Source: an uncultured Porphyromonadaceae bacterium (GTDB taxonomy: Bacteria; Bacteroidota; Bacteroidia; Bacteroidales; Muribaculaceae). From it: a DNA stretch of 64,000 nt. Positions 1-64,000 of the stretch are shown here, one piece after another. The position numbers and the translations under genes are program-made. Under the pieces are notes generated by a model. That model saw nothing but the letters and a program-made list of their open reading frames with translations. It had not been told where the DNA came from and did not search any database. The first letter of the stretch is position 1. Each line of letters starts with the position of its first letter. The DNA is taken from assembly GCA_947175425.1 (NCBI GenBank), contig CAMWMR010000006.1, forward strand, positions 19,878 to 83,877, given 5' to 3'.

Positions 1-38
1 CGGAAATTTCTATATGCTTTTCAACTCTTTCACAAGAG

Positions 39-1688
39 TTATACAATGGCGCGGACGTCGTTTTCAAAGGTTTCGGGGGCTAATGCGCGCTTGCGAATCT
101 TGGAACGGTAGGTGTAGACCGTTGTTATTGAACAACGCAGAAATCCGGCAATCTTGGCACTGTCGTCAATACCTACACGTATAAGCGCAAACAGTCTCAG
201 TTCGGTGTTCAGCAGTTCGCCGCTCTTAAGCTGTATTCTGCTCTCGGGGCGGAGCAAAGCGTTGAACTTATTAACAAAGGAGGGATAAATATTAAGTATT
301 GCCTCGTCGAACTTGACATAGAAATTCTTGAGCAGTTGATCGGCAATTTCCGACGATTCCAGTTTTTTAAGTACCGCCCGCAGGTTTCCCCCTCCTGCAG
401 CAAGCACACGAAGCGACTGCTGGTACTGCTGCAATGTGGAAATTGCTGTTGAACAGTTTTCCATAAAAAGTCCGGCATACTGCTCCTTAGTGCGGTTGTA
501 GTCGCGTAATTCATCATTACGCTGCTCCAGCTCCCGGTTTGCGGAACGCAATTGCTCCGACAGCTCCTGCAAATCGTCGTTAGCCTTATTCACCTGCATG
601 TTGGCTCGTCGCAAGCTACGGAACTGCTTGAGCATGAACAGTATTGCCACAATAAGAATTATGGAGAGAATTGCGCTCACCCTTGCCATTACCCGCATGC
701 GCACGGTGAGTGTATCGCGGGCATTGGTATACGCGTCGTCTATCACCGGAAGCATTTTGGCCGACTGTGCATTTCGCATCAATGCCGAGTAGAAATTTGC
801 ATCGGCTATACTTTTTTTCAAGTAACGGTTCGCGCGCTCCACATCGCCGTCCTCGAACATTTCCGTGGCCACTTCACGGAATGAGACATTCTCCTTTATG
901 GCAGCCTTTACATCGGATATAGCGCTCAGTACAAGAAAACGTTTTGCCTCGCGTGGAAATCCGGCGGTTTTATAAATATATGCTAATGTTGAAGCAAGAA
1001 TGGAATATTCGCGCGTACCCGAGGGGTAATCTTCCATGTGGGTCAGCAGGGTGTCGATTGCTTTTTCCGAATCACCTCTCCTTGCCAGTCCGCTCATTAC
1101 ATATACAAGATGATTGAACGAACCGGGCGGAATGACTGATTTCAGCGAATCGGCATAGCTCTCCCTCAGATTTTCGTATACATAAGCCGGCTCATGTTCG
1201 CCCGCATACTCACTGAGATACTGGTAGGTAGCACAGTACGTGGAGTAGTAGCTTTCCAAAATATCTTCCGAAACCGATTCCCGCGGAATACTCCTCAAAA
1301 TTTCCAAAGCATCGGAAAACAGACCGGCATGAGCATATACATCGGCTCTTTTTACGAGCAGACGGATGCATTCTCCCGAGTCGGAAGCCCCGGTAAGCCT
1401 TCGCAGATTGTAACTTATATAATATAAGGCGGAATCGGCATTGTAAGACTCATACTCTTCGATGAGTCGGTTTATAAGGTCGGTACGCTGTTCTCGGGTG
1501 TGTGCAAAATCATAATCCTTGTGAAGTTTGTTTATGCGCGCTTCCTTTATAACCTCGTATTCGCCGGCCTTGGAAATCTCCTCATCAAGCTGCACATACA
1601 AAGCTTCGAGCTCGGGGTCTCTGTCATAACGAGCGCCTCCGCAGGATACAAGCAGAATAATCAGCAGAAATGTTATACCGAATTTCAT
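39..1688 (-). CDS. membrane-anchored TPR/coiled-coil regulator with C-terminal LuxR/GerE-like HTH (Bacteroidetes DUF6377-type)
   Basis: ORF 39..1733. Preferred start is MKFGITFLLIILLVSCGG (ATG at 1688), a lipoprotein-like signal. Contains an internal TM helix VSAILSIILIVAILFML, a heptad-rich segment, and a C-terminal HTH-like SAKIAGFLRCSITTVYTYRSKIRKR. Confidence 0.6.
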   Translation of the reverse strand: MKFGITFLLIILLVSCGGARYDRDPELEALYVQLDEEISKAGEYEVIKEARINKLHKDYDFAHTREQRTDLINRLIEEYESYNADSALYYISYNLRRLTGASDSGECIRLLVKRADVYAHAGLFSDALEILRSIPRESVSEDILESYYSTYCATYQYLSEYAGEHEPAYVYENLRESYADSLKSVIPPGSFNHLVYVMSGLARRGDSEKAIDTLLTHMEDYPSGTREYSILASTLAYIYKTAGFPREAKRFLVLSAISDVKAAIKENVSFREVATEMFEDGDVERANRYLKKSIADANFYSALMRNAQSAKMLPVIDDAYTNARDTLTVRMRVMARVSAILSIILIVAILFMLKQFRSLRRANMQVNKANDDLQELSEQLRSANRELEQRNDELRDYNRTKEQYAGLFMENCSTAISTLQQYQQSLRVLAAGGGNLRAVLKKLESSEIADQLLKNFYVKFDEAILNIYPSFVNKFNALLRPESRIQLKSGELLNTELRLFALIRVGIDDSAKIAGFLRCSITTVYTYRSKIRKRALAPETFENDVRAIV

Positions 1689-1811
1689 GATAAAGATTAG
1701 ATTAAAGGATAGCCGGCTTGCGCCTTGACACACGGCGGAAGTTATTATTGACTGCGTAAAATTAAAAAATAATTTTGTCGTTCACAAAATTACACAGAGG
1801 GAAAAGGAAAT

Positions 1812-1846
1812 AAAAAAAGCAGACTTGAAATTACTTTCAAATCTGC
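1812..1846 (-). terminator. rho-independent terminator downstream of tRNA-Ala
   Basis: On the minus strand: GCAGAUUUGAAA-GUAA-UUUCAAGUCUGC, a 12-bp stem with one G-U pair, followed by a run of 7 U (A-run 1812-1818 on the plus strand). Confidence 0.75.
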
Positions 1847-1849
1847 CGT

Positions 1850-1926
1850 TGGTGGAGCACAGCGGACTCGAACCGCTCACCTCGACACTGCCAGTGTCGC
1901 GCTCTAGCCAGATGAGCTAGTGCCCC
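1850..1926 (-). tRNA. tRNA-Ala (anticodon GGC), CCA encoded
   Basis: The reverse complement folds by hand as a cloverleaf. Acceptor GGGGCAC/GTGCTCC includes the G3:U70 Ala identity pair. Anticodon stem is CGACA/TGTCG with loop CTGGCAG, and the T-loop is TTCGAGT. Total 77 nt, ending in CCA. Confidence 0.9.
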
Positions 1927-1940
1927 TTGCTTTTGCGTTG

Positions 1941-1948
1941 CAAAGTTA
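1941..1948 (-). promoter_or_regulatory. Bacteroidetes -7 promoter box (TAacTTTG) for tRNA-Ala
   Basis: Plus strand CAAAGTTA is TAACTTTG on the minus strand, 14 nt upstream of the mature tRNA 5' end. Confidence 0.45.
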
Positions 1949-2088
1949 TATATTTAATTCTTAATCACAAAGGCTTTTTAGCGTTTTAATATACATTTTT
2001 GTTTTTACATATTTTTTAAATGATGTGTCTCCCATTTTTGTACTACCTTTACGAACTCAATACACAATTAATGAAACCTTAAGTTCAA

Positions 2089-3264
2089 ATGAATATGCTC
2101 CGAAAAACTTTCATCGTCTTATTCTTTATCACTCTTTTCTCTCATTTGGCATTTGCTGAAAATGTTCAAACCGGAGCCGAGCAGACCGATGTCTACGTCC
2201 CGGCTCTTAAAGGCAAGCGAGTTGCACTGTTCTCAAATCACACAGGCATGGTAGGCAACCGCCACACGCTGGATATAATGCTTGAGAACGGTCTCAATGT
2301 TGTTAATCTGTTCTCACCCGAACATGGCTTCCGCGGTACCGCCGATGCCGGCGAGCACGTGAGCAGCGGCATTGACGAACCGACCGGAATACCCATTGCA
2401 TCGCTTTACGACGGCGATTCCAAACGCATGCCCGCTAAAAAGGTAATGGACGGCCTGGATGTGATTGTTGTGGATATCCAGGATGTGGGACTTCGTTACT
2501 ATACATATTATTGCACCATGATAGACTTGATGAATGCCGCTGCCGCCTATGGCAAGGAAGTAATGGTGCTGGACCGTCCCAATCCCAACGGCATGTATGT
2601 CGACGGCCCAATTCTCGACATGAAATATGAAAGCGGCGTAGGACGCCTGCCAATTCCCGTTGTGCACGGCATGACTCTTGGAGAAATTGCCACAATGGCA
2701 AACGGCGAAGGCTGGCTTAAGAACGGAGCAAAAGTTCCTTTGACTGTAGTTCCTTGCAAAAACTATACACACAGCACCCGCTACGAACTTCCGGTTGCCC
2801 CCTCCCCCAACCTGCGCACCATGCGTGCCATTTATCTCTATCCTTCGGTTTGCTATTTTGAGGCAACACCGGTGAGCCTCGGGCGTGGAACCGATATGCC
2901 CTTTGAAGTATACGGACATCCCGATATGAAAAACCGCTCGTTCTCGTTCACTCCCAAAAGCGTTCCCGGAGCCAAGAATCCTCCGCAACTCAACAATCTG
3001 TGTCATGGCGTTGACCTCCGCACTGTTTCGGAAGAAGATGCCATTGCGCAGGGAATAAATCTCGAATATCTTATTGACGCCTATCGCGACCTTGGCATGG
3101 GCGACGCATTCTTCCGCTCTTTCTTTGAAAAACTTATCGGACGCGGCGATATCCGCAAAATGATTGAAGAAGGCCGCAGTGCCGCCGAAATCAAGGCAAG
3201 CTGGGCCGATGACGTCGAAAAATTCAAAAAACAACGTAAACCCTATCTTCTTTACGCCGAATAA
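2089..3264 (+). CDS. namZ: DUF1343 family exo-beta-N-acetylmuramidase (NamZ-like), secreted
   Basis: 391-aa ORF with a signal peptide. Carries DUF1343-type motifs ALFSNHTGMV, LFSPEHGFRG and VVDIQDVGLRYYTYY. Confidence 0.8.
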   Translation: MNMLRKTFIVLFFITLFSHLAFAENVQTGAEQTDVYVPALKGKRVALFSNHTGMVGNRHTLDIMLENGLNVVNLFSPEHGFRGTADAGEHVSSGIDEPTGIPIASLYDGDSKRMPAKKVMDGLDVIVVDIQDVGLRYYTYYCTMIDLMNAAAAYGKEVMVLDRPNPNGMYVDGPILDMKYESGVGRLPIPVVHGMTLGEIATMANGEGWLKNGAKVPLTVVPCKNYTHSTRYELPVAPSPNLRTMRAIYLYPSVCYFEATPVSLGRGTDMPFEVYGHPDMKNRSFSFTPKSVPGAKNPPQLNNLCHGVDLRTVSEEDAIAQGINLEYLIDAYRDLGMGDAFFRSFFEKLIGRGDIRKMIEEGRSAAEIKASWADDVEKFKKQRKPYLLYAE

Positions 3265-3266
3265 CT

Positions 3267-4742
3267 ATGAGTCAGGCAATTATTGTAATAATTACCATTG
3301 CGGCATATTTTATGCTGCTCATGGGAGTATCGTACTTTGCCTCGCGCGGCAGCGACAACTCCACATTCTTCACCGGCAACCGCAAAGCACCGTGGCCCGT
3401 TGTGGCCTTCGCCATGATTGGAGCGGCCATTTCCGGAGTAACATTCATTTCGGTTCCCGGCATGGTTGTGGCAAACGGCTACGCCTATCTGCAGATGGTT
3501 CTCGGATTTATAGTTGGATATTTTGTTATAGCATTCCTGCTCATTCCGTTGTTCTACAAACGAAACCTGCTTTCCATTTACGGGTATCTTGAAGAACGCT
3601 TCGGCCCCAACACCTACCGCACAGGCGCATGGTTTTTCTTTGTTTCCAAAATGCTCGGCGCCGCAGTACGCTTCTTTGTAGTGTGTGCCGTGCTTCAGCT
3701 GCTGGTATTCGCACCGCTTCACATTCCGTTTGTATTCAATGTAATTGTAACAATAGCGCTTATATGGCTCTACACCGTACAGGGAGGCGTAAAAACAATT
3801 ATATGGACCGACACCCTCAAGAGTTTCTGTCTTATAATGTCGGTTATACTGTGCATTTTCTTTGTGGCCACCAACCTCGGCTTCAACTTCGGGGAGATGA
3901 CCGATGCAATTTCATCGCATCCTACTGCACGAATGTTCTTCTTCGACAACCCCAAGGAAGGCACCTACTTCTGGAAACAGTTCCTTGCAGGCGTTTTCAT
4001 GGCAATTGCCATTAACGGCCTCGACCAGGACATGATGCAGCGCAACCTCGCATGCCGCGACAGCCGACAGAGCCAAAAAAACATGATTGTAAGCGGCATA
4101 GTACAGTTCTTTGTAATTGCACTGTTCCTGCTGCTCGGCACAATGCTGGTTATATTCCTCGATGCAAAGGAAATTGCACGTCCCGAAAAGAGCGATGAAA
4201 TTTTCGGAATGGTGGCACAGCATCCCGACGTTCCCGTTGTGGTACTCATTCTGTTTGTCCTCGGTCTTATAGCCGCCGCCTACTCGGCAGCCGGCTCGGC
4301 AATAACTTCGCTTACCACATCGTTCACCGTCGATATTCTCGAAGCCCACAAAAAACACAACGATGAAAAGCTCACTCGCGTCCGCAAAGGCGTACACGTG
4401 GCAATGTCGGCAATTATGGGACTTGTTATTATCGCATTCTATTATCTCAGCAACCAGGATGCCATTTCGGCGGTGTATACGCTCGCCTCATATACTTACG
4501 GTCCCATTCTCGGATTGTTCGTATACGGCATGTTCTGCAAAAAGCCTGTACACGACCGTTTTGTCCCCTTGGTGTGCATCCTCGCGCCCTGCCTGTCGTG
4601 GGTTCTTCAGTACACTTTGCGCGAATGGGCAGGCTACCACACCAGCTTCGAACTGCTCATTTTCAATGCGCTGTTTACCATAGCAGGTCTGCGCCTTCTC
4701 TCAATCGGCCGATGCGCCGTTGCTTCGCGACAAACCGCCTGA
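3267..4742 (+). CDS. sodium:solute symporter (SSF) family transporter
   Basis: 491-aa polytopic membrane ORF starting 3 nt after namZ. Composition and length are typical of the SSF family. Confidence 0.75.
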   Translation: MSQAIIVIITIAAYFMLLMGVSYFASRGSDNSTFFTGNRKAPWPVVAFAMIGAAISGVTFISVPGMVVANGYAYLQMVLGFIVGYFVIAFLLIPLFYKRNLLSIYGYLEERFGPNTYRTGAWFFFVSKMLGAAVRFFVVCAVLQLLVFAPLHIPFVFNVIVTIALIWLYTVQGGVKTIIWTDTLKSFCLIMSVILCIFFVATNLGFNFGEMTDAISSHPTARMFFFDNPKEGTYFWKQFLAGVFMAIAINGLDQDMMQRNLACRDSRQSQKNMIVSGIVQFFVIALFLLLGTMLVIFLDAKEIARPEKSDEIFGMVAQHPDVPVVVLILFVLGLIAAAYSAAGSAITSLTTSFTVDILEAHKKHNDEKLTRVRKGVHVAMSAIMGLVIIAFYYLSNQDAISAVYTLASYTYGPILGLFVYGMFCKKPVHDRFVPLVCILAPCLSWVLQYTLREWAGYHTSFELLIFNALFTIAGLRLLSIGRCAVASRQTA

Positions 4743-4746
4743 TGAC

Positions 4747-5655
4747 ATGGCACGCGATCTCCTCAACCGATATATCTGGTTAGTTGACACCATACGCCGG
4801 TATGGCCGCATAAGCCGCCGGCGCATTGACGAGCTGTGGGCACGCTCGCCGTTTTCCAACGGCGAGCCCATGCCTCGCCGGACATTCTACAACTACCGGC
4901 AGGCCGCAGAGGAGCTTTTTCAAGTGGAAATAAAGTGCGATCCGGCAACCTTTGAGTATTATATCGACGAAAATATCGCCGAAACCGACGGCATTTCCAA
5001 ATGGCTGCTCAATACTGCCGTGACACACGAAGCGCTGTCTCGCTCGAACGACCTCGCTTCGCGCATATTTGTGGAAGACGTACCCTCGGCAAGAGAGTTT
5101 CTCGCTCCGGCCATGGACGCATTGCGCCACAACAAACCCATAAAATTCAATTATCTCCCATACTCCAGAACAATCACCACAACCGGCGTTGTTCTCGAAC
5201 CTTATTTTCTCAAGCTTTTCAAACAGCGCTGGTACGTTACAGGCCGACATGTAGCCGAAAACAAAATCAAGACTTACGCCTTGGATCGCATGTCGGCACT
5301 ACGCCTGCTGCCCGAATCATTCGAACCGGACGAAAATTTCCGTCCCACCGAATTTTTCCGCAATTCTTTCGGAATTGTGTTTACCGACGGCGAGGTTAAA
5401 AACGTGGTTATAAAAGTAGAGCCCCGGCAGGCAAAATACTTCCGCGCCCTCCCGCTTCATCACACACAGCAGGAGTACGTACACGATGCATATTCAATTT
5501 TCAGTTATCGGCTGAGGCTTAGCCCCGATTTCCTTGAGGAACTTCTTTCGCACGGCTCGCGCATTACAGTTATGGAGCCTCCCGAACTGCGTGCAATGGT
5601 TTGCGACGAACTCTCACGTTCGCTTGCCAACTATTATTCCGATAAAGAGGCATAA
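4747..5655 (+). CDS. WYL domain-containing transcriptional regulator
   Basis: ORF 4720..5655. Preferred start is MARDLLNRYIWLV (ATG 4747). Has an N-terminal wHTH-like region and a WYL-type core KQRWYVTGRHVAENKIKTYALDRMSAL. Confidence 0.7.
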   Translation: MARDLLNRYIWLVDTIRRYGRISRRRIDELWARSPFSNGEPMPRRTFYNYRQAAEELFQVEIKCDPATFEYYIDENIAETDGISKWLLNTAVTHEALSRSNDLASRIFVEDVPSAREFLAPAMDALRHNKPIKFNYLPYSRTITTTGVVLEPYFLKLFKQRWYVTGRHVAENKIKTYALDRMSALRLLPESFEPDENFRPTEFFRNSFGIVFTDGEVKNVVIKVEPRQAKYFRALPLHHTQQEYVHDAYSIFSYRLRLSPDFLEELLSHGSRITVMEPPELRAMVCDELSRSLANYYSDKEA

Positions 5656-6152
5656 AGCCCCTCGCAGGCACTTTCAAGCAAATCAAGAACAAGTTCAAAG
5701 CCTTCGGCTCCTTCGTAATAGGGGTCGGGAATATAATCGTAGCGGCTTGCACAACGAATAAAATCGGCCATGCAGAAAATCTTTTCCTCATCCTCGGGCG
5801 AGGGAGCCATGCGGCGAAGATTCCTTTCATTATCGGCATCCATGGCGATTATAAGGTCGAAACGTTCGAAATCCGCTGTTTTTACCTGCCGGCAAATATG
5901 ATCCAGTTCATACCCGCGTCGTCTTGCATGGATACGCATACGTTTGTCGGGTAACTGTCCGACATGCCAACCGCCGGTGCCCGCCGAATCTATAACCCAA
6001 CGATGAGAGGCGCCATGAGCGGCCACAACTGCATTCATAATACCGTCGGCTGCCGGAGAACGGCAAATATTGCCCAGGCACACAAACAACACGCGAACCT
6101 TATCGCTTGCGGCAAGGCTCGAAAGATATTCCTGTTGACGTTTGGTAATCAT
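5634..6152 (-). CDS. low-molecular-weight protein-tyrosine phosphatase
   Basis: P-loop CLGNICRSP (CX5R-S) and a DPYY general-acid motif. 172 aa. The 3' end overlaps the convergent WYL gene by 22 nt. Confidence 0.9.
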   Translation of the reverse strand: MITKRQQEYLSSLAASDKVRVLFVCLGNICRSPAADGIMNAVVAAHGASHRWVIDSAGTGGWHVGQLPDKRMRIHARRRGYELDHICRQVKTADFERFDLIIAMDADNERNLRRMAPSPEDEEKIFCMADFIRCASRYDYIPDPYYEGAEGFELVLDLLESACEGLYASLSE

Positions 6153-6246
6153 TCTGCAAAAATATAAAACAGCTTTCTAATCTACAAATCGAACGTCATA
6201 ACAGCGCTATGTGAGAACAGTTTTTGCTCACTAAAATAAGTTTTTG

Positions 6247-6254
6247 TATATTTG
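6247..6254 (+). promoter_or_regulatory. Bacteroidetes -7 promoter box (TAtaTTTG) upstream of lysS
   Basis: TATATTTG lies 56 nt upstream of the lysS ATG in a 157-bp divergent intergenic region. Confidence 0.5.
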
Positions 6255-6309
6255 CACATTAATTGAGGCCGAAGTGCCATTTCCTAACGATTAACTGCTT
6301 TATACAAAT

Positions 6310-8040
6310 ATGAACGCACCCGAATTGAGCGAACAGGAACAAATACGCCGCAACAGCATGGCTGAACTGCGCCGAATGGGCATTGAGCCCTATCCTGCCG
6401 CAGAATACAAAGTTACAGGATACAGCGATGAAATAAAAGACGGTTTCTCCGATGAAGCTCCCGCCCGTGAAGTGGCTGTGGCAGGTCGTATTATGAGCCG
6501 CCGAATTATGGGAAAAGCCTCTTTTGTTGAACTTCAGGACTCCAAAGGCCGCATACAGATTTATATTTCCCGCGATGAAATTTGCCCCGACGAAAACAAG
6601 GACTTGTATAACATCGTTTTCAAGAAGCTCCTGGACATCGGCGACTTCATTGGCATCAGCGGATACGTATTCCGTACACAAACCGGCGAAATATCAATCC
6701 ACGCCCGCGAGCTTACCGTGCTGAGCAAATCACTTCGCCCGCTGCCTATTGTAAAAATAAAGGACGGTGTTACATACGATGCTTTCGACGACCCCGAGCT
6801 GCGCTATCGCCGCCGCTATGTGGATTTGGTTGTAAACGACGCTGCAAAACAAATATTCCTAAAGCGCACAAAAGTTTACAACTCAATGCGCGAATACTTC
6901 AATCAGGCAGGATATATCGAGGTTGAAACCCCTATCCTCCAGTCCATTCCCGGCGGCGCTTCGGCTCGTCCGTTCATCACTCACCACAACGCGCTGGACA
7001 TTCCGCTGTACCTCCGCATTGCCGACGAACTTTACCTCAAGCGTCTCATTGTAGGCGGCTTCGAAGGGGTTTACGAATTCTCCAAGAACTTCCGTAACGA
7101 AGGCATGGACCGCACTCACAATCCCGAGTTCACTTGCATGGAGATTTATGTGGCCTACAAGGACTACAACTGGATGATGAACTTTACCGAACGCATGCTC
7201 GAAAAAATATGCATGGACGTAAACGGCACCACCGAAGTAAAAGTAGGCGACAACACCATAAGCTTCAAAGCTCCCTTCCCCCGCGTTACAATGGCTCAGG
7301 CCATTAAGGAGCACACCGGCGTGGACATTACCGGAATGGATGAGGAACAGCTCCGCCAAACAGCCAAAGACCTTGGAATTGAAGTGGACGAAACAATGGG
7401 CAAAGGCAAACTGATTGACGAGATTTTCGGCGAAAAATGCGAAGGCCTCTACATTCAGCCCACATTCATCACCGACTACCCCATTGAAATGTCGCCTCTC
7501 ACAAAACGTCACCGCGACAATCCCGAACTTACCGAACGCTTTGAGCTCATGGTTAACGGCAAGGAGCTTGCAAATGCTTACTCGGAGCTTAACGACCCTA
7601 TCGACCAGTACGAACGCTTTGTAGAACAAATGCGCCTTGGCGAAAAAGGCGACGACGAGGCCATGATTATTGATGCCGACTTTATCCGCGCGCTCGAATA
7701 CGGTATGCCTCCCACATCGGGTATGGGTATCGGTATGGACCGTCTTGTAATGCTCATGACCGGACAGACTGCAATCCAGGAAGTTCTTCTCTTCCCCCAG
7801 ATGCGCCCTGAAAAAGTTGAAAAACGCGACAGCGCCGAAGTTTTCGTTGCAGCCGGTATACCCGAGGAATGGGTGGCCCCGCTGCAGAAATGCGGTGTGC
7901 TCACCGTGGCTGCACTGGCTCCGATGAACCCCAACAAACTCTTCCAGGAACTTTGCGGTTACAATAAGAAAAACAAGCTCGGTCTCACCAATCCCAAGCC
8001 CGAAGACGTGGCTGCATGGGTGGAGGCCGCCAAGCAATAA
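6310..8040 (+). CDS. lysS: lysine--tRNA ligase (class II)
   Basis: 576 aa. Has an OB-fold anticodon-binding N-terminus and class II core motifs ([26 protein letters not shown]). The C-terminal extension is typical of Bacteroidetes LysS. Confidence 0.95.
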
Positions 8041-8042
8041 TC

Positions 8043-9047
8043 ATGGATACAAAACAATTCCCGGGAAACATAGCAGTGATGGGCGGCGGCAGCTGGGCTA
8101 CCGCCCTCGCAAAGCTGCTTATGCAGAATTGCGAGACCATACTGTGGTACATGCGTCGCGACGACCGTATCGACGATTTCAAGCGCCTGCACCATAACCC
8201 GGCCTACCTCACCGATGTAAATTTCGATATTGAACGCATCGAGTTTTCATCCGATATAAACTACGTCTGCAATCAGGCCGACACATTGCTCTTGGTAATG
8301 CCGTCGCCCTACTTCAAGGACCATGTGGACAAAATCACCGTGGACATCTCGCAGAAAGCCGTCGTTTCGGCCGTAAAAGGCATTGTCCCCGACAGTAACG
8401 AGCTCGTAACGGATTACATGGCACGTGTTTTCGGCATTGCGCCCGAAAAAAATCTTGTCATCTCCGGCCCCTGTCATGCCGAGGAAGTTGCACTCGACCG
8501 CCCCAGCTATCTCACTGTGGGATGCGCCGACCTTGACCTGGCCGCCGGATTCGCAGAATGCGTAGCGGGGAAAAACACCCATGCCATTACCTCGACCGAC
8601 GTGGAGGGTATTGAGTACGCAGCCGTTCTTAAAAACGTCTATGCCATTGCCGCCGGAATTATACACGGCATGAAGACAGGCGACAACATATGCGCGATTC
8701 TCATTTCCAACGCAATTCGCGAAATGGAACGTTTTTTGGACGCCGTTGCTCCGCGACACCGTCAGATTTGCGACTCCGTATATCTCGGCGACCTACTCGT
8801 TACGGCCTACTCGCGCTTCTCCCGAAACCACAACTTCGGTTCAATGATTGGCAAAGGATATTCCGTAAAAGCCGCACGCATGGAAATGGAACAGACTGCC
8901 GAGGGCTACTACGGCGCAAAATGTATCCACGACATCAACACAGCATATGGCGTTGACATGCCTATTGCCGAGGCTGTATACAATATATTATATAAAGGAG
9001 TACCCGCTCAAAGGGCAATTAAAGCTATTAGCAGGCAACTGGACTGA
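8043..9047 (+). CDS. gpsA: NAD(P)H-dependent glycerol-3-phosphate dehydrogenase
   Basis: ORF 8016..9047. Preferred start is MDTKQF (ATG 8043), just after the lysS stop. Carries the dinucleotide-binding motif VMGGGSWATALA. Confidence 0.9.
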   Translation: MDTKQFPGNIAVMGGGSWATALAKLLMQNCETILWYMRRDDRIDDFKRLHHNPAYLTDVNFDIERIEFSSDINYVCNQADTLLLVMPSPYFKDHVDKITVDISQKAVVSAVKGIVPDSNELVTDYMARVFGIAPEKNLVISGPCHAEEVALDRPSYLTVGCADLDLAAGFAECVAGKNTHAITSTDVEGIEYAAVLKNVYAIAAGIIHGMKTGDNICAILISNAIREMERFLDAVAPRHRQICDSVYLGDLLVTAYSRFSRNHNFGSMIGKGYSVKAARMEMEQTAEGYYGAKCIHDINTAYGVDMPIAEAVYNILYKGVPAQRAIKAISRQLD

Positions 9048-10090
9048 TGAAAACTCTCTTGGGAATGAATCCCGCCGAACTTGCCGAAGTGGCTGCAAAC
9101 ATCGGTGTCCGGCCATTCGCTGCAAAGCAAATGGCCGCGTGGCTCTATAAAAAAGGCGCACGGACTATTGATGAAATGACCGACCTCCCCAAGGCGGCCA
9201 GAGCAAAACTCACGGAACAAGGTTACACAATCGGCCGGGAAGACCCAATAGCCGAAGCACGCAGTATCGACGGCACGGCCAAGTATCTTTTCAACGGCGT
9301 CGGCGGACGCGACATCGAAGCCGTATACATTCCCGACCACGACCGTGCCACTCTGTGCATCTCAAGCCAGGCAGGATGCAAAATGGCTTGCCGTTTTTGC
9401 ATGACAGGCCGAGGCGGGTGGCAGGGGAACCTCACGGCAGGAGCAATCATAAACCAGGTGCTGTCCGTCCCCGAATCCGACAAGCTTACCAACATCGTAT
9501 TCATGGGAATGGGCGAGCCTACCGACAACATTGATGCAGTTTTACGCGCCGTGGAAATTCTGACATCCGACTGGGGAATGGCATGGAGCCCGCGACGCAT
9601 AACAGTGTCGACTATCGGCAAACAGCCGGGACTGAACCGCCTGCTCGATGAAACCCGTGTTCACATAGCCCTCAGTCTCCACACCCCGTTTGCCGGCGAA
9701 CGCTCCGACATAATGCCTGTGGAAAAAGCATTCCCCCTGCGCGATATAATGCCGGTTCTTCGAGCCCATGACTTCGCGCATCAGCGCCGCCTCTCAATGG
9801 AATATACCATGTTCCGCGGCCTGAACGACGACGAAAAACACGCAAGCGCTCTTGCCCGTCTCCTCAAAGGAACATCGGCACGCGTAAATTTAATCCGCTT
9901 CCACCGGATACCCGGATTTGAAGGCGAACCGTCCTCGCGACAGGCAATGGAGCAGTTCCGCGACAAACTCAACGATGCCGGGATAACGGCAACTATTCGT
10001 GCGTCCAGGGGTGAGGACATTATGGCTGCCTGCGGCATGCTTGCCGGGGCGAAAGGCCAAAACAACTTAAACGACAATACCAATGAGTAA
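9047..10090 (+). CDS. rlmN: 23S rRNA/tRNA (adenine-C2)-methyltransferase RlmN (radical SAM)
   Basis: Radical-SAM cluster motif CKMACRFCMTG. 347 aa. The start overlaps the gpsA stop (TGATG). Confidence 0.93.
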   Translation: MKTLLGMNPAELAEVAANIGVRPFAAKQMAAWLYKKGARTIDEMTDLPKAARAKLTEQGYTIGREDPIAEARSIDGTAKYLFNGVGGRDIEAVYIPDHDRATLCISSQAGCKMACRFCMTGRGGWQGNLTAGAIINQVLSVPESDKLTNIVFMGMGEPTDNIDAVLRAVEILTSDWGMAWSPRRITVSTIGKQPGLNRLLDETRVHIALSLHTPFAGERSDIMPVEKAFPLRDIMPVLRAHDFAHQRRLSMEYTMFRGLNDDEKHASALARLLKGTSARVNLIRFHRIPGFEGEPSSRQAMEQFRDKLNDAGITATIRASRGEDIMAACGMLAGAKGQNNLNDNTNE

Positions 10091-11192
10091 CCATAAAATA
10101 AAAGTAGGAATCACTCAAGGCGATACAAACGGTGTCGGCTATGAAGTGATACTCAAAACCCTTGAAGACACGCGGCTTGCCGACCTCTGCACCATTGTGC
10201 TCTACGGCTCGGCCAAAGTGGCGGCCTTTTACCGCAAAGGCATGGAACTGCCCCCGGTACAGTTTAACCGTGTGGACAGCGCCGCCGAAGCTCACGACGG
10301 GCAATTCAACATTATAAATGTTGTCGGCGAAGACCTCAAAATAGACCCCGGGGTTGCAACACAAGCCGCAGGTGAAGCGGCGTTCGCAGCCTTGGAAACC
10401 GCCGTTACCGACCTGCGCAACGGCGACATCGATGTACTTGTAACAGCCCCAATCAACAAGCACTCCATCCAAAGTTCTTCTTTCCATTTTCCCGGACATA
10501 CGGAATATCTGGAATCGTCGTTGGGCGACAGGGACGCCGAGGGCGACAAAGCACTTATGGTGCTGTGCGCCGGCAACTTGCGCGTAGCCCTTGTCACAAC
10601 ACATATGCCATTGGCAAAAGTTCCCACATCGCTTACACGCGAAGACATTCTTGATAAAATAAAGCAGTTCCACCGTTCGCTTCACCGCGATTTCGGTATC
10701 CAGTCGCCTCGTATAGCCGTGCTCTCACTCAACCCGCATGCCGGAGAGGAAGGTCTGCTCGGAAACGAGGAAAAGGACATTATTGCACCCGCAATAGCCG
10801 ATGCTCGGGAAGCACGCCTGCTCGCATTCGGACCCTATGCTTCCGACGGATTTTTCGGCAGCGGAGCATACAATGCCTTCGACGGAATCCTGGCCATGTA
10901 TCACGACCAGGGGCTGGCTCCGTTCAAGACAATCGCAATGGAACAAGGAGTCAATTTCACCGCCGGACTTCCTTTTGTACGCACGTCGCCCGACCACGGA
11001 ACAGGCTACGATATTGTCGGCAAAGGACTTGCAAGTCCCGACTCCATGCGTGCCGCCATTTATGCGGCGATTGACATATACCGAAACCGCAGCCGTCACG
11101 ACGAAGCTTATCGTCGCCCGCTGCGCAAACAGTTCTTCGATAAAGAAAAAGGCCGCGGCAAAGACGCCGACCCCACAATAGACCTCACCTGA
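10083..11192 (+). CDS. pdxA: 4-hydroxythreonine-4-phosphate dehydrogenase
   Basis: 369 aa. PdxA-type motifs GDTNGVGYEV, FPGHTEYL and HDQGLAPFK. Confidence 0.9.
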   Translation: MSNHKIKVGITQGDTNGVGYEVILKTLEDTRLADLCTIVLYGSAKVAAFYRKGMELPPVQFNRVDSAAEAHDGQFNIINVVGEDLKIDPGVATQAAGEAAFAALETAVTDLRNGDIDVLVTAPINKHSIQSSSFHFPGHTEYLESSLGDRDAEGDKALMVLCAGNLRVALVTTHMPLAKVPTSLTREDILDKIKQFHRSLHRDFGIQSPRIAVLSLNPHAGEEGLLGNEEKDIIAPAIADAREARLLAFGPYASDGFFGSGAYNAFDGILAMYHDQGLAPFKTIAMEQGVNFTAGLPFVRTSPDHGTGYDIVGKGLASPDSMRAAIYAAIDIYRNRSRHDEAYRRPLRKQFFDKEKGRGKDADPTIDLT

Positions 11193-11194
11193 TT

Positions 11195-11902
11195 ATGCAC
11201 TACGCAATTATCGCCGCCGGAGAAGGCTCCCGACTTGTTCAGGAGGGCGTACCCGTGCCAAAACCGCTCATCGACCTCGACGGACGCCCGATGATAAAGC
11301 GCCTTATTGACATGTTCGCCTCTTATAAGCCCGAATCACTGAGCATTATCGTCAACGAGGAAATGACAGCGGTTCAGGAATATCTGCGCGAACTCGCTCC
11401 CACATTGCCGTTCCCGTTCACACTTGTCGTTAAAAGCACTCCAAGTTCGATGCACAGTTTCTACCATGTATCGCAAACCTTCACTTCCGGCAAGTTCATT
11501 CTTACAACAGTGGACACAATCTTCCGCCGCGATGATTTTTTGAGATATGCCGAAGCATTCGACGCCGATACTGAATGCGACGGTTTCATGGGCATTACGG
11601 ATTATATTGACGATGAAAAACCGCTTTACGTGGACGTAAATCCCGACACCATGCTCATCACCGCCTTCCGCGATACTCCTTCCGGCGCTGACAAATACAT
11701 TTCGGGCGGCATTTACGGGCTCACGGCTCCCGCTCTCGACATTCTACGCAAGTGCATCGACAACGGCACAAGCCGTATGCGCAACTACCAGCGTGCATTG
11801 CTTGAGAACGGGCTGAAACTCAAAGGCTTCAATTTCGGCAAAGTTGTGGACGTAGACCACGCCTCCGACATTGAGACCGCCCGCCGCTTCATCGAAAGCT
11901 AA
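11195..11902 (+). CDS. sugar-phosphate nucleotidyltransferase family protein
   Basis: N-terminal NTP-transferase signature IIAAGEGSRL...PKPL. 235 aa. Substrate unknown. Confidence 0.6.
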   Translation: MHYAIIAAGEGSRLVQEGVPVPKPLIDLDGRPMIKRLIDMFASYKPESLSIIVNEEMTAVQEYLRELAPTLPFPFTLVVKSTPSSMHSFYHVSQTFTSGKFILTTVDTIFRRDDFLRYAEAFDADTECDGFMGITDYIDDEKPLYVDVNPDTMLITAFRDTPSGADKYISGGIYGLTAPALDILRKCIDNGTSRMRNYQRALLENGLKLKGFNFGKVVDVDHASDIETARRFIES

Positions 11903-11932
11903 CAAACTATTCAACTTCTCACCTCACCGGCT

Positions 11933-13879
11933 ATGACAGACAACCTTGAAGATTTTCCTTTAGACAACGATGTTGCTCGCGGAACCGCCGAGTACAGCGA
12001 AAAAGACATCCAGACCCTTGAATGGCATGTTCATATCCAGCGTCGTCCGGGTATGTACATAGGCAAGCTCGGCGACGGAACAAACTTCGACGACGGCATT
12101 TACGTACTCCTCAAGGAAGTTATCGACAACTCCATCGACGAGTATATGATGGGCTTCGGCAACCAGATTAAAGTGGACGTTGACGAGGCAACCGCTTCAA
12201 TACGCGATTATGGCCGAGGAATTCCCCTGGGCTCGGTTGTCGATGTAGTTTCAAAAATGAATACCGGTGGCAAATACGACTCGGCGGCATTCACAAAGTC
12301 GGTGGGTCTTAACGGCGTGGGTCTTAAGGCTGTAAATGCCTTGAGTGTTGAATTCGAAGTTACCGCTTTCCGCGACGGCCAATGCAAAAAAGCCCGTTTC
12401 TGCATGGGTAAATTAGTGGAAGAGAGCGAAATTACAGCCACCGACGAACCTAACGGGACTCTCGTGCGATTCACTCCTTCCGCCGAAATTTTCCGCGACT
12501 ATGCTTTCCGCGAGGAATTCATAGTGCCCATGCTCAAGAACTACACATTCCTCAACACAGGGCTTGCCATGTGGTTCAACGGTCAGCGCTATATTTCGCG
12601 CCACGGCTTGCTGGACCTCCTCAAAGAAAATCTCACACAGGAACCTCTGTATCCCATTATTCACCTCAAGGGACACGACATAGAGCTTGCCATAACCCAT
12701 GTGAACCAGTACGGCGAAGAGTACTACTCCTTTGTCAACGGGCAGCACACCACGCAGGGCGGCACTCACCTCACGTCGTTCAAAGAAGCTGTTTCGCGTA
12801 CTTTGAAAGATTTTTACGGACGTAATTTCGAGTACAGCGACATTCGCAACGGCATGGTGGCCGCAATAGCCATACGCGTGCAGGAACCCGTGTTCGAATC
12901 ACAGACAAAAACAAGGCTCGGCTCCCGTGAAATGGGTCCCGACGGGCCTACAGTTGTAAAATTTATAAGCGACTTCGTGCGCAAGGAGCTCGACAACTAT
13001 CTGCACCGAAATCTTGATATTGCCGAGGTTATCCTCAAAAAAATACAAGCCAGCGAACGCGACCGCAAAGCCATGGCCGGCGTGGCTAAAAAAGCTCGCG
13101 AAACAGCAAAAAAAGTTAGCCTCTACAATAAAAAACTCAACGACTGCCGTGTACATCTTAACGACACACGCGGAAAAGAGGAAAAGAAACTGGCAAGTTC
13201 CATTTTCATTACCGAGGGTAACAGTGCGGGCGGTTCCATTGAAAAAGTTCGCGATGTGGAAACCCAGGCTGTTTTCAAGCTGAGAGGTAAACCGCTCAAC
13301 ACCTACGGCGCGACACAAAAAGAGCTGTACACCAACGAGGAACTCAGCCTCCTGCAGGCGGCTTTAAATCTGGAAGACGGTATCGACGGCCTGCGTTACA
13401 ACAAGGTGATTATTGCCACCGATGCCGATGTGGACGGTATGCACATACGCATTCTCATGCTCACATTCTTTCTCCAGTATTTCCCCGACCTTATCAAGAA
13501 AGGGCATGTGTACGTGCTTCAGACGCCCCTGTTCCGCGTGCGAAACAAAAAAACGGCAAAGCGTACCGGCAAAGCCTCTAAAAACAACGAAGCGCAGGAC
13601 GATACCGTTTACTGTTACAACGACGAGGAACGCGTAGCCGCAATTCGCCGCTTCGGCGACAATGCCGAAATAACACGATTCAAAGGTCTGGGTGAAATAT
13701 CTCCCGAAGAATTCCGCGGTTTCATCGGCGAGGATATGCGTATCGACCGTGTAACTCTGCGAAAAGAAGACGGTGTTGCCGATGTTCTGGAATTCTACAT
13801 GGGCAAAAACACCATGGAACGTCAGAATTTCATTATTGACAATCTTGTTGTTGAAGATGACAGCGAAATCGACCGTTAA
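11933..13879 (+). CDS. parE: DNA topoisomerase IV subunit B (type IIA topoisomerase ATPase subunit)
   Basis: 648 aa with GHKL ATPase and TOPRIM regions. [13 protein letters not shown] and EVIDNSIDE resemble Bacteroidetes ParE more than GyrB. TOPRIM motifs are [10 protein letters not shown] and [12 protein letters not shown]. Confidence 0.8.
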
Positions 13880-14309
13880 AACCGCATTCTTCCCCGGCTC
13901 GTTCCGGCCTTTTACACGGGGACACGCCGATATTGTGGAGCGCGGGCTCAAACTTTTCGACCGTGTTGTAATAGGCATAGGTATTAACCGCGCAAAAAGC
14001 AAAACCGACGGCGAAGCTGTTGCCGAAAACATACGCCGCCATTACGCCGGCAACCCCGCCGTGGAAGTTGTTGTATATAACGAGCTTACCATTCAGGCCG
14101 CCCGCAAGGCCGGCGCGCAATGCCTGCTCCGGGGAGTCCGCTCGGTAAAAGATTTTGAATATGAGCGTGAACTCGCCGATATAAACATGCAACTTTCCGG
14201 CATGGACAGCGTTATACTTTTCAGCCGCCCCGAGTTTGCGTCCATTTCATCATCGCTTGTGCGCGAGCTTGAGGCATACGGCGAAGATGTTTCACGACTA
14301 CTTCCATAA
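13857..14309 (+). CDS. coaD: pantetheine-phosphate adenylyltransferase
   Basis: ORF 13773..14309. Preferred start is [27 protein letters not shown] (ATG 13857). Carries the T/HxGH nucleotidyltransferase motif. Overlaps the parE end by 23 nt. Confidence 0.88.
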
Positions 14310-14323
14310 AACACCGATATATA

Positions 14324-15910
14324 ATGAAAAAAACAATACTCCTCACTCTGTTGCTTGTTTTAGGAGCCACACTCAGCGCACAGGAATTTACTCCGGCTCA
14401 GAAGCTGCAGGCCTCACAGGCCGTTATAGAGCACTTTTATGTTGAAGATGTAAATTCCGATACCATTGTCAACGAGGCAATCAAGGCGATGATAAAAACC
14501 CTCGACCCCCACTCGGCATACTCCACTCCCGATGAAACCAAGGAATTTACCGAACCTCTCGAAGGTAAATTCAGCGGAATAGGCATCCAGTTCAACATGC
14601 TGGAGGATACCGTATATGTTATTCAGACAATTTCAGGCGGCCCGTCGGAACGAGTGGGCATTCTTGCCGGCGACCGTATTGTAAGCGCCAACGACAGCGT
14701 AATTGCAGGCAAAGGACTTAAAAACACGCGAATAATGAAAGTGCTGCGAGGTCCCAAAGGCTCGGTGGTAAATCTTAAAGTGAAACGAGGAAATGAACTT
14801 ATAGATTTTGCCGTTACTCGCGACGACATACCCCTCTACAGCGTGGACGAAACTTTTATGGCCGACCCCGAAACCGGCTACATCCGCATTACACGTTTTG
14901 CCGAGGACACGCCCGCCGAAGTGCACGAAGCCATTGCCAAGCTCAAAAAACAGGGAATGAAAAAACTCATAATCGACCTCAGCGACAACGGCGGCGGCAT
15001 ACTCGGTGCTGCTTTTGAAATAGCATCGGAATTCCTGCCTAAGGGAACACCGGTTGTGAGCACCGCCGGACGACGCACTCCCAAATACGAATATGTTACC
15101 GAAAGAGAAGGTTCGTTCCTCGACGGCGAACTCGTTATCATCACAAACCAGTACTCTGCCTCGGCCTCCGAAATTCTCGCCGGAGCAATCCAGGACAACG
15201 ACCGCGGGCTTGTTGTCGGTCGCCGCACCTTCGGCAAAGGTCTTGTTCAACGTCCGTTCCCGTTCCCCGACGGCTCAATGATTCGACTGACAGTTTCCCG
15301 CTATTACACACCCTCCGGCCGATGCATCCAAAAACATTACGACAAAGGTCACGGCGAGGAATATCAGCTTGAGGTTTTCAACCGCTACACCGCCGGCGAA
15401 CTGTGGCATGCCGACAGCATAGCGAAACCCGACTCACTGCGCTACTCCACTCTTCGCAATCACCGTCCGGTTTACGGTGGCGGAGGTATTATCCCCGATG
15501 TATTTGTACCCGTAGACACAAGCTACTACTCGGTTTATTACCGCGACCTCGTTGCCAAAGGCCTGCTCAACAAGGCTTCCATTAATTACGTAGACGCAAA
15601 CCGTGCAGCTCTTAAAGCCGAGTATCCTGCCGACAACGATTTCCAGCAGAACTTCAAAGTTCCCGAGGAACTGCTCGACAAACTTACCGCGCTGGGTACC
15701 GATGCCGGCATAGAATTCAACGAAGAACAATGGGAACGCTCCAAGCCCATAATAGAGGCAATAATGACAGGACTTATTGCCCGCGACCTCTATGAAAACG
15801 CATCTTATTACAGGCCGCTCAGCAGGCTCTCCAAGGATTTCAACGGCGCTCTCGACCTCATAAACGACCCTAAGCGCTACAATTCCCTGCTTTCGGGCAA
15901 CGAAGAATAA
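14324..15910 (+). CDS. S41 family C-terminal processing peptidase
   Basis: Signal peptide, PDZ-like region and a catalytic region SASASEILAGAIQDNDRGLVVGRRTFGKGLVQ (Ser/Lys dyad context). Confidence 0.85.
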   Translation: MKKTILLTLLLVLGATLSAQEFTPAQKLQASQAVIEHFYVEDVNSDTIVNEAIKAMIKTLDPHSAYSTPDETKEFTEPLEGKFSGIGIQFNMLEDTVYVIQTISGGPSERVGILAGDRIVSANDSVIAGKGLKNTRIMKVLRGPKGSVVNLKVKRGNELIDFAVTRDDIPLYSVDETFMADPETGYIRITRFAEDTPAEVHEAIAKLKKQGMKKLIIDLSDNGGGILGAAFEIASEFLPKGTPVVSTAGRRTPKYEYVTEREGSFLDGELVIITNQYSASASEILAGAIQDNDRGLVVGRRTFGKGLVQRPFPFPDGSMIRLTVSRYYTPSGRCIQKHYDKGHGEEYQLEVFNRYTAGELWHADSIAKPDSLRYSTLRNHRPVYGGGGIIPDVFVPVDTSYYSVYYRDLVAKGLLNKASINYVDANRAALKAEYPADNDFQQNFKVPEELLDKLTALGTDAGIEFNEEQWERSKPIIEAIMTGLIARDLYENASYYRPLSRLSKDFNGALDLINDPKRYNSLLSGNEE

Positions 15911-15932
15911 ACAAAGTCAAATTAGCAAAATA

Positions 15933-16127
15933 CACGGCTCTTTCATTTAAACTAAAATAAAGAGCATACCATCCCTTACCCGGTTCGCAATGAATCGGGT
16001 AATTTTCTATACCTGCACTTATTTCATTGAAAATCAGAGTCTAAAGTCTCTATACGCCCGAACCGCTCCCGCTATAAAATAACACATTTCTCAACAATGA
16101 GACCAAATCTTAAATGAAAGAGCCGTG
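15933..16127. repeat. 195-bp element bounded by perfect 18-bp inverted repeats
   Basis: CACGGCTCTTTCATTTAA at 15933-15950 and its exact reverse complement TTAAATGAAAGAGCCGTG at 16110-16127, separated by 159 bp. Lies inside a 517-bp non-coding gap. Confidence 0.8.
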
Positions 16128-16188
16128 ATATAAACAGAAATATATAAAAATTCTGCCACGAAAATTTGGATTTTCAACACATTAGGTT

Positions 16189-16196
16189 TATCTTTG
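16189..16196 (+). promoter_or_regulatory. Bacteroidetes -7 promoter box (TAtcTTTG)
   Basis: TATCTTTG lies 78 nt upstream of a 28-codon sORF and 232 nt upstream of the OMP gene. Confidence 0.45.
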
Positions 16197-16427
16197 CAGC
16201 TAATCATTTATGTGAGTCAGGAGACAACAATAAACCATCTAATATTGACCTAAAACCTTAAATCAACTGTTTTATGAGAAAAACTCTATTTTTTGTATTG
16301 TTGGCCGGTTTGACCCTGACTTCAATCCAAAAAGCTATAATCAATATTTCTCATCCGTGAATAATCAACCCTGCCGGCTGCGAATGCTCGTCTGCGACCG
16401 GCAGATTCATATCTAAATCATATCATC

Positions 16428-16925
16428 ATGAAGAAACTGTTATTAATGCTGATGCTGCTACCGGTGTTTGCAGCAGCACAGGCTCAATTCCATGTAGGCG
16501 CTGAGGCCGGACGCATTCTCAATGACGATAATCCATACTGGCAAGTCGGCATCACAGGCTCTTATACACGCCATCTTTACGAAAACCTGTCGTTTGATGC
16601 CGACGCTATTGTTTTCTATCAAAACGTTGAACAATTCGGCATGCCATTTGTTATTCACGGGCACACGCTTGGCGCCGGCATCGGCATAAATGCAATCATG
16701 CATATCGGCGGACCGATGTCGCTCTTCACCGGACCCAAAGCCCAATGCAACTTAGTGCAGGCCGACTACTCCATGCACCGAGCCAACGTGCAGTGGCGCG
16801 TGGGCCTTCAGGCCGACTTTATGCGAATCCGCATCCGGGCCTCATGGGACATACTGTGCACCAACCGCGGTTACTATGGCCCCAAGGGCAGCCTGCTGAG
16901 CGTAGGTGTGGCCTGGGCATTGTAA
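16428..16925 (+). CDS. small outer-membrane beta-barrel protein (hypothetical)
   Basis: Signal peptide MKKLLLMLMLLPVFAAAQA. Shows an alternating hydrophobic pattern and an aromatic-rich C-terminal strand LLSVGVAWAL. 165 aa. Confidence 0.5.
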   Translation: MKKLLLMLMLLPVFAAAQAQFHVGAEAGRILNDDNPYWQVGITGSYTRHLYENLSFDADAIVFYQNVEQFGMPFVIHGHTLGAGIGINAIMHIGGPMSLFTGPKAQCNLVQADYSMHRANVQWRVGLQADFMRIRIRASWDILCTNRGYYGPKGSLLSVGVAWAL

Positions 16926-16953
16926 GGTATCAACTATCGCCGCGATATAATCG

Positions 16954-17003
16954 CTCGCCGGGCCGCTTGAATGACAAGCAGGCCCGGCGAGTTTTTGCTT
17001 TTA
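16954..17003 (+). terminator. rho-independent terminator after the OMP gene
   Basis: CTCGCCGGGCC (16954-16964) pairs with GGCCCGGCGAG (16981-16991), followed by TTTTTGCTTTT. Confidence 0.8.
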
Positions 17004-17076
17004 GGGATGGCCCATGCCGGCGCAATCCTCATTATTCAAGGATTGCGCCGCATTTTGCAATGTGAGTCATTTTTTT

Positions 17077-17084
17077 TATTTTTG
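17077..17084 (+). promoter_or_regulatory. Bacteroidetes -7 promoter box (TAttTTTG) upstream of the Pmp3 sORF
   Basis: TATTTTTG lies 26 nt upstream of ATG 17110. Confidence 0.5.
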
Positions 17085-17109
17085 CATTCTAAAATAAAAA
17101 ATAAAGCAT

Positions 17110-17268
17110 ATGTCTTGTCTGCGCGCTTTGACATGTATAATATTTCCGCCGCTCGCCGTTATAGATAAAGGGTGCGGCTCGGTGCTGCTTGTCGGAGCGC
17201 TCACCCTTGCGGGATGGATTCCGGGAGTTATAGGAGCTATCCTCATATGCAACAAAAACACTGTGTAA
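17110..17268 (+). CDS. YqaE/Pmp3 family small membrane proteolipid (52 aa)
   Basis: Hand translation: MSCLRALTCIIFPPLAVIDKGCGSVLLVGALTLAGWIPGVIGAILICNKNTV. Matches the Pmp3 pattern (PPLAV...GC...LTLLGWIPG.I.A). Absent from the ORF track because it is under 60 aa. Confidence 0.7.
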   Translation: MSCLRALTCIIFPPLAVIDKGCGSVLLVGALTLAGWIPGVIGAILICNKNTV

Positions 17269-17269
17269 A

Positions 17270-18142
17270 ATGACAAGATTCACATATATAGCCGTCCTGT
17301 TCTGCTTAATCACAAACGCCTTCGGAATGTCGGCGGCAACCGATGTCCGGTTCGGAAACGAGACAACCGACACCACCACTATAACAAACTTGTTAGTGGA
17401 AGCCTCGCAAAAGCGTTTTGAAAACCCCGAGGCCCGAGTAGCTTTCTTCGCCTCAAAATTTACAGGCACTCCCTATGCCGCCCACACTCTCGAGGGTGAC
17501 GAAGAAGTGCTCACCATTCGTGTGGACAGCCTCGACTGCACCACATTTGCCGAAACTGTGCTTGCACTGGCAATGACATCAGGCGAAGGTCGTTCGTCCT
17601 GGCGCGATTATGTTTACAACCTGCGCCGCCTGCGCTATCGAGGCGGAGAAATAAACGGCTATCCTTCGCGCCTCCATTACATTTGCGACTGGGCAGTGGA
17701 TAACCGTCACCGAGGAAACATCAAGGATGTAACGCCCGATTTTCCCGGCTGCTCTTACGTTCTGCGAACCATCGATTTCATGAGCTCGCACCGCAATTCA
17801 TACCCCGCTCTTGCCGACTCGGCCAACTATGCCCGCATACGTCAGGTTGAGAGCGGTTACAAGAATCACCGTTTTCCCTACATAAAAACCGCCGCTCTCG
17901 CAAGCAAGGCCGTACAGGCCGATTTCCATAACGGCGATGTTGTGGCGTTTGTCTCCAACTTGCGCGATTTGGATGTTACGCACATGGGAGTGGTTGTAAA
18001 AGATGCCCCCGATGCGGTTCCTTATGTAATCCATGCATCCTCGAAAAACGGAAAAGTGGAACGCACAACAATGCCATTGGCCGATTTTGTGAAGCGCAAC
18101 CGCAGTTGGATTGGAGTACGAGTTTTCCGACTTAATGAATAA
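17270..18142 (+). CDS. DUF1460 domain protein (N-acetylmuramoyl-L-alanine amidase-like)
   Basis: 290 aa with a signal peptide. Family-typical segment FTGTPYAAHTLEGDEEVLTIRVDSLDCTTFAETVLALA. Confidence 0.65.
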   Translation: MTRFTYIAVLFCLITNAFGMSAATDVRFGNETTDTTTITNLLVEASQKRFENPEARVAFFASKFTGTPYAAHTLEGDEEVLTIRVDSLDCTTFAETVLALAMTSGEGRSSWRDYVYNLRRLRYRGGEINGYPSRLHYICDWAVDNRHRGNIKDVTPDFPGCSYVLRTIDFMSSHRNSYPALADSANYARIRQVESGYKNHRFPYIKTAALASKAVQADFHNGDVVAFVSNLRDLDVTHMGVVVKDAPDAVPYVIHASSKNGKVERTTMPLADFVKRNRSWIGVRVFRLNE

Positions 18143-18148
18143 TACACA

Positions 18149-19243
18149 ATGAAACAACGTCTCTACTATTTCGACATGCTCAAGGGTCTCGCCATCTTTT
18201 TGGTGGTGATGGGGCATGTAATCACAATGTGCATTCGCGAAATCGACCGCGCTCCACTGTTCAAATTCATCGGCGAGGTTCACATGCCGCTTTTCTTTTT
18301 CATAAGCGGGTGGTTCTCCATGCGCTGCAAGGACAACCAACGTCCCGAAACGCCTTCTCTTATCCAACGTGCCTCTCGCCTGCTTATACCAATGATTGTT
18401 GTAAGCACCCTGTGGGTGTTTTATTTCCCCGGCTCGGGAATACAAAGCCCCCTGCCTCCCGGTTTTGAAGGTTTGTGGAGCTCAAGCTATAAAAACGGCT
18501 ACTGGTTCACTTTGGTTTTATTTGAAATTACAGCCGTTTATGCAGCCGCAACATATCTGCTTGGCAAACAAGCGTCGCTCGCAAGAGAATGCGCTGTTAC
18601 AGTCGGCGGCTGGATTATACTTGTTGCAATCACCATGATAATCGGGTCGGAAATTTCGGCATGGACTTCGCTCGACCTCACAAGCACATTCTTCCCCGTG
18701 TTTATGGCCGGCGCCATTGCTCGCCGTCACAAGGACGCTTTCAACGCCTTTTCCGGCAAAAGCAGTACAATCACCGCAGCCCTGCTCATTGCCTCCGCAT
18801 GTTTCTACTACATCGGCTGGCCGTGGAACGTCAGCTTCCACAATCCTTACCTTTACATGGTATGCCGCGTATTGCTGCACCTTTGCTTTGCAATTATAGG
18901 TATCGCCGCCGTGCGTCCGTGGAGCGAACGTGCCTTTGCCGACGGAACCGGAACCGTTGCAGCCAGGCTTTGGGCGTTTTTAGGACGCAAGAGCCTCGCT
19001 GTTTACCTTTTGCATTATTTCTTCCTCTTTCCGCTTTGGAGTGTAAAGCCTGCAATGGAAGCCATGAATCTCAACCTCGTACCTCTTGCCGTATTCGCCG
19101 CCGTCGTTGCAGCGGCTGTAATAAGCATGGTACTCATAGCGGATTATATTATCGGCTTGTCTGCCCCGCTCGCTTTCCTTCTGACGGGAACCGAGCCGGC
19201 AGCCAAAAACAAATCAAACCTTAAACCTCAGCAAACAAAATGA
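18149..19243 (+). CDS. acyltransferase family 3 membrane protein
   Basis: 364-aa polytopic ORF. N-terminal YYFDMLKGLAIFLVVMGHV is typical of acyltransferase_3 O-acyltransferases. Confidence 0.75.
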   Translation: MKQRLYYFDMLKGLAIFLVVMGHVITMCIREIDRAPLFKFIGEVHMPLFFFISGWFSMRCKDNQRPETPSLIQRASRLLIPMIVVSTLWVFYFPGSGIQSPLPPGFEGLWSSSYKNGYWFTLVLFEITAVYAAATYLLGKQASLARECAVTVGGWIILVAITMIIGSEISAWTSLDLTSTFFPVFMAGAIARRHKDAFNAFSGKSSTITAALLIASACFYYIGWPWNVSFHNPYLYMVCRVLLHLCFAIIGIAAVRPWSERAFADGTGTVAARLWAFLGRKSLAVYLLHYFFLFPLWSVKPAMEAMNLNLVPLAVFAAVVAAAVISMVLIADYIIGLSAPLAFLLTGTEPAAKNKSNLKPQQTK

Positions 19244-20574
19244 ATGTAGCAATAGTTGGAACGGGATATGTAGGCCTGGTGTCCGGGGCATGTTTCTCGG
19301 AAGTTGGCGTTAATGTCACCTGTGTCGACATCGACAGGAACAAAATAGAGCGCCTTCGCCAAGGTGAAATTCCCATTTACGAGCCGGGGCTGAGCGAGCT
19401 TGTAAGCCGTAACGTGGCTGCCGGGCGCCTTCACTTTGCCACATCGCTGCAAGAGGTTCTCGACAATGTGGAAATAGTTTTCTGCGCTGTGGGAACACCT
19501 CCGGGCGAGGACGGCAGCGCCGACCTGAGCCACGTACTTGCAGTTGCCTCCGAATTCGGCTCCAATATAAAAAAATACACTCTCTTCGTAACAAAATCCA
19601 CTGTTCCGGTGGGAACGCACAAACTTGTACGCGCTACCGTTGAGGCGGAACTGAAAAAGCGCGGCGAAGAAAACATTCCCTTTGAAGTTGCTTCCAACCC
19701 CGAATTTCTCAAGGAGGGTGCCGCAATAAAGGATTTCATGTCGCCCGACCGCGTTGTAATAGGCATTGAAAGCGAACGCGGACGCAAGCTCATGGAAAAG
19801 CTCTACCGTCCTTTCCTGCTCAATAATTTCCGCGTGATGTTCATGGACCTTCCTTCGGCCGAAATGACAAAATATGCCGCAAATGCCATGCTCGCAACCC
19901 GAATTTCGTTCATGAACGAAATCGCCAACCTGTGCGAAAAAGTCGGTGCTGACGTAAATTCCGTACGCACGGCCATGGGAGCCGATGTGCGCATTGGCGG
20001 GAAGTTCCTCTATGCCGGCTGCGGCTACGGCGGTTCCTGCTTCCCCAAAGATGTGCGCGCTCTCATCCGCACCGGACAGGAATACGGTTGCGCCATGCAG
20101 GTTATAAGCGCCGTGGAGGAAGTGAACGAAAAACAGAAAACCGTTGTATACGAAAAACTCGCCGCGCTGTTTGAAGGCGGTGTCAAAGGACGCCGCATAG
20201 CCCTGTGGGGACTTGCTTTCAAACCCGAAACCGATGACATGCGTTGTGCTCCCGCATTGGAAGTTATACGACTGTTGTTAGAGAACGGTGCCGAGGTTGT
20301 TGTATACGACCCCGTGGCCATGGATGAATGCCGTCACCGCATAGGCAATGCCGTTACATATGCTTCCGACATGTACGATGCCGTTGTCGATGCCGACGCC
20401 CTTGCACTGCTGACCGAATGGAAGGAATTCCGCCTGCCGTCGTGGGCCGTTGTGGCAAAAACGATGAAAGGCGTGAACATTGTCGACGGTCGAAACATTT
20501 ATCAAAAAAGCGACCTGCAGCCCCACGGTCTGTGCCTCTATGGCATAGGACGTCCTAACCAAACTGAAAAATGA
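19240..20574 (+). CDS. ugd: UDP-glucose 6-dehydrogenase
   Basis: Rossmann motif IVGTGYVGLV and catalytic Cys context GGSCFPKD. 444 aa. Start overlaps the upstream stop (ATGA). Confidence 0.9.
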   Translation: MNVAIVGTGYVGLVSGACFSEVGVNVTCVDIDRNKIERLRQGEIPIYEPGLSELVSRNVAAGRLHFATSLQEVLDNVEIVFCAVGTPPGEDGSADLSHVLAVASEFGSNIKKYTLFVTKSTVPVGTHKLVRATVEAELKKRGEENIPFEVASNPEFLKEGAAIKDFMSPDRVVIGIESERGRKLMEKLYRPFLLNNFRVMFMDLPSAEMTKYAANAMLATRISFMNEIANLCEKVGADVNSVRTAMGADVRIGGKFLYAGCGYGGSCFPKDVRALIRTGQEYGCAMQVISAVEEVNEKQKTVVYEKLAALFEGGVKGRRIALWGLAFKPETDDMRCAPALEVIRLLLENGAEVVVYDPVAMDECRHRIGNAVTYASDMYDAVVDADALALLTEWKEFRLPSWAVVAKTMKGVNIVDGRNIYQKSDLQPHGLCLYGIGRPNQTEK

Positions 20575-21698
20575 ACGAACGAATTGTTCTTTCACTCCCG
20601 CACATGGGAGGTACCGAACAAAAATACATAGACGAGGCTTTTGAGACAAACTGGATTTTGCCTCTGGGGCCTCATGTTAACGAATTCGAGCGCCGGCTGC
20701 AACAATATCTCGCACCCGACAAGCATGTTGTAGCCCTGAGTGCCGGAACTGCAGCAATACACCTCGGTCTGCTCATGGCCGGTGTAGAGCCCGGCGACGA
20801 GGTTATTTGCCAGTCGCTCACATTCTCGGCCTCGGCCAATCCCATTGTTTATCTCGGAGCACGCCCCGTGTTCGTCGACAGCGAAGAGCAATCCATGAAC
20901 ATGGATCCCGTACTGCTGGAGGAAGCCATTGTCGACCGCAAACGACGCACCGGACTTTACCCCAAAGCCATTATTCCCGTACACCTGTACGGAATGCCGG
21001 CCAACATGGAAAAGATAATGGAAATAAGCCGCCGTTACAATATTCCCGTAGTGGAGGATGCCGCCGAAGCTTTAGGTTCCAAATTTAAAGGTCAGCCGTG
21101 CGGTACTTTCGGCCTCTATGGTATTCTCAGCTTCAACGGCAACAAAATAATAACAACATCGGGGGGCGGAGCGCTCATTTGCCCCGACCGTGAAAGCGCC
21201 GAACGCGTGAAATTCCTCTCCACTCAGGCTCGCGAAGACCGTCCCTATTATTATCACACCACCATAGGCTATAACTACCGTCTCAGCAACGTGAGCGGAG
21301 CTATAGGCTGCGGACAAATGGAAGTGTTGGACAAACGAGTGGAACGCCGCCGCCAAATTCACCGAATCTACACCGAAATGCTCGACGGATACAAAGGCAT
21401 ACGCGTTCAGCAGGAACCCGGCGACGACTACTATTCCAATTTCTGGCTCACCACATTGCAGGTGGAACCGCAGGGAAATCGCACCGCCGACAGTATTCGC
21501 CTGGCTCTCGCGGCCGAAAACATTGAAAGCCGGCTCTTGTGGCGTCCAATGCACATGCAGCCGGTATTTGCCGAGTGTCCTTATTATGGCGGCAAAACAA
21601 GCGAAAAGTTATTTGAAAACGGCCTGTGTCTGGCAAGCGGTTCAATCCTCACCGACGAGCAGATTGAACGCGTGTGGCAAGCCGTTAAAAAAGTGTGA
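20571..21698 (+). CDS. DegT/DnrJ/EryC1/StrS family sugar aminotransferase
   Basis: 375-aa fold-type I PLP enzyme. The pyridoxal-Lys context SFNGNKIITTSGGGAL is typical of the family. Confidence 0.88.
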   Translation: MNERIVLSLPHMGGTEQKYIDEAFETNWILPLGPHVNEFERRLQQYLAPDKHVVALSAGTAAIHLGLLMAGVEPGDEVICQSLTFSASANPIVYLGARPVFVDSEEQSMNMDPVLLEEAIVDRKRRTGLYPKAIIPVHLYGMPANMEKIMEISRRYNIPVVEDAAEALGSKFKGQPCGTFGLYGILSFNGNKIITTSGGGALICPDRESAERVKFLSTQAREDRPYYYHTTIGYNYRLSNVSGAIGCGQMEVLDKRVERRRQIHRIYTEMLDGYKGIRVQQEPGDDYYSNFWLTTLQVEPQGNRTADSIRLALAAENIESRLLWRPMHMQPVFAECPYYGGKTSEKLFENGLCLASGSILTDEQIERVWQAVKKV

Positions 21699-21704
21699 CC
21701 GAAT

Positions 21705-22376
21705 ATGACACGACACGTAGTTGCTTTCGACCTTGACGATACCCTGTACACGGAAATGGACTACGTGCGCTCGGGCTATCGCACCGTTGCCAAAGCCTTG
21801 AGCGAGGCTTCGGGTGTGGATGCCCGGGAACTTTTCAATTTAATTCTCACCAACCGTCCGCTCGGATTTGAAGCCGCACTCGAACGAATAAAAGGAACAC
21901 CGGCTCAAGGTATGTTCACAATAGACTCCATGGTTGAAATGTACCGCGCCCACACCCCCGACATACAACTCCGTCCAGGCGCACACGAAACCCTGGAAGC
22001 TCTTCGCCGACGCGGAGCTGTTCTTGTTCTTATTACCGACGGCTCCACACGCCACCAACGGGCAAAAATCAAAGCCCTCGGCCTTGAGGAGTTTTTTGCT
22101 CCCGAAGCCATACTCATAAGCGAGGAAACCGGAGGAGACAAAACAAGCCTTGTTCCCTGGCAACTCTCCGAGGAACGTTTCGGCGTCCCCGGTACTCTTT
22201 TCACCTACGTGGGCGATAATCTCTCCAAGGACTTTCTCCTTCCCAATATGCGTGGCTGGCAAACGGTTATGCTGCGCGACTGCACCTCATCCAACGTATT
22301 CCCTCAACATCCATCCGCGTGGCCGGCTACAAACAGGCCACAGCTTACAATCGACAATCTCTCAACTCTTATATAA
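21705..22376 (+). CDS. HAD family hydrolase
   Basis: Motif [11 protein letters not shown] and motif [15 protein letters not shown]. 223 aa. Confidence 0.8.
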
Positions 22377-22387
22377 CATATAATACC

Positions 22388-23452
22388 ATGCCAACCGCTC
22401 TCATTACAGGCATAACGGGCCAGGACGGCTCCTACCTCGCAGAATTTCTGCTCGGCAAAGGTTACGAAGTTCACGGAATTCTTCGCCGCAGCTCCAGTTT
22501 CAATACCGAACGTATCGAACACCTGTACCTTGACGAATGGGTACGCGACATGCACAACAAACGACTCCTGCATCTCCATTACGGCGACATGACGGATTCG
22601 TCCTCCCTTATCCGCATAATCGCCCAGGTGAAACCCGACGAGATATATAACCTCGCCGCTCAGAGCCATGTAAAGGTTTCGTTCGATGTTCCCGAGTATA
22701 CAGCCGACACCGACGCTGTGGGTACGCTGCGACTGCTGGAAGCCGTACGCATTCTCGGAATGGAAAAGAGTTGCCGCATTTATCAGGCTTCTACCAGCGA
22801 GCTGTTTGGAAAAGTGCAGGAAGTACCCCAGTGCGAAACCACTCCTTTCTATCCGCGTTCGCCCTATGCTGTGGCTAAACTCTACGCATTCTGGATTATG
22901 AAGAACTACAGGGAGAGCTACGGCATGTTCACTGCAAACGGCATTCTGTTCAATCATGAATCGGAACGTCGCGGCGAAAATTTTGTAACGCGCAAAATCA
23001 CTTTGGCCGCCGCACGAATCGTTGCCGGCAAGCAGGAAAAACTGTATCTGGGCAATCTCGACGCCAAACGCGACTGGGGATATGCTCCCGACTATATTGA
23101 ATGCATGTGGCTCATCCTCCAGCAGGACAAGCCCGACGACTACGTCATTGCCACCGGCGAGTTCCACAGCGTGCGCGAATTTGCCGAACTCGCATTCCGC
23201 CATGCCGGAATAGAACTGCGCTGGGAAGGAAAAGGCGAAAACGAAAAAGGTATCGACATAGCAACCGGAAAAGTTCTTGTGGAAGTCGACCCGCGTTTCT
23301 ACCGTCCCGCCGATGTGGAAGAACTGCTCGGCAATCCCGAAAAGGCTCGCCGCGAATTAGGCTGGAATCCTCGCAAAACCTCTTTCGAGGATCTCGTGCG
23401 AATTATGGTGGAAGCTGATATGAAACTCGTCAACAGTACAGCAAATGCTTGA
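22388..23452 (+). CDS. gmd: GDP-mannose 4,6-dehydratase
   Basis: ORF 22319..23452. Preferred start is [22 protein letters not shown] (ATG 22388). Has an SDR extended fold with [10 protein letters not shown]. Confidence 0.95.
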
Positions 23453-24521
23453 TAAAGACAGCAAGATATATGTAGCCGGACACCGCGGACTCGTCGGTTC
23501 GGCAATAACGGCGAATCTTAAAAAACGCGGGTTCACAAATGTCATAGGTCGTACTCACGCCGAACTTGACCTCACGGACGCTGTGGCCGTCAGGGAATTT
23601 TTCGATACCGAAAAGCCCGATGCCGTAGTTCTTGCCGCCGCACATGTGGGCGGCATAATGGCAAACTCAACCTATCGCGCCGATTTTATTTACGAAAACC
23701 TTGCCATACAACAGAATGTAATCGGCGAGGCTTGGCGACACGGCGTGAAACGTCTGTTGTTCCTCGGCTCAACTTGTATCTACCCGCGAGAAGCTCCTCA
23801 GCCGATTACCGAGGACGCACTGCTTACTTCTCCGTTGGAATATACCAACGAGCCTTATGCCATTGCCAAAATCGCCGGTCTGAAAATGTGCGAGTCGTTC
23901 AACCTGCAGTACGGCACGGATTATGTGGCCGTTATGCCCACAAACCTCTACGGTCCCAACGATAATTTCCATTTGGAAAACAGCCACGTACTGCCGGCCA
24001 TGATACGTAAAATACATCTGGCAAAGCTTTTGCAGCAGGGCGATATGGAAGCTGTGCGTCGCGATTTGGCTTCTCGCCCCACCGCGCACGCCAAAGCCGA
24101 GGCAAGTGACGATGAAATTATTGCCGGACTTGCCTGCTACGGCATTCATCCCGGCAAAGTAGTGCTATGGGGCTCGGGGAAACCGCTTCGCGAATTCCTC
24201 TGGAGCGAGGATATGGCCGATGCATGCGTGCATATTCTTTTGAATGTACCTTTCAAATCGCTCGTTGAGCAATGCGAGGGCGACATCCGCAACACGCACA
24301 TCAACATCGGCACGGGCAAAGAACTCACAATAGCCGAGCTTGCAAACCTTGTAAAAAGCGCCGCCGGTTTTGAAGGCTCTATTGAATGGGATAGCACAAA
24401 ACCCGACGGCACCATGCGCAAACTGTGTTCTGTCGAGCGTCTGCACAAACTTGGCTGGCAGCATTCCGTAGAACTTGACGACGGCATAAAACGCCTCTAT
24501 AACTGGTATCTTACAAACTGA
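23445..24521 (+). CDS. fcl: GDP-L-fucose synthase (GDP-4-keto-6-deoxymannose epimerase/reductase)
   Basis: [22 protein letters not shown] and NLYGPNDNF. 358 aa. Overlaps the gmd end by 8 nt. Confidence 0.93.
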
Positions 24522-24522
24522 T

Positions 24523-25470
24523 ATGTGGAAGGATGCGGTGCTGTCGGCCGCCGGGCTGGCCTTGCTTGAGTGCCTGTATATACTGCTGGCAAAAAAGCTG
24601 CACATAGGCACCGCTCGTCCCGAAAAACGCTTCGTTCCTGTCGGCGGCGGCATTATCATAGTGCTCGCCTCGCTGTTAGCCCTGTTCTTTGACTTCGTTC
24701 AAGTTCTTTATCCTTTGATATTTACGGGCGTGGCTCTCGGCATCGTGTCGTTTATCGACGACCTTCGCGGATTGTCGCCATTGCTGCGTCTGTGCCTGCA
24801 GCTTCTTGCTTCGGGCTTTGTTCTTTCGCCACTGCTTGCCGACGGTCATTACGACATATATTTTATAGCCTTGCTCGGTTGTACAGGCTACATCAATTCG
24901 TCCAATTTTATGGACGGCATAAACGGCATGCTCACAAGCTACAGCCTTGTAACACTCGGGACATTGTACGCCATTGTCCGCTACCGACTCCTCGGCGCAC
25001 CCGGGGATTATGTGGAATTTACCGAAGCCTTTGAAGGACTATGGGTATTTCTCATTGCAGCCTTGCTCGTCTTTTCATTTTTCAATTTCCGCACCAAAGC
25101 ATTGGTATATGCAGGCGATACCGGTTCCATAACAACAGGATATTTCGCGGCCTTGTCGATCTGCTTTGTGGGTATGGCTTATTCCACACCGTCGGTTGTG
25201 GTTATAACAGGAGTATTTCTCACCGATACCTTCTGCACATTTCTTTATCGCCTTTTCAATGGCGAGGCTGTTATGCAGCCGCACAAAAAACATCTGTATC
25301 AACAGCTTGTTTCGCGAGGAGCCTCACCTCTTGCGGTTTCGGCTGCATATGCAGGCATTCAGGCAGCAATTAATGCCGGTTGGCTCTGCACTCCCGCCAC
25401 CTTCCGCAACATATATGCCATAGTCGTTGCCATTGCGCTTGTTACAAGCTACCGCATACTGCACCGATAG
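24523..25470 (+). CDS. glycosyltransferase family 4 (MraY/WecA-like) undecaprenyl-phosphate sugar-1-phosphate transferase
   Basis: 315-aa polytopic ORF with IDDLRGLSP and NFMDGINGM motifs typical of polyprenyl-phosphate HexNAc-1-P transferases. Confidence 0.75.
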   Translation: MWKDAVLSAAGLALLECLYILLAKKLHIGTARPEKRFVPVGGGIIIVLASLLALFFDFVQVLYPLIFTGVALGIVSFIDDLRGLSPLLRLCLQLLASGFVLSPLLADGHYDIYFIALLGCTGYINSSNFMDGINGMLTSYSLVTLGTLYAIVRYRLLGAPGDYVEFTEAFEGLWVFLIAALLVFSFFNFRTKALVYAGDTGSITTGYFAALSICFVGMAYSTPSVVVITGVFLTDTFCTFLYRLFNGEAVMQPHKKHLYQQLVSRGASPLAVSAAYAGIQAAINAGWLCTPATFRNIYAIVVAIALVTSYRILHR

Positions 25471-25521
25471 GTGTACGCTTGTTCGGACTGTACGGACATG
25501 TGTCCGTTTTCGGACAGTGCT

Positions 25522-25529
25522 TAATTTTG
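25522..25529 (+). promoter_or_regulatory. Bacteroidetes -7 promoter box (TAatTTTG) upstream of the efflux operon
   Basis: TAATTTTG lies 58 nt upstream of ATG 25587. A near copy, TACATTTTG, sits at 25553-25561. Confidence 0.45.
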
Positions 25530-25586
25530 GCACACACTGATTATCAACACATTACATTTTGGCACAATGTTGGTTCATATATTGGC

Positions 25587-26837
25587 ATGGACCGACAACT
25601 AACAAATAAAGAAATCAGAAACGAGCGGCGCAAAAAGCTGCTCCGTACAGGCATTCCCGCCGTAGCCGCCATTGCCTTGGCGGCATGGGGAATTAGCGCC
25701 TTGGGCGTGAAATCTGTCAAAGCCTCCTCCTTGAGTTTCTCGGGAGTGGATAAAGGCGACATTGATGTAAGTATCAGCGCAAGCGGACGCATTGTTCCGG
25801 CATACGAAGAAATAATAATTTCTCCTATCGATTCGAGGATTCTATCCGTTCGTCACACCGCCGGCGATATAGTGGAGGCAGGCGAAGCTTTGCTTACACT
25901 CGACCTGCAGGCAGCCGGCGTTGCAGCACAGAAATTGTCCGACCAGCTGCGAATGAAAAAACTTGAACTGGAACAGCAGCTTGTGGGCGACAACACAGCC
26001 CTTGCCAAACTTGAAATGGAGATAAAGGTGCGAAAGATGAACGTTCAGAAACTTGAGGCCGAACTCCGGAACGAGCGCTATCTCGACAGCCTCGGCAGTG
26101 GCACCACCGACAAAGTTCGCGAGGCCGAATTTGCATTGAAATCGGGACGCCTCGAGCTTGAGCAACTAAGCCTTCAGCTGGAAAACGAGCGTGAGGCACG
26201 TCGCGCGGCTGCCGATGTAAAGCGTCTCGATATTGAAATAATGAGCAAAGAGGCGGCAATGGCCGAGCGCACTCTCGCCGACGCCGAAATCCGCGCTCCG
26301 CATGCAGGAACTGTAACTCAGATTAATTCCGAAATAGGCTCTACAATAGGAAACGGACAACAACTTGCCGTACTTGCCGACCTGGGACACTACAAAGTGG
26401 AAGCCGAAGCTGCCGACAGTCATGCAAAAAACATAAATCCCGGAATGAGGGCAAAAGTGCGGGTAGGCTCGCAGACGGCCTCCGGCATTATTGCTTCCGT
26501 AGTGCCGGCAAGCACCGGCGGTGTAATTAAATTCACCGTGCGGCTCGACAACGACAGTATTTCCTTCCTCCGCGCCGGACTTCGCCCCGAGGTATCCGTT
26601 TCCAACGGATTGAAAACCGATGTCGTGCGAATAGCCAACGGTCCCTATTACCGCGAACCCGGCAAATACAGCCTTTTTGTCAGAAGCGACAAAAGCACCC
26701 TCGAACTGCGCGAGGTGGAGCTTGGTGCCGCAAACATGGACTCGGTGGAAGTTATCCGCGGACTCCGTCCCGGCGAAAGCGTTGTCACCGACGATATGAG
26801 CCGATATGTAAAAAACAAAACACTTAAAATAAAATGA
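25587..26837 (+). CDS. HlyD/MacA-type efflux periplasmic adaptor subunit
   Basis: ORF 25380..26837. Preferred start is MDRQLTNKEIRNERRKK followed by a TM anchor. Then a long coiled-coil hairpin and beta-barrel regions. Confidence 0.8.
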   Translation: MDRQLTNKEIRNERRKKLLRTGIPAVAAIALAAWGISALGVKSVKASSLSFSGVDKGDIDVSISASGRIVPAYEEIIISPIDSRILSVRHTAGDIVEAGEALLTLDLQAAGVAAQKLSDQLRMKKLELEQQLVGDNTALAKLEMEIKVRKMNVQKLEAELRNERYLDSLGSGTTDKVREAEFALKSGRLELEQLSLQLENEREARRAAADVKRLDIEIMSKEAAMAERTLADAEIRAPHAGTVTQINSEIGSTIGNGQQLAVLADLGHYKVEAEAADSHAKNINPGMRAKVRVGSQTASGIIASVVPASTGGVIKFTVRLDNDSISFLRAGLRPEVSVSNGLKTDVVRIANGPYYREPGKYSLFVRSDKSTLELREVELGAANMDSVEVIRGLRPGESVVTDDMSRYVKNKTLKIK

Positions 26838-28108
26838 GAACCTTAAAGAATTTGTGGCATCAGATATGCCGCGACAAGCTGTTCACCGCAATCTATATTT
26901 TCGGTACAGCTCTGACATTGGCCACTGTTACGGTTATTGCCGTGATGATGTGGAACAAAGTCGCTCCCGTTTATCCTGAGTATCAGCGCGACAACACGGT
27001 ATATGTAAACTCCCTTAAAACCATTGAAAAAACCGATAACGGCAACATGACACGGCAGGGAAATCTCGGACTGTCGACGATTAAAGATTTCATTTTCACA
27101 TTGCCTCACCACGATATTGCCACAGCATATATCGACGATTGGGACAACCATTATGCCCAGCGCCCCGACGGAGGGCGCGACATTGAACTGCGCCGCAAAC
27201 CTGCCGACCCGGCATTCTTCCAACTGTTCAATTTTAAATTTCTTGCCGGCAAACCATGGGGACAAGCCGAATTCGACTCGGGACTGCGTGTTGCAGTTTT
27301 AGGCGACCGCACGGCTCGCAAAATTTTCGGAGCAACAGAGCCTGAGCAGCTAACAGGCCGTCGCTTTACCCTCGACTTTGTGGAATATACCGTTTGTGGA
27401 ATTGTAAAGGAAGGAACTCCTACAGAAACAGTTTCATATGCCGGTGTAATTATCCCCTATACCTCTCTTTCAGGCTTCAACAACGAGACGCTTGAGTTGT
27501 GGGGTTCCTACTGTGTCGCACTGCGCACCGACGACAAGGACGGAATACGCCGCGCACTCAAAGAGAAACAGGAACGTTACAACAGTTCGCACGACGATAT
27601 TGAAATAAGCTTCTTCGACCAGCCTGTCGACTCGGTAGTTCTCGGCCTTTCTGGCAATACTTCCATCGAAGGTTTCAACCTCACCGATATTCTTTTGGCA
27701 GGAACTGCCTCGCTGCTCGTTCTGCTGCTGGTTCCGGCACTCAATCTAAGCGGAATCATTTGGGGACGCATGGAGGGACGACTTCCCGAAATGGGCGTTC
27801 GCAAGGCTTTCGGAGCCAACCGCAGCACATTGCTCTCCATGGTACTGTGGGAGAATCTGTGCCTCACAATAGCGGGTGGTATAATAGGATTCGCCGCAGC
27901 CTTCCTTATGCTTAAATTCGGAATTACCGATCTGTTCGTAACGGGCAACCGGGCCGACGAATCGATTGTCACTAACGAAATGGTGCTGTCGGGTCAAATA
28001 ATAATTTTCATTTTCCTTGTGTGCTGCCTGCTCAATATTATGTCGGCTCTTGTTCCGGCATGGCGCTCGCTCCGCAAACCTATTGTAGAATCTTTAAAAG
28101 AGAATTAA
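26834..28108 (+). CDS. ABC transporter permease (FtsX/MacB-type)
   Basis: 424 aa. An N-terminal TM is followed by a large periplasmic domain and a C-terminal FtsX 3-TM bundle (GVRKAFGANRSTLLSMVLWE). Confidence 0.8.
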   Translation: MRTLKNLWHQICRDKLFTAIYIFGTALTLATVTVIAVMMWNKVAPVYPEYQRDNTVYVNSLKTIEKTDNGNMTRQGNLGLSTIKDFIFTLPHHDIATAYIDDWDNHYAQRPDGGRDIELRRKPADPAFFQLFNFKFLAGKPWGQAEFDSGLRVAVLGDRTARKIFGATEPEQLTGRRFTLDFVEYTVCGIVKEGTPTETVSYAGVIIPYTSLSGFNNETLELWGSYCVALRTDDKDGIRRALKEKQERYNSSHDDIEISFFDQPVDSVVLGLSGNTSIEGFNLTDILLAGTASLLVLLLVPALNLSGIIWGRMEGRLPEMGVRKAFGANRSTLLSMVLWENLCLTIAGGIIGFAAAFLMLKFGITDLFVTGNRADESIVTNEMVLSGQIIIFIFLVCCLLNIMSALVPAWRSLRKPIVESLKEN

Positions 28109-28111
28109 AAT

Positions 28112-29416
28112 ATGTTCCGGTTAATATTCAAAAATCTGTGGAACCGACGCCGTGCATACGCATGGTTGTTTATAGAACTTATTGTTGTAAGCGCACTTGC
28201 ATGCGCAATATTGGACGGCGGTCTTATAAGCATTCACGATGCAAATCTTCCTTTGGGATATGATTCCGACCGCCTTTTAATTATAGAGGCCGGCAGCATT
28301 CCCGAGGGCGCCGTTACCTTCGATGCCTCGGCAGCCAACTCCGTAAGCAATGTAGAGAACCAGCTCCGTTTTGTGGAGAAAGTGAAACAAATGCCGGGTG
28401 TTGTCATGGTTTCGGAACTTGAACAGGACGGCATGCTTAACTGCGAAAGCACAAGCATGAATTCTTTCTACTCCGGTACGGAAGCCGACTCCGGTGCAAA
28501 TGGCATATTGACAACCCTTTTTATACCCGGCACCAATTACTTCGAGACTTACGGTATAAAGAGTGTTCCCGGCAGTCCGTCGCCCGAAGAGCTTTCCGCC
28601 CGCAGCTATGCGCGTAAGGAATTCGTAATTACCCGCAGCGTGGCCGAACTTTTCTGGCCCGGAGAGAATGCCGTAGGCAAGGAATTCATAAACCCTCGCG
28701 ACTCAACGGTACGCTATCCTGTTGTGGGAGTTGTGGAAGACGTGCGCCAGAAATCGCATATCCGTACAAATTGCCTTGCATTCACAACTTGGCGAAGCGG
28801 CATTGAACCTGCCGATTACTTTCAGGTTCTTGTACGCCTCGACGACACAATCGACCCCGAGACTTTTGCCGCAGCTTTCAGTAACGACGACGCACGCAGG
28901 CTGCGCACGGGAAACTTCTATGTAAAATCGCTCACACCCTATGCCGACCTTATAGCAAACGTGGAAAACTCGGCTGGAGCAACAGCCGAACGTAACATGA
29001 GCATTGCATTGGCCGTATTTTTCCTTATAAATCTTATACTTGGAATAAGCAGCTCGTTCTTCCTGCAGACACGCCGCCGCATCCGCGAAATGGGAGTACA
29101 TCTCTCGTTCGGAGCCACAAGGCGGCACATCACAGCCATGCTCATGGGCGAGGGGCTTGTAATGGCTGCAATCGCATTCATTATCGGCGACATATTGTTC
29201 CTGCAATGGGCTTTGAAATTCGGGCTGAGCACCGGCAATTTCATGAACGGAATATGCAATCCCGCCGACACATGGGCAAGCCATTTCGGACAGCATTTCG
29301 CCATACTATCGGGCATTGTGTTTATACTTGTCATTATATGCGTGCTTATAGGCACATGGCTGCCTGCTCGTAGCCTAAGCCGTATCAGCCCCGTGGAAGC
29401 TCTACGCAACGAATAA
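28112..29416 (+). CDS. ABC transporter permease (FtsX/MacB-type), paralog
   Basis: 434 aa with the same architecture as the upstream permease (GVHLSFGATRRHITAMLMGE). Confidence 0.8.
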   Translation: MFRLIFKNLWNRRRAYAWLFIELIVVSALACAILDGGLISIHDANLPLGYDSDRLLIIEAGSIPEGAVTFDASAANSVSNVENQLRFVEKVKQMPGVVMVSELEQDGMLNCESTSMNSFYSGTEADSGANGILTTLFIPGTNYFETYGIKSVPGSPSPEELSARSYARKEFVITRSVAELFWPGENAVGKEFINPRDSTVRYPVVGVVEDVRQKSHIRTNCLAFTTWRSGIEPADYFQVLVRLDDTIDPETFAAAFSNDDARRLRTGNFYVKSLTPYADLIANVENSAGATAERNMSIALAVFFLINLILGISSSFFLQTRRRIREMGVHLSFGATRRHITAMLMGEGLVMAAIAFIIGDILFLQWALKFGLSTGNFMNGICNPADTWASHFGQHFAILSGIVFILVIICVLIGTWLPARSLSRISPVEALRNE

Positions 29417-29450
29417 ATCGATTCATCTCACCTTATAATAAACAAATAAT

Positions 29451-30116
29451 ATGCTTACTCTTAACGACATCAACAAAATATACCGCACAAAAACAATAGA
29501 AACATGTGCCCTCAACAACGTTAATCTCCATGTTGAAAAGGGCGAATTCCTAAGCATCATGGGACCCTCGGGATGCGGAAAATCCACCTTGCTCAATATC
29601 ATGGGACTGCTCGACCGTCCGACATCGGGAACTGTAACCGTAAATGGCGAGGACGTTACCGGACTTGGCGACCGCGAACTGGCACGTTTCCGAAACCGCA
29701 CTTTCGGCTTCGTTTTCCAAAGTTTCCAGCTTATAAACACTCTTTCGGTTCTCGACAACGTTACGCTTCCTCTGCTCTACCGCAGCAATCCGGGCAATAT
29801 CGAACAGCTTGCCCGCGAGGCCTTGGAAAAAGTGGGACTTTCGCACCGCATGACCCACAAGCCCACACAGCTTTCGGGCGGACAGGCTCAGCGCGTGGCA
29901 ATTGCCCGTGCAATTGTCGGCAATCCGGCCATAATACTTGCCGACGAACCGTGCGGCAATCTCGACTCGCGCATGGGTTCGGAAATTATGGAGCTTCTCC
30001 ACGAGCTTAACACAAGCGACGGCCGCACAATCGTAATGGTGACACACAACGAAAGCCAGGCCAAGGAAACCGACCGCATTGTACATTTCTTCGACGGACA
30101 GCAGGTTACTTTATAA
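29451..30116 (+). CDS. ABC transporter ATP-binding protein (MacB/LolD-type)
   Basis: Walker A GPSGCGKST, signature LSGGQAQRVAIARA, Walker B ILADEPCGNLD and H-loop VTHN. Confidence 0.95.
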   Translation: MLTLNDINKIYRTKTIETCALNNVNLHVEKGEFLSIMGPSGCGKSTLLNIMGLLDRPTSGTVTVNGEDVTGLGDRELARFRNRTFGFVFQSFQLINTLSVLDNVTLPLLYRSNPGNIEQLAREALEKVGLSHRMTHKPTQLSGGQAQRVAIARAIVGNPAIILADEPCGNLDSRMGSEIMELLHELNTSDGRTIVMVTHNESQAKETDRIVHFFDGQQVTL

Positions 30117-31600
30117 TGAAAAAATATATCGCTATTCTATTATTCCTCGGCTGTGCCGTGTGCGCCTCGGCACAGCCGGAGGATTCGCTAAGGCTCTCGC
30201 TCTCCGATGCTGTGGCAATGGCCCGCGTTCGCAGCGTGCAGGCCGATGCCGCCTTGGACGAACTGCGTTCGGCATATTGGCAATACCGCACTTTTCGAGC
30301 CGAGCTTCTGCCGGAAATAAGTTTCAGCGGAACAATTCCGTCCTATGCCAAACGTTACGCCAACTATCAGAATGCCGACGGCAGCTACTCGTTCGTGCGC
30401 GACGACAACCTCTCGATGAACGGTGCCCTTACCCTCTCGCAGCGCATATGGCCAACCGGCGGTACTATATCGCTAACAAGCTCGCTTGAATGGGTACGCC
30501 AATTGGGCGACAACGCAAACAACAGCTTTATGTCGATACCCGTTGCGCTGACGCTCTCGCAACCTCTCTTTGCGGCAAACGATATTAAATGGAACCGTAA
30601 AATTGAACCGGTGCGCTATGCCGAGGCCTGCTCGCAGTTTATGTGCGATACCGAAGAACTTGCCATGAGCGCCATCGATTATTATTTCCGCGTTCTGCTT
30701 GCCCGCGATGCACTGCAGAACTCACGGCAGAATCTCGCCAACAGCGAAAAGCTTTACCGCGTGGCTCTTGCCAAGCGCGAAATGGGACAGATCAGCGAAA
30801 ACGACGTGTTGCAGATTGAGCTATCGCTGCTTCAGGCACGCTCTTCGGTAGCCTCCGACGAAAGCACTCTGCGAAGCTATACTTTCCAACTCGCATCTTT
30901 TCTGGGAATTGAGCCCTCCACTCCGCTGAGCCTTGAATCGCCCGAACGCCTGCCCGATTTCTCGGTTGATTTTGCCGAAGCTCTCGATTATGCGCACCGG
31001 TACAATCCGCTGGCAAACAATCAACGCCGCCGCCAGCTCGAGGCCGACTACGATGTTGCCAAAGCCCGCGGCAACATGCGCGATATAAATATTTTTGCCC
31101 AGGTTGGCTACACAGGAACCGACAAGCGGCCTGCGGGAGCTTACAGAAATTTGCGCGACAATCAGGTTATTGAAGTGGGTGTGAGCATTCCTCTGCTCGA
31201 CTGGGGAAAACGCCGCGCCGCCGTCAAGGTTGCCGAAAGCAAAAAGGAACTTGTTGCCAATACTCTGCGCAAGGAAGCCATGGATTTCAACAGCAACCTC
31301 TTTGTGCTGGTGGAGCGTTTCAACAAACAGCGCGAGCAGCTTCATATTGCCGAACGTGCTGCCGCCATTGCAAAAAAACGCTATGAGACAAATGTTGAAA
31401 CTTTTATGGTGGGACGCATTTCCACTCTCGACCTCAACGACTCGCGCCAAAGCAAAGACAATGCTACACAGACACTTCTTAACGAGCTCTACTACTATTG
31501 GAGCTACTATTACCAGTTACGTAGCATAACTCTTTACGATTTCGCAAGCAACAGAATTATTGAAGCGGATATTGAAGCGGCCTTGCGACAATTGCAATAA
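30116..31600 (+). CDS. TolC family outer-membrane efflux protein
   Basis: 494 aa with a signal peptide. Shows the duplicated alpha-helical/beta-barrel repeat composition typical of OEP family proteins. Confidence 0.85.
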   Translation: MKKYIAILLFLGCAVCASAQPEDSLRLSLSDAVAMARVRSVQADAALDELRSAYWQYRTFRAELLPEISFSGTIPSYAKRYANYQNADGSYSFVRDDNLSMNGALTLSQRIWPTGGTISLTSSLEWVRQLGDNANNSFMSIPVALTLSQPLFAANDIKWNRKIEPVRYAEACSQFMCDTEELAMSAIDYYFRVLLARDALQNSRQNLANSEKLYRVALAKREMGQISENDVLQIELSLLQARSSVASDESTLRSYTFQLASFLGIEPSTPLSLESPERLPDFSVDFAEALDYAHRYNPLANNQRRRQLEADYDVAKARGNMRDINIFAQVGYTGTDKRPAGAYRNLRDNQVIEVGVSIPLLDWGKRRAAVKVAESKKELVANTLRKEAMDFNSNLFVLVERFNKQREQLHIAERAAAIAKKRYETNVETFMVGRISTLDLNDSRQSKDNATQTLLNELYYYWSYYYQLRSITLYDFASNRIIEADIEAALRQLQ

Positions 31601-31618
31601 TTTTTGTAACTTTGGGCT

Positions 31619-32920
31619 ATGATTCTTATTGTTGATGACGACAGTTCCATATTACTGTCTCTCCGCACCTTACTGAGGCGGGAGGGATACGAGGCCGCCA
31701 CAGCTTCCTCTCCGGCCGAAGCCATAGATTTTGTGCGTGTCACAAAACCCGAGCTTGTGCTGATGGACATGAACTACTCCCGTGCCACCGACGGCGCCGA
31801 GGGGCTGGAACTGTTGCGTGCGCTTAAAATTTTCTGCCCGCACACCCCCATAATACTCATGACGGCATGGGGTAGCATCGACCTTGCCGTTGGAGGCATG
31901 CGTGCCGGAGCATTCGATTTCCTCACAAAACCGTGGGACAGACGCATTCTGCTCGAGCGCGTGGCGACAGCGCTCAAACTCGCCGACAATACCGAATCCA
32001 CTAAAGCCGCAAGTTTCAACCGCTCGGCAATAATAGGTTCCGACCCGGCTCTTTTGCGCGCACTGGAACTTGCCGAACGTGTCGCGCCCACCGATGCTTC
32101 GGTACTTATTACCGGCGAAAGCGGAACCGGCAAGGAACTCATTGCCGAAGCCGTGCACCGGAACAGCCGACGCGCCGACAAAGCTTTTGTAAAGGTCAAT
32201 CTCGGCGGAGTTCCACAGACGCTTTTCGAAAGTGAAATGTTCGGTTACCGAAAAGGAGCGTTTACAGGAGCGGTAGCCGACCGTACGGGACGCTTTGAAG
32301 CCGCCGACGGAGGAACTATTTTTCTTGACGAGATAGGCGAACTCGATGCGCCCTCGCAAGTGAAAATGTTGCGAGTGCTCCAGGAACAAAGCTTTGAGCC
32401 GCTCGGCAGCAGTGTCACCCGGCACGTTGACGTGCGCGTTGTTTGTGCAACAAACGCCAATCTGCCAAAAATGGTGGCCGAGCATTCGTTCCGCGAGGAT
32501 TTGTACTACCGCATAAACCTTGTGGAAATAAAAATTCCGCCGTTGCGCGAACGCGCATCCGATATAGGCGTGCTTGCAAGGCACTTTGCATCGGCGCCGC
32601 AGTTCGGAAATGTTGAAATCGACGACGATGCCGTTGCTTTTCTTCGCGCACTCCCCTTCCCCGGAAATATCCGGGAATTGAAGAATCTTGTGGAGCGTGC
32701 CATTCTTGTCAGCGGCAAAAACCTGCTTTCGGCTGCCGACTTCAAACCTTTGGCCAACACAACACCAATTGTCGACGGCAACACGCTGGAACAGATGGAG
32801 CGTCGGCGTATAGAGCAGGCGCTGGCCGATGCCGACGGCAATATATCCCGAGCGGCTGCAGCCTTGGGATTGTCGCGACCGGCATTGTACCGACGCCTGG
32901 AAAAATACGGCTTGCAATGA
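31619..32920 (+). CDS. sigma-54-dependent response regulator (NtrC-type enhancer-binding protein)
   Basis: REC domain (IVDDD...MDMNY), AAA+ domain with Walker A GESGTGKE, the sigma-54 contact motif GAFTGA (KGAFTGAV), and a C-terminal Fis-type HTH. Confidence 0.95.
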   Translation: MILIVDDDSSILLSLRTLLRREGYEAATASSPAEAIDFVRVTKPELVLMDMNYSRATDGAEGLELLRALKIFCPHTPIILMTAWGSIDLAVGGMRAGAFDFLTKPWDRRILLERVATALKLADNTESTKAASFNRSAIIGSDPALLRALELAERVAPTDASVLITGESGTGKELIAEAVHRNSRRADKAFVKVNLGGVPQTLFESEMFGYRKGAFTGAVADRTGRFEAADGGTIFLDEIGELDAPSQVKMLRVLQEQSFEPLGSSVTRHVDVRVVCATNANLPKMVAEHSFREDLYYRINLVEIKIPPLRERASDIGVLARHFASAPQFGNVEIDDDAVAFLRALPFPGNIRELKNLVERAILVSGKNLLSAADFKPLANTTPIVDGNTLEQMERRRIEQALADADGNISRAAAALGLSRPALYRRLEKYGLQ

Positions 32921-34146
32921 GTCTGAGGCTGTTCTTCATATTATTCAATCTTTTACAGCTGCCGGTCTACATCGTGGCCATGTGGCTGAGCTTCGACAAG
33001 CATCTTTGGATTTTTTACACCGCCGAACTTCTGTTTGTTGCCAACATTCTGTTTTCCATTGTCTTTTATCGCAAGGTACTTGTCCCGCTGGAAGTACTTT
33101 CGGGCGCACTCGACATGCTTAAAGCACAGGACTGGAATGTGCAGCTGCGCCGGACAGGGCAACCCGAAGCCGACGCGCTGGTAGATGTTTTCAACGGTAT
33201 GATGCGCAAGCTCCATAACCAGCGTTTGCTGTTGAGAGAGGAACAGCACTTTTTATCCATGCTCGTGGCCGAAGCGCCAATAGGGGTTGTCGTTTGCGAT
33301 TTCGACGGCAAAATAATAATTGCCAACGAAGCCGCAGGCAATCTGGCGGGAGCCGTTGCCGGCGAACATCTGCCCCGACTTCTTGCCGAAATCAAACCGG
33401 GCACCGACATGACCATGCGCCGCGACCATGCCCACAGCCTCCGTTGCTCCCGCCGCTCGTTTATTCGCGAGGGCGTTCCTCACGAGTTTTTTATTATAGA
33501 AAACACCACCGAAATCATAGCAAGCGCCGAACGGGAGGCATATGCAAAAATCATAAGGCTTATGGCTCACGAGGTAAACAATACCGTTGCCGGACTGCTC
33601 ACAGCCTTGGATACTCTGGACCTGAGCGGCGATGAGGCCGAGCTTATAGCAAGCTGCCGCAAGCGGGCTATGGAACTTGTTGATTTCATTCGACGTTATG
33701 CCGAGCTTGTAAAAACACCCGCACCCATACTTAAGCCCATGGACAGCTCGGCGCCGGTTATCGGTTGCCGACGCTTCTTGGAAAGCATGTGCAGCAGCCG
33801 CAACATAAAACTCGACATAGAAATTGCCGATACCGCGATTGTTCAGGCCGATGAAACTCTGCTCAGCCAGGTGCTGGTGAATATTGTTAAAAACGCTTGC
33901 GAGAGCATACGTTCCGACGGGCGTATAGTAATTAGAGTGGACGGACGGAACATAAGCGTAACCGACAACGGCAAAGGCATATCCCCCGAAAAACAAGCAT
34001 GCATATTCACTCCTTTCTTCACCGACAAACCAGGCGGACAAGGCATAGGGCTCATGTTTGTAAGCGAGGTGCTGAAGGGACATGCCTGCTCGTTCTCTCT
34101 TGCCACCGACGACAACGGACTCACAAGCTTCCACATAAAATTCTGA
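32917..34146 (+). CDS. sensor histidine kinase
   Basis: Two N-terminal TM helices, a HAMP-like linker, a PAS-like segment, an H-box RLMAHEVNNTVAGL, and a HATPase_c domain (DNGKGI, GGQGIGL). Confidence 0.85.
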   Translation: MSLRLFFILFNLLQLPVYIVAMWLSFDKHLWIFYTAELLFVANILFSIVFYRKVLVPLEVLSGALDMLKAQDWNVQLRRTGQPEADALVDVFNGMMRKLHNQRLLLREEQHFLSMLVAEAPIGVVVCDFDGKIIIANEAAGNLAGAVAGEHLPRLLAEIKPGTDMTMRRDHAHSLRCSRRSFIREGVPHEFFIIENTTEIIASAEREAYAKIIRLMAHEVNNTVAGLLTALDTLDLSGDEAELIASCRKRAMELVDFIRRYAELVKTPAPILKPMDSSAPVIGCRRFLESMCSSRNIKLDIEIADTAIVQADETLLSQVLVNIVKNACESIRSDGRIVIRVDGRNISVTDNGKGISPEKQACIFTPFFTDKPGGQGIGLMFVSEVLKGHACSFSLATDDNGLTSFHIKF

Positions 34147-34150
34147 TACC

Positions 34151-35479
34151 TTGATGAAAAAACTCCTTTCACTACTTCTGTTGCTTGCACCTGCGGCTTT
34201 TGGCGCGGAAATATTGGACGGAAAGCTCGACAACTCCAAAATTTATCCCGGAACGGTGCACACTTTCAAAGTATCCGTACCCGAAAATTACAAGGCCGAC
34301 GGCAGCGCCGGATTATACCTTGGACTGGACGGCATTCTGTGCAACGCCCCCGAAGTGCTCGACAGCCTTGCCGCAACGGGCGATATTCCTCCGCTTGTGG
34401 GAGTATATCTCCAGCCGGGACTTATATGCCGAGGCGACACCGTGCTTCGCTATAACCGCAGCAATGAATTCGATGCCACCGATGCCCGTTTCGCACGTTT
34501 TCTTGAAACCGAACTGTTACCGGAAGTGAATAAAATGCTCACAAGCAAAGGCGAGCATATTAATTGGCGCTCAGGAGGCGAAAATGCCATGATTTTCGGA
34601 TTGAGCAGCGGAGGAATCGCCGCATTTACGGCTGCATGGCATCGCCCCGACCTTTTCGGGCGCGTTTTCAGCGGATGCGGAACTTTTGTTCCCATGCGCG
34701 GCGGCAACGAGCTGCAGGCTATTGTGCGCAAAAGTGAACCGCGAGCTCTGCGAATTTTCCTTCAGGACGGTTTTTCCGACACCTGGAATCCGCTTTTCGG
34801 CTCGTGGTACGAAGCGAACCGAATGCTTGGCACGGCATTGGATTTCGCCGGCTACACCGCCTCATACGACTGGCAGGAAGGAGGCCACAGTGTTAAACGC
34901 GCTTCCGAAATTTTTGCCGATGTGGTGAAATGGCTTTGGCAGGAAAAGCCGCAGAAAGGAACAAGCGGCAACGCCACTCTTGCCCCTATTATGGAAAATT
35001 CGGAAGAATGGCTTATGGGAAAACCTGCTGTATACACATACAGCAACGAAGCCGTTTATCCCGACGGCTCCCTTATTGCCTTGAACGAAGATAATTCCAA
35101 CGGCATATGGCAATACATAACGGATAGCGACGGAAAACGGCTTTTCGGCCAGATATTCTATTGGCTGCACTCCTACGGCACCGGCTCTCTACACAAAGGC
35201 GGCATGACTTTCGACGCCGACGGAATGCTGTGGGTTGCCACAGAGGCAGGCATCCAGGTGTGCGACCAAAACGGACGTGTGCGAGCCATTTTAGACCTGC
35301 CGGCGGCATTGAAACAAGCTTTTGCCGATATACCCCGGAAAAATCATTTAAAAAACAGCTCATTAGTTATAAGCGATAACAAACTCACATTATACACCCC
35401 CTCGGCACGCTACACCCGCATTCTTAATGTCCGTGCGGCTCGCGAAGGACAACGTCCCGAAAGTCAGGGACAAGGATAA
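34151..35479 (+). CDS. secreted esterase-family (alpha/beta hydrolase) protein fused to an SMP-30/gluconolactonase-like beta-propeller region
   Basis: Signal peptide. Esterase nucleophile-elbow context IFGLSSGGIAAF. The C-terminal half has propeller-like repeats. Confidence 0.55.
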   Translation: MMKKLLSLLLLLAPAAFGAEILDGKLDNSKIYPGTVHTFKVSVPENYKADGSAGLYLGLDGILCNAPEVLDSLAATGDIPPLVGVYLQPGLICRGDTVLRYNRSNEFDATDARFARFLETELLPEVNKMLTSKGEHINWRSGGENAMIFGLSSGGIAAFTAAWHRPDLFGRVFSGCGTFVPMRGGNELQAIVRKSEPRALRIFLQDGFSDTWNPLFGSWYEANRMLGTALDFAGYTASYDWQEGGHSVKRASEIFADVVKWLWQEKPQKGTSGNATLAPIMENSEEWLMGKPAVYTYSNEAVYPDGSLIALNEDNSNGIWQYITDSDGKRLFGQIFYWLHSYGTGSLHKGGMTFDADGMLWVATEAGIQVCDQNGRVRAILDLPAALKQAFADIPRKNHLKNSSLVISDNKLTLYTPSARYTRILNVRAAREGQRPESQGQG

Positions 35480-35491
35480 AATACCACCGAT

Positions 35492-36025
35492 ATGAGCAAG
35501 ATTAAAAGTATTGTTTTCTGGATAATCTATGCACTGTTGTGCATAGGCATTTATGTGTGGGGGCTCATCCTTTACATGCGCACCTTTGTACAATGGTGGA
35601 TGCCCGTGGTTTTCGGACTTGCGGCAGCATTTATTCTTTGGTTTCCATGGCGCTCCAAATGGAAATTCATAAAAAGCCGCATTGGCGCGTTCTGCGCCCA
35701 CATGGCACTTTTTTCTATAATTGCCGGCACCGGTGTAATGGCTCTGAACTACTACAGCGCCGATAACTCTAAAAAAAGTACCCAAAACGGTGAGGTTATT
35801 CACAAATATACCGAACTGCACAAACCAAGTCACCGTGTAGGACGTCGCCGAGTATATTCCAAGCCATATACCGAGTATTATCTACGCATACAGCTTGAAA
35901 ACGGCTTATACAAAGATTTTAAAGTAACCCAAAAGCGCTATAACCGCACACGCAGCGGCTCGACAATCCCCATGGACATAACCCCCGGCGCCCTCGGCTA
36001 TCCGGTAACCGACTTCTCGATATGA
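35492..36025 (+). CDS. hypothetical membrane protein
   Basis: 177 aa. Three predicted TM helices are followed by a basic soluble tail. No family recognised. Confidence 0.45.
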   Translation: MSKIKSIVFWIIYALLCIGIYVWGLILYMRTFVQWWMPVVFGLAAAFILWFPWRSKWKFIKSRIGAFCAHMALFSIIAGTGVMALNYYSADNSKKSTQNGEVIHKYTELHKPSHRVGRRRVYSKPYTEYYLRIQLENGLYKDFKVTQKRYNRTRSGSTIPMDITPGALGYPVTDFSI

Positions 36026-36066
36026 GCACAGCGGCTGACAATCATTCGATTATCAGCCGCTGCAAG

Positions 36067-36148
36067 TACCCGGACCCGGGATCGAACCGGGATGGGTTGC
36101 CCCAACGGTGTTTGAGACCGTCGCGTCTACCGATTCCGCCATCCGGGC
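36067..36148 (-). tRNA. tRNA-Leu (anticodon CAA), long variable arm, CCA not encoded
   Basis: Reverse complement is GCCCGGATGGCGGAATCGGTAGACGCGACGGTCTCAAACACCGTTGGGGCAACCCATCCCGGTTCGATCCCGGGTCCGGGTA. Anticodon stem is ACGGT/ACCGT with loop CTCAAAC, and the T-loop is TTCGATC. 82 nt. Confidence 0.88.
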
Positions 36149-36156
36149 ATACGGTG

Positions 36157-36164
36157 CAAAGGTA
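36157..36164 (-). promoter_or_regulatory. Bacteroidetes -7 promoter box (TAccTTTG) for tRNA-Leu
   Basis: Plus strand CAAAGGTA is TACCTTTG on the minus strand, ending 8 nt upstream of the tRNA 5' end. Confidence 0.5.
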
Positions 36165-36210
36165 CAAACTATTTTTTTTCTGTGCAAATATTTTTCAACA
36201 TCGCGAAAAA

Positions 36211-36786
36211 TCAATTCGGCGACTGAGCCTCATTCAACGGTGTCATGTGATAGCCCAAAGCATTAAGCTCCATGGCCATGCCTGCAGAATACAGGGCATG
36301 CAGAGCCGCTATGTAGCATCCGAGGGCGGCTTCGGTTCCCGGCTCGACATGCTCGTGATTGATAAGGTTCAGCACGCAGGCGGCACAGTCGGCCACCAAA
36401 GCGGTAACTTTTTCGGCACTTTCGCCACGATAGCCCAGAAGTTCCTCAACAACAGCTTCGTCCATATTATCGTAGCCTTTCATGTCGCGAAGCTCCTGAT
36501 AGTAATTATCGCGCACGTGATGCTTCTCCCAGTCGGTATCCCAATAGTAGGCCATACTCATTCCTATGAGCATCATCCAACCCAGAGACACCACAGGATA
36601 ATTCTGAAACTCGCGGGCACCGTCGGGAAGATATGCGCGTGCGACAAGAGGCCATTTCTCCTCCACATCGGGGCATTCGGGAACTATTGAATCCAAAGCG
36701 CCTTTGCTTTGAAGATATGATGTGAGACGTTCTCGAACTTTTTCCTCAAACTTGTCAACGAGTTCTTTGCTGTCGGAAGTATTCAT
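36211..36786 (-). CDS. hypothetical cytoplasmic protein
   Basis: ORF 36211..36855. Preferred start is MNTSDSKELV (ATG at 36786), because a TAatTTTG box (minus strand, 36860-36867) would place the TSS downstream of the upstream ATG. No family recognised. Confidence 0.5.
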   Translation of the reverse strand: MNTSDSKELVDKFEEKVRERLTSYLQSKGALDSIVPECPDVEEKWPLVARAYLPDGAREFQNYPVVSLGWMMLIGMSMAYYWDTDWEKHHVRDNYYQELRDMKGYDNMDEAVVEELLGYRGESAEKVTALVADCAACVLNLINHEHVEPGTEAALGCYIAALHALYSAGMAMELNALGYHMTPLNEAQSPN

Positions 36787-36991
36787 TGTCTTATGTAGTT
36801 TTATATTGTTACGGGCTGCCTCATAAACCCCAAAAGGAGCGCATTTGTTCGGCATTCCGCAAAATTAATGAATTAATTGCAGCAGGACAAAATTCAGCAC
36901 GCTTCTTCTTTTAGGTTATTTATATGTTATAATGGAACTTTATTGGCGCTTTTTAGTTAAATTTGCCGGAAAGATACAAAATTTGCACATA

Positions 36992-37219
36992 ATGAAAGAC
37001 GAATCAAATACTATGCCTGCAACTTATGCCGAGGCATTGGCAGAGTTGGAAGGCATTCTTGCAGGACTGCGTTCGGAGGGTTGCGACATCGACACTCTTG
37101 CGGCTCGCACGCGCCGCGCGGCAGCTCTGCTGGCATTCTGTCGCAGCCGCCTCACCCGCACCGAGGAAGAACTTTCCAAGGTTCTTGAGGAACTGGACGG
37201 AACGCTTGAAAGTTCTTAA
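36992..37219 (+). CDS. xseB: exodeoxyribonuclease VII small subunit
   Basis: ORF 36932..37219. Preferred start is MKDESNT (ATG 36992). The pattern YAEALAELEGILAGLRSEGCDIDTLAARTRRAAALLAFCRSRL matches the XseB helical hairpin (FEEAL.ELE.IV..LE...L.LE). Confidence 0.7.
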   Translation: MKDESNTMPATYAEALAELEGILAGLRSEGCDIDTLAARTRRAAALLAFCRSRLTRTEEELSKVLEELDGTLESS

Positions 37220-37229
37220 ACAATAAAAT

Positions 37230-38771
37230 ATGCTTGACTTTACTCCTTTACTTCGTCCATATTTTGCACATATAGTCGCGCAGCGGGCCAAATGGTCGAC
37301 TCCTGCCGGGCTTGAGAGTGTGCAGCGGGCGCTGCTGCAGAAATTGCTGCACCGCGCCGCCGACACTGTTCAAGGCTTGCAGTACGACTACGGGAAACTC
37401 CGCAGCTACAACGATTATGCATCTGCGGTACCTGTATCGGAGTACGAAGATATACGCCCGCTTGTGGAGCGCATGCTTGCCGGAGAAGCCGATATTCTAT
37501 GGCCGGGACAGTGCAGGCGTTTTGCACAGTCGTCGGGAACATCAGGGGGAAAGAGCAAATACATTCCGGTTACCGATGCCGCTCTAAAGCTTAACCATTA
37601 TGCCGGAGGAGCACAGGCGGTAGCATCCTACCTTTCCATTGCTCCGCACAGCAGGCTGTTCGGCGGAAAGAGTTTTATTCTGGGAGGAAGTTTTGCAAAC
37701 GAACTTGGCAAATTGCCCCCCGGAACACTCGTGGGCGACCTTTCGGCAAACCTCATCGATGCCATAAATCCGGCGGTGAACCTTCTTCGCATACCGCGAA
37801 AATCGACGGCGCTGCTCAGCGACTGGAACGTCAAGCTGCCCGCATTGGTAGAGGCTTCGTTAAAAGCCGACATAACAAATATTTCGGGCGTACCAAGCTG
37901 GTTCCTCGGTGTATTGCGGGGAGTGCTGGAACGTACGGGAGCTTCCAATATTCACGAGGTGTGGCCTAATCTTGAAGTGTTTTTCCACGGAGGCATATCC
38001 TTTGCGCCTTACCGCGAGGAATACAACTCCATTATGGCTCCCGGGAAAATGTGCTACATCGAGAATTATAATGCCTCCGAAGGCTTCTTTGCCGTTCAGG
38101 ATACGGCCGACAGCGACAAAGGCATGCTCCTTTTGGCCGACAGCGGTATATTTTTTGAATTCGTGCCTCTCGACAGTCTTTCGCAGGCTTCGGCCGCAAT
38201 TCCTGCATGGGAAGTGGAAGAAGGCCGCACATATGCCTTGCTTATAAGTTCGTGCAACGGATTGTGGCGCTACTCCCCGGGCGATACTGTTCGTATAGAA
38301 AGCACATCGCCGCTTCGCATAAGTGTTGCCGGACGCACCAACAGTTACATCAATGCTTTCGGCGAAGAGCTGATGGTGTGGAATGCCGAGGCGGCAATGG
38401 CCCGCGCCTGTGCCGCCACCGGAGCACGTGTGGCAAATTACACAGCCGCACCGGTATATACATCCTGCCGCACAAAGGGACACCACCAGTGGCTTGTAGA
38501 ATGGACAACTCCCCCGGCCTGCGGCACGGAGAAATTCGCCGATATCCTCGACCGCGAATTACAGGCCGTAAACTCTGATTATCAGGCCAAACGCAGCTCC
38601 GATATTTTTCTTGCGCGGCTTGAACTGGTAACAGTTCCGGCAGGAACTTTCAACGCATGGCTTAAATCCACCGGACGGCTCGGCGGACAACGAAAAATTC
38701 CCCGGCTGAACAACGACCGGCGTATTGCCGATGCTATTTTGCAAATTGCTGATAAAAACACAAATCCATAA
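37230..38771 (+). CDS. GH3 family (auxin-responsive-promoter-like) acyl-adenylate-forming enzyme
   Basis: 513 aa. SSGTSGGKSKYIP is the GH3/ANL-type P-loop, and overall length and composition match Bacteroidetes GH3-domain proteins. Confidence 0.75.
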   Translation: MLDFTPLLRPYFAHIVAQRAKWSTPAGLESVQRALLQKLLHRAADTVQGLQYDYGKLRSYNDYASAVPVSEYEDIRPLVERMLAGEADILWPGQCRRFAQSSGTSGGKSKYIPVTDAALKLNHYAGGAQAVASYLSIAPHSRLFGGKSFILGGSFANELGKLPPGTLVGDLSANLIDAINPAVNLLRIPRKSTALLSDWNVKLPALVEASLKADITNISGVPSWFLGVLRGVLERTGASNIHEVWPNLEVFFHGGISFAPYREEYNSIMAPGKMCYIENYNASEGFFAVQDTADSDKGMLLLADSGIFFEFVPLDSLSQASAAIPAWEVEEGRTYALLISSCNGLWRYSPGDTVRIESTSPLRISVAGRTNSYINAFGEELMVWNAEAAMARACAATGARVANYTAAPVYTSCRTKGHHQWLVEWTTPPACGTEKFADILDRELQAVNSDYQAKRSSDIFLARLELVTVPAGTFNAWLKSTGRLGGQRKIPRLNNDRRIADAILQIADKNTNP

Positions 38772-38784
38772 CTCTTAAAATACT

Positions 38785-40170
38785 ATGAATCTACGTAAAA
38801 TTTTTGCCGCAGCTGCATTGTGCATGGCTGTTTGCGCTTCTGCTCAAACCCCTAAATATATTTTCTATTATATAGGCGACGGCATGGGCATGGGTCCCGT
38901 AATGGCCGCCGAGACATATAACCGCACGGTTCTTGAAAACGACACCCCCCTGACAATGTTACAGTTTCCTGTCGTGGGCTGGTGCACTACTTATTCCGCC
39001 TCGCACATAATCACCGACTCGGCCGCCGCAGGCACAGCTCTTTCCACCGGACACAAAACCAGTAACGGAATGCTGGGAATGGATGCCGACACCACTGTGG
39101 TATATTCTCTGGCTAAAGACCTGCGTGAAATGGGCTATGGAATAGGCATTGCAACAAGTGTAAATCCCGGCGATGCAACCCCGGGAGCATTTTACGCTCA
39201 TGTGCCGCATCGCAAAATGTACTACGAAATCTTCTCACAGATGGCCGAGACCGACTACCAGTTCTTTGCCGGCGCAGGCCTGGCCGGTACAGAAGACAAG
39301 GACGGCAAACCTACCGACCTGCTGCAGAAATTCGCCGACAACAAGATGCAGATTGTCCGCGGGCCCGAAGGAATAAAAGAAATCAACTCCGACAAAGTTC
39401 TGCTCCTCAATACCGAGGGCACGCCCAACTGGAACATCGGTTATACCATCGACTCCATTCCCGGCGTTCTTTCTTTGCCTCAGATTACCGAGGCTTGTCT
39501 GGCACAGCTGCAGCGTACCTCGCCCGATCGTTTCTTCATGATGATTGAAGGCGGTAACATTGACCATGCACTCCATGCCAACGACGGCGGCGCCGCCATC
39601 AAGGAAGTGCTCAACTTCGACAGCGCACTGGCCATAGCATTCGATTTCTACCGTCAGCATCCCGATGAAACCCTCATAGTCGTTACCGCCGATCACGATA
39701 CCGGCGGCATGGCCATTGTGCATCCAAAAAAACCTTTCGGCGGACTTGCCAACATCGATTTCCAACGCGTTTCTAAAGAAAACTTCAGCGAATACTGCAA
39801 AAGTTTGATGAAAAGCCGCAATGTATATACATGGGACGACATGAAAGAATACCTTGCCGAAAATCTCGGATTCTTCACTCATATCAAAGTCAGTGCAGAG
39901 CAGGAGGAAGCACTCAAAGGACTCTTTGAGGAAGCCATCAAACTCCGCAATACCCCCGATCAGGAAACTCTCTATGCAAACTTCAACGCGTTCGCAGTGG
40001 AAGTATTCCGTCTGTTCAACGATGCGGCAGGCCTTGCCTTCACAACCACAAGCCACTCGGGCAATCCCGTTCCTGTTTTTGCCGTTGGTGCAGGTGCCGA
40101 ACGATTCCGCGCCTACAACAATAACGTGAACATTCCCAAGGCCATTATGGAAACCGTGGAAAACAAATAA
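38785..40170 (+). CDS. alkaline phosphatase
   Basis: Signal peptide, metal-ligand motif YIGDGMG, catalytic Ser context TDSAAAGTALSTG, and DHDTGGM. Confidence 0.9.
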   Translation: MNLRKIFAAAALCMAVCASAQTPKYIFYYIGDGMGMGPVMAAETYNRTVLENDTPLTMLQFPVVGWCTTYSASHIITDSAAAGTALSTGHKTSNGMLGMDADTTVVYSLAKDLREMGYGIGIATSVNPGDATPGAFYAHVPHRKMYYEIFSQMAETDYQFFAGAGLAGTEDKDGKPTDLLQKFADNKMQIVRGPEGIKEINSDKVLLLNTEGTPNWNIGYTIDSIPGVLSLPQITEACLAQLQRTSPDRFFMMIEGGNIDHALHANDGGAAIKEVLNFDSALAIAFDFYRQHPDETLIVVTADHDTGGMAIVHPKKPFGGLANIDFQRVSKENFSEYCKSLMKSRNVYTWDDMKEYLAENLGFFTHIKVSAEQEEALKGLFEEAIKLRNTPDQETLYANFNAFAVEVFRLFNDAAGLAFTTTSHSGNPVPVFAVGAGAERFRAYNNNVNIPKAIMETVENK

Positions 40171-40227
40171 AGGTATCGTTTTGTTACATCATCAGAAAAA
40201 ATTTATAAACTCCTAAACATAAACAAC

Positions 40228-40854
40228 ATGGACACAAAAGAATTCGATCGTCTCAGCTACGCTCTCGGTCTCAGCATGGGACAGAACTTCCGTAGCTCGG
40301 GAATTGAAAACATACAGGTGCAGGACTTCGCCGACGGCGTTGCCGCCGTTTTCTACGGCTCCGAACCCAAAATGAGCTATCAGGAAGCAAAAGAAATTAT
40401 CAACGAATTTTTTACAGCCCTGCAGCAAAAACAGCAGGAGCAGGCAAAAGCAATGGCCGAACTTAACGAAAAGGCCGGAAACGATTTCCTCAAAGCCAAC
40501 GGCGAACGCGAGGAAGTGCTCGTAACTCCCAGCGGACTGCAATACGAAATCCTGAAGGAAGGCAAAGGTCCCCGCCCTGCCGCCAAAGACAGCGTACAGG
40601 TTCACTACACCGGAAAACTCATCGACGGAACCGTTTTCGATTCCAGCGTGGAGCGCGGCGAACCCGCAACTTTCGGTGTCACTCAGGTTATTCCCGGTTG
40701 GGTTGAGGCACTGCAGCTTATGCCGGAAGGCTCGGCATGGAGGCTCTATATTCCCTCGGCACTGGCTTACGGTCCTCAGGGTGCAGGCCCCATTGGTCCT
40801 AACCAGACTCTTATCTTCGATGTTGAACTGCTCAAAGTTTATCCTGCCGAATAA
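40228..40854 (+). CDS. FKBP-type peptidyl-prolyl cis-trans isomerase (FklB/Mip-like, no signal peptide)
   Basis: N-terminal FKBP_N helical region plus VHYTGKLIDGTVFDSSVERGEPATFGVTQVIPGWVEAL...LIFDVELL. Confidence 0.88.
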   Translation: MDTKEFDRLSYALGLSMGQNFRSSGIENIQVQDFADGVAAVFYGSEPKMSYQEAKEIINEFFTALQQKQQEQAKAMAELNEKAGNDFLKANGEREEVLVTPSGLQYEILKEGKGPRPAAKDSVQVHYTGKLIDGTVFDSSVERGEPATFGVTQVIPGWVEALQLMPEGSAWRLYIPSALAYGPQGAGPIGPNQTLIFDVELLKVYPAE

Positions 40855-40858
40855 GGGA

Positions 40859-41527
40859 ATGAGGCGACTCATAGCAATAGGCATAATGGCGGCTGCTTCA
40901 GTAGCTGCCAATGCCGGGACACAGGCCGCTACCGACAGTATCGACACTGCCGTGGCGGTCTTTGTCGCCAATAATTTCAAGGCGGCTCTTGAAAATGCTC
41001 TCGACAATCTCGAAAGCACCGGATTGAAATTCAATCGCGCAGCCGTCAAGGAACTTATGTTCGAGGAACTTTCCAAGCCTTACGATGCCTCGGCAGCCAC
41101 GGCAGCTTCGCAAACGATAGAACGCAACATCGAACGTCTTGCCGCCGAAGCCTCTGTCAAAATGCTGGCGGAAGCCGCTGCACGGCCGGGAGCCGTCACA
41201 ACCGAATCCGGACTTGTTTTTGAAAATATCATCGAAGGAACCGGAGCATCCCCTAAGGCCGAAAGTACAGTTTCCATACGTTACAGCGGCAGTTTGCCCG
41301 ACGGCCATGTTTTCGATTCAATCAGTCCCGGCGAAGCTCCGCTTGAGGCGGTGGCACAGGAACTGGCTCCCGGAATGACCGAGGCTCTGTTGCTTATGAA
41401 AACCGGAGGGAAAGCCGTTGCTACAGTTCCGGCACATCTTGCCTACGGCAAAACCGGAGTTCCCGGAGTTATTCCCCCCGACTGTACTCTGCGATTCGAA
41501 ATTGAACTTGTGGACGTAAAAAATTAA
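40859..41527 (+). CDS. FKBP-type peptidyl-prolyl isomerase paralog, divergent, secreted
   Basis: ORF 40676..41527. Preferred start is MRRLIAIGIMAAASVAANA (ATG 40859). The FKBP core IRYSGSLPDGHVFDS...LAPGMTEAL...LRFEIELV has several canonical aromatic positions replaced. Confidence 0.7.
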   Translation: MRRLIAIGIMAAASVAANAGTQAATDSIDTAVAVFVANNFKAALENALDNLESTGLKFNRAAVKELMFEELSKPYDASAATAASQTIERNIERLAAEASVKMLAEAAARPGAVTTESGLVFENIIEGTGASPKAESTVSIRYSGSLPDGHVFDSISPGEAPLEAVAQELAPGMTEALLLMKTGGKAVATVPAHLAYGKTGVPGVIPPDCTLRFEIELVDVKN

Positions 41528-41548
41528 TATAACAAATACCAAATAACT

Positions 41549-42430
41549 ATGAAGAAAATGATTTTGGGTTCGCTGGCGCTTATGGCAGCCGTGACCTTTA
41601 CTTCCTGCGACAAGACTGCCTCCAGTGCAGCTCCCACAGCAATCGACTCTCTTTCCTCGGCTTACGGAGACTATGTTGGCGCCATGCTCTACTCCGATTT
41701 AGGCCGGATGGGCAAAGGTGAAAAGGCCGACAAGCAGGAATTTGTTCGCGGCATGCAGCTTGTTTTCGCCGCTCCCCAGGAAGAAAACATCCGCATGGGC
41801 ATGCAGGTGGCCATGCGAATGCTCGCCGAAATGGATCAGCTTGAACAGCAAGGCATAAAAGTTGACCGTGTTGCTGTAATGAACTCATTCAAGGATGTGT
41901 TCCTCAGCAACGACATGAACATGGATCAAATGGCAAACTACGAAATGGACTTCCGTGACCTGTATCAGCGTGCCGCTGCTGAAGCCGAGGCTGCCAAGAA
42001 TGCCGAAAAGGAAAGCGAACCCGAAACCGTACAGAACGGAATGATTGGCCAGGCTTATGTGGATAATCTCAAGGCAAACGACCCCGAGGTAAAGACAACC
42101 GACAGCGGACTGAGCTATAAAATTGAAGAACCCGGCACCGGCGACAAACCCGCCGAAACATCTACCGTAAAGGTTCACTACACCGGACGCCACATCGACG
42201 GTTCCGTATTCGACTCAAGTGTTCAGCGCGGCGAACCTGCAACCTTCAACCTCCAGGGCGTTGTTCCCGGCTTCCGCGAAGGCATTATGCAGCTTGCCAA
42301 AGGTGGTAAAGCCACTCTTTACATCCCCGGCAAACTTGCCTACGGAAATAACGGAACTCCCGACGGAAGCATCAAGCCAAACGAAACTCTTGTTTTCGAC
42401 GTAGAGCTTCTGGAAGTTCTTCCCGAATAA
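41549..42430 (+). CDS. FKBP-type peptidyl-prolyl cis-trans isomerase lipoprotein
   Basis: Lipobox AAVTFTSC. Core VHYTGRHIDGSVFDSSVQRGEPATFNLQGVVPGFREGI...LVFDVELL. Confidence 0.88.
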   Translation: MKKMILGSLALMAAVTFTSCDKTASSAAPTAIDSLSSAYGDYVGAMLYSDLGRMGKGEKADKQEFVRGMQLVFAAPQEENIRMGMQVAMRMLAEMDQLEQQGIKVDRVAVMNSFKDVFLSNDMNMDQMANYEMDFRDLYQRAAAEAEAAKNAEKESEPETVQNGMIGQAYVDNLKANDPEVKTTDSGLSYKIEEPGTGDKPAETSTVKVHYTGRHIDGSVFDSSVQRGEPATFNLQGVVPGFREGIMQLAKGGKATLYIPGKLAYGNNGTPDGSIKPNETLVFDVELLEVLPE

Positions 42431-42502
42431 ACTTATAGTTTAAGAATTATACCGGCGGGGCTGCGCAAGCGGTTCCGCCGCTATTCAACCGGTCACACTG
42501 CA

Positions 42503-44824
42503 ATGAAAAAGAAGAGCCTGTCGATATCCGACATATCACCCGATGTATGCCCCGACGGCATGACGCCGGAACAGTGGCAACGCAGCCTGCGACGTCAGGC
42601 CGCAGTGAACGGGAACTTTGTGGTGGGAGAATTACCCGACCGCCGTTCCAAGGGGCTATATGCCGTTTCCAATCCCAAAACCAAAAAGATTTACAAGGTG
42701 GCATTCCACGGCTCGGAAAGTCAGTGGAACAGCTGCGACTGCATGGACTTCCGCACCAACGGCCTCGGTACCTGCAAACATATCGAGGGCGTCGCACTCC
42801 ACCTGGAAAGGGAAGGAAAGAAACCATGCGCCGACATGCCTTCCAACTCGGCTCTGGATGTAAGCTATTCCGGCGGACGCCGACTGCGGTTGCGTATAGG
42901 CAGCGACAATGCCGAGGCAATGGCTCTGGTTGCCATGCGTTATTTCGACGATGACATGTTAGCCGTCCGTGGACTTGTGGCAGAGTTACCCGATTTTATT
43001 GAACAGGCCCGCAAAATAGACCCGCTTTTCCATTGTTCCTCCGATGCCCTCAACATAATATTGGAAGAGCGCGATCGCAGGCGTCGTGCCAAAATGGCCG
43101 AGGACATAAAAGATGAAGAAATCGACCGGTTGCTGAAAATAAGCCTGTATCCCTGTCAGCGTGAAGGCGTACGCTTTGCCTTTTGCGCCGGACGCGCTCT
43201 CATTGCCGATGAAATGGGGCTTGGCAAAACGCTTCAGGCATTGGCAACGGCCGAGCTGCTGCTGGCCAAGAACATGGCCGGTACGGTGTTGATTGTTTGC
43301 CCGACATCGCTCAAATATCAATGGAAGCGAGAGATTGAACGCTTTACATCGTCCACAGTAACAGTTATTGAGGGCATTCATACCTATCGCCGCAATCTGT
43401 ACGATTCCGCCACTCACTATAAGATTGTGTCATACCATACACTGGCCAACGACATCAATACTCTGGGCACACTGCGTACCGACATGCTCATAATGGACGA
43501 GGTACAGCGCCTTAAAAACTGGAACACACAAATTGCAAAAGCCGCACGCAGGATTGAATCGGATTATGCAGTTGTTCTTTCCGGGACTCCGTTGGAAAAC
43601 CGTCCCGAGGAATTGTATTCCGTCATGCAGTTTGTGGATCAGTATGCCCTTGGCCCTTACCATGAATTCCTTGAAAGCATAAGCATTCGCGACTCGCGGG
43701 GAAACACTGTAGGATACCGCAAACTCAACGAGATAGCCGAGCGGCTGAAAGGCCACATTATTCGCCGGCGCAAAAGCGATGTTGCCATAGAACTTCCCGA
43801 ACGCACCGAGAAAGTGCTTTACGTTCCAATGACAAAAGAGCAACGGCAGATACACGACAGCAGTCGGCAGGCTTTGGCACAACTGGTATCGAAATGGCAA
43901 CGCTCGGGATTCCTTACCGAGAAAGACCGCAAACGTCTGCTGCAGCTTCTGGCCCGCATGCGCATGGTTTGCGACAGCACCTTCCTTGTGGACCGCAAAA
44001 CGCGATTCGACACCAAAGTGGCCGAAGCCGTACAGCTCATCCTCTCAATGATAGAAAGCGGCTCGGAAAAAGCAGTGGTGTTCAGCCAATGGGAACGGAT
44101 GACCTCCCTTATAGCCCGTGAACTTGAAAAAGCAGGCGTGGAGTTTGAATATCTGAGCGGCAATATAAGCTCTCAAAAACGCTTCCGCATTGCCGAAAAT
44201 TTCAATAACTCGGCACAAAAACGTGTATTCATATCCACCGATGCAGGCAGCACGGGGCTAAACCTGCAGGGAGCTTCCCTGTTAATCAACCTCGACATTC
44301 CGTGGAATCCGGCCATACTTGAGCAGCGCATTGCACGAATCGACCGCATAGGCCAGCGCAATAAAATACGCATTGTAAAACTCGTGGCCTCTGCAACAAT
44401 CGAGGAACGTCTGCTCGCCACATTGTCATTCAAAAACAATGTGTTCGAGGGGATTATGGACAATGGCGACGAAAGCATAACCCTCGACGACGGACGTCTT
44501 GCCATAATAGCTCAGGGACTAAGCCGCATGCTTGAACCTGAGGGACAAAACCTAACCGAAGCAAGCGAGTCGGAAGCAGTTATAGGCGATACCGAAACAA
44601 GCGCACCCGAGGGTGCCGTCCCCACAGGTGCCGAACTCGTGAATGCCGCATCATCGTTTCTGGCGGGGCTTGAGGCCACTCTCAAGTCACCGGAGGCAAC
44701 ATCCGAGCTGCTCGATTCCATACTCAGAACCGACGAAAAAACCGGACGCACACTGCTGTGTATTCCCGTGCCGGGACGCGAGGCCGTGGAAAATATTATT
44801 GCCGCACTGCGCCACTCATTATAG
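42503..44824 (+). CDS. SNF2 family helicase with N-terminal SWIM zinc finger
   Basis: SWIM motif CDCMDFRTNGLGTCKH (CxCx(n)CxH). Helicase motif I DEMGLGKT and motif II MDEVQRLKN. The C-terminal helicase lobe has QRIARIDRIGQ. Confidence 0.9.
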   Translation: MKKKSLSISDISPDVCPDGMTPEQWQRSLRRQAAVNGNFVVGELPDRRSKGLYAVSNPKTKKIYKVAFHGSESQWNSCDCMDFRTNGLGTCKHIEGVALHLEREGKKPCADMPSNSALDVSYSGGRRLRLRIGSDNAEAMALVAMRYFDDDMLAVRGLVAELPDFIEQARKIDPLFHCSSDALNIILEERDRRRRAKMAEDIKDEEIDRLLKISLYPCQREGVRFAFCAGRALIADEMGLGKTLQALATAELLLAKNMAGTVLIVCPTSLKYQWKREIERFTSSTVTVIEGIHTYRRNLYDSATHYKIVSYHTLANDINTLGTLRTDMLIMDEVQRLKNWNTQIAKAARRIESDYAVVLSGTPLENRPEELYSVMQFVDQYALGPYHEFLESISIRDSRGNTVGYRKLNEIAERLKGHIIRRRKSDVAIELPERTEKVLYVPMTKEQRQIHDSSRQALAQLVSKWQRSGFLTEKDRKRLLQLLARMRMVCDSTFLVDRKTRFDTKVAEAVQLILSMIESGSEKAVVFSQWERMTSLIARELEKAGVEFEYLSGNISSQKRFRIAENFNNSAQKRVFISTDAGSTGLNLQGASLLINLDIPWNPAILEQRIARIDRIGQRNKIRIVKLVASATIEERLLATLSFKNNVFEGIMDNGDESITLDDGRLAIIAQGLSRMLEPEGQNLTEASESEAVIGDTETSAPEGAVPTGAELVNAASSFLAGLEATLKSPEATSELLDSILRTDEKTGRTLLCIPVPGREAVENIIAALRHSL

Positions 44825-44885
44825 CACAAGAATACAAAAATCATTAATTTACGGTGCGAAAACTTATCAACTCAAAGCTTTGTTG

Positions 44886-44893
44886 TATATTTG
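44886..44893 (+). promoter_or_regulatory. Bacteroidetes -7 promoter box (TAtaTTTG) upstream of the DEAD-box helicase gene
   Basis: TATATTTG lies 28 nt upstream of ATG 44921. Confidence 0.5.
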
Positions 44894-44920
44894 TAGTTTA
44901 ATTAATCAAAATAAAGATAT

Positions 44921-46645
44921 ATGACATTTCAGGAATTAGGCGTACGCGATGACTTGCTGCGCGGCATTGCCGACATGGGCTTCGAGACGCCTATGCCCGT
45001 ACAAGAAAAAGTTATACCCGTTTTGTTGAACGGCGACCACGACCTTGTAGCCCTTGCCCAGACAGGCACGGGAAAGACCGCGGCGTTCGGCTTGCCGGTA
45101 CTTCAACGCATAGATTCGAACCTGCACAAACCGCAGGCGCTTATTCTTGCTCCTACGCGAGAATTGTGCCTCCAGATTGCCGGAGACCTTGCCGACTTTT
45201 CCAAGTACATGAAGAACGTGGTGGTGCTTCCCGTTTATGGCGGCAGTAGCATCGAAAGCCAGATACGTTCTCTGCGACAGGGCGTGCAGATAGTTGTTGC
45301 AACTCCGGGCCGACTCATCGACCTCATCAACCGTGGCGTGGTGGACCTTGCAAACGTACACACCGTTGTGCTCGACGAAGCCGACGAAATGCTCAACATG
45401 GGTTTTGTGGATTCCATCAACGACATTCTCTCCCATGTTCCCGACGAACGTAAAATGCTTATGTTCTCGGCCACAATGCCTGCCGAAGTGGCAAAAATTT
45501 CAAAACGCTTCATGACCAATCCTGAGGAGATTGTTATTGGAACACGCAACGAGGGCGCTAAAAACGTAAAGCATGTATATTACATGGTGAACGCACGCGA
45601 CAAATACCTTGCGCTCAAGCGTATTGCCGATGATTCGCCAAACATTTACGCCATAATATTCTGCCGCACTCGCCGCGACACACAGGAAATTGCCGACAAA
45701 CTCATTCAGGACGGATATAATGCCGACGCTCTGCATGGCGACCTCTCGCAGCAACAGCGCGACATTGTTATGAAAAAGTTCCGCGACCGTGTAATAAAAA
45801 TGCTCGTGGCTACCGATGTGGCTGCCCGCGGACTCGACGTGGACGACCTTACTCACGTAATTAACTACGGCCTGCCCGATGACGCCGCCGTATACACACA
45901 TCGCTCGGGACGTACCGGACGCGCCGGAAAAACCGGCGTTTCGGTAGCCATTATACACTCGCGCGAAAAAGGAAAACTCCGCGACATAGAACGTATAATC
46001 GGTAAAAAATTCGAGCGCAAGGAAGTTCCCACTCCTCAGCATATTATTGAGAAACAGCTCTACAACCTTGCCGACCGCCTTGAACGCGTGGAAGTAAACG
46101 AAGAGGAAATAAGCAATTATCTTCCCGGCGTTCTCCGAAAACTTTCGTGGCTCTCCACCGAGGACCTTCTCAAACGAGTGCTCTCCCTCGAATTCAACAG
46201 GCTTCTCAACTATTACAAGGATGCGCCCAACATCGATTTCATTGACGAAAAGCCCAAAAAGGAAAAGAAAGAACGCGACGGCAAAGCGCGCACCGATGCC
46301 GAAAAGGATCGCCGTACAGCCGAACGCGGAATGGCGCGTATCTATATAAATGTTGGCAAAGGCGACGGATTTTATGCCGGCAACCTCATTGAAATGCTTA
46401 ACAAAAACGTAAACGGCGCCCGTGTGGACGTTGGACGTATCGACCTGCTGCCCTCCTACTCACTGTTCGATGTAAAGAAAAGCGATGCCTCGCGAGTAGT
46501 TGCCGCGCTAAAGGGTCTTGAATTCTTTGGGAAACGTATATTCAGCGAAATAGCCGATAAAGACCGCGACTACGCCCACGCCTCCGGACGAAAATCAAAG
46601 AAAAAAGAAACCCGGGAGAAATCGCCCCGCGGAAAAAGAAAGTAA
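44921..46645 (+). CDS. DEAD-box ATP-dependent RNA helicase (DeaD/CsdA-like with DbpA-type C-terminal RNA-binding region and basic tail)
   Basis: Q-motif region, AQTGTGKT, VLDEADEML, SAT and HRSGRTGRAG motifs. Lys/Arg-rich C-terminus. Confidence 0.93.
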   Translation: MTFQELGVRDDLLRGIADMGFETPMPVQEKVIPVLLNGDHDLVALAQTGTGKTAAFGLPVLQRIDSNLHKPQALILAPTRELCLQIAGDLADFSKYMKNVVVLPVYGGSSIESQIRSLRQGVQIVVATPGRLIDLINRGVVDLANVHTVVLDEADEMLNMGFVDSINDILSHVPDERKMLMFSATMPAEVAKISKRFMTNPEEIVIGTRNEGAKNVKHVYYMVNARDKYLALKRIADDSPNIYAIIFCRTRRDTQEIADKLIQDGYNADALHGDLSQQQRDIVMKKFRDRVIKMLVATDVAARGLDVDDLTHVINYGLPDDAAVYTHRSGRTGRAGKTGVSVAIIHSREKGKLRDIERIIGKKFERKEVPTPQHIIEKQLYNLADRLERVEVNEEEISNYLPGVLRKLSWLSTEDLLKRVLSLEFNRLLNYYKDAPNIDFIDEKPKKEKKERDGKARTDAEKDRRTAERGMARIYINVGKGDGFYAGNLIEMLNKNVNGARVDVGRIDLLPSYSLFDVKKSDASRVVAALKGLEFFGKRIFSEIADKDRDYAHASGRKSKKKETREKSPRGKRK

Positions 46646-46686
46646 GCCGGAGCTTATAACCGTTTACACAAGTTCAAGTGACGCAC

Positions 46687-47334
46687 ATGAATCGTAAATT
46701 AACCGTATTCGCCGTAGCCGCAACAGCGGCTGCGGCTTTTATGCCTTTCGGCATCGAGGCCCGTACCGCCGCGGATTTCTTTAAGCAGGCTCCGCAAAGT
46801 GTGATACCCGTTCTTGCGGTGAACACGCGTCTGGACATGCTGGACTACTATAACTCGGGAATGTTCACTCCCGTGGCTAACCGCGTGAACGGTAAAAGCA
46901 CTCTTTCCAAAGTGGACGATATGCACCTCAAGGTGGAGCTGTCGGAAAATTCATCGCTTCAGCTTGCAGTGATACCGATGAAAAAGGACACCGTAATTGC
47001 CGTAATAGAAACGGTGAAATGTCCTGTCGCCGACAGCGGCATACGTTTTTACCGGGCAAAGGACTGGAGCGAAATTGATGTTCCGGCTCATTCGCCGTCG
47101 GTAACCGAATTTGTTGCTCCCGACAAACGTAAGCAGGCCGTAGCCGGAGATTTGCCGAGATTCGCTTTCAGCAACGCTGAATTTGTTCCCGAAAAGAACG
47201 TGTTTGTGTTCCACAACACAACGGCCGACTTTTATCATGATACCGACAAGCCCGCCGGACTTGAATTGATGCAAGACCTTGTTGCCATGCGTTTCGACGG
47301 CCGCAAACTTGTGGAAGTCAAGAGTTACAAATGA
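46687..47334 (+). CDS. DUF3256 family secreted protein
   Basis: ORF 46678..47334 (GTG). Preferred start is ATG 46687, MNRKLTVFAVAATAAAAF. Family-like TRLDMLDYYNSG segment. Confidence 0.55.
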   Translation: MNRKLTVFAVAATAAAAFMPFGIEARTAADFFKQAPQSVIPVLAVNTRLDMLDYYNSGMFTPVANRVNGKSTLSKVDDMHLKVELSENSSLQLAVIPMKKDTVIAVIETVKCPVADSGIRFYRAKDWSEIDVPAHSPSVTEFVAPDKRKQAVAGDLPRFAFSNAEFVPEKNVFVFHNTTADFYHDTDKPAGLELMQDLVAMRFDGRKLVEVKSYK

Positions 47335-48722
47335 ACACTTCTTCGGAAAATCCAATAAGCCTGCTGGAACTCAACAGGCGCATCACTCGGGCACTCACAG
47401 CAATGCCGGGACTTGAAAATGTGTGGGTCACAGCCGAGACATCGGACCTCCGCACATCAGGCGGACACTGTTACATGGAGCTTGTGCAGAAAGATGAAAG
47501 CGGCCGACAGCTTGCCAAGTGCCGGGCGGCAATATGGGCTTCGGCTTTCGCACGGCTTTCGGCAAAGTTTTCGTCCGCAACGGGCTCGGCACTGCGCAGC
47601 GACATGAAAATTATGGTGCGTGTAAGCGTTAGCCACCATGCCGTGTACGGAATGTGCCTTGTAATAAGCGACATAAATCCCGAGTATACTCTCGGCGACC
47701 TGGCACGACGCCGTAACGAGATTCTTGCCCGCCTGAAACGCGAGGGCATATACGATTTCAACCGCAGCCTGCCGTGGAGCTTCACACCTTGCCGGATTGC
47801 GGTGATTTCGGCCCGCGGAGCCGCCGGCTTCGGCGATTTCATGAAACATCTGCACAACAACCCTCTGCGTTTACGGTTCACCACCGACCTTTACGAGGCC
47901 TCCATGCAGGGCGTTAACACTTCGGCAAGCGTAATAGCGGCAATGGAAGCGGTTATGGAACGGGTGGACAGCTACGACTGTGTTGTAATTATACGCGGAG
48001 GCGGTGCCGTAAGCGAACTCGCCGCTTTCGACGACTACATGCTCGCTCTTCACGTCGCCCAGTTCCCTCTGCCCGTAATTGTTGGAATAGGCCACGAGCG
48101 CGACGTCACCGTTTTAGACTATGTGGCCAATACCCGCGTCAAAACCCCAACTGCCGCAGCCGAAATACTCATTGCCCGCATGACCGAGGCATATGCCGCA
48201 GCTGCCGATACCGGCCGCGACATTCTTGCCACCGTACGCTCCATTGTTGCGGCCCGACGCGAACAACTGGCTTACTACAGCGGCCTGCTTCCGGCCCGCG
48301 TGCAGAATGTTTTGGCCGAGCAACGCAGGATTACAGGCCGGAATGCATCGCAAGCAGTGTTGCAGGCAGTTACAGCCGTTGTTGAACGGCAGCGCCGACT
48401 GGTAGGCCGCGAAGCCGTTGAAAATCTTTCGCATCTGGTATCATCGGCCATTTCACGACAGCGGCGGCTCACAGGCGAGGAGCTTGTTGCAAGCGTTACT
48501 CATGCCTCTCGCAGCGTTTTCAACCGCCACAATGCACGCCTGCAGGCGTTGGGCGAAATTCTCGATGTACTCTCTCCCGAGGCAACCCTGCGGCGCGGAT
48601 ACACAATAACACGCCGTAACGGCAAAGCGGTTTCCAATGGTGACATTTTGCGAACCGGAGATGTCATTACAACCGTTTTTGCTTGCGGAGAGGCTGTTAT
48701 ATCGCGCGTAGAGAAAGATTGA
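47331..48722 (+). CDS. xseA: exodeoxyribonuclease VII large subunit
   Basis: 463 aa. Contains an N-terminal OB fold (VWVTAETSDLRTSGGHCYMEL), a catalytic core (IIRGGGAVSELAAFDD, GIGHERD) and a long helical C-terminus. The start overlaps the upstream stop (ATGA). Confidence 0.9.
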   Translation: MNTSSENPISLLELNRRITRALTAMPGLENVWVTAETSDLRTSGGHCYMELVQKDESGRQLAKCRAAIWASAFARLSAKFSSATGSALRSDMKIMVRVSVSHHAVYGMCLVISDINPEYTLGDLARRRNEILARLKREGIYDFNRSLPWSFTPCRIAVISARGAAGFGDFMKHLHNNPLRLRFTTDLYEASMQGVNTSASVIAAMEAVMERVDSYDCVVIIRGGGAVSELAAFDDYMLALHVAQFPLPVIVGIGHERDVTVLDYVANTRVKTPTAAAEILIARMTEAYAAAADTGRDILATVRSIVAARREQLAYYSGLLPARVQNVLAEQRRITGRNASQAVLQAVTAVVERQRRLVGREAVENLSHLVSSAISRQRRLTGEELVASVTHASRSVFNRHNARLQALGEILDVLSPEATLRRGYTITRRNGKAVSNGDILRTGDVITTVFACGEAVISRVEKD

Positions 48723-48813
48723 CACAACTTTAAATAATATCTATTTTAAGTAGATTTTATTGCAAGAGAATTGGTTTTCGGCTACAAAATTTGCATTTGT
48801 ATTCTAAAAACAA

Positions 48814-48821
48814 TAACTTTG
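48814..48821 (+). promoter_or_regulatory. Bacteroidetes -7 promoter box (TAacTTTG) upstream of the Lrp/AsnC gene
   Basis: TAACTTTG lies 30 nt upstream of ATG 48851. Confidence 0.5.
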
Positions 48822-48850
48822 CAAAAAATACAAACAAATGCATCAACCCC

Positions 48851-49321
48851 ATGAGTGAGAAAATTGATAATCTTGACCGCCGCATACTCCAAATAGTAAT
48901 GCATAACGCCCGCATCCCCTCCAAGGATGTGGCTGTTGAATGCGGCGTTTCCCGCGCCGCTATACACCAGCGCCTTCAGCGTCTTATCGACCTTAATGTG
49001 ATAACCGGTTCGGGATACCATGTAAACCCTAAAATCCTGGGTTACGCCACATGTACCTACATTGGCGTGAACCTCGAACGCGGCGCCATGTACCGCGATG
49101 TAGTACCCGAGCTTGAAAAAATTCCCGAAATTGTGGAATGCCATTTCACCACCGGCCCCTACACCATGCTCATAAAACTCTATGCCCGCGACAACGAGCA
49201 TCTTATGGAACTTCTTAACAAGAAGATTCAGATGATTCCCGGTGTTACAGGTACCGAAACGCTTATTTCCCTCGACCATTCCATTGCCCGCGAAATACCC
49301 ATTAACCTTGTAAACAAATAA
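48851..49321 (+). CDS. Lrp/AsnC family transcriptional regulator
   Basis: ORF 48791..49321. Preferred start is MSEKIDNLDRRILQIVMHNARIPSKDVAVECGVSRAAIHQRLQRL, the classic AsnC HTH. Followed by a RAM/ACT-like C-terminal domain. Confidence 0.9.
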   Translation: MSEKIDNLDRRILQIVMHNARIPSKDVAVECGVSRAAIHQRLQRLIDLNVITGSGYHVNPKILGYATCTYIGVNLERGAMYRDVVPELEKIPEIVECHFTTGPYTMLIKLYARDNEHLMELLNKKIQMIPGVTGTETLISLDHSIAREIPINLVNK

Positions 49322-49361
49322 AGGCTGCGCACCTCAAGGTGGAAATTTAAACATAAATGCT

Positions 49362-49369
49362 TATCTTTG
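49362..49369 (+). promoter_or_regulatory. Bacteroidetes -7 promoter box (TAtcTTTG) upstream of the GH13 gene
   Basis: TATCTTTG lies 46 nt upstream of ATG 49415. Confidence 0.5.
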
Positions 49370-49414
49370 CATGTTTATAACATGTTACACAACCCGACAA
49401 GATAAAACATACCC

Positions 49415-50815
49415 ATGAAAAAATTTCTGGCGGCACTCCTTTCGGCAACATCCGCGCTGTTAGGCACAGCGCAGGCGCCTGCTCCGCATCACACCACCCT
49501 GTCGCATCCCGAATGGAGCCGCAACGCAGTTATTTACGAAGTTAACACCAGGCAGTACACTCCGCAAGGAACTTTTGAAGCTTTTCAACAACATTTGCCG
49601 AGACTTAAGGAACTTGGCGTGGACATTCTTTGGTTTATGCCAATCCACCCCATTTCGCAACTCAACCGCAAAGGAGAGCTGGGAAGTTACTATGCCGTGG
49701 CCGATTATAAAGGTGTAAATCCCGAGTTCGGCGACATGGAGGCTTTTAAACGCGTTGTGGAAGAGGCGCATAAGGCCGGAATGAAAGTTATTATCGACTG
49801 GGTGCCCAACCACACCGGCTGCGACAATCCGTGGGTGAAACAACACCCCGAATACTTCAAGCTGGACGAAAACGGTAAAATGTTCGGACCCTTCGACTGG
49901 ACCGATGTATACCAGCTGGACTACTCCGTTCCCGCCACTCGTCAGGCCATGATTGATGCAATGACATTCTGGCTGCGTGAAGCCGGTATCGACGGCTTCC
50001 GCTGCGATGTTGCAGGGCGTGTTCCCGTTGATTTCTGGAATGAATGTCGTCTGGCACTTGACGCGGCAACTCCCGACCGCGAAGTTTTCATGCTGGCCGA
50101 AGCAACCGAACCGGAACTTATGGAACATGCTTTCGACATGGACTACAACTGGCCGATGAAAGATTTGTTCAGCGAAATAGCCGCTACACAAGGCGAATAT
50201 AAGTTCGGCACGGAACCTCGGAAATTCCCCGAGCGTCATGCAGCCGACATAGATTCTCTGCTGAATGTGCAGAAAATGCAGTATCCCGAGGACAGCTACA
50301 TGATGAACATGACCTCCAATCACGACCTTAACTCCTGGGAAGGTACCGAAATGGAACGCCTCGGTATATATGCTCCTGCATTTGCCGCCCTGTCCTATGC
50401 CCTCCCCGGCATGCCGCTTATCTACACCGGACAGGAAACAGGTTTGAACCGCGCAATAGAATTCTTTGTAAAGGACACTCCTCCCCAATGGGAACCGCGC
50501 AACGATTTTTTTACATTCTATCAGCGCCTCAACACTTTGAAACACAGCCGTCCCGAGCTCGCTGCAGGTTCAAAAGGCGGCAAAGTTGAAATGCTGCCTG
50601 TAGCCGACAGGGATATTATTGCTTTTGTACGCCGCCAAGGCGACAGCATAAGCTATTTTGCAGCCAATCTCGGAAAAAAGGCTGCCTCCGGATACATTGC
50701 CCCCGAAGCACTTCCCGCTATTGAAGGCGCAATCGATGCCATGAGCGGCACAGCCGTTCAAAATCTTGTGCCGGAACTCATGCCCGGTCAATTCATCTGG
50801 ATTATAAGCAAATAA
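49415..50815 (+). CDS. alpha-amylase family (GH13) glycoside hydrolase, secreted
   Basis: Signal peptide. GH13 conserved regions DWVPNHTG, GFRCDVAG, MLAEA and SNHD. Confidence 0.85.
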   Translation: MKKFLAALLSATSALLGTAQAPAPHHTTLSHPEWSRNAVIYEVNTRQYTPQGTFEAFQQHLPRLKELGVDILWFMPIHPISQLNRKGELGSYYAVADYKGVNPEFGDMEAFKRVVEEAHKAGMKVIIDWVPNHTGCDNPWVKQHPEYFKLDENGKMFGPFDWTDVYQLDYSVPATRQAMIDAMTFWLREAGIDGFRCDVAGRVPVDFWNECRLALDAATPDREVFMLAEATEPELMEHAFDMDYNWPMKDLFSEIAATQGEYKFGTEPRKFPERHAADIDSLLNVQKMQYPEDSYMMNMTSNHDLNSWEGTEMERLGIYAPAFAALSYALPGMPLIYTGQETGLNRAIEFFVKDTPPQWEPRNDFFTFYQRLNTLKHSRPELAAGSKGGKVEMLPVADRDIIAFVRRQGDSISYFAANLGKKAASGYIAPEALPAIEGAIDAMSGTAVQNLVPELMPGQFIWIISK

Positions 50816-50827
50816 AACTTCAACACT

Positions 50828-51646
50828 ATGGCCGACACAAACGACCGCTGGAGTGAAATAGAACACCTGCCCGAATGGGACGAGGAATTTTATCACATCT
50901 TTACCGCCAAGAAATTCGGCAAATGGGTGATGATAAAAACACTGCGCCCCGAATATGCCGATAATCCGCGCTATCAGGCAATGATAGAGCAGGAGTTCGA
51001 TGTGCGCTACAGCCTTGCGCATCCCAATATTGTTATGATTAACGATTTTGAGGATATTCCCGGCATAGGACGCTGTATTGTCACCGACGATGTGTACGGC
51101 GACAGTCTGCGAAAGCTCATCGACACCGGCAAAGTTACCCCGGCACATATCGAGCAGTTGCGTCATCAGCTTGTCAACGCTTTGGAATATATCCAGGGAA
51201 AACACATTGTGCATGCGCCGCTTACTCCCGACAACATTATTTTTACCGAAAACATAGGGAACCTCAAGCTCATAGATGTAGGCTTTGAACAGAAACCGTC
51301 GCTGTCGCATCAATCCACAGCCGACGACATCTATAACTACGGTCTTGTGCTTACCGCCGCGCTTGACGCCTGCAAGAATTACGACAGCACCCTGCGCCGT
51401 GTGGCGCACAAATGCTGCGACCCGGAACCGCGCCGCCGCTATCGCGACATGCAGCAGGTACACCTTGCTCTGGAAAACAGGAGTACCCGGTACATCTATC
51501 TTGCAATCATTGCTTTTCTGGTGCTTATGGTTCTGCTGTTATTATGGCTTAAATCGCCTTACAGCCCCAAACCGGCAACTCTGCACCCCGCACCGGCCAA
51601 TATAATCAATCATTTGTCAACATGTCTGTATACGTTCATCCTATAG
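50828..51646 (+). CDS. membrane-anchored protein-kinase-like protein with degenerate catalytic loop (predicted pseudokinase)
   Basis: Kinase-fold landmarks are WVMIKTL (beta3 Lys), HPNIV, HIVHAPLTPDNIIF in place of HRDLKPxN, and KLIDVGF in place of DFG. There is no Gly-rich loop. C-terminal TM helix YIYLAIIAFLVLMVLLLLWL. Confidence 0.6.
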   Translation: MADTNDRWSEIEHLPEWDEEFYHIFTAKKFGKWVMIKTLRPEYADNPRYQAMIEQEFDVRYSLAHPNIVMINDFEDIPGIGRCIVTDDVYGDSLRKLIDTGKVTPAHIEQLRHQLVNALEYIQGKHIVHAPLTPDNIIFTENIGNLKLIDVGFEQKPSLSHQSTADDIYNYGLVLTAALDACKNYDSTLRRVAHKCCDPEPRRRYRDMQQVHLALENRSTRYIYLAIIAFLVLMVLLLLWLKSPYSPKPATLHPAPANIINHLSTCLYTFIL

Positions 51647-52752
51647 CTGCCGACCCCGACCAGCTTAGCCAATATATCAATTTTTCCGTAAACCTGTACC
51701 GCGACGCACCCTGCTACGTGCCCCCGCTTTACATCGACCAGCTTGCCACTCTCACTCCCGAAAAAAACCCGGCTTTCGATTTTTGCGAGGCTTGCTCGTT
51801 CATGGCTTGGCGCAATGGAGAACCGGTGGGCGTGATTACCGCAATAGAGAACAAAGCCGCCAATGAAAAAACCGGCCGCAAGCAAATGCGCTTCGGCTTT
51901 ATGGATTTTATCGACGACAAAGAAGTTGTGGACGAGCTTTTCTACGCCGTTGCCGAATGGGGACGAAACCGGGGGCTAACCGAAATGGTTGGTCCCGTAG
52001 GATTCACCGACATGGATCCCGAAGGTATGCTCATCGAAGGTTTCGATGAAATGGGCACCATGGCGACAATCTACAATTATCCCTACTACCGCGACCACAT
52101 GGAACGAATGGGATTTGTAAAAGACGCCGACTGGGTTGAGTACCGCATAACTGTGCCCGATGCCGTGCCCGAAAAACATGCACGCATAGCCGAGATTGTG
52201 CGCCGCAAATATAATCTCAAAGTTGTTAAATACACCTCCAAGAAAAAAATCAAGGAAGAGTACGGGCACGCCATTTTCGATTTGGTTAACGAGGCTTACG
52301 CCGACCTCTACGGCTTTGTGCCTCTCACCGAACGCCAGATCGACCATTACATTGACCAATATCTTGGTGTTCTCCGCCTGGACGACGTTGTACTCATAGC
52401 CGATTCCGACGACAAACTCGTAGCCCTCGGCATTTCCATGCCTTCCCTTTCGCAGGCACTGCGCAAAAGCGGAGGCAAGCTGTTCCCCTTCGGTTGGTGG
52501 CACCTGCTCAAGGCAATCCGCGGAGCTTCCGATGTTGTCGACCTGCTGCTTATAGCAGTAAAACCCGAGTATCAGAACAAAGGAGTGAACGCGCTGCTTT
52601 TTGCCGACCTCATTCCGCGATACAATGCCAACGGCTACCGTTTCGCCGAAAGCAATGTTGAGCTCGAAGGCAACGAGAACGTTCAGAAGCAGTGGGAATA
52701 CTTCGAACGCAGGCAGCACCGCCGCCGCCGCGCTTGGATAAAGCCGCTCTGA
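51622..52752 (+). CDS. GNAT-like N-acyltransferase family protein (assignment tentative)
   Basis: 376 aa. Resembles the roughly 380-aa Bacteroidetes proteins usually annotated as GNAT acetyltransferases (segments VGVITAIENKAANEKTG and IAVKPEYQNKGVNALL). Overlaps the upstream gene by 25 nt. Confidence 0.45.
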   Translation: MSVYVHPIAADPDQLSQYINFSVNLYRDAPCYVPPLYIDQLATLTPEKNPAFDFCEACSFMAWRNGEPVGVITAIENKAANEKTGRKQMRFGFMDFIDDKEVVDELFYAVAEWGRNRGLTEMVGPVGFTDMDPEGMLIEGFDEMGTMATIYNYPYYRDHMERMGFVKDADWVEYRITVPDAVPEKHARIAEIVRRKYNLKVVKYTSKKKIKEEYGHAIFDLVNEAYADLYGFVPLTERQIDHYIDQYLGVLRLDDVVLIADSDDKLVALGISMPSLSQALRKSGGKLFPFGWWHLLKAIRGASDVVDLLLIAVKPEYQNKGVNALLFADLIPRYNANGYRFAESNVELEGNENVQKQWEYFERRQHRRRRAWIKPL

Positions 52753-52767
52753 CGAACACTTTTTTTG
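52741..52767. repeat. left copy of a 27-nt imperfect direct repeat (covers the stop codon of the GNAT-like gene)
   Basis: AAGCCGCTCTGACGAACACTTTTTTTG. 25 of 27 positions are identical to 54207-54233. Confidence 0.85.
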
Positions 52768-52829
52768 TGAAGCATAAGGCTCTCCACAAAGAATAAAAAT
52801 AACAGTTGCCGACAACAACAAACTCAAAA

Positions 52830-52837
52830 TATTTTTG
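52830..52837 (+). promoter_or_regulatory. Bacteroidetes -7 promoter box (TAttTTTG) for the ATPase/TOPRIM-like cassette
   Basis: TATTTTTG lies 15 nt upstream of ATG 52852, implying a very short leader. Confidence 0.5.
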
Positions 52838-52851
52838 CAAATTTGCACATT

Positions 52852-53850
52852 ATGGATAAATCCGCACCAAGCAATCCAACGAGCGTAACCATTAAGAACT
52901 TTAAGTCTGTAAAATCGGTAACGCTCTCCGACTGTCGGCGCATTAATGTGCTGATAGGCAGACCCAATGTCGGCAAAAGCAACATACTTGAAGCTCTCGC
53001 TCTGTTTGATGTGCCATATATGGTAAATTCATCAAACAAATCCCTGAAAAACCTTCTCCGTATTGAGAATGCGTCAGACCTGTTTCACAACGGAGTTGCC
53101 ACAACTCCAATAGAAGTATCTGCCGACGGCAATACAATCACTGTTCTCCGAAGTGCGAACAGCGGACTTTCGGTTGACATCTCTATACAAGGCGAGGTTT
53201 CCAAGTATGCATTTACTTCGTCCCTGACTTTGTCAACAAAGAAAGAGCCTGCTATTCTGCCGGATGTTCTTACGTATTTTTTTCCGAAACACTTTGTCCC
53301 GGAATCTTCCAACATTGGATTTCTGCAGCCTCCGTCGGGTGGAAATCTTATGGAGACGGTTGCAAATTTACCTGCTCTGAAATCCGGCCTTGCGGAACTG
53401 TTCCACGGCTACGGATTGAAGATGATGTTCGATGCAGGCTCCCGACAGATAAAGGCTATGAGAGAAAACGGCCTTGATATGTTCCTTGTGCCGTTCAGTT
53501 CTCTTGCAGATTCATTACAGCGACTGATATTCTATAAAGCTGCGATTGAAAGTAACCGAAACAAGGTTTTATGTTTTGAAGAACCGGAAGCCCATACCTT
53601 CCCGCCTTACATAGCAAATGTGGTAAACGATATTATTGCAGGCGAAAGCAACCGGTTTTTCATAACAACCCACAGCCCGTATGTCATGAGTTCATTACTT
53701 GAAAGTGCAGGCACTGATTTGGCTGTGTATGTCGTTGACATGGAGGACAACTCGACAGTAGTCAAGCGTCTTACCGACAAGCAACTTCAAGAAGCCTATG
53801 ACAATGGAATGGATATGTTCTATAATCTTGAAGCATATCTTGGCAAATGA
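52852..53850 (+). CDS. ABC/OLD-type AAA ATPase (AAA_15/AAA_21-like), short form
   Basis: ORF 52843..53850 (TTG). Preferred start is ATG 52852. Has an N-terminal VTIKNFKSVKSVTL strand, Walker A GRPNVGKS (nt 52957-52980), signature-like SLADSLQRL, Walker B VLCFEEPEAH and H-loop ITTHSP. Confidence 0.8.
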   Translation: MDKSAPSNPTSVTIKNFKSVKSVTLSDCRRINVLIGRPNVGKSNILEALALFDVPYMVNSSNKSLKNLLRIENASDLFHNGVATTPIEVSADGNTITVLRSANSGLSVDISIQGEVSKYAFTSSLTLSTKKEPAILPDVLTYFFPKHFVPESSNIGFLQPPSGGNLMETVANLPALKSGLAELFHGYGLKMMFDAGSRQIKAMRENGLDMFLVPFSSLADSLQRLIFYKAAIESNRNKVLCFEEPEAHTFPPYIANVVNDIIAGESNRFFITTHSPYVMSSLLESAGTDLAVYVVDMEDNSTVVKRLTDKQLQEAYDNGMDMFYNLEAYLGK

Positions 53851-54188
53851 ACCAACGTGCCGATTTCATAATACCGGAGTGTTACATTGACACAAATCTT
53901 GTGGAGACTTTGGTATGCACGGGCGGCTGCAACCACCAAAAAGGCTGTAATCAGGTTGCCAAAGTCATGCAGGAAAAATTTGCCGACCGTTTCGCCGTTG
54001 GAATAATTGATGCAGATAAAAGACGTCCGGGATATTTGAATGAGTTTAATGAGATAGCGTCCAGCGAGCATATAAGATGGAATCGCTCATCTCCTATCTT
54101 GCCGATAATACATATATGGCATCCAATGACAGAATTTCAGAGATATTCCAAACCAACGAGTAAATCGCCCTCATGTATCATTGTTTAA
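53847..54188 (+). CDS. small TOPRIM-like protein (113 aa), possibly frameshifted or truncated at the C-terminus
   Basis: The start overlaps the ATPase stop (ATGA). FIIPECYIDTNLVETL (E-x3-D) and AVGIIDADKR (DxD) fit the two TOPRIM metal-binding motifs. The last ~40 aa have an odd composition, and an alternative frame reads more protein-like. Confidence 0.45.
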   Translation: MNQRADFIIPECYIDTNLVETLVCTGGCNHQKGCNQVAKVMQEKFADRFAVGIIDADKRRPGYLNEFNEIASSEHIRWNRSSPILPIIHIWHPMTEFQRYSKPTSKSPSCIIV

Positions 54189-54206
54189 CCGTGAGTCGTA
54201 GGGCAG

Positions 54207-54233
54207 AAGCCGTTCTGATGAACACTTTTTTTG
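54207..54233. repeat. right copy of the 27-nt imperfect direct repeat
   Basis: AAGCCGTTCTGATGAACACTTTTTTTG. Retains a TGA at the same relative position as the GNAT-like gene stop. Confidence 0.85.
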
Positions 54234-54271
54234 CCTACGATAGGGCATATTTACAAGAAAATAACTAAATT

Positions 54272-54327
54272 AGCGGTGCTGATTCGTCGTACAGCGATGT
54301 TACCGACGTATACAGCACCGCTTTTTA
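54272..54327 (+). terminator. rho-independent terminator (long stem-loop plus T-run)
   Basis: AGCGGTGCTG (54272-54281) pairs with CAGCACCGCT (54313-54322). There is an internal CGTCG/CGACG helix, and TTTTT follows. Confidence 0.7.
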
Positions 54328-54349
54328 TCTATAATAAACCCACATTTCT

Positions 54350-55924
54350 ATGCTAAACAACCACCCAAAAGGCCTGATTCCCGCCGCGCTCAGTAACATG
54401 GGCGAGCGTTTCGGCTATTACATCATGAACGCCGTACTGGTGCTGTTCCTTTGCTCCAAGTTCGGCCTCTCGGGCGATACCAGCTCCCTTATCTACTCGT
54501 TTTTTTATGCCGGAATCTACATTTTAAGCCTTGTGGGCGGTACTATTGCCGACCGCACGCAAAATTACAAAGGAACCATTATAAACGGCCTCGTAATTAT
54601 GACGGCGGGGTATGCCCTGCTCTCCATTCCCATTCTCGCCACTTCCGAGAATACAAGCTGGCTGCTCACACTCACCTGTGTGGCGCTGTTTCTCATCGCT
54701 TTCGGCAACGGTCTGTTCAAGGGCAACCTTCAGGCTATTGTAGGCCAGCTCTACGACAATCCCCGCTACAGCGCACAACGCGACAGCGGTTTCCAGATTT
54801 TCTACGTATTCATCAACATCGGCGGCCTTGTAGCTCCTTTTGTGGCTCCTCTGCTCCGCAGCTGGTGGCTGGGTGAAAACGGAATGGTATACAATGCCGA
54901 TTTCCCCGAAAAATGTCATCAGTTCCTTAGCGTAACCAACAGCATGGCAGCCGAAAACATGGAAAACTTCTATGCTTTGGCAACTGCTGCCGGTCACACC
55001 GCAGGAACCGACATCACCGAGTTCTGCACACGCTATCTCGACGTGTTCAACACAGGTATTCACTACTCTTTCATTGCCTCTGTAGCGGCAATGCTCATTT
55101 CGCTTGTAATATTCATCAGCACCAAAAAGAGCCTCCCCAATCCTCCTGCAAAAGTAAAAGCAGAGGCACAGAATTACACCGCCGAGGAAAAACGTGCCAT
55201 GGCAAAAGAAATAAAGCAGCGCATGGCCGCCCTCTTTGCCGTGCTCGGCATTGTAATTTTCTTCTGGTTCTCGTTCCACCAGAACGGCACTTCGCTATCA
55301 CTCTTTGCCCGCGACTTTGTTGAAACCTCCACAATTCCGCCCGAAATATGGCAGGCCGTGAACCCCTTCTTTGTTATTGTGCTCACGCCCATTGTAATGT
55401 GGATATTCGCATCCCTCTCGCGTCGCGGCCGCGAAATAAGCACTCCCAAGAAAATCGGCATCGGTATGGGTCTTGCAGGCCTCGCCTACCTTTTCCTTGC
55501 CGTATACTGCTACATGCAGGGTTATCCTTCCGGCGACATGTTCCGCGAAATGGCTCCTGCAGCCAAGGAAACCCTCAAGGCCGGTCCCTGGGTACTTATC
55601 GCTCTCTATTTCTTCCTCACCGTTGCCGAGCTTTTCATCTCGCCGCTGGGACTCTCGTTTGTTTCCAAAGTTGCACCCCGTCATCTTCAGGGTCTCTGCC
55701 AGGGTCTTTGGCTCGGTGCCACAGCAATAGGCAACCTGCTTCTCTGGATTGGTCCGCTCATGTATAACAAATGGCCCGTATGGGAAGCATGGGGCGTATT
55801 CCTCGCCGTTTGCCTTGTATCCATGGGAGTTATGTTCGGCATGGTCAGCTGGCTCGAACGAGTTACAAGCGATGCTCCCGCCAAAGAAAAAACCATTGAA
55901 ACCGAAGAAGACAACGTTATTTAA
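54350..55924 (+). CDS. proton-dependent oligopeptide transporter (POT/PTR2 family MFS)
   Basis: PTR2 signature ExxERFxYY present as MGERFGYYIM. 524-aa polytopic ORF. Confidence 0.9.
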   Translation: MLNNHPKGLIPAALSNMGERFGYYIMNAVLVLFLCSKFGLSGDTSSLIYSFFYAGIYILSLVGGTIADRTQNYKGTIINGLVIMTAGYALLSIPILATSENTSWLLTLTCVALFLIAFGNGLFKGNLQAIVGQLYDNPRYSAQRDSGFQIFYVFINIGGLVAPFVAPLLRSWWLGENGMVYNADFPEKCHQFLSVTNSMAAENMENFYALATAAGHTAGTDITEFCTRYLDVFNTGIHYSFIASVAAMLISLVIFISTKKSLPNPPAKVKAEAQNYTAEEKRAMAKEIKQRMAALFAVLGIVIFFWFSFHQNGTSLSLFARDFVETSTIPPEIWQAVNPFFVIVLTPIVMWIFASLSRRGREISTPKKIGIGMGLAGLAYLFLAVYCYMQGYPSGDMFREMAPAAKETLKAGPWVLIALYFFLTVAELFISPLGLSFVSKVAPRHLQGLCQGLWLGATAIGNLLLWIGPLMYNKWPVWEAWGVFLAVCLVSMGVMFGMVSWLERVTSDAPAKEKTIETEEDNVI

Positions 55925-55942
55925 AATCACATTATTCACGCA

Positions 55943-55983
55943 GGGATTCCGTCTTGAAAAAGGCGGAATTCCCCGCGTTTTTT
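55943..55983 (+). terminator. probable rho-independent terminator after the POT gene
   Basis: Imperfect stem GGGATTCCG/CGGAATTCCC with one bulge, followed by TTTTTT. Confidence 0.5.
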
Positions 55984-55993
55984 ACTCACTGTT

Positions 55994-56839
55994 ATGCCGA
56001 AATTCATTCGAGCCGTACTCCTGTCGGTAATTCTATCCGTCTGCTTTCCGGTATCGGCACAAATTCTTGTCACCGGCGGAGGGGAAGCTCTCACCGAGGA
56101 CAGCGTTTTAAGAGACTTTTCAAACCAGCCATACTTCGGGCTGTATAAGGACAATTATTTCATTTTCGGGCCTTCCGTCGGGCCAAAGGCCAACAAACAG
56201 AACACCAACGTAAAATTTCAAATATCCATAGCGCAGCGTCTTACACGTTCCACACTTCCATGGGGCACATACCTGTATCTGTTCTACACACAAAAATGCT
56301 TTTGGAACGTTCTTGAAAATTCACTGCCGATGACCGACCTCAATTTCAACCCCGGTATAGGCATTACCAAACCTCTGTTTGTAAAAAACCGATATATAGG
56401 CAAACTCACATTTCTTGTGGAACACGAAAGCAACGGCCGCGACAGCATTGAATCGCGTTCGTGGAACCGTGTGGCACTTGCGGCAAACGTATTCGTCACA
56501 AAAAACCTTATGGTGCACGGCAAAATATGGGCGCCTATCGTGGACGGCGAGAACAACCGCGATATTGTTGATTACTGCGGCTTCTGGCAAGTCGGATTCC
56601 AGGCCATCAGCGACAACAAACGCTTCATAGGCGGCGTAACCGCTGTGAAACGCAAAGGCTGGAACCTTAACAGCAACATAGTTGTGGACCTTGCCTACCG
56701 CATTTTCAAACGCGACAACCAATATCTTTTCCTGCAGTTCTACAACGGATATGGCGAAGGGCTGCTGGAATACAATAAATTCCATTCGCAAATACGTATA
56801 GGGCTGCTTATAAGGCCAAAACTCTTCAGTGATTTCTAA
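55994..56839 (+). CDS. pldA: outer-membrane phospholipase A1
   Basis: Signal peptide, YKDNYFIFG, and the catalytic HxSNG motif as VEHESNGRD. 281 aa. Confidence 0.85.
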   Translation: MPKFIRAVLLSVILSVCFPVSAQILVTGGGEALTEDSVLRDFSNQPYFGLYKDNYFIFGPSVGPKANKQNTNVKFQISIAQRLTRSTLPWGTYLYLFYTQKCFWNVLENSLPMTDLNFNPGIGITKPLFVKNRYIGKLTFLVEHESNGRDSIESRSWNRVALAANVFVTKNLMVHGKIWAPIVDGENNRDIVDYCGFWQVGFQAISDNKRFIGGVTAVKRKGWNLNSNIVVDLAYRIFKRDNQYLFLQFYNGYGEGLLEYNKFHSQIRIGLLIRPKLFSDF

Positions 56840-57849
56840 TGCGACGAGGATACCTGTTTTTTCTTTTCACGCTGTTGTTGGCGGCTTGCTCCAACAACGA
56901 GCAATTCCGTGTAAACGGAACAATTGAGGGCGATCCCACGCTTAATCTGCGTGTGGGATGGTATGCCGACGGAAGCTACCATTCCCTTATAACGGCTGCC
57001 CGCGAAGGCAAATTCGAGTTTTTCTGCACTGCCAATCAGCCCGCCGTGGTTGCCATATGCGACAACGATTCGCGCATTCTGGCACGCATATATGCAAAAA
57101 ACGGCGAAACCTTCGACCTGAAACTGAAAAACGATCCTTATCAGCTTACCGTGGACGGCAACGACATCAGCAAGCGCTGGGCGACATTCCTGCGGGAGAA
57201 TGCCGATGAATTGCGGCAAAGCCCCCGTGCGGCAAACGAAGCCATTGCCCGCTATGTAATCGCTCATCCCGATGATTTGCTTTCGTCGCTCCTGCTTGTA
57301 AACAACTACTACGCAGCCATAGACCCGCTCAAAGCCGATTCCTTGCTGTCGCTTCTCACTCCGCAGGCCCGCCCCTCGGCAATTACCGAAAGTTTCAATT
57401 ACTCGCTTTCGCGACTTGTAACAGGTTCGGCCGCCGGCGAGATTGCATCGTTCCCTTACCGCGACCGACGCGACAGCCTTCGTTATTTCAATCCGCACAA
57501 CGCGCCTCTCTCGTTCCTTGCCGTTTCTATGTGGGACGATTACCGCATCGACTCTGTCGTGCCCGCGTTGCGCCGCCTTACACGCAAATCAGCCAACAGA
57601 GAACTGAAGTTGCTCGACTATTCCGCCGAACTCGACACAATAGGCTGGCGTGAGCTGCTGCAGGAAGACTCCGTACACTGGGACTGCGGCTGGGCGCCGG
57701 GAGGAATAACCGCCCGAGGACTCGACAAGCTCGGTTTGCAGCGGATTCCATTCTTTATCGTTGCCGATTCCACAGGCCGTCAGCTCTACCGGGGTTCATC
57801 GGTAGGCGAAGCCGAAAAACTTATCAATACTTTCCTCCATGCTCGTTAA
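56839..57849 (+). CDS. DUF4369-like plus thioredoxin-fold lipoprotein lacking a CXXC motif
   Basis: Lipobox LLLAACS and an N-terminal FRVNGTIEG beta-sandwich start. The C-terminal TlpA-like region has SMWDDYR where WCxxC is expected. Confidence 0.5.
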   Translation: MRRGYLFFLFTLLLAACSNNEQFRVNGTIEGDPTLNLRVGWYADGSYHSLITAAREGKFEFFCTANQPAVVAICDNDSRILARIYAKNGETFDLKLKNDPYQLTVDGNDISKRWATFLRENADELRQSPRAANEAIARYVIAHPDDLLSSLLLVNNYYAAIDPLKADSLLSLLTPQARPSAITESFNYSLSRLVTGSAAGEIASFPYRDRRDSLRYFNPHNAPLSFLAVSMWDDYRIDSVVPALRRLTRKSANRELKLLDYSAELDTIGWRELLQEDSVHWDCGWAPGGITARGLDKLGLQRIPFFIVADSTGRQLYRGSSVGEAEKLINTFLHAR

Positions 57850-59398
57850 AACCTCCGCCGCCGCAGTACAGGGTATAAACGCCCTTGTAATTACAGTTGA
57901 AACTGTTATTTCCCGAGGAATGCAGTACTGCATTGTAGGCTTGCCCGACACAGCTGTGCGCGAGAGCCACGAACGCGTCCGCTCGGCAATAACGCAAAGC
58001 GGATTCACAATGCCCCGCTCGGGCGTGGTAATAAATATGGCGCCCGCCGATGTAAGGAAAGAAGGTGCAGCCTACGACCTCCCTATAGCGGTTTCAATAC
58101 TTGTGGGAACACAGCTTATCAATGCTCCCGAGCTGCACCGGTATATGATTATGGGAGAACTGTCGCTCGACGGCTCCGTGCTGCCTATAAAAGGCGTTCT
58201 TCCCATGGCCATTGAAGCCCGTGCGGCAGGTTTCAAAGGCATTATCGTTCCAAAGGCAAACGCATCCGAGGCGGCGGTAGTAAACAAGCTTGAAGTATAC
58301 GGTGTGGAGAACCTGCGCGAGGTTGCCGAATTTCTTAGCGGCGCCGCCACACTCCAACCTACCGTTGTCGATACCCGCGCCGAATTTGCCAAAGCTGCCG
58401 GAGTGTTCGACTTCGATTTCAGCGATGTAAAGGGCCAGGAAAACGTAAAACGAGCATTTGAAGTGGCATGCGCCGGCGGACACAACATAATACTCATTGG
58501 CCCTCCCGGCTCGGGCAAATCCATGATGGCCAAACGTCTGCCCTCTATTTTACCGCCCCTTACATTGGGCGAAGCTCTCGAAACCACCAAAATACATTCG
58601 GTTGCAGGAAAACTCAGCCGCAGCGCCAGACTCATGACCGTACGGCCCTTCCGCGCTCCGCATCACACCGTATCGCCGGTGGCAATGGTGGGTGGCGGCT
58701 CCAATCCTCTTCCCGGCGAGATTTCGCTGGCTCACAACGGCATACTTTTCCTCGACGAATTCCCCGAATTTCCCCGCACGGTTCTCGAAGTTCTCCGACA
58801 GCCGCTGGAGGATCGTCACATAAGCGTCTCGCGAGCCCGCTATCAGGTGGATTATCCCGCCTCGTTCATGCTTGTAGCATCGATGAATCCATGTCCCTGC
58901 GGTTATTATACTCATCCAACAAAACGTTGCACTTGCGCTCCCGGAGCCGTAAACAAGTATCTGAACCGCATTTCAGGCCCGCTGCTCGACCGTATTGACA
59001 TACAGGTGGAGATTATGCCTGTACCGTTCGACGAGCTTTCCTCGCGCGCTGCTGGAGAGTCCAGCGCCGATATTAGAGCGCGTGTAATACGTGCCCGCGA
59101 AATTCAGGCACGCCGCTTTGCCAACGACTCTGCAGTCCACTGCAACGCGAACATGGGTCCGCGCCATATGGCCGCGTACTGCGAATTATCGCCCGATTGT
59201 TCGGCAATATTGAAGAAAGCCATGAACAAGTACGATATGAGCGCCCGCGCCTACGACCGCATCCTCAAGGTTGCCCGCACAATAGCCGACCTCGCCGGCT
59301 CGGAAAACATTCAGCCCGTCCACATAAGTGAAGCCATAGGCTACCGCAATCTCGACAAAGCCGCATGGGGAGCGACATCCCAAAATCCGCTTGTGTGA
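57839..59398 (+). CDS. YifB/ComM family Mg-chelatase-like AAA+ ATPase
   Basis: N-terminal Lon-protease-like domain, Walker A GPPGSGKSM, Walker B ILFLDEFPEF and a C-terminal Mg_chelatase_C region. 519 aa. Confidence 0.9.
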   Translation: MLVKTSAAAVQGINALVITVETVISRGMQYCIVGLPDTAVRESHERVRSAITQSGFTMPRSGVVINMAPADVRKEGAAYDLPIAVSILVGTQLINAPELHRYMIMGELSLDGSVLPIKGVLPMAIEARAAGFKGIIVPKANASEAAVVNKLEVYGVENLREVAEFLSGAATLQPTVVDTRAEFAKAAGVFDFDFSDVKGQENVKRAFEVACAGGHNIILIGPPGSGKSMMAKRLPSILPPLTLGEALETTKIHSVAGKLSRSARLMTVRPFRAPHHTVSPVAMVGGGSNPLPGEISLAHNGILFLDEFPEFPRTVLEVLRQPLEDRHISVSRARYQVDYPASFMLVASMNPCPCGYYTHPTKRCTCAPGAVNKYLNRISGPLLDRIDIQVEIMPVPFDELSSRAAGESSADIRARVIRAREIQARRFANDSAVHCNANMGPRHMAAYCELSPDCSAILKKAMNKYDMSARAYDRILKVARTIADLAGSENIQPVHISEAIGYRNLDKAAWGATSQNPLV

Positions 59399-59451
59399 CA
59401 AAATAACACCACATTTAAGCAAAATGCGCTCGTGCAGGGTTATAATACATT

Positions 59452-60765
59452 ATGAGCGACATAAAAACAGATAATGGCACAAGTCGTACCCGAGGTATTT
59501 TGGCACTATCGCCGGTGGTAGTGTTCTTAGCTGCATATGTGCTTGTGTCGGTACTTATCGGTGATTTCTATAAAATGCCGGTATCGGTGGCTTTGCTCCT
59601 TGCATCGGTTTGGGCCATTGCCATATTCCGAGGGCGTTCGCTTCCCGAAAGAGTGGAAACGTACTCACGGGCGGCCGGGAATATCAACATCCTGTACATG
59701 GTGTGGATATTCGTTCTTGCCGGAGGTTTTGCGACACTTGCCAAATCCATCGGCTCGGTGGAGGCAACGGTTAACATAGCACTTTCCGTGTGTCCGTCGC
59801 ATCTTGTTTTGGCAATGCTTTTCTTTGCGGCTTGCTTCATATCCCTTTCAATAGGCACCTCGGTGGGTACTGTAGTTGCACTCACGCCGCTCGCCGTGGA
59901 AATTGGCGGTGCCGAGGGCGGAAACACGGCATTCTATGTTGCCGTTATTCTCGGCGGAGCTTTTTTTGGCGACAATCTCTCCTTTATATCCGACACCACT
60001 ATTGCCGCCACGCGCTCGCAGGGATGTTCAATGTCGGATAAATTCAAGGCCAACGCATGGATAGCCGTGCCTGCAGCCGTTGTTACATTGGCAATATACA
60101 CTGTTATGGGCATTGACGAACCCGAGCCGGCTACACTCGGAACCGCAACGGAGCCTTGGCTCACGCTGCCCTATCTCCTTGTGATCATAACGGCAGTAAT
60201 GGGTTGGAACGTCACAATGGTTCTCACGCTCGGAATAGCTTCGGCGGTAATCCTCGGAGTTGTATATGGACACGGATTGCTTGATATGGCCGGCGCTACA
60301 GGCGCGGGAATGGACTCAATGGGCGAGCTTATTATAGTAACACTCATGGCCGCAGGAATGCTTGGAATTATAAAAGAGGCCGGAGGCATAGATTACTTGC
60401 TGAAGGTGCTCTCCCGGCATATAAAAGGACGGCGTGGCGCACAGGCAATTATTTCGATTCTCGTGGGTGTGGTTAATCTTTGCACAGCCAATAACACCGT
60501 GGCCATAATCACAACAGGCTCTATTTCTCGCTCTATTTCACAGAAATACGGTGTGGATCCGCGCAAAAGCGCTTCGCTGCTGGATTCGGCATCCTGCATA
60601 GTGCAGGCTTTGATTCCTTACGGGGCACAGACTCTGCTGGCGACATCACTGGCCGGAATTTCGCCCGGCTCGCTGCTGCCATATCTCTATTATCCCTGGG
60701 TACTGGCGGTTTCCCTTGTATGTTCCATTGTTTTCCTTTATCCCCGCAGGCTGAACCGAAAATGA
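59452..60765 (+). CDS. Na+/H+ antiporter NhaC family protein
   Basis: 437-aa polytopic ORF with composition and length typical of NhaC-family transporters. Confidence 0.7.
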   Translation: MSDIKTDNGTSRTRGILALSPVVVFLAAYVLVSVLIGDFYKMPVSVALLLASVWAIAIFRGRSLPERVETYSRAAGNINILYMVWIFVLAGGFATLAKSIGSVEATVNIALSVCPSHLVLAMLFFAACFISLSIGTSVGTVVALTPLAVEIGGAEGGNTAFYVAVILGGAFFGDNLSFISDTTIAATRSQGCSMSDKFKANAWIAVPAAVVTLAIYTVMGIDEPEPATLGTATEPWLTLPYLLVIITAVMGWNVTMVLTLGIASAVILGVVYGHGLLDMAGATGAGMDSMGELIIVTLMAAGMLGIIKEAGGIDYLLKVLSRHIKGRRGAQAIISILVGVVNLCTANNTVAIITTGSISRSISQKYGVDPRKSASLLDSASCIVQALIPYGAQTLLATSLAGISPGSLLPYLYYPWVLAVSLVCSIVFLYPRRLNRK

Positions 60766-60791
60766 AAAAAGCACTCCGAGGAGTGCTTTTT
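60765..60791. terminator. bidirectional rho-independent terminator between convergent genes
   Basis: AAAAAA-GCACTC-CGAG-GAGTGC-TTTTT. A-run and T-run flank a 6-bp GC-rich stem. Confidence 0.7.
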
Positions 60792-60811
60792 CCAATTAAT
60801 ATCGTGTAGAA

Positions 60812-62092
60812 TTATTTGATGTACACTTTGCTTACGCTGTTGCCCTGACGACGGATAAAGAGGCCGTTGGAGGGTTCGGCTACGCGTACTCCCTGAAGAT
60901 TGAAGTATTCTACGGGAGCGTTGTCGTTTACAGTAACACCTGTTACAGAGTTTGCGGGAAGTGTTATTGAGCAGAACATGTTGGCACTGATATTGTTATT
61001 ATCGCTCCAGCCGTAACCGCCGAAAGGAGCGGTGCTCAGGCCGAAGCAGGCGTCATTGTAGTAATTCCCGTTGGCGGCTTCAGAAGGAACTGTCACAACG
61101 CCGTTTTTAAATGTGGTGTAGCTGACATCGTTACCCATGAGTGAAACAGCTTCCTCCAAAGTAAGATCCATAACACCCATACAGGTTGAAAGGGAGTTGG
61201 ATGGATAAATATCGGTAAGTCCTACAGCGTAATACGCAAATCCTGCATCCTGACAGTCGAATGTAACATGATCGGGGTCGGAAACATTGAATGCAATGTA
61301 TGCAGGGTCAACATTACTCTGATTGCGGATAGCTACTGGACAATTGCCGCGATAGGGATTCACAAGGCGGTAACGGTTGGGATCGCTGTCGTTTTGTTCA
61401 ACTGCCACCTTGTATTGATTCTCGGGTTTGGTCTGGTCGATACCGAAAAGAGGAAGAATCCAACCATCGGCAAAAGTTGCTTCGCCGATGTTAGTCCATG
61501 TTGAATTGTCGGCTTCGCATTTGTTGAAAGTGAAAGCACTTGCGGCAAAATACCAGCCACCGGCGCTATCCTGCAAAGCAAGCATACAGTAAGGATCGAA
61601 AACAAATCCCAATCCGCTCCACACACTTTCTATACTTTCTACAGGCGAGAATGTTGTACCCTGTTCGTTCCACTTATACAGGTTAACATTAACAACACCG
61701 GCAGTGAGATTAACGGTTTGTCCCGAAGGAATTACAAGATTACCGTCGTTGAACGTAGCATTTACAGTGAAACTTGCCGAGCTTGAAGGCACGGGAATAA
61801 CAATTGTAACAGTATTTGCAAGAGGTCCTTGAGCGATAACGGTTTTTCCTCGTACAATCATTTCGGCCTCGCTTTCGGCGTACTGATCTTCGTAGGAATA
61901 ATCATAATCTCCTATTACTTCGGCAACTGTCGTCGGAGCCGGAGCATAGGCAGGAGCGTTAACCGACTTTACAGCCTTGATTGTTGCCGGAGCAGCGGTT
62001 GCATGGTTAAGGTGCGCGGGAGCTGCCTGCTGAGCGCCGGCACACAGGGAAGCGGCCAAAGCAAAAGCAAAAACAGAGTAGAATTTTTTCAT
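60812..62092 (-). CDS. secreted protein of unknown function with T9SS C-terminal sorting domain
   Basis: Signal peptide MKKFYSVFAFALAASLCAGA and an Ala/Pro-rich linker. The C-terminal ~70 aa end in VEYFNLQGVRVAEPSNGLFIRRQGNSVSKVYIK, which is typical of type A Por secretion CTDs. Confidence 0.65.
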   Translation of the reverse strand: MKKFYSVFAFALAASLCAGAQQAAPAHLNHATAAPATIKAVKSVNAPAYAPAPTTVAEVIGDYDYSYEDQYAESEAEMIVRGKTVIAQGPLANTVTIVIPVPSSSASFTVNATFNDGNLVIPSGQTVNLTAGVVNVNLYKWNEQGTTFSPVESIESVWSGLGFVFDPYCMLALQDSAGGWYFAASAFTFNKCEADNSTWTNIGEATFADGWILPLFGIDQTKPENQYKVAVEQNDSDPNRYRLVNPYRGNCPVAIRNQSNVDPAYIAFNVSDPDHVTFDCQDAGFAYYAVGLTDIYPSNSLSTCMGVMDLTLEEAVSLMGNDVSYTTFKNGVVTVPSEAANGNYYNDACFGLSTAPFGGYGWSDNNNISANMFCSITLPANSVTGVTVNDNAPVEYFNLQGVRVAEPSNGLFIRRQGNSVSKVYIK

Positions 62093-62145
62093 GCTTTATT
62101 GGTTTAATTTAAAATTCAGAAGGTTACACTGCAGTGTTTTGCGAG

Positions 62146-62153
62146 CAAAGGTA
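62146..62153 (-). promoter_or_regulatory. Bacteroidetes -7 promoter box (TAccTTTG) for the T9SS cargo gene
   Basis: Plus strand CAAAGGTA is TACCTTTG on the minus strand, about 54 nt upstream of the start codon at 62092. Confidence 0.45.
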
Positions 62154-62262
62154 GAATAAATTTTGGAAATATGCTAAAAATACAGCTCAAAACTTACAAA
62201 AAGTTTATGCTTTAAGTCTTTTTATTACCCTAATGGCAGGCTTTTCAGACAACACTTTGTCA

Positions 62263-62766
62263 TTATTGACGTATATACGGGAAAAAGTCCTGTCGCGGCA
62301 AATGCTTCAACGCCACTGCAACAGCGATTGACGGCGATGTAAATGTCATTCCATATGGCAGGGATTTGCATGCGTTTCGCCATGCAAGGCCGGGTTTGCC
62401 GATAGCTATCAGATGTCGACCATTGCAGGCATACTCACATAATCGCGAATCGGAATGCCGAGCAACTATCAAGTCGGCTTTATCGGCCGATACTATTTTG
62501 GCCGAAGGGCAGGCTGCTTCCACTGCGGCGCGATATGGCTCCAGAGCTTCGGAAATTGCGACTGTGGCAGGCTTGAGAGCCAGACATATGCGGAATACAG
62601 TCCGCATATATCCGGCAGGGGAAAGATATTCGTAAGAATAGTATTGATGTCGCTGGTTCAGGACTTCAGTTATAAATCGGAAAGCAAACGGAGAGTGTAC
62701 TCCGAATCCGCCGGTATGACGCCGGCGCCTAAAGTACATTCCAAACCTGCTCAGAACAGCTTGCAT
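62263..62766 (-). CDS. hypothetical protein (co-oriented with and overlapping the YfhO gene)
   Basis: 167-aa ORF overlapping the upstream YfhO-like gene end by 16 nt. No family recognised with confidence. Confidence 0.45.
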   Translation of the reverse strand: MQAVLSRFGMYFRRRRHTGGFGVHSPFAFRFITEVLNQRHQYYSYEYLSPAGYMRTVFRICLALKPATVAISEALEPYRAAVEAACPSAKIVSADKADLIVARHSDSRLCEYACNGRHLIAIGKPGLAWRNACKSLPYGMTFTSPSIAVAVALKHLPRQDFFPYIRQ

Positions 62767-64000
62767 CGGCGGCTTTCCACGAAAATACCCGCTAACAACA
62801 GCATGTATACAAGCGTTACGCAGGCATAGGCAATGTTTGTGCTGACTGTTATGGAGCGCGGACAGAAACTCATGCTTATTGTGTGAGCGCCGGCAGGAAC
62901 CGACAATGCCCGCAACAGATAGTTGACACGAGCCAGGGGCACTTCATTGCCGTCGATATCGGCATGCCAGCCCCAGGGGAAGTATACTTCGGAGAATACC
63001 GCCGTTCCGCCATTGCGCGTATCGACATGGTAGGTAAGCTTGTCGGGACTATACGATGTGAGGTATACCGTATCGCCGGGAACAATGGACGATTCACTGT
63101 TGAGCGAGCCTTCGAACTTGCGGTCGGCCACAGCCTGACGGGAGAAATCGAGCTTGTCGATATCGAGGGCGGCCATTTCCTCATCGGCATTGTCAACCCA
63201 TATAATACTGTCCACAAGCCACGCGTTGCCCAAAGCTTTGTTGTTTTTCACAAGTGGAGCCTCGGAATCGCCCGTAATTATATAGCGGGCATTGAGCATA
63301 TCGGCTACACGGTAGCCGTTACGCAACTGTCGGGCAAGGTCGGCATATTCCGGCTCGTCAAGAGCGGGGTCGTCGGGGAAATATCCCACTTGCGCCACAA
63401 TTCCCAGTTTACGCTGAATAAGGTCTTCGTATCGGTTGAGCTTTGCGGCATGATAACCGCCGAGAGTCTTGTGGAAATACGAGCGGTCGGCACTATTGAA
63501 GCCGGGAATATCCAGCACGCGATAGTGCGCGCTTGTATCGGCAAGAATCGCGCGATCCATTGCATCGGGAGTAAACGCTATTTCACCGCCGAGCAAATCG
63601 GCAGGCCCGAAAGATGAGTGCGAAACATAGCGTTTGTCAACGCCGTAGAGGTCGATAAGCACCAGCAATCCCACTGCGCCCACAACCAAAGTACGGTTTC
63701 CTTTGCCACGCAGATAGAACGTGATGAACACGGCGGCGAGAAGCAGGAACAGCAGCGAGCGCAACGCATCGGAGCGCACCATGCCGTATCGCAGAGCTTT
63801 GGCAGCGTCCATATTGGCGGGATTCGACAGAGAGTAGGCATAAAGCATTTGCCCAATCTGCTCCTGCGAAGCACCGGCCTGCCTGCCGTAGTCGACAATC
63901 TGTTTCTGGACAGCCTCGGAGGTATTTCGGTCGGTTTGAGTGACAGCCTCGCCGAAGGCTCCGGGAGCCACGAGGGCGAGCACACATATTGCCGCCGGAA
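62751..64000 (-). CDS. YfhO family membrane protein, C-terminal part (gene continues beyond the window edge)
   Basis: The reading frame stays open upstream of the listed GTG at 63983 to position 64000. A large extracytoplasmic domain is followed by a terminal TM (NIAYACVTLVYMLLLAGIFV), as in YfhO-type glycosyltransferases. Confidence 0.65.
   Translation of the reverse strand, partial: PAAICVLALVAPGAFGEAVTQTDRNTSEAVQKQIVDYGRQAGASQEQIGQMLYAYSLSNPANMDAAKALRYGMVRSDALRSLLFLLLAAVFITFYLRGKGNRTLVVGAVGLLVLIDLYGVDKRYVSHSSFGPADLLGGEIAFTPDAMDRAILADTSAHYRVLDIPGFNSADRSYFHKTLGGYHAAKLNRYEDLIQRKLGIVAQVGYFPDDPALDEPEYADLARQLRNGYRVADMLNARYIITGDSEAPLVKNNKALGNAWLVDSIIWVDNADEEMAALDIDKLDFSRQAVADRKFEGSLNSESSIVPGDTVYLTSYSPDKLTYHVDTRNGGTAVFSEVYFPWGWHADIDGNEVPLARVNYLLRALSVPAGAHTISMSFCPRSITVSTNIAYACVTLVYMLLLAGIFVESRRCKLF

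Follow-up and report, generated by a model that had tools for sequence, protein, structure and literature searches.

A decaying two-gene cassette of defence type between two copies of a 27-bp target in one strain of a Muribaculaceae species from the gut

Introduction

Small defence islets that lie in chromosomal hotspots and carry no mobility genes have been described for the pan-genomes of E. coli and Pseudomonas, and tyrosine-integrase islands typically show a 27-nt segment of identity where they meet a gene 3' end. Xer dif/pdif modules are defined by 28-nt sites, each consisting of two inverted 11-nt arms and a 6-nt spacer, and the IS1634/IS1549 group (IS4 family) comprises transposons with long target duplications. 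Among Bacteroidales, rAID-1 arrays represent recombinase-associated acquired interbacterial defence and are accompanied by repetitive intergenic sequences (bioRxiv 10.1101/471110).

The locus analysed here lies in a stretch of 64,000 nt (the window; forward strand, positions 19,878-83,877 of contig CAMWMR010000006.1, assembly GCA_947175425.1) from an uncultured Porphyromonadaceae bacterium of the Muribaculaceae. In the strain to which this window belongs, a small, decaying two-gene defence-type cassette was inserted, and two repeats of 27 bases represent the target that was duplicated; the insertion, located just after an acetyltransferase gene, is a real and fairly ordinary strain-specific gene gain in a gut Muribaculaceae species. 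An earlier sequence-only reading had interpreted these repeats as an insertion scar, which they are, left either by exchange at a variable cassette slot or by an integrating element that restores its target gene, neither of which found support in the comparison with related genomes.

Like the defence islets, the window cargo is strain-specific, of low GC content, placed between core genes, free of any recombinase, and missing from an otherwise empty site in relatives. Unlike theirs, its site is not a recurrent hotspot, since all four conspecific genomes are empty and hold no other cargo, and its clean 27-bp target duplication is not something that flank-mediated homologous exchange yields. With integrase islands in gene 3' ends it shares direct repeats of ~27 nt, an intact gene and a one-copy empty site, but the insert has no integrase, no arms and no travelling att sequence, and its first repeat is native rather than element-borne. 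In having a target duplication tens of base pairs long it recalls the IS1634/IS1549 group, whereas the transposase, terminal inverted repeats and conserved termini of such elements are absent. The likeness to rAID-1 concerns other copies of the cassette and not the window, in that intergenic repeats of ~85-100 nt enclose two of the conjugative-element-type ones (L092, L095); however, no XerD-like recombinase was seen beside any cassette copy, and the window repeats are a duplicated local target rather than an array repeat. As for the genes themselves, the window ATPase matches AbiL, PARIS and OLD profiles and, as in those systems, is encoded in an operon of two translationally coupled genes, the other gene being that of a small partner. 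Unlike PARIS, it matches in the AriA ATPase only, the partner having no DUF4435/Toprim AriB match; unlike AbiL, the match is confined to the AbiLi ATPase, with no AbiLii match for the partner; and unlike the OLD-family nucleases, the 332-aa protein is an ATPase only, without a fused Toprim nuclease.

The insertion site and its empty allele

The gene preceding the insertion (51622-52752, plus strand) encodes an intact GNAT-like acetyltransferase of 376 aa (Pfam Acetyltransf_1, 1.2e-6), which is conserved in 80 Muribaculaceae loci, as are the amylase and kinase-like genes ahead of it. Its native right-hand neighbour is a POT/PTR2 peptide transporter gene (54350-55924, plus strand; Pfam PTR2, 2.7e-49), and an identical POT protein is encoded 131 nt past the GNAT-like gene in both L081 and L082. 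Indeed, the empty site predicted by the sequence-only reading was found in four genomes of the same species (L081, L082, L171 and L172, the last being the closest strain), where a single 27-mer and then the terminator separate the GNAT stop codon from the POT gene, the two genes being 131 nt apart. The window flanks 51000-52767 and 54207-56000 align contiguously on L081 and L082 (blastn), overlapping in exactly the 27-mer, and thus delimit a clean insertion of 1466 nt, made up of 1439 nt of cargo (52768-54206, plus strand; a promoter-like region and two genes) and the 27-nt duplicated target. The cargo is absent from all four conspecific genomes. No second occupied genome was found, and exact-match look-ups of the window GNAT, ATPase and partner proteins returned nothing. 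Beyond the insert stands an intrinsic terminator (54272-54327, plus strand) with a hairpin and a T-run, the surrounding segment 54200-54340 folding at -42.5 kcal/mol (z = -4.7). The proposal that it originally served the GNAT-like gene proved correct, since it directly follows the single 27-mer in all four empty-site genomes, and the insertion has moved it 1466 nt downstream.

Identity to the window is ~92% in the left flank and 97-98% in the right flank for L081 and L082, while L171 and L172 are ~98% identical in both flanks, yet empty. Judged by these figures the locus is a pronounced mosaic within the species. The window holds a cluster of nine private substitutions at 52051-52450, but similar patches occur in empty-site strains (14 in 52451-52740 of L172 and five in 51651-52050 of L171), so that the mosaicism is not tied to the cassette. 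Import of the cassette together with a divergent left flank was accordingly rejected, the divergence not being evidence specific to the cassette, given the ~98% identity of the empty L171 and L172 on both sides.

Contrary to the notion of a variable slot, none of the four conspecific genomes holds an alternative cargo, and in ~70 other Muribaculaceae species the genes following GNAT look, by inspection, like housekeeping genes (signal peptidase, rsmH-ftsI, recA, ftsZ and others of the kind). By the same inspection, the site past GNAT is a synteny breakpoint across species and not a cargo slot. A cross-species cargo hotspot at the GNAT 3' end was likewise rejected, the downstream genes being clade-shared and housekeeping-looking, and the sole comparable insertion being that of another species, L047, in which 1.3 kb of low-GC cargo lies between an intact GNAT gene and a degraded second GNAT copy downstream.

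The 27-nt repeats

A scan of the window confirmed the repeat pair at the coordinates first noted, on the plus strand: copy 1, AAGCCGCTCTGACGAACACTTTTTTTG, at 52741-52767 and copy 2, AAGCCGTTCTGATGAACACTTTTTTTG, at 54207-54233, identical at 25 of 27 positions and 1466 nt apart from start to start. These are the only two matches to the 27-mer in the 64 kb at up to three mismatches, where 100 shuffles gave an expectation of 0.00, and a 14-nt core, GAACACTTTTTTTG, is likewise found in the window only at both copies. Nor is the 27-mer a dispersed repeat, which would have told against the sequence-only reading, within the window, the retrieved loci and a viral contig collection; no 27-mer-like sequence occurs on the viral contigs. 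Past the 27 nt, weak repeat similarity extends to 40 nt at 80% identity.

The duplicated 27 bp comprise the last three codons (9 coding bases) of the GNAT-like gene, its TGA stop (52750-52752) and the first 15 nt past that stop. Copy 1 is identical to the native target, the single 27-mer of L172 being the same, and carries no window-private substitutions relative to the empty-site strains. Copy 2 differs from this L172-type sequence solely by two window-private C-to-T transitions, at 54213 and 54219. Both copies have C at position 4, where L081 and L082 have T. Both mismatches between the copies lie within the left 13 nt, after which copy 2 and the sequence behind it agree fully with L081 over 267 nt. 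Two private substitutions within the 27 nt of copy 2 are more than the local rate of such changes, 0.5-1.2%, would predict (P ~0.02-0.04), with P rising to ~0.2 if the neutral rate is 3%, and these two changes fit a partial origin of copy 2 from another molecule. The string AAG CCG TTC TGA noticed in copy 2 is indeed present, but it belongs to no ORF and merely looks in frame; copy 2 is now non-coding. The GNAT-like protein ends in AWIKPL, as do conspecific proteins P0243 and P0244, and a KPF ending was found in none of the 124 close GNAT homologues examined, for which reason a foreign GNAT allele with that ending was rejected as the source of copy 2.

Taken as sequences, the repeats look like a target duplication rather than the attL and attR of a site-specific element, because copy 1 is native, copy 2 is native apart from two private C-to-T changes, no 27-mer-like site travels with the cassette and there is no room for element arms. 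The same facts speak against an element that integrates and restores the gene, a 27-mer-like site being absent from 22 other cassette loci.

The inserted genes and their decay

The insert has a G+C content of 0.42-0.46, against 0.50-0.57 for the flanks. Homology with other copies of the cassette (L091-L096, L173) covers 52771-54208, and the cargo itself begins with TGAAGCATAAGG and ends with GTCGTAGGGCAG. A conserved upstream region (52815-52851, plus strand; alignment A1) includes a box, 52838-52845, with the sequence CAAATTTG in the window and TAAATTTG in seven of nine other aligned copies, and which we take to be a candidate Bacteroides -7 promoter element (TAnnTTTG).

The first gene (52852-53850, plus strand) encodes a full-length ABC-type ATPase of 332 aa in the OLD/AbiL/PARIS class, as assigned by Pfam (AAA_15, 2.4e-17; AAA_21, 1.2e-11) and PADLOC, where AbiLi gave the best match (1.1e-19), followed by AriA (5.8e-19), within a range of 1e-19 to 1e-13 that also includes GajA and Old. 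The NCBIfam match to the retron Eco8 effector (1.1e-14) lies far under the family cut-off, and that in the PDB, to the retron Eco8 OLD nuclease, covers only roughly the 45 N-terminal residues. The ATPase has 1135 homologues, with query cover of 97-100% among the best matches listed; one of these was seen on at least 1000 contigs, and the closest in a database of 5.8 billion proteins is 91% identical.

The partner gene (53847-54188, plus strand) is now a pseudogene. Its first 76 codons are genuine, up to an out-of-frame deletion of 226 nt at 54073/54076 (mapped against L093 and L173), past which the original C-terminal codons run on in another frame to a TAA at 54161-54163. Intact partners are 179-180 aa long, with a 4-nt overlap at the stop codon of the ATPase gene. 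In profile searches the partner matched no AbiLii, AriB/DUF4435 or Toprim model, full-length partners giving no DUF4435 or AriB match even at E up to 10, and no PDB sequence was matched; an AlphaFold model built on truncated homologues reached a pLDDT of 46. A conserved E...DxD pattern (E11, D55 and D57 in alignment A3) suggests a possible Toprim-like site. By ATPase homology and operon form, the cassette would fall in the anti-phage defence class, and the window copy probably does not function as a system today.

Mobility features and relatives of the cassette

As originally observed, no integrase or transposase lies between the repeats, the ATPase and partner genes filling the 1.44 kb and neither matching such families; inspection of the ORF list revealed no evident recombinase in the whole 64-kb window either. 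No inverted repeats join the cargo ends, and hairpins at both junctions are not significant (z -0.8 to -1.7). Homology to other cassette copies stops 0-3 nt from each repeat, the right breakpoint being arbitrary in that the same sequence continues into the neighbouring gene in L092 and L093, and cassette termini differ between contexts, none being conserved. Thus the cassette, having no recombinase, terminal inverted repeats, structured site or conserved termini, is not self-mobile.

Of the marks of an integrase island, the locus has the flanking direct repeats and the single copy in the empty site, but neither an internal tyrosine or serine recombinase nor an att sequence that travels to other hosts (22 loci). 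It shows no terminal inverted repeats or conserved termini of a transposon or MITE; no attC-like fold at either junction, array or integrase of an integron cassette; and, on inspection of the 27-mer, no Xer arm symmetry, AAGCCGCTCTG and the T-run arm not being inverted copies. Sites of attC-like or dif-like kind were therefore rejected for lack of significant folds and arm symmetry, and so was carriage by phage or plasmid, none of the relatives being on viral contigs and only one weak plasmid match being found. What the locus does have is one clean target duplication of 27 bp, in the only event compared with an empty site.

Relatives of the cassette occupy at least 19 distinct flanking contexts among ~30 Bacteroidales loci, and to judge from these settings it moves without a fixed site. 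PcfJ/PcfK conjugative-element genes adjoin the L092 copy, whose upstream repeat is common to L091, L121 and L123, and a T-run followed by GTA precedes the cassette immediately in L091, L092, L094, L121 and L123. In L093 and L173 the stop codon of folC immediately precedes the cassette, and the junction shows an overlap of 6 nt, GATAAA. Most of the 22 other cassette loci scanned have no flanking repeat; the direct repeats seen in L092, L095/L096 and L128 are longer, imperfect, and array-like or dispersed (CGCGGAG-type). None being clean, flanking direct repeats were rejected as a trait of the family.

Origin of the insertion

The event was probably, if by no great measure, a one-off illegitimate insertion without site specificity, accompanied by target duplication and followed by decay. 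In the lineage of this strain, a fragment comprising the promoter-like region, the ATPase gene and the gene for the ~180-aa partner was inserted 15 nt past the GNAT stop. We infer that it came from a copy like those adjoining conjugative-element genes, and that it would have entered either through a staggered break followed by fill-in, or through two replicative template switches with a spacing of 27 nt, at short microhomologies formed by the T-run ...CTTTTTTTG at the left end and by AA at the right. The resulting duplication explains why the end of the GNAT gene recurs past the cargo, just before the original terminator. Decay would then have included the 226-nt deletion that shifts the reading frame of the partner, a T-to-C change in the upstream box and the two C-to-T changes in copy 2. 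Counting against such an insertion, 27 bp is far longer than the duplications of ordinary transposases, no enzyme or intermediate was found, and the left microhomology requires loss of ~18-20 nt present in conjugative-element-type copies. The surplus of private substitutions in copy 2 and the lack of clean duplications at the three other repeat-flanked loci also count against it.

It is unlikely that the two copies are the attL and attR left by a circular cassette whose own 27-mer (AAGCCGTTCTGAT GAACACTTTTTTTG) recombined with the chromosomal one, crossing over in the identical right half through a recombinase acting in trans, for example from a conjugative element. A 27-mer-like sequence accompanies the cassette at none of 22 other loci and is found on no viral contig, no arm sequence separates the repeats from the conserved cassette, there is no hairpin or dif-like symmetry, copy 2 has the strain-type C at position 4, and no recombinase gene is evident in the ORF list of the window. 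Nevertheless, mismatches confined to the left 13 nt of copy 2, ahead of 267 nt equal to L081, would be expected if the left part of attR were element-derived, and the same direction is indicated by the surplus of private changes in copy 2, by the weak repeat similarity reaching 40 nt and by the 27-nt identity at a gene 3' end. Quite unlikely, too, is an older occupied allele from an unsampled related lineage, received by homologous recombination through the GNAT and POT flanks, a reading about the route by which this strain came by the cassette, and one for which the origin may have been either illegitimate or in trans. The strong mosaicism within the species and the patch of nine private substitutions are consistent with it, a closest ATPase of 91% identity together with a broken partner implies that the insertion is not brand new, and greater age would account for the two changes in copy 2; however, comparable private patches occur in the empty L172 and L171, and a second occupied genome was not found.

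Still less credit can be given to the idea that the ~1.7-kb unit of promoter-like region, ATPase and partner is a non-autonomous mobile defence module moved in trans between conjugative elements and chromosomes of Bacteroidales, and equally doubtful is that it would be served by an enzyme, perhaps on a conjugative element, making staggered cuts of ~27 bp with a preference for sites just after stop codons or T-runs, although such movement would account for the unit standing alone in at least 19 contexts. Direct repeats including a gene 3' end, an empty site in relatives, close cassette relatives in a conjugative-element context and, from L047 of another species, evidence that larger duplicative insertions at GNAT occur would all suit a larger element, either an island with an integrase or a conjugative element, that integrated at the GNAT 3' end and of which internal deletion left only the defence cargo. 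This is nonetheless highly improbable: it needs two deletions, one ending 0-3 nt from the left repeat and the other exactly at the right repeat, which together must leave precisely the promoter-like region and two-gene unit conserved elsewhere, and no island-end sequences are left.

Significance

On present evidence the cassette insertion in the window is probably a single illegitimate event, and its copy is already decaying. It offers a base-pair-resolved case of a defence-type gene pair without mobility genes entering the chromosome of a gut commensal, in a species that holds both the occupied and the empty allele. The analysis also flags a very widespread two-gene Bacteroidales system whose partner protein falls outside all described families; this pair of ATPase and partner may be an anti-phage system. 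Should more insertions prove to have the same duplication of ~27 bp, this would indicate a trans-acting integration mechanism that is not yet known.

Empty site in conspecific strains

The cassette is bracketed by two 27-nt direct repeats, AAGCCGCTCTGACGAACACTTTTTTTG (copy 1, 52741-52767) and AAGCCGTTCTGATGAACACTTTTTTTG (copy 2, 54207-54233), the first of which spans the last three codons and TGA stop of the GNAT-like acetyltransferase ORF (51622-52752, 376 aa). With up to three mismatches allowed, the 27-mer has exactly two matches in the 64-kb window, where its 14-nt core is confined to the same two places, and the pair did not occur in any of 100 dinucleotide-preserving shuffles searched at the same tolerance. 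The repeats are spaced 1466 nt apart, a repeat finder extends them weakly to 40 nt at 80% identity, and G+C content is 0.42-0.46 inside them and 0.50-0.57 outside. Copy 2 is followed by a terminator, a hairpin and T-run at ~54272-54327 (segment 54200-54340, folding energy -42.5 kcal/mol, z = -4.7).

Conspecific strains establish what this arrangement represents. A one-genome-per-species collection was without the window's own species, a member of the Muribaculaceae, its best GNAT match being 80% identical. An exact look-up of the POT peptide transporter protein led to L081, which is 367 kb long and part of GCA_964310145.1, and to a second contig, L082; on both, POT lies 131 nt after GNAT. Two further strains from the GNAT protein cluster, L171 and L172, share this gene arrangement. 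All four carry one 27-mer, then C(C/T)T(A/T)CGATAGGGCAT..., the terminator hairpin and the start of POT, and window segments 51000-52767 and 54207-56000 align by blastn on contiguous L081/L082 sequence, with the 27-mer within both alignments. The window therefore has a precise 1466-nt insertion, consisting of 1439 nt of cargo and a 27-nt target duplication. An earlier sequence-only reading had taken the repeats for an insertion scar at the GNAT 3' end, predicted an empty site with a single 27-mer directly before the terminator, and regarded this terminator as the original one of the GNAT gene; the four strains bear out all three points.

The 27-mer of L172 is identical to copy 1, that of L171 differs solely by an A at position 14, and those of L081 and L082 have a T at position 4. 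Copy 2 shares the C at position 4 with copy 1 and has two C-to-T changes (54213, 54219) present in none of the four empty-site strains; a C-terminal KPF was likewise absent from all 124 close GNAT homologues. The 267 nt directly 3' of copy 2 show zero mismatches to L081. As the window-private substitution rate in the flanks is 0.5-1.2%, two private changes in 27 nt are somewhat above expectation (P ~0.02-0.04, or ~0.2 if the neutral rate is 3%). Most simply, both copies are of local sequence origin and the non-coding one mutated afterwards; alternatively, another molecule may have contributed.

To the left of the insertion the window is ~92% identical to L081/L082, and to its right 97-98%; identity to L171/L172 is ~98% on both sides. 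The L081/L082 difference at first suggested that cassette and divergent left flank had been imported together, a reading set aside since L171 and L172 match both sides this closely and yet are empty. The GNAT 3' half is mosaic within the species (window 51650-52740 and its counterparts in L081, L171 and L172), and the deep L081/L082 divergence stops near 52050. Patches of private substitutions (nine in the window at 52051-52450, 14 in L172 at 52451-52740, five in L171 at 51651-52050) suggest frequent short recombination imports; their presence in the empty strains L171 and L172 makes this mosaicism general and not attributable to the cassette.

Nature of the insertion

The comparisons establish a strain-specific insertion, with a 27-bp local target duplication, of a non-autonomous unit comprising a promoter-like region and two genes. 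Of the integrating element that the sequence-only reading proposed as one origin, the locus shows only the repeats and the empty site, the two features in which it resembles an integrase-type island; integrase, arms and a travelling att site are missing. Neither cargo gene matched a recombinase or transposase family in a profile search, in keeping with the lack of such genes already remarked upon between the repeats. Homologous cassette copies (L091-L096, L173) are 88-92% identical in nucleotides to the window, in alignments running from 52771-52794 to 54147-54208 whose sole gap is a 226-nt deletion, and homology up to 0-3 nt from each repeat leaves no space for element arms. The right end of the window cassette stops at ...CAGAA, whereas in L092 and L093 this sequence carries on until it enters the beginning of an adjacent gene, which makes the right breakpoint arbitrary; the left start of the conserved part varies with context. 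Unlike transposons, the insert lacks conserved ends and inverted repeats, a repeat search finding none that join its ends. The locus also tested negative as an integron cassette and as a dif module: no dif-like symmetry is apparent in the 27-mer on inspection, and neither junction has a significant fold on either strand.

The alternative of a variable cassette slot at the GNAT 3' end did not survive comparison across 80 Muribaculaceae loci. Amylase, kinase-like and GNAT genes are kept together in these, POT follows GNAT in none, and the genes 3' of GNAT fall into a few clade-specific arrangements, resembling on sequence inspection signal peptidase, rsmH-ftsI, recA, ftsZ and similar housekeeping genes. 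A cargo slot was rejected on these grounds, and the GNAT 3' end is a synteny breakpoint. The sole parallel is L047:6001-8870 of another species (Muribaculaceae bacterium Isolate-002 (NCI), SCEG01000008), where an intact GNAT precedes a low-GC stretch of 1.3 kb whose two small ORFs have no family match. A second, degraded GNAT copy comes next (187 nt that are 92.5% identical to the 3' end, with an upstream fragment matching residues ~60-90), and then a terminator. Here the same gene has received a larger duplicative insertion.

Arbitrary breakpoints and junction overlaps point instead to a single illegitimate event as the likely origin of the window insertion. The right junction has a 2-nt AA overlap; the left has a T-run ending in G, also seen just upstream of the cassette in L091, L092, L094, L121 and L123; and in L093 and L173 the cassette starts directly where folC ends at its stop codon, and GATAAA forms a 6-nt overlap at the junction. 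The duplication could have arisen by fill-in of a 27-nt staggered break or, alternatively, by two replicative template switches 27 nt apart. A recombinase acting in trans is a less likely alternative for the insertion.

The cassette elsewhere in Bacteroidales

At E < 1e-10 the ATPase search gave 1135 homologues, many ~80% identical, one of them (Lepagella muris) recorded on at least 1000 contigs; no relatives were found on viral contigs. In context look-ups ATPase and partner stand alone between unrelated chromosomal genes, and the flanks of ~30 cassette loci form at least 19 unrelated groups. Among 22 other loci scanned, flanking direct repeats were significant in L092, L095/L096 and L128 only, none with likeness to the 27-mer, and that of L128 is part of a locally dispersed CGCGGAG-type repeat. 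The L092 cassette adjoins PcfJ- and PcfK-like conjugative-element genes and is bounded by imperfect ~85-nt repeats (L092:3820-3905, 5839-5925) common to L091, L121 and L123; L095 has similar repeats of ~100 nt (L095:3813-3912, 6033-6120). Near such PcfJ/PcfK-type genes, cassette and unrelated cargo lie between imperfect direct repeats of ~85-100 nt common to several loci. The repeats of L091, L092, L095, L121 and L123 look like a repeat-bounded cargo array, and resemble the repetitive intergenic sequences of the rAID-1 clusters of Bacteroidales (recombinase-associated acquired interbacterial defence arrays; bioRxiv 10.1101/471110).

Loci L098 and L106, from two species, have the cassette at the same site, with ~2.6 kb of extra DNA immediately downstream in one of them (L106 ~5500-8213). 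The first 28 nt of L094 (ODYJ01004655.1, a public metagenome contig) resemble an Illumina adapter (CTTTCCCTACACGACGCTCTTCCGATCT), which marks the left end of this contig as an artefact of assembly. Elsewhere in the window, the translation of the longest ORF at 36022-36690 looks like readthrough across tRNA genes.

Cargo genes and consequences of the insertion

The ABC-type ATPase gene (52852-53850, 332 aa) matches AAA_15 (2.4e-17) and AAA_21 (1.2e-11) in Pfam; its best PADLOC matches are AbiLi, AriA, ATPase-Toprim, HEC-01A, GajA and Old, in PDB it matches only the retron Eco8 OLD nuclease, at the N-terminus of the latter, and its NCBIfam scores are far under family cut-offs. It belongs to the OLD/AbiL/PARIS class. 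The ATPase class is shared with AbiL and PARIS, but window-type partners tested negative for AbiLii and AriB, and the pair therefore fits neither system.

The partner ORF (53847-54188) has a 4-nt overlap with the ATPase stop. Partners in other genomes are 179-180 aa long, and that of the window is collinear with intact ones over its first 76 codons only; a 226-nt segment flanked by short imperfect repeats is gone at 54073/54076, and the original C-terminal codons run on out of frame up to TAA at 54161-54163. The window partner is therefore a pseudogene. Full-length partners gave zero matches in Pfam, PADLOC, NCBIfam and PDB sequences, and a structure predicted from truncated homologues was of unusable quality (pLDDT 46). 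The N-terminal part of the partner alignment has conserved E11, C12, Y13, D15, E20, N29-H30-Q31, D55, D57 and K58, some invariant and others at least 90% conserved. The E...DxD pattern among them recalls Toprim nucleases, a putative likeness that profile searches did not support. Partners have been inactivated independently in several genomes: the window has its out-of-frame deletion, L173 (7169-7471) a nonsense codon, and proteins P0258 and P0283 internal deletions, the ATPase remaining intact in the window and L173. Such recurrent inactivation would fit an often-lost toxic effector. The window cassette is now decaying, with its partner deletion and an altered upstream box, conserved TAAATTTG being CAAATTTG.

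GNAT itself is unaltered, and its adjacent terminator has been displaced by the insertion, so that, from the sequence, GNAT transcripts probably read into the cassette. Overall, one strain has gained genes in a generally familiar way; the duplication is unusually long, and the cargo is widespread and uncharacterised.

Follow-up and report, generated by a model that had tools for sequence, protein, structure and literature searches.

A probable inactivated copy of a widespread module of an OLD-type ABC ATPase and a Toprim-like partner in a Muribaculaceae genome

[quoted passage not shown] In the OLD family (P2 Old, Ts and Bp OLD, GajA and the OLD nuclease of retron Eco8) both parts are fused in a single polypeptide of 520-750 aa, and in Gabija the fused GajA is accompanied by an adjacent GajB helicase. 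PARIS uses separate genes: the ATPase AriA (about 55 kDa) contains coiled-coil and trigger-binding insertions, and the Toprim effector AriB (35 kDa) is a DUF4435 tRNA nuclease whose conserved Toprim glutamate is catalytic (mutant E26A). Two genes for ATPase and effector are also present in AbiL and in HEC-01 (Hma-embedded candidate 01), which combines the ABC ATPase HEC-01A with the stand-alone Toprim protein HEC-01B. In Mad3/Mad4 of MADS and in AAA_21 + DUF4276 pairs, the ATPase is associated with a small (about 200 aa) protein of the Toprim superfamily; DUF4276 has been assigned to Toprim (PMC12065111). HEC-01 did not confer protection when tested in E. coli (Payne et al., bioRxiv 10.1101/2024.01.29.577857).

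We analyzed a stretch of 64,000 nucleotides (the window) from an uncultured bacterium of the Muribaculaceae. A sequence-only reading had described two overlapping genes in it as a defence cassette related to PARIS, AbiL or OLD, either a new minimal variant or a decaying remnant. The explanation we favor, with a probability of roughly 65%, is that the copy in the window was inactivated recently and belongs to a two-gene module of wide distribution, which consists of a compact OLD-type ABC ATPase and a Toprim-like, metal-dependent nuclease of about 180 aa. In annotation, the locus is best described as an orphan, intact ATPase gene next to a partner pseudogene, neither as a working system nor as a new minimal variant. 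The open reading frames and motifs were re-read and located at the positions originally given. The features are the following:

52741 to 52767, no strand: left member of an imperfect direct repeat of 27 bp, AAGCCGCTCTGACGAACACTTTTTTTG, identical to the right copy in 25/27 bases
Roughly 52791 to 54198: probably horizontally acquired cassette of 1.4 kb
52791 to 52851, plus strand: cassette-borne upstream region common to relatives, defined by nucleotide homology to locus L014 of Duncaniella muris DSM 103720 and to locus L001
52852 to 53850, plus strand: intact 332-aa OLD-type ABC ATPase (AAA_15/AAA_21), assigned by Pfam, PADLOC and the family invariants
53847 to 54188, plus strand: 113-aa open reading frame as now read, 76 genuine residues followed by a frameshifted tail of 37 residues
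53847 to 54075, plus strand: 5' part of the partner gene that is still in place (codons 1-76), with E11, D15, H30, D55 and D57
54075 to 54076, plus strand: junction left by an internal deletion of 226 bp, with a microhomology of 3 bp, from DNA alignment to L001 and L014
54076 to 54163, plus strand: 3' end of the partner gene, still in place but out of frame, ending in the old frame with MESLISYLADNTYMASNDRISEIFQTNE (frame-2 translation)
54207 to 54233, no strand: right member of the direct repeat of 27 bp, AAGCCGTTCTGATGAACACTTTTTTTG, found by local alignment

The G+C content of the cassette is 43.8%, compared with 50.8% for the whole window and 51-52% for the 5-kb flanks. A contrast in base composition had been pointed out before; it is real, but smaller than the flank value of 55% used at that time had implied. 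The local alignment of the two repeat copies reached a score of 22, and the maximum in 200 shuffles was 12.5. The left copy takes in the last codons and the stop codon of the upstream GNAT-like gene. In the window the cassette is surrounded by housekeeping genes and not by a defence island.

Nucleotide homology to L014 and L001 begins about 60 nt 5' of the start codon of the ATPase. A private promoter box had been proposed in this region, and the box TATTTTTG is indeed present at 52830-52837. However, the window contains 36 occurrences of the motif TAnnTTTG, and 37.6 are expected by chance, so that the box alone carries no weight. In 16/17 Muribaculaceae-type relatives a TAnnTTTG box is located 14-15 nt 5' of the ATG. 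The proposed box lies 8 nt upstream of this position and is not conserved; the window counterpart of the conserved -14 box is the degenerate CAAATTTG at 52838-52845. Scanning the cassette for sigma-70 promoters and terminators provided no useful information.

The first gene extends from an ATG at 52852 to a TGA ending at 53850, and its product contains the motifs GRPNVGKS (residues 36-43), SLADSLQRL, VLCFEEPE and TTHSP. Conserved elements are the Walker A motif G36-x4-GKS43, EEPE (243-246), PP (251-252), THSP (273-276) and the C-terminal motif Y316-x2-G-x-D-x-F323-x-N; GxxxxGKS, EEPE and THSP are invariant throughout the family. The Pfam models AAA_15 (PF13175; E 2.4e-17, 64 bits) and AAA_21 (PF13304; E 1.2e-11, 45.6 bits) were both matched above their gathering cut-offs of 32.1 and 27, and the Walker A motif, a Walker B-type acidic pair and the H-loop are all present. 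Using PADLOC, matches were obtained to AbiLi (1e-19), AriA (6e-19), ATPase-Toprim (2e-18), HEC-01A (3e-15) and GajA and Old (1e-13), and the closest PDB sequence is the OLD nuclease of retron Eco8. These results confirmed that the first gene encodes an OLD-type ABC ATPase of the AAA_15/AAA_21 kind. This protein had been described as unusually short; 332 aa is the native, untruncated length of its family, and of the more than 1000 homologues those listed are about 332 aa long. Comparison with L014 gave a dN/dS of 0.10. A single ATPase variant accounts for more than 4000 indexed blocks in the assembly collection, and a search of plasmids matched only a truncated Parabacteroides fragment.

The ATPase and its partner form a conserved pair. 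At 56 genome loci from Muribaculaceae, Phocaeicola, Butyricimonas, Chitinophagales and Methylobacter, an ATPase gene was located immediately upstream of every partner gene, contig-end and short-fragment partners aside, and the two genes overlapped or nearly abutted, usually with overlapping stop and start codons. The same adjacency was found in members with about 30% identity, in a subfamily with partners of about 150 aa and in an archaeal provirus. This survey of homologue neighbourhoods demonstrated that the intact pair recurs elsewhere, with a full-length partner. The partner family comprises 733 clusters at 50% identity, and the module is very common in mouse-gut Muribaculaceae. Its neighbourhoods differ between genomes and sometimes include an integrase and restriction-modification, Abi_2 or HipA genes. 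The cassette is missing from 80 orthologous loci of the upstream neighbour gene; these loci lack the downstream POT gene as well, so that no precise empty site could be reconstructed. A tblastn search of plasmids and phages with the partner revealed no match. The low G+C content, the variable neighbourhoods, the patchy presence and the direct repeat support the view of the pair as a mobile accessory cassette. In addition, the partner gene has decayed independently in L054, L060, L062 and L063, as expected for a toxic effector.

Judged from indirect genomic signatures, the module probably has a role in defence against phages. It is unlikely, though worth weighing, that the intact pair instead acts as a toxin-antitoxin-like addiction or selfish module, or as a housekeeping pair for nucleic acid processing, with an RNase M5-like maturase and the ATPase as its regulator. 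Such a function would fit the facts that no defence phenotype is known for the family, that tests of the nearest named candidate, HEC-01, showed no activity, that many copies stand singly among housekeeping genes and that Toprim domains serve in RNA maturation too. In one subfamily locus the module shares its orientation with der/engA and overlaps it, apparently within one operon, and this could point to a role other than defence. However, a patchy distribution, a location that varies within one family, low G+C, carriage across phyla and in a virus, and frequent pseudogenes are unlike housekeeping genes, and the closest PADLOC relatives of the ATPase are all defence ATPases. A role in addiction is furthermore not really exclusive of defence by abortive infection.

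To characterize the partner, we scanned profile libraries with the second open reading frame of the window, six full-length partners, 76 diverse members, a further ten divergent members and a 40-member subfamily. Distributed over Pfam, PADLOC, NCBIfam and PHROGs, these scans gave no significant match; sub-threshold matches were obtained to DUF4276 (2/76, E 0.027), HEC-01B (2/76, E about 0.02-0.03) and MAD4 (1/76, E 0.035). A search of PDB sequences with the partner profile yielded coiled-coil noise only. Within the family, E11, D/E15, D55, D57 and E/D96 are conserved in all 76 diverse members and K127 in 72 of them, and H81 is near-invariant. E11, D55 and D57 correspond to the Toprim glutamate and DxD and are positioned where strands 8-10 and 50-55 end; their equivalents in the 150-aa subfamily are E5, D47 and D49. 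The parallel residues of Bp OLD are E400, E404, D455, D457, E508 and K562 (PMC6755086). The order of the acidic residues and the lysine is the same in both, with a Glu-to-DxD spacing of 44 residues in the partner and 55 in the OLD Toprim domain. The conserved residues C12, H30, C34 and H81 are not Toprim features. A zinc-ribbon reading of CxxxCxHxxxC was rejected because C24 and C28 are not conserved beyond close relatives.

A model of the partner (pLDDT 96.5) shows the order b1-a-b2-a-b3(DxD)-a-...-b4-a followed by a helical domain. This order is compatible with the Toprim fold, a three-layer a/b/a arrangement with the sheet order b2-b1-b3-b4. Foldseek searches with two partner models against PDB, and with the better one also against BFVD, revealed no match at E <= 0.001. 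With the pLDDT 96.5 model nothing below E 0.1 was found in PDB and BFVD; PDB holds the Toprim domains of AriB, OLD and GajA. The best PDB match had an E value of 0.8, no OLD or GajA chain was among the 50 matches listed, and the non-significant, partial matches comprised receiver domains, Rae1/YacP (NYN) and one DnaG Toprim (E 2). The Toprim fold is therefore a motif-based assignment. Using hhalign, the partner profile was aligned to full-length P2 Old with a probability of 0.2% and to a three-sequence mini-alignment of OLD/GajA Toprim domains, in both cases without significance. A concatenated profile of ATPase and partner reached the OLD linker (LFF) in PDB and stopped short of the Toprim domain; the C-terminal motif of the ATPase aligns with this LF(F) linker, which precedes the Toprim domain in OLD proteins. 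The Toprim-like site recognized by the sequence-only reading thus holds at the level of residues, E-x3-D and DxD being invariant in the 76 members, but is matched significantly by neither a Toprim profile nor a Toprim structure.

Equally improbable as a function outside defence is a partner that does not belong to Toprim, with another Rossmann-like fold with an acidic pocket (receiver/CheY-like, PIN/NYN-like or HAD-like) and another activity. The cysteine and histidine positions foreign to Toprim, the silence of the Toprim HMMs and the rank of receiver domains and Rae1/YacP among the best, though partial, Foldseek matches, beside a single weak DnaG Toprim, would agree with such a fold. Against it stand the five acidic positions and the lysine in the order of OLD Toprim domains, the alternation of EC with EG in the subfamily, where some members read VEGxxD like LLVEGxxE of OLD and GajA, and the collinearity of the pair with fused OLD proteins; the best hhalign register, which is not significant, also places E on E and DxD on DxD. 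From these residues we predict a Toprim fold and nuclease activity for the intact partner.

In the window, the second gene starts with an ATG at 53847, which overlaps the stop codon of the ATPase as ATGA, and the 113-aa open reading frame, containing FIIPECYIDTNLVETL and AVGIIDADKR, ends with a TAA at 54188. Its similarity to partner homologues stops after about residue 76. Of the 395 homologues, the 120 listed cover at most 85% of this reading frame and almost without exception have a length of 177-190 aa; partner lengths among relatives are about 180 aa, or about 150 aa in one subfamily, with an overall range of 150-190 aa. DNA alignment to L001 showed a single gap of 226 bp, joining target position 229 to 455, and in the alignment to L014 position 6232 is joined to 6456 with an overlap of 3 nt. 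About codons 77-151 are missing, and with them H81, E/D96 and K127; the deletion also changes the reading frame, so that the original stop codon TAA at 54161-54163 is now in frame +2. In the old frame 27/28 residues of the retained 3' end are identical to L014. The dN/dS of the retained 5' part against L014 is 0.02, and values of 0.02-0.10 for the remnants indicate that the loss is recent. The partner gene of the window is thus a recently deleted, frameshifted copy, and its product, which lacks the second-metal ligand and the lysine, is almost certainly inactive, judged from the residues removed.

It is very unlikely that this deletion is an artefact of assembly or sequencing and that the organism carries an intact pair. 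The assembly is apparently of the metagenome type, and the window and its ATPase are not on record elsewhere; however, there is no internal repeat that could collapse the segment, the 3-bp microhomology is typical of genuine deletions, several other genomes contain independent internal deletions and fragments of the partner gene, and the mutated -14 promoter box of the window fits decay. Least probable of all is a functional, genuinely miniaturised partner that would make the window a new minimal two-gene system: the reading frame is open, overlaps the ATPase stop like in intact systems, keeps E11, D15, D55 and D57 and follows an intact ATPase under purifying selection, but its last 37 residues are the frameshifted old 3' end that still encodes family residues in the old frame, the invariant E/D96 and the near-invariant H81 and K127 are lost together with strand b4 and the helical domain of the model, none of the 120 listed homologues has this architecture, the window ATPase is not on record in the collection, and other genomes carry different, independent truncations. 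Since the ATPase homologues are always paired with longer partners and the deletion here is out of frame, the minimal-variant proposal fails, and its alternative, a decaying remnant, turned out to be right for the second gene.

If intact copies work like OLD, Gabija and PARIS, a dimer of the ATPase would act as sensor and regulator and restrain the nuclease. A phage-derived cue may release or activate the nuclease, which would cut nucleic acid via a two-metal site formed by E11, D15, D55, D57 and E/D96, with K127 assisting, and the cutting would abort the infection. We tentatively suggest, at odds slightly short of even, that the intact relatives represent an uncatalogued, very compact "split-OLD" immune module composed of a 330-aa ABC ATPase and a stand-alone Toprim-clade nuclease of 150-180 aa with an unusual E-C...H...C/H signature by the two-metal site. 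This putative module would be abundant in murine-gut Muribaculaceae, scattered in Bacteroidota, Methylobacter, archaea and one archaeal virus, and invisible to the four libraries searched (PADLOC, Pfam, NCBIfam and PHROGs). If this holds, the nuclease gene would have been disrupted repeatedly and independently because a toxic effector of abortive infection is costly, and an annotation gap of 733 partner clusters without family assignment would be filled. The pair would also be among the smallest of the ABC ATPase and Toprim type, and its total of about 510 residues would make it a tractable minimal model for the gating of a Toprim nuclease by an ABC ATPase.

The closest named relatives are HEC-01, AbiL and PARIS, and on the best reading the module most likely belongs to none of them. 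The proposed membership in PARIS, AbiL or OLD was not borne out, as the partner has no significant match to a DUF4435, RloB, OLD-Toprim or DUF4276 model. HEC-01 likewise consists of two genes, and the window ATPase matches four HEC-01A models (E 3e-15 to 7e-13); the HEC-01B matches of the partner are not significant, and unlike HEC-01 the pair is not embedded in Hma systems. The layout of AbiL is also shared, and AbiLi ranks first among the PADLOC matches of the ATPase (E 1.1e-19); the best stretch, however, spans only 4-91 of the 340 profile positions, many other ATPase models score similarly and the partner matches no AbiLii, RloB or DUF4435 model. In the case of PARIS, the AriA model matches the ATPase with its best stretch at residues 11-52 only, the AriA sequence of 8UX9 scores only E 0.022, DUF4435 (Pfam) and AriB (PADLOC) match 0/76 partners, and there is no Foldseek match to 8UX9; the proteins here, 332 aa and about 180 aa, are also smaller than AriA and AriB. 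PARIS itself was absent from all seven P4-satellite hotspots of E. coli that were inspected for an AriB/DUF4435 seed. The ATPase matches the NCBIfam model MAD3 of MADS weakly (E 4e-8, 32.8 bits versus a cut-off of 420), the DUF4276 and MAD4 matches of the partner are far under the curated cut-offs, and no methyltransferase or other MADS genes are located near the module. In contrast to Gabija, a UvrD/GajB partner is not present as a rule; a divergently oriented UvrD gene was found in one subfamily locus only. OLD proteins differ by their fusion, their PF20469 domain, which is not matched here, and the glycine after the catalytic glutamate, which is replaced by cysteine in the partner. The ATPase nevertheless belongs to the same clade, and the elements follow in the same order: ATPase, ...Y..G.D.F(F) linker, hhhE[GC]xx[DE], DxD, acidic residue and lysine. 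In the module described here this order is divided at the linker between two genes that overlap.

The ORF pair, its ATGA overlap and every peptide motif quoted in the sequence-only reading were found in the raw sequence. The positions of the cassette genes and of their surroundings are as follows.

50828-51646: protein-kinase-like gene, 272 aa, with a 25-nt overlap into the 5' end of the GNAT-like gene
51622-52752: GNAT-like gene
52741-52767: left copy of a 27-bp imperfect direct repeat around the cassette, including the stop codon of the GNAT-like gene
52852 (ATG) to 53850 (TGA), + strand: gene 1, ATPase, ORF of 332 aa
53847 (ATG) to 54188 (TAA), + strand: gene 2, partner ORF of 113 aa, its start overlapping the gene 1 stop
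54075 to 54076, + strand: deletion junction in gene 2
54161-54163: original partner stop, now out of frame
54207-54233: right copy of the direct repeat

The product of gene 1 matched AAA_15 (E 2.4e-17) and AAA_21 (E 1.2e-11) above the Pfam gathering scores. A TTG three codons upstream of the ATG extends the listed ORF to 335 aa. With listed homologues of about 332 aa (1162 homologues at E <= 1e-5), this ATPase is full length for its family.

For gene 2, a search of 5.8 billion proteins returned 395 homologues. Among the 120 listed, nearly all have 177-190 aa, and at most 85% of the query was matched. The alignment revealed identity up to residue 76 (…SSEHI) and no similarity beyond, and the translation of frame +2 of the window terminates with …MESLISYLADNTYMASNDRISEIFQTNE*, the C-terminus of the partner family. 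Pairwise DNA alignments with the intact loci L001 and L014 (Duncaniella muris DSM 103720, the closest relative, 91% identity over 1287 nt) showed a single gap of 226 bp, with 3 bp of microhomology at the junction in the comparison with L014. A loss of 226 bp shifts the reading frame (226 is indivisible by 3), so that the 113-aa ORF ends in 37 frameshifted residues. The ORF can therefore not be regarded as the minimal variant proposed earlier, whereas the other proposal, a decaying remnant, agrees with a family C-terminus that persists out of frame behind the deletion. The window partner lacks H81, E/D96, K127, strand b4 and most of the helical domain (numbering of the full-length protein). The low dN/dS values against L014 (ATPase 0.10, retained partner codons 0.02) argue that both genes were under purifying selection until recently and that the deletion is young. 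Taken together, the alignments identify the window instance as a pseudogenised copy, and the module is very probably dead here.

Intact copies, 332 aa followed by 177-180 aa with an ATGA overlap, occur on many metagenomic contigs in neighbourhoods unlike that of the window. Sampling one genome for each species yielded 56 loci, distributed over Muribaculaceae (Duncaniella, Lepagella, Amulumruptor, Sangeribacter), Phocaeicola sartorii, Butyricimonas, Parabacteroides, Prevotella, Chitinophagales and Methylobacter. Wherever the contig extends far enough the ATPase lies directly 5' of the partner, and members at about 30% identity keep this arrangement. In the archaeal pleolipovirus provirus Geoglobus ahangari pleomorphic virus 1 (BK065157, 3965-5406, gp15/gp16) an ATPase (37% identity at 96% query coverage) precedes a protein of 149 aa that hhalign places in the partner family (probability 99%, E 2.6e-18). 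This pair is flanked by two winged-helix regulators, and a RelE/ParE toxin gene is close by. The 149-aa protein is a member of a subfamily of shorter partners (about 150 aa) that occurs in archaea, KSB1, Planctomycetes and Spirosomataceae. Homology between this subfamily and the main family has a probability of 99.7%, and the subfamily genes likewise overlap a preceding AAA_15/21 ATPase of 327-338 aa. In one lineage of this subfamily the pair overlaps der/engA co-directionally. Next to the pair of one Spirosomataceae genome lies a divergent UvrD/PcrA helicase gene, which recalls class 2 OLD and Gabija but may be coincidence. The loci behind these two observations are L164 (3021-5799) and L166 (602-4471). 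This distribution indicates a conserved, mobile, two-gene module.

The cassette neighbours are housekeeping genes (alpha-amylase, kinase-like gene, GNAT, POT transporter, phospholipase A1), and the cassette was missing from all 80 loci orthologous to that of the upstream GNAT gene. The kinase-GNAT pair is syntenic in most of these loci (about 57% identity or more). Everything 3' of the GNAT gene differs, which places a synteny breakpoint at the insertion site. No integrase or transposase was found inside the cassette. Two other loci, L023 (~4806/6730) and L032 (~4937/6785), have their own unrelated flanking repeats of 21 and 33 bp. The G+C content of the cassette (43.8%) is lower than that of the window (50.8%) and of the 5-kb flanks (51-52%), so the contrast reported earlier exists but is smaller than stated. 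In other genomes the pair is sometimes found next to HipA, next to an Abi_2 gene, or beside an island that combines an integrase with restriction-modification. In most of the contigs L002-L007 the pair is directly preceded by a gene for an ATPase_2/KAP-like NTPase of 383 aa (PF01637; ~5590-6741), which L001 lacks; this suggests a small variable island. Independently of the window, decayed copies are frequent: differing internal partner deletions (L054, L060), 43-codon partner stubs without ATPase (L062, L063) and a 5'-truncated ATPase fragment on a Parabacteroides distasonis plasmid (L008).

The promoter box TATTTTTG of the sequence-only reading is present at 52830-52837, but by itself it carries no weight because TAnnTTTG is no commoner in the window than chance predicts (36 observed, 37.6 expected). 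Of 17 Muribaculaceae-type loci (L014, L001 and L019 among them), 16 have a TAnnTTTG box exactly 14-15 nt 5' of the ATPase ATG, also where their upstream DNA is otherwise unrelated. The window version of this box (52838-52845) is mutated by a T-to-C change to CAAATTTG. The short spacing implies a leaderless or near-leaderless ATPase transcript.

The partner family comprises 733 representatives at 50% identity (409 at E <= 1e-10), and the full-length members listed have nearly all 160-200 aa. No significant match was obtained in Pfam, PADLOC, NCBIfam, PHROGs or PDB sequences; sub-threshold matches were DUF4276 and HEC-01B (2/76 members each), MAD4 (1/76) and PDC-M03B (1/76, E 4.5e-5). Conservation among 76 diverse members is given below.

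Conserved partner residues (members of 76)
E11, D/E15, D55, D57, E/D96: 76 each
C12, G52: 75 each
H30: 74
K127: 72
H81, K58: 71 each

These residues parallel the two-metal machinery of the Bp OLD Toprim, with ligands E400, E404, D455, D457 and E508 and the assisting K562 (PMC6755086). In AriB the Toprim glutamate is essential (E26A mutant; PMC12409363). Some members of the 150-aa subfamily read VEGxxD, as in the OLD/GajA motif LLVEGxx[ED]. An AlphaFold2 model from the 76-sequence alignment (pLDDT 96.5) predicted the order b1 (8-10), helix, short strand (~28), helix, b3 (50-55, ending in DxD), helix, hairpin, b (86-91), helix and C-terminal helical bundle, which would fit a Toprim domain followed by a helical one. 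Foldseek of the model against PDB and BFVD gave no significant match, with weak partial matches to receiver domains and one DnaG Toprim, and hhalign against P2 Old was not significant. The invariant ATPase C-terminal motif Y316-x2-G-x-D-x-F323-x-N aligns with the …LF(F) linker before the Toprim strand in Eco8 OLD, P2 Old, Ts OLD and GajA; the gene pair is thus collinear with a fused OLD nuclease divided in two at this linker. We consider homology of the partner to Toprim likely, at roughly seven chances in ten. The conserved C12 (directly after the predicted catalytic Glu), H30, C34, H81 and H86 are not typical of Toprim domains and might make up a further metal or regulatory site. In some members of about 150 aa C12 is Gly, and the H30-equivalent His is lost along with it. 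From the analogy with OLD, Gabija and PARIS we infer that the ATPase, as a dimer, would act as sensor of a cue and as gate for the partner, whose two-metal catalysis would cut DNA or RNA and lead to abortive infection.

[quoted passage not shown] For each of these, membership is either unsupported or doubtful, because their models do not recognise the partner and their insertions are missing from the ATPase. The family is best described as a compact split-OLD-like pair.
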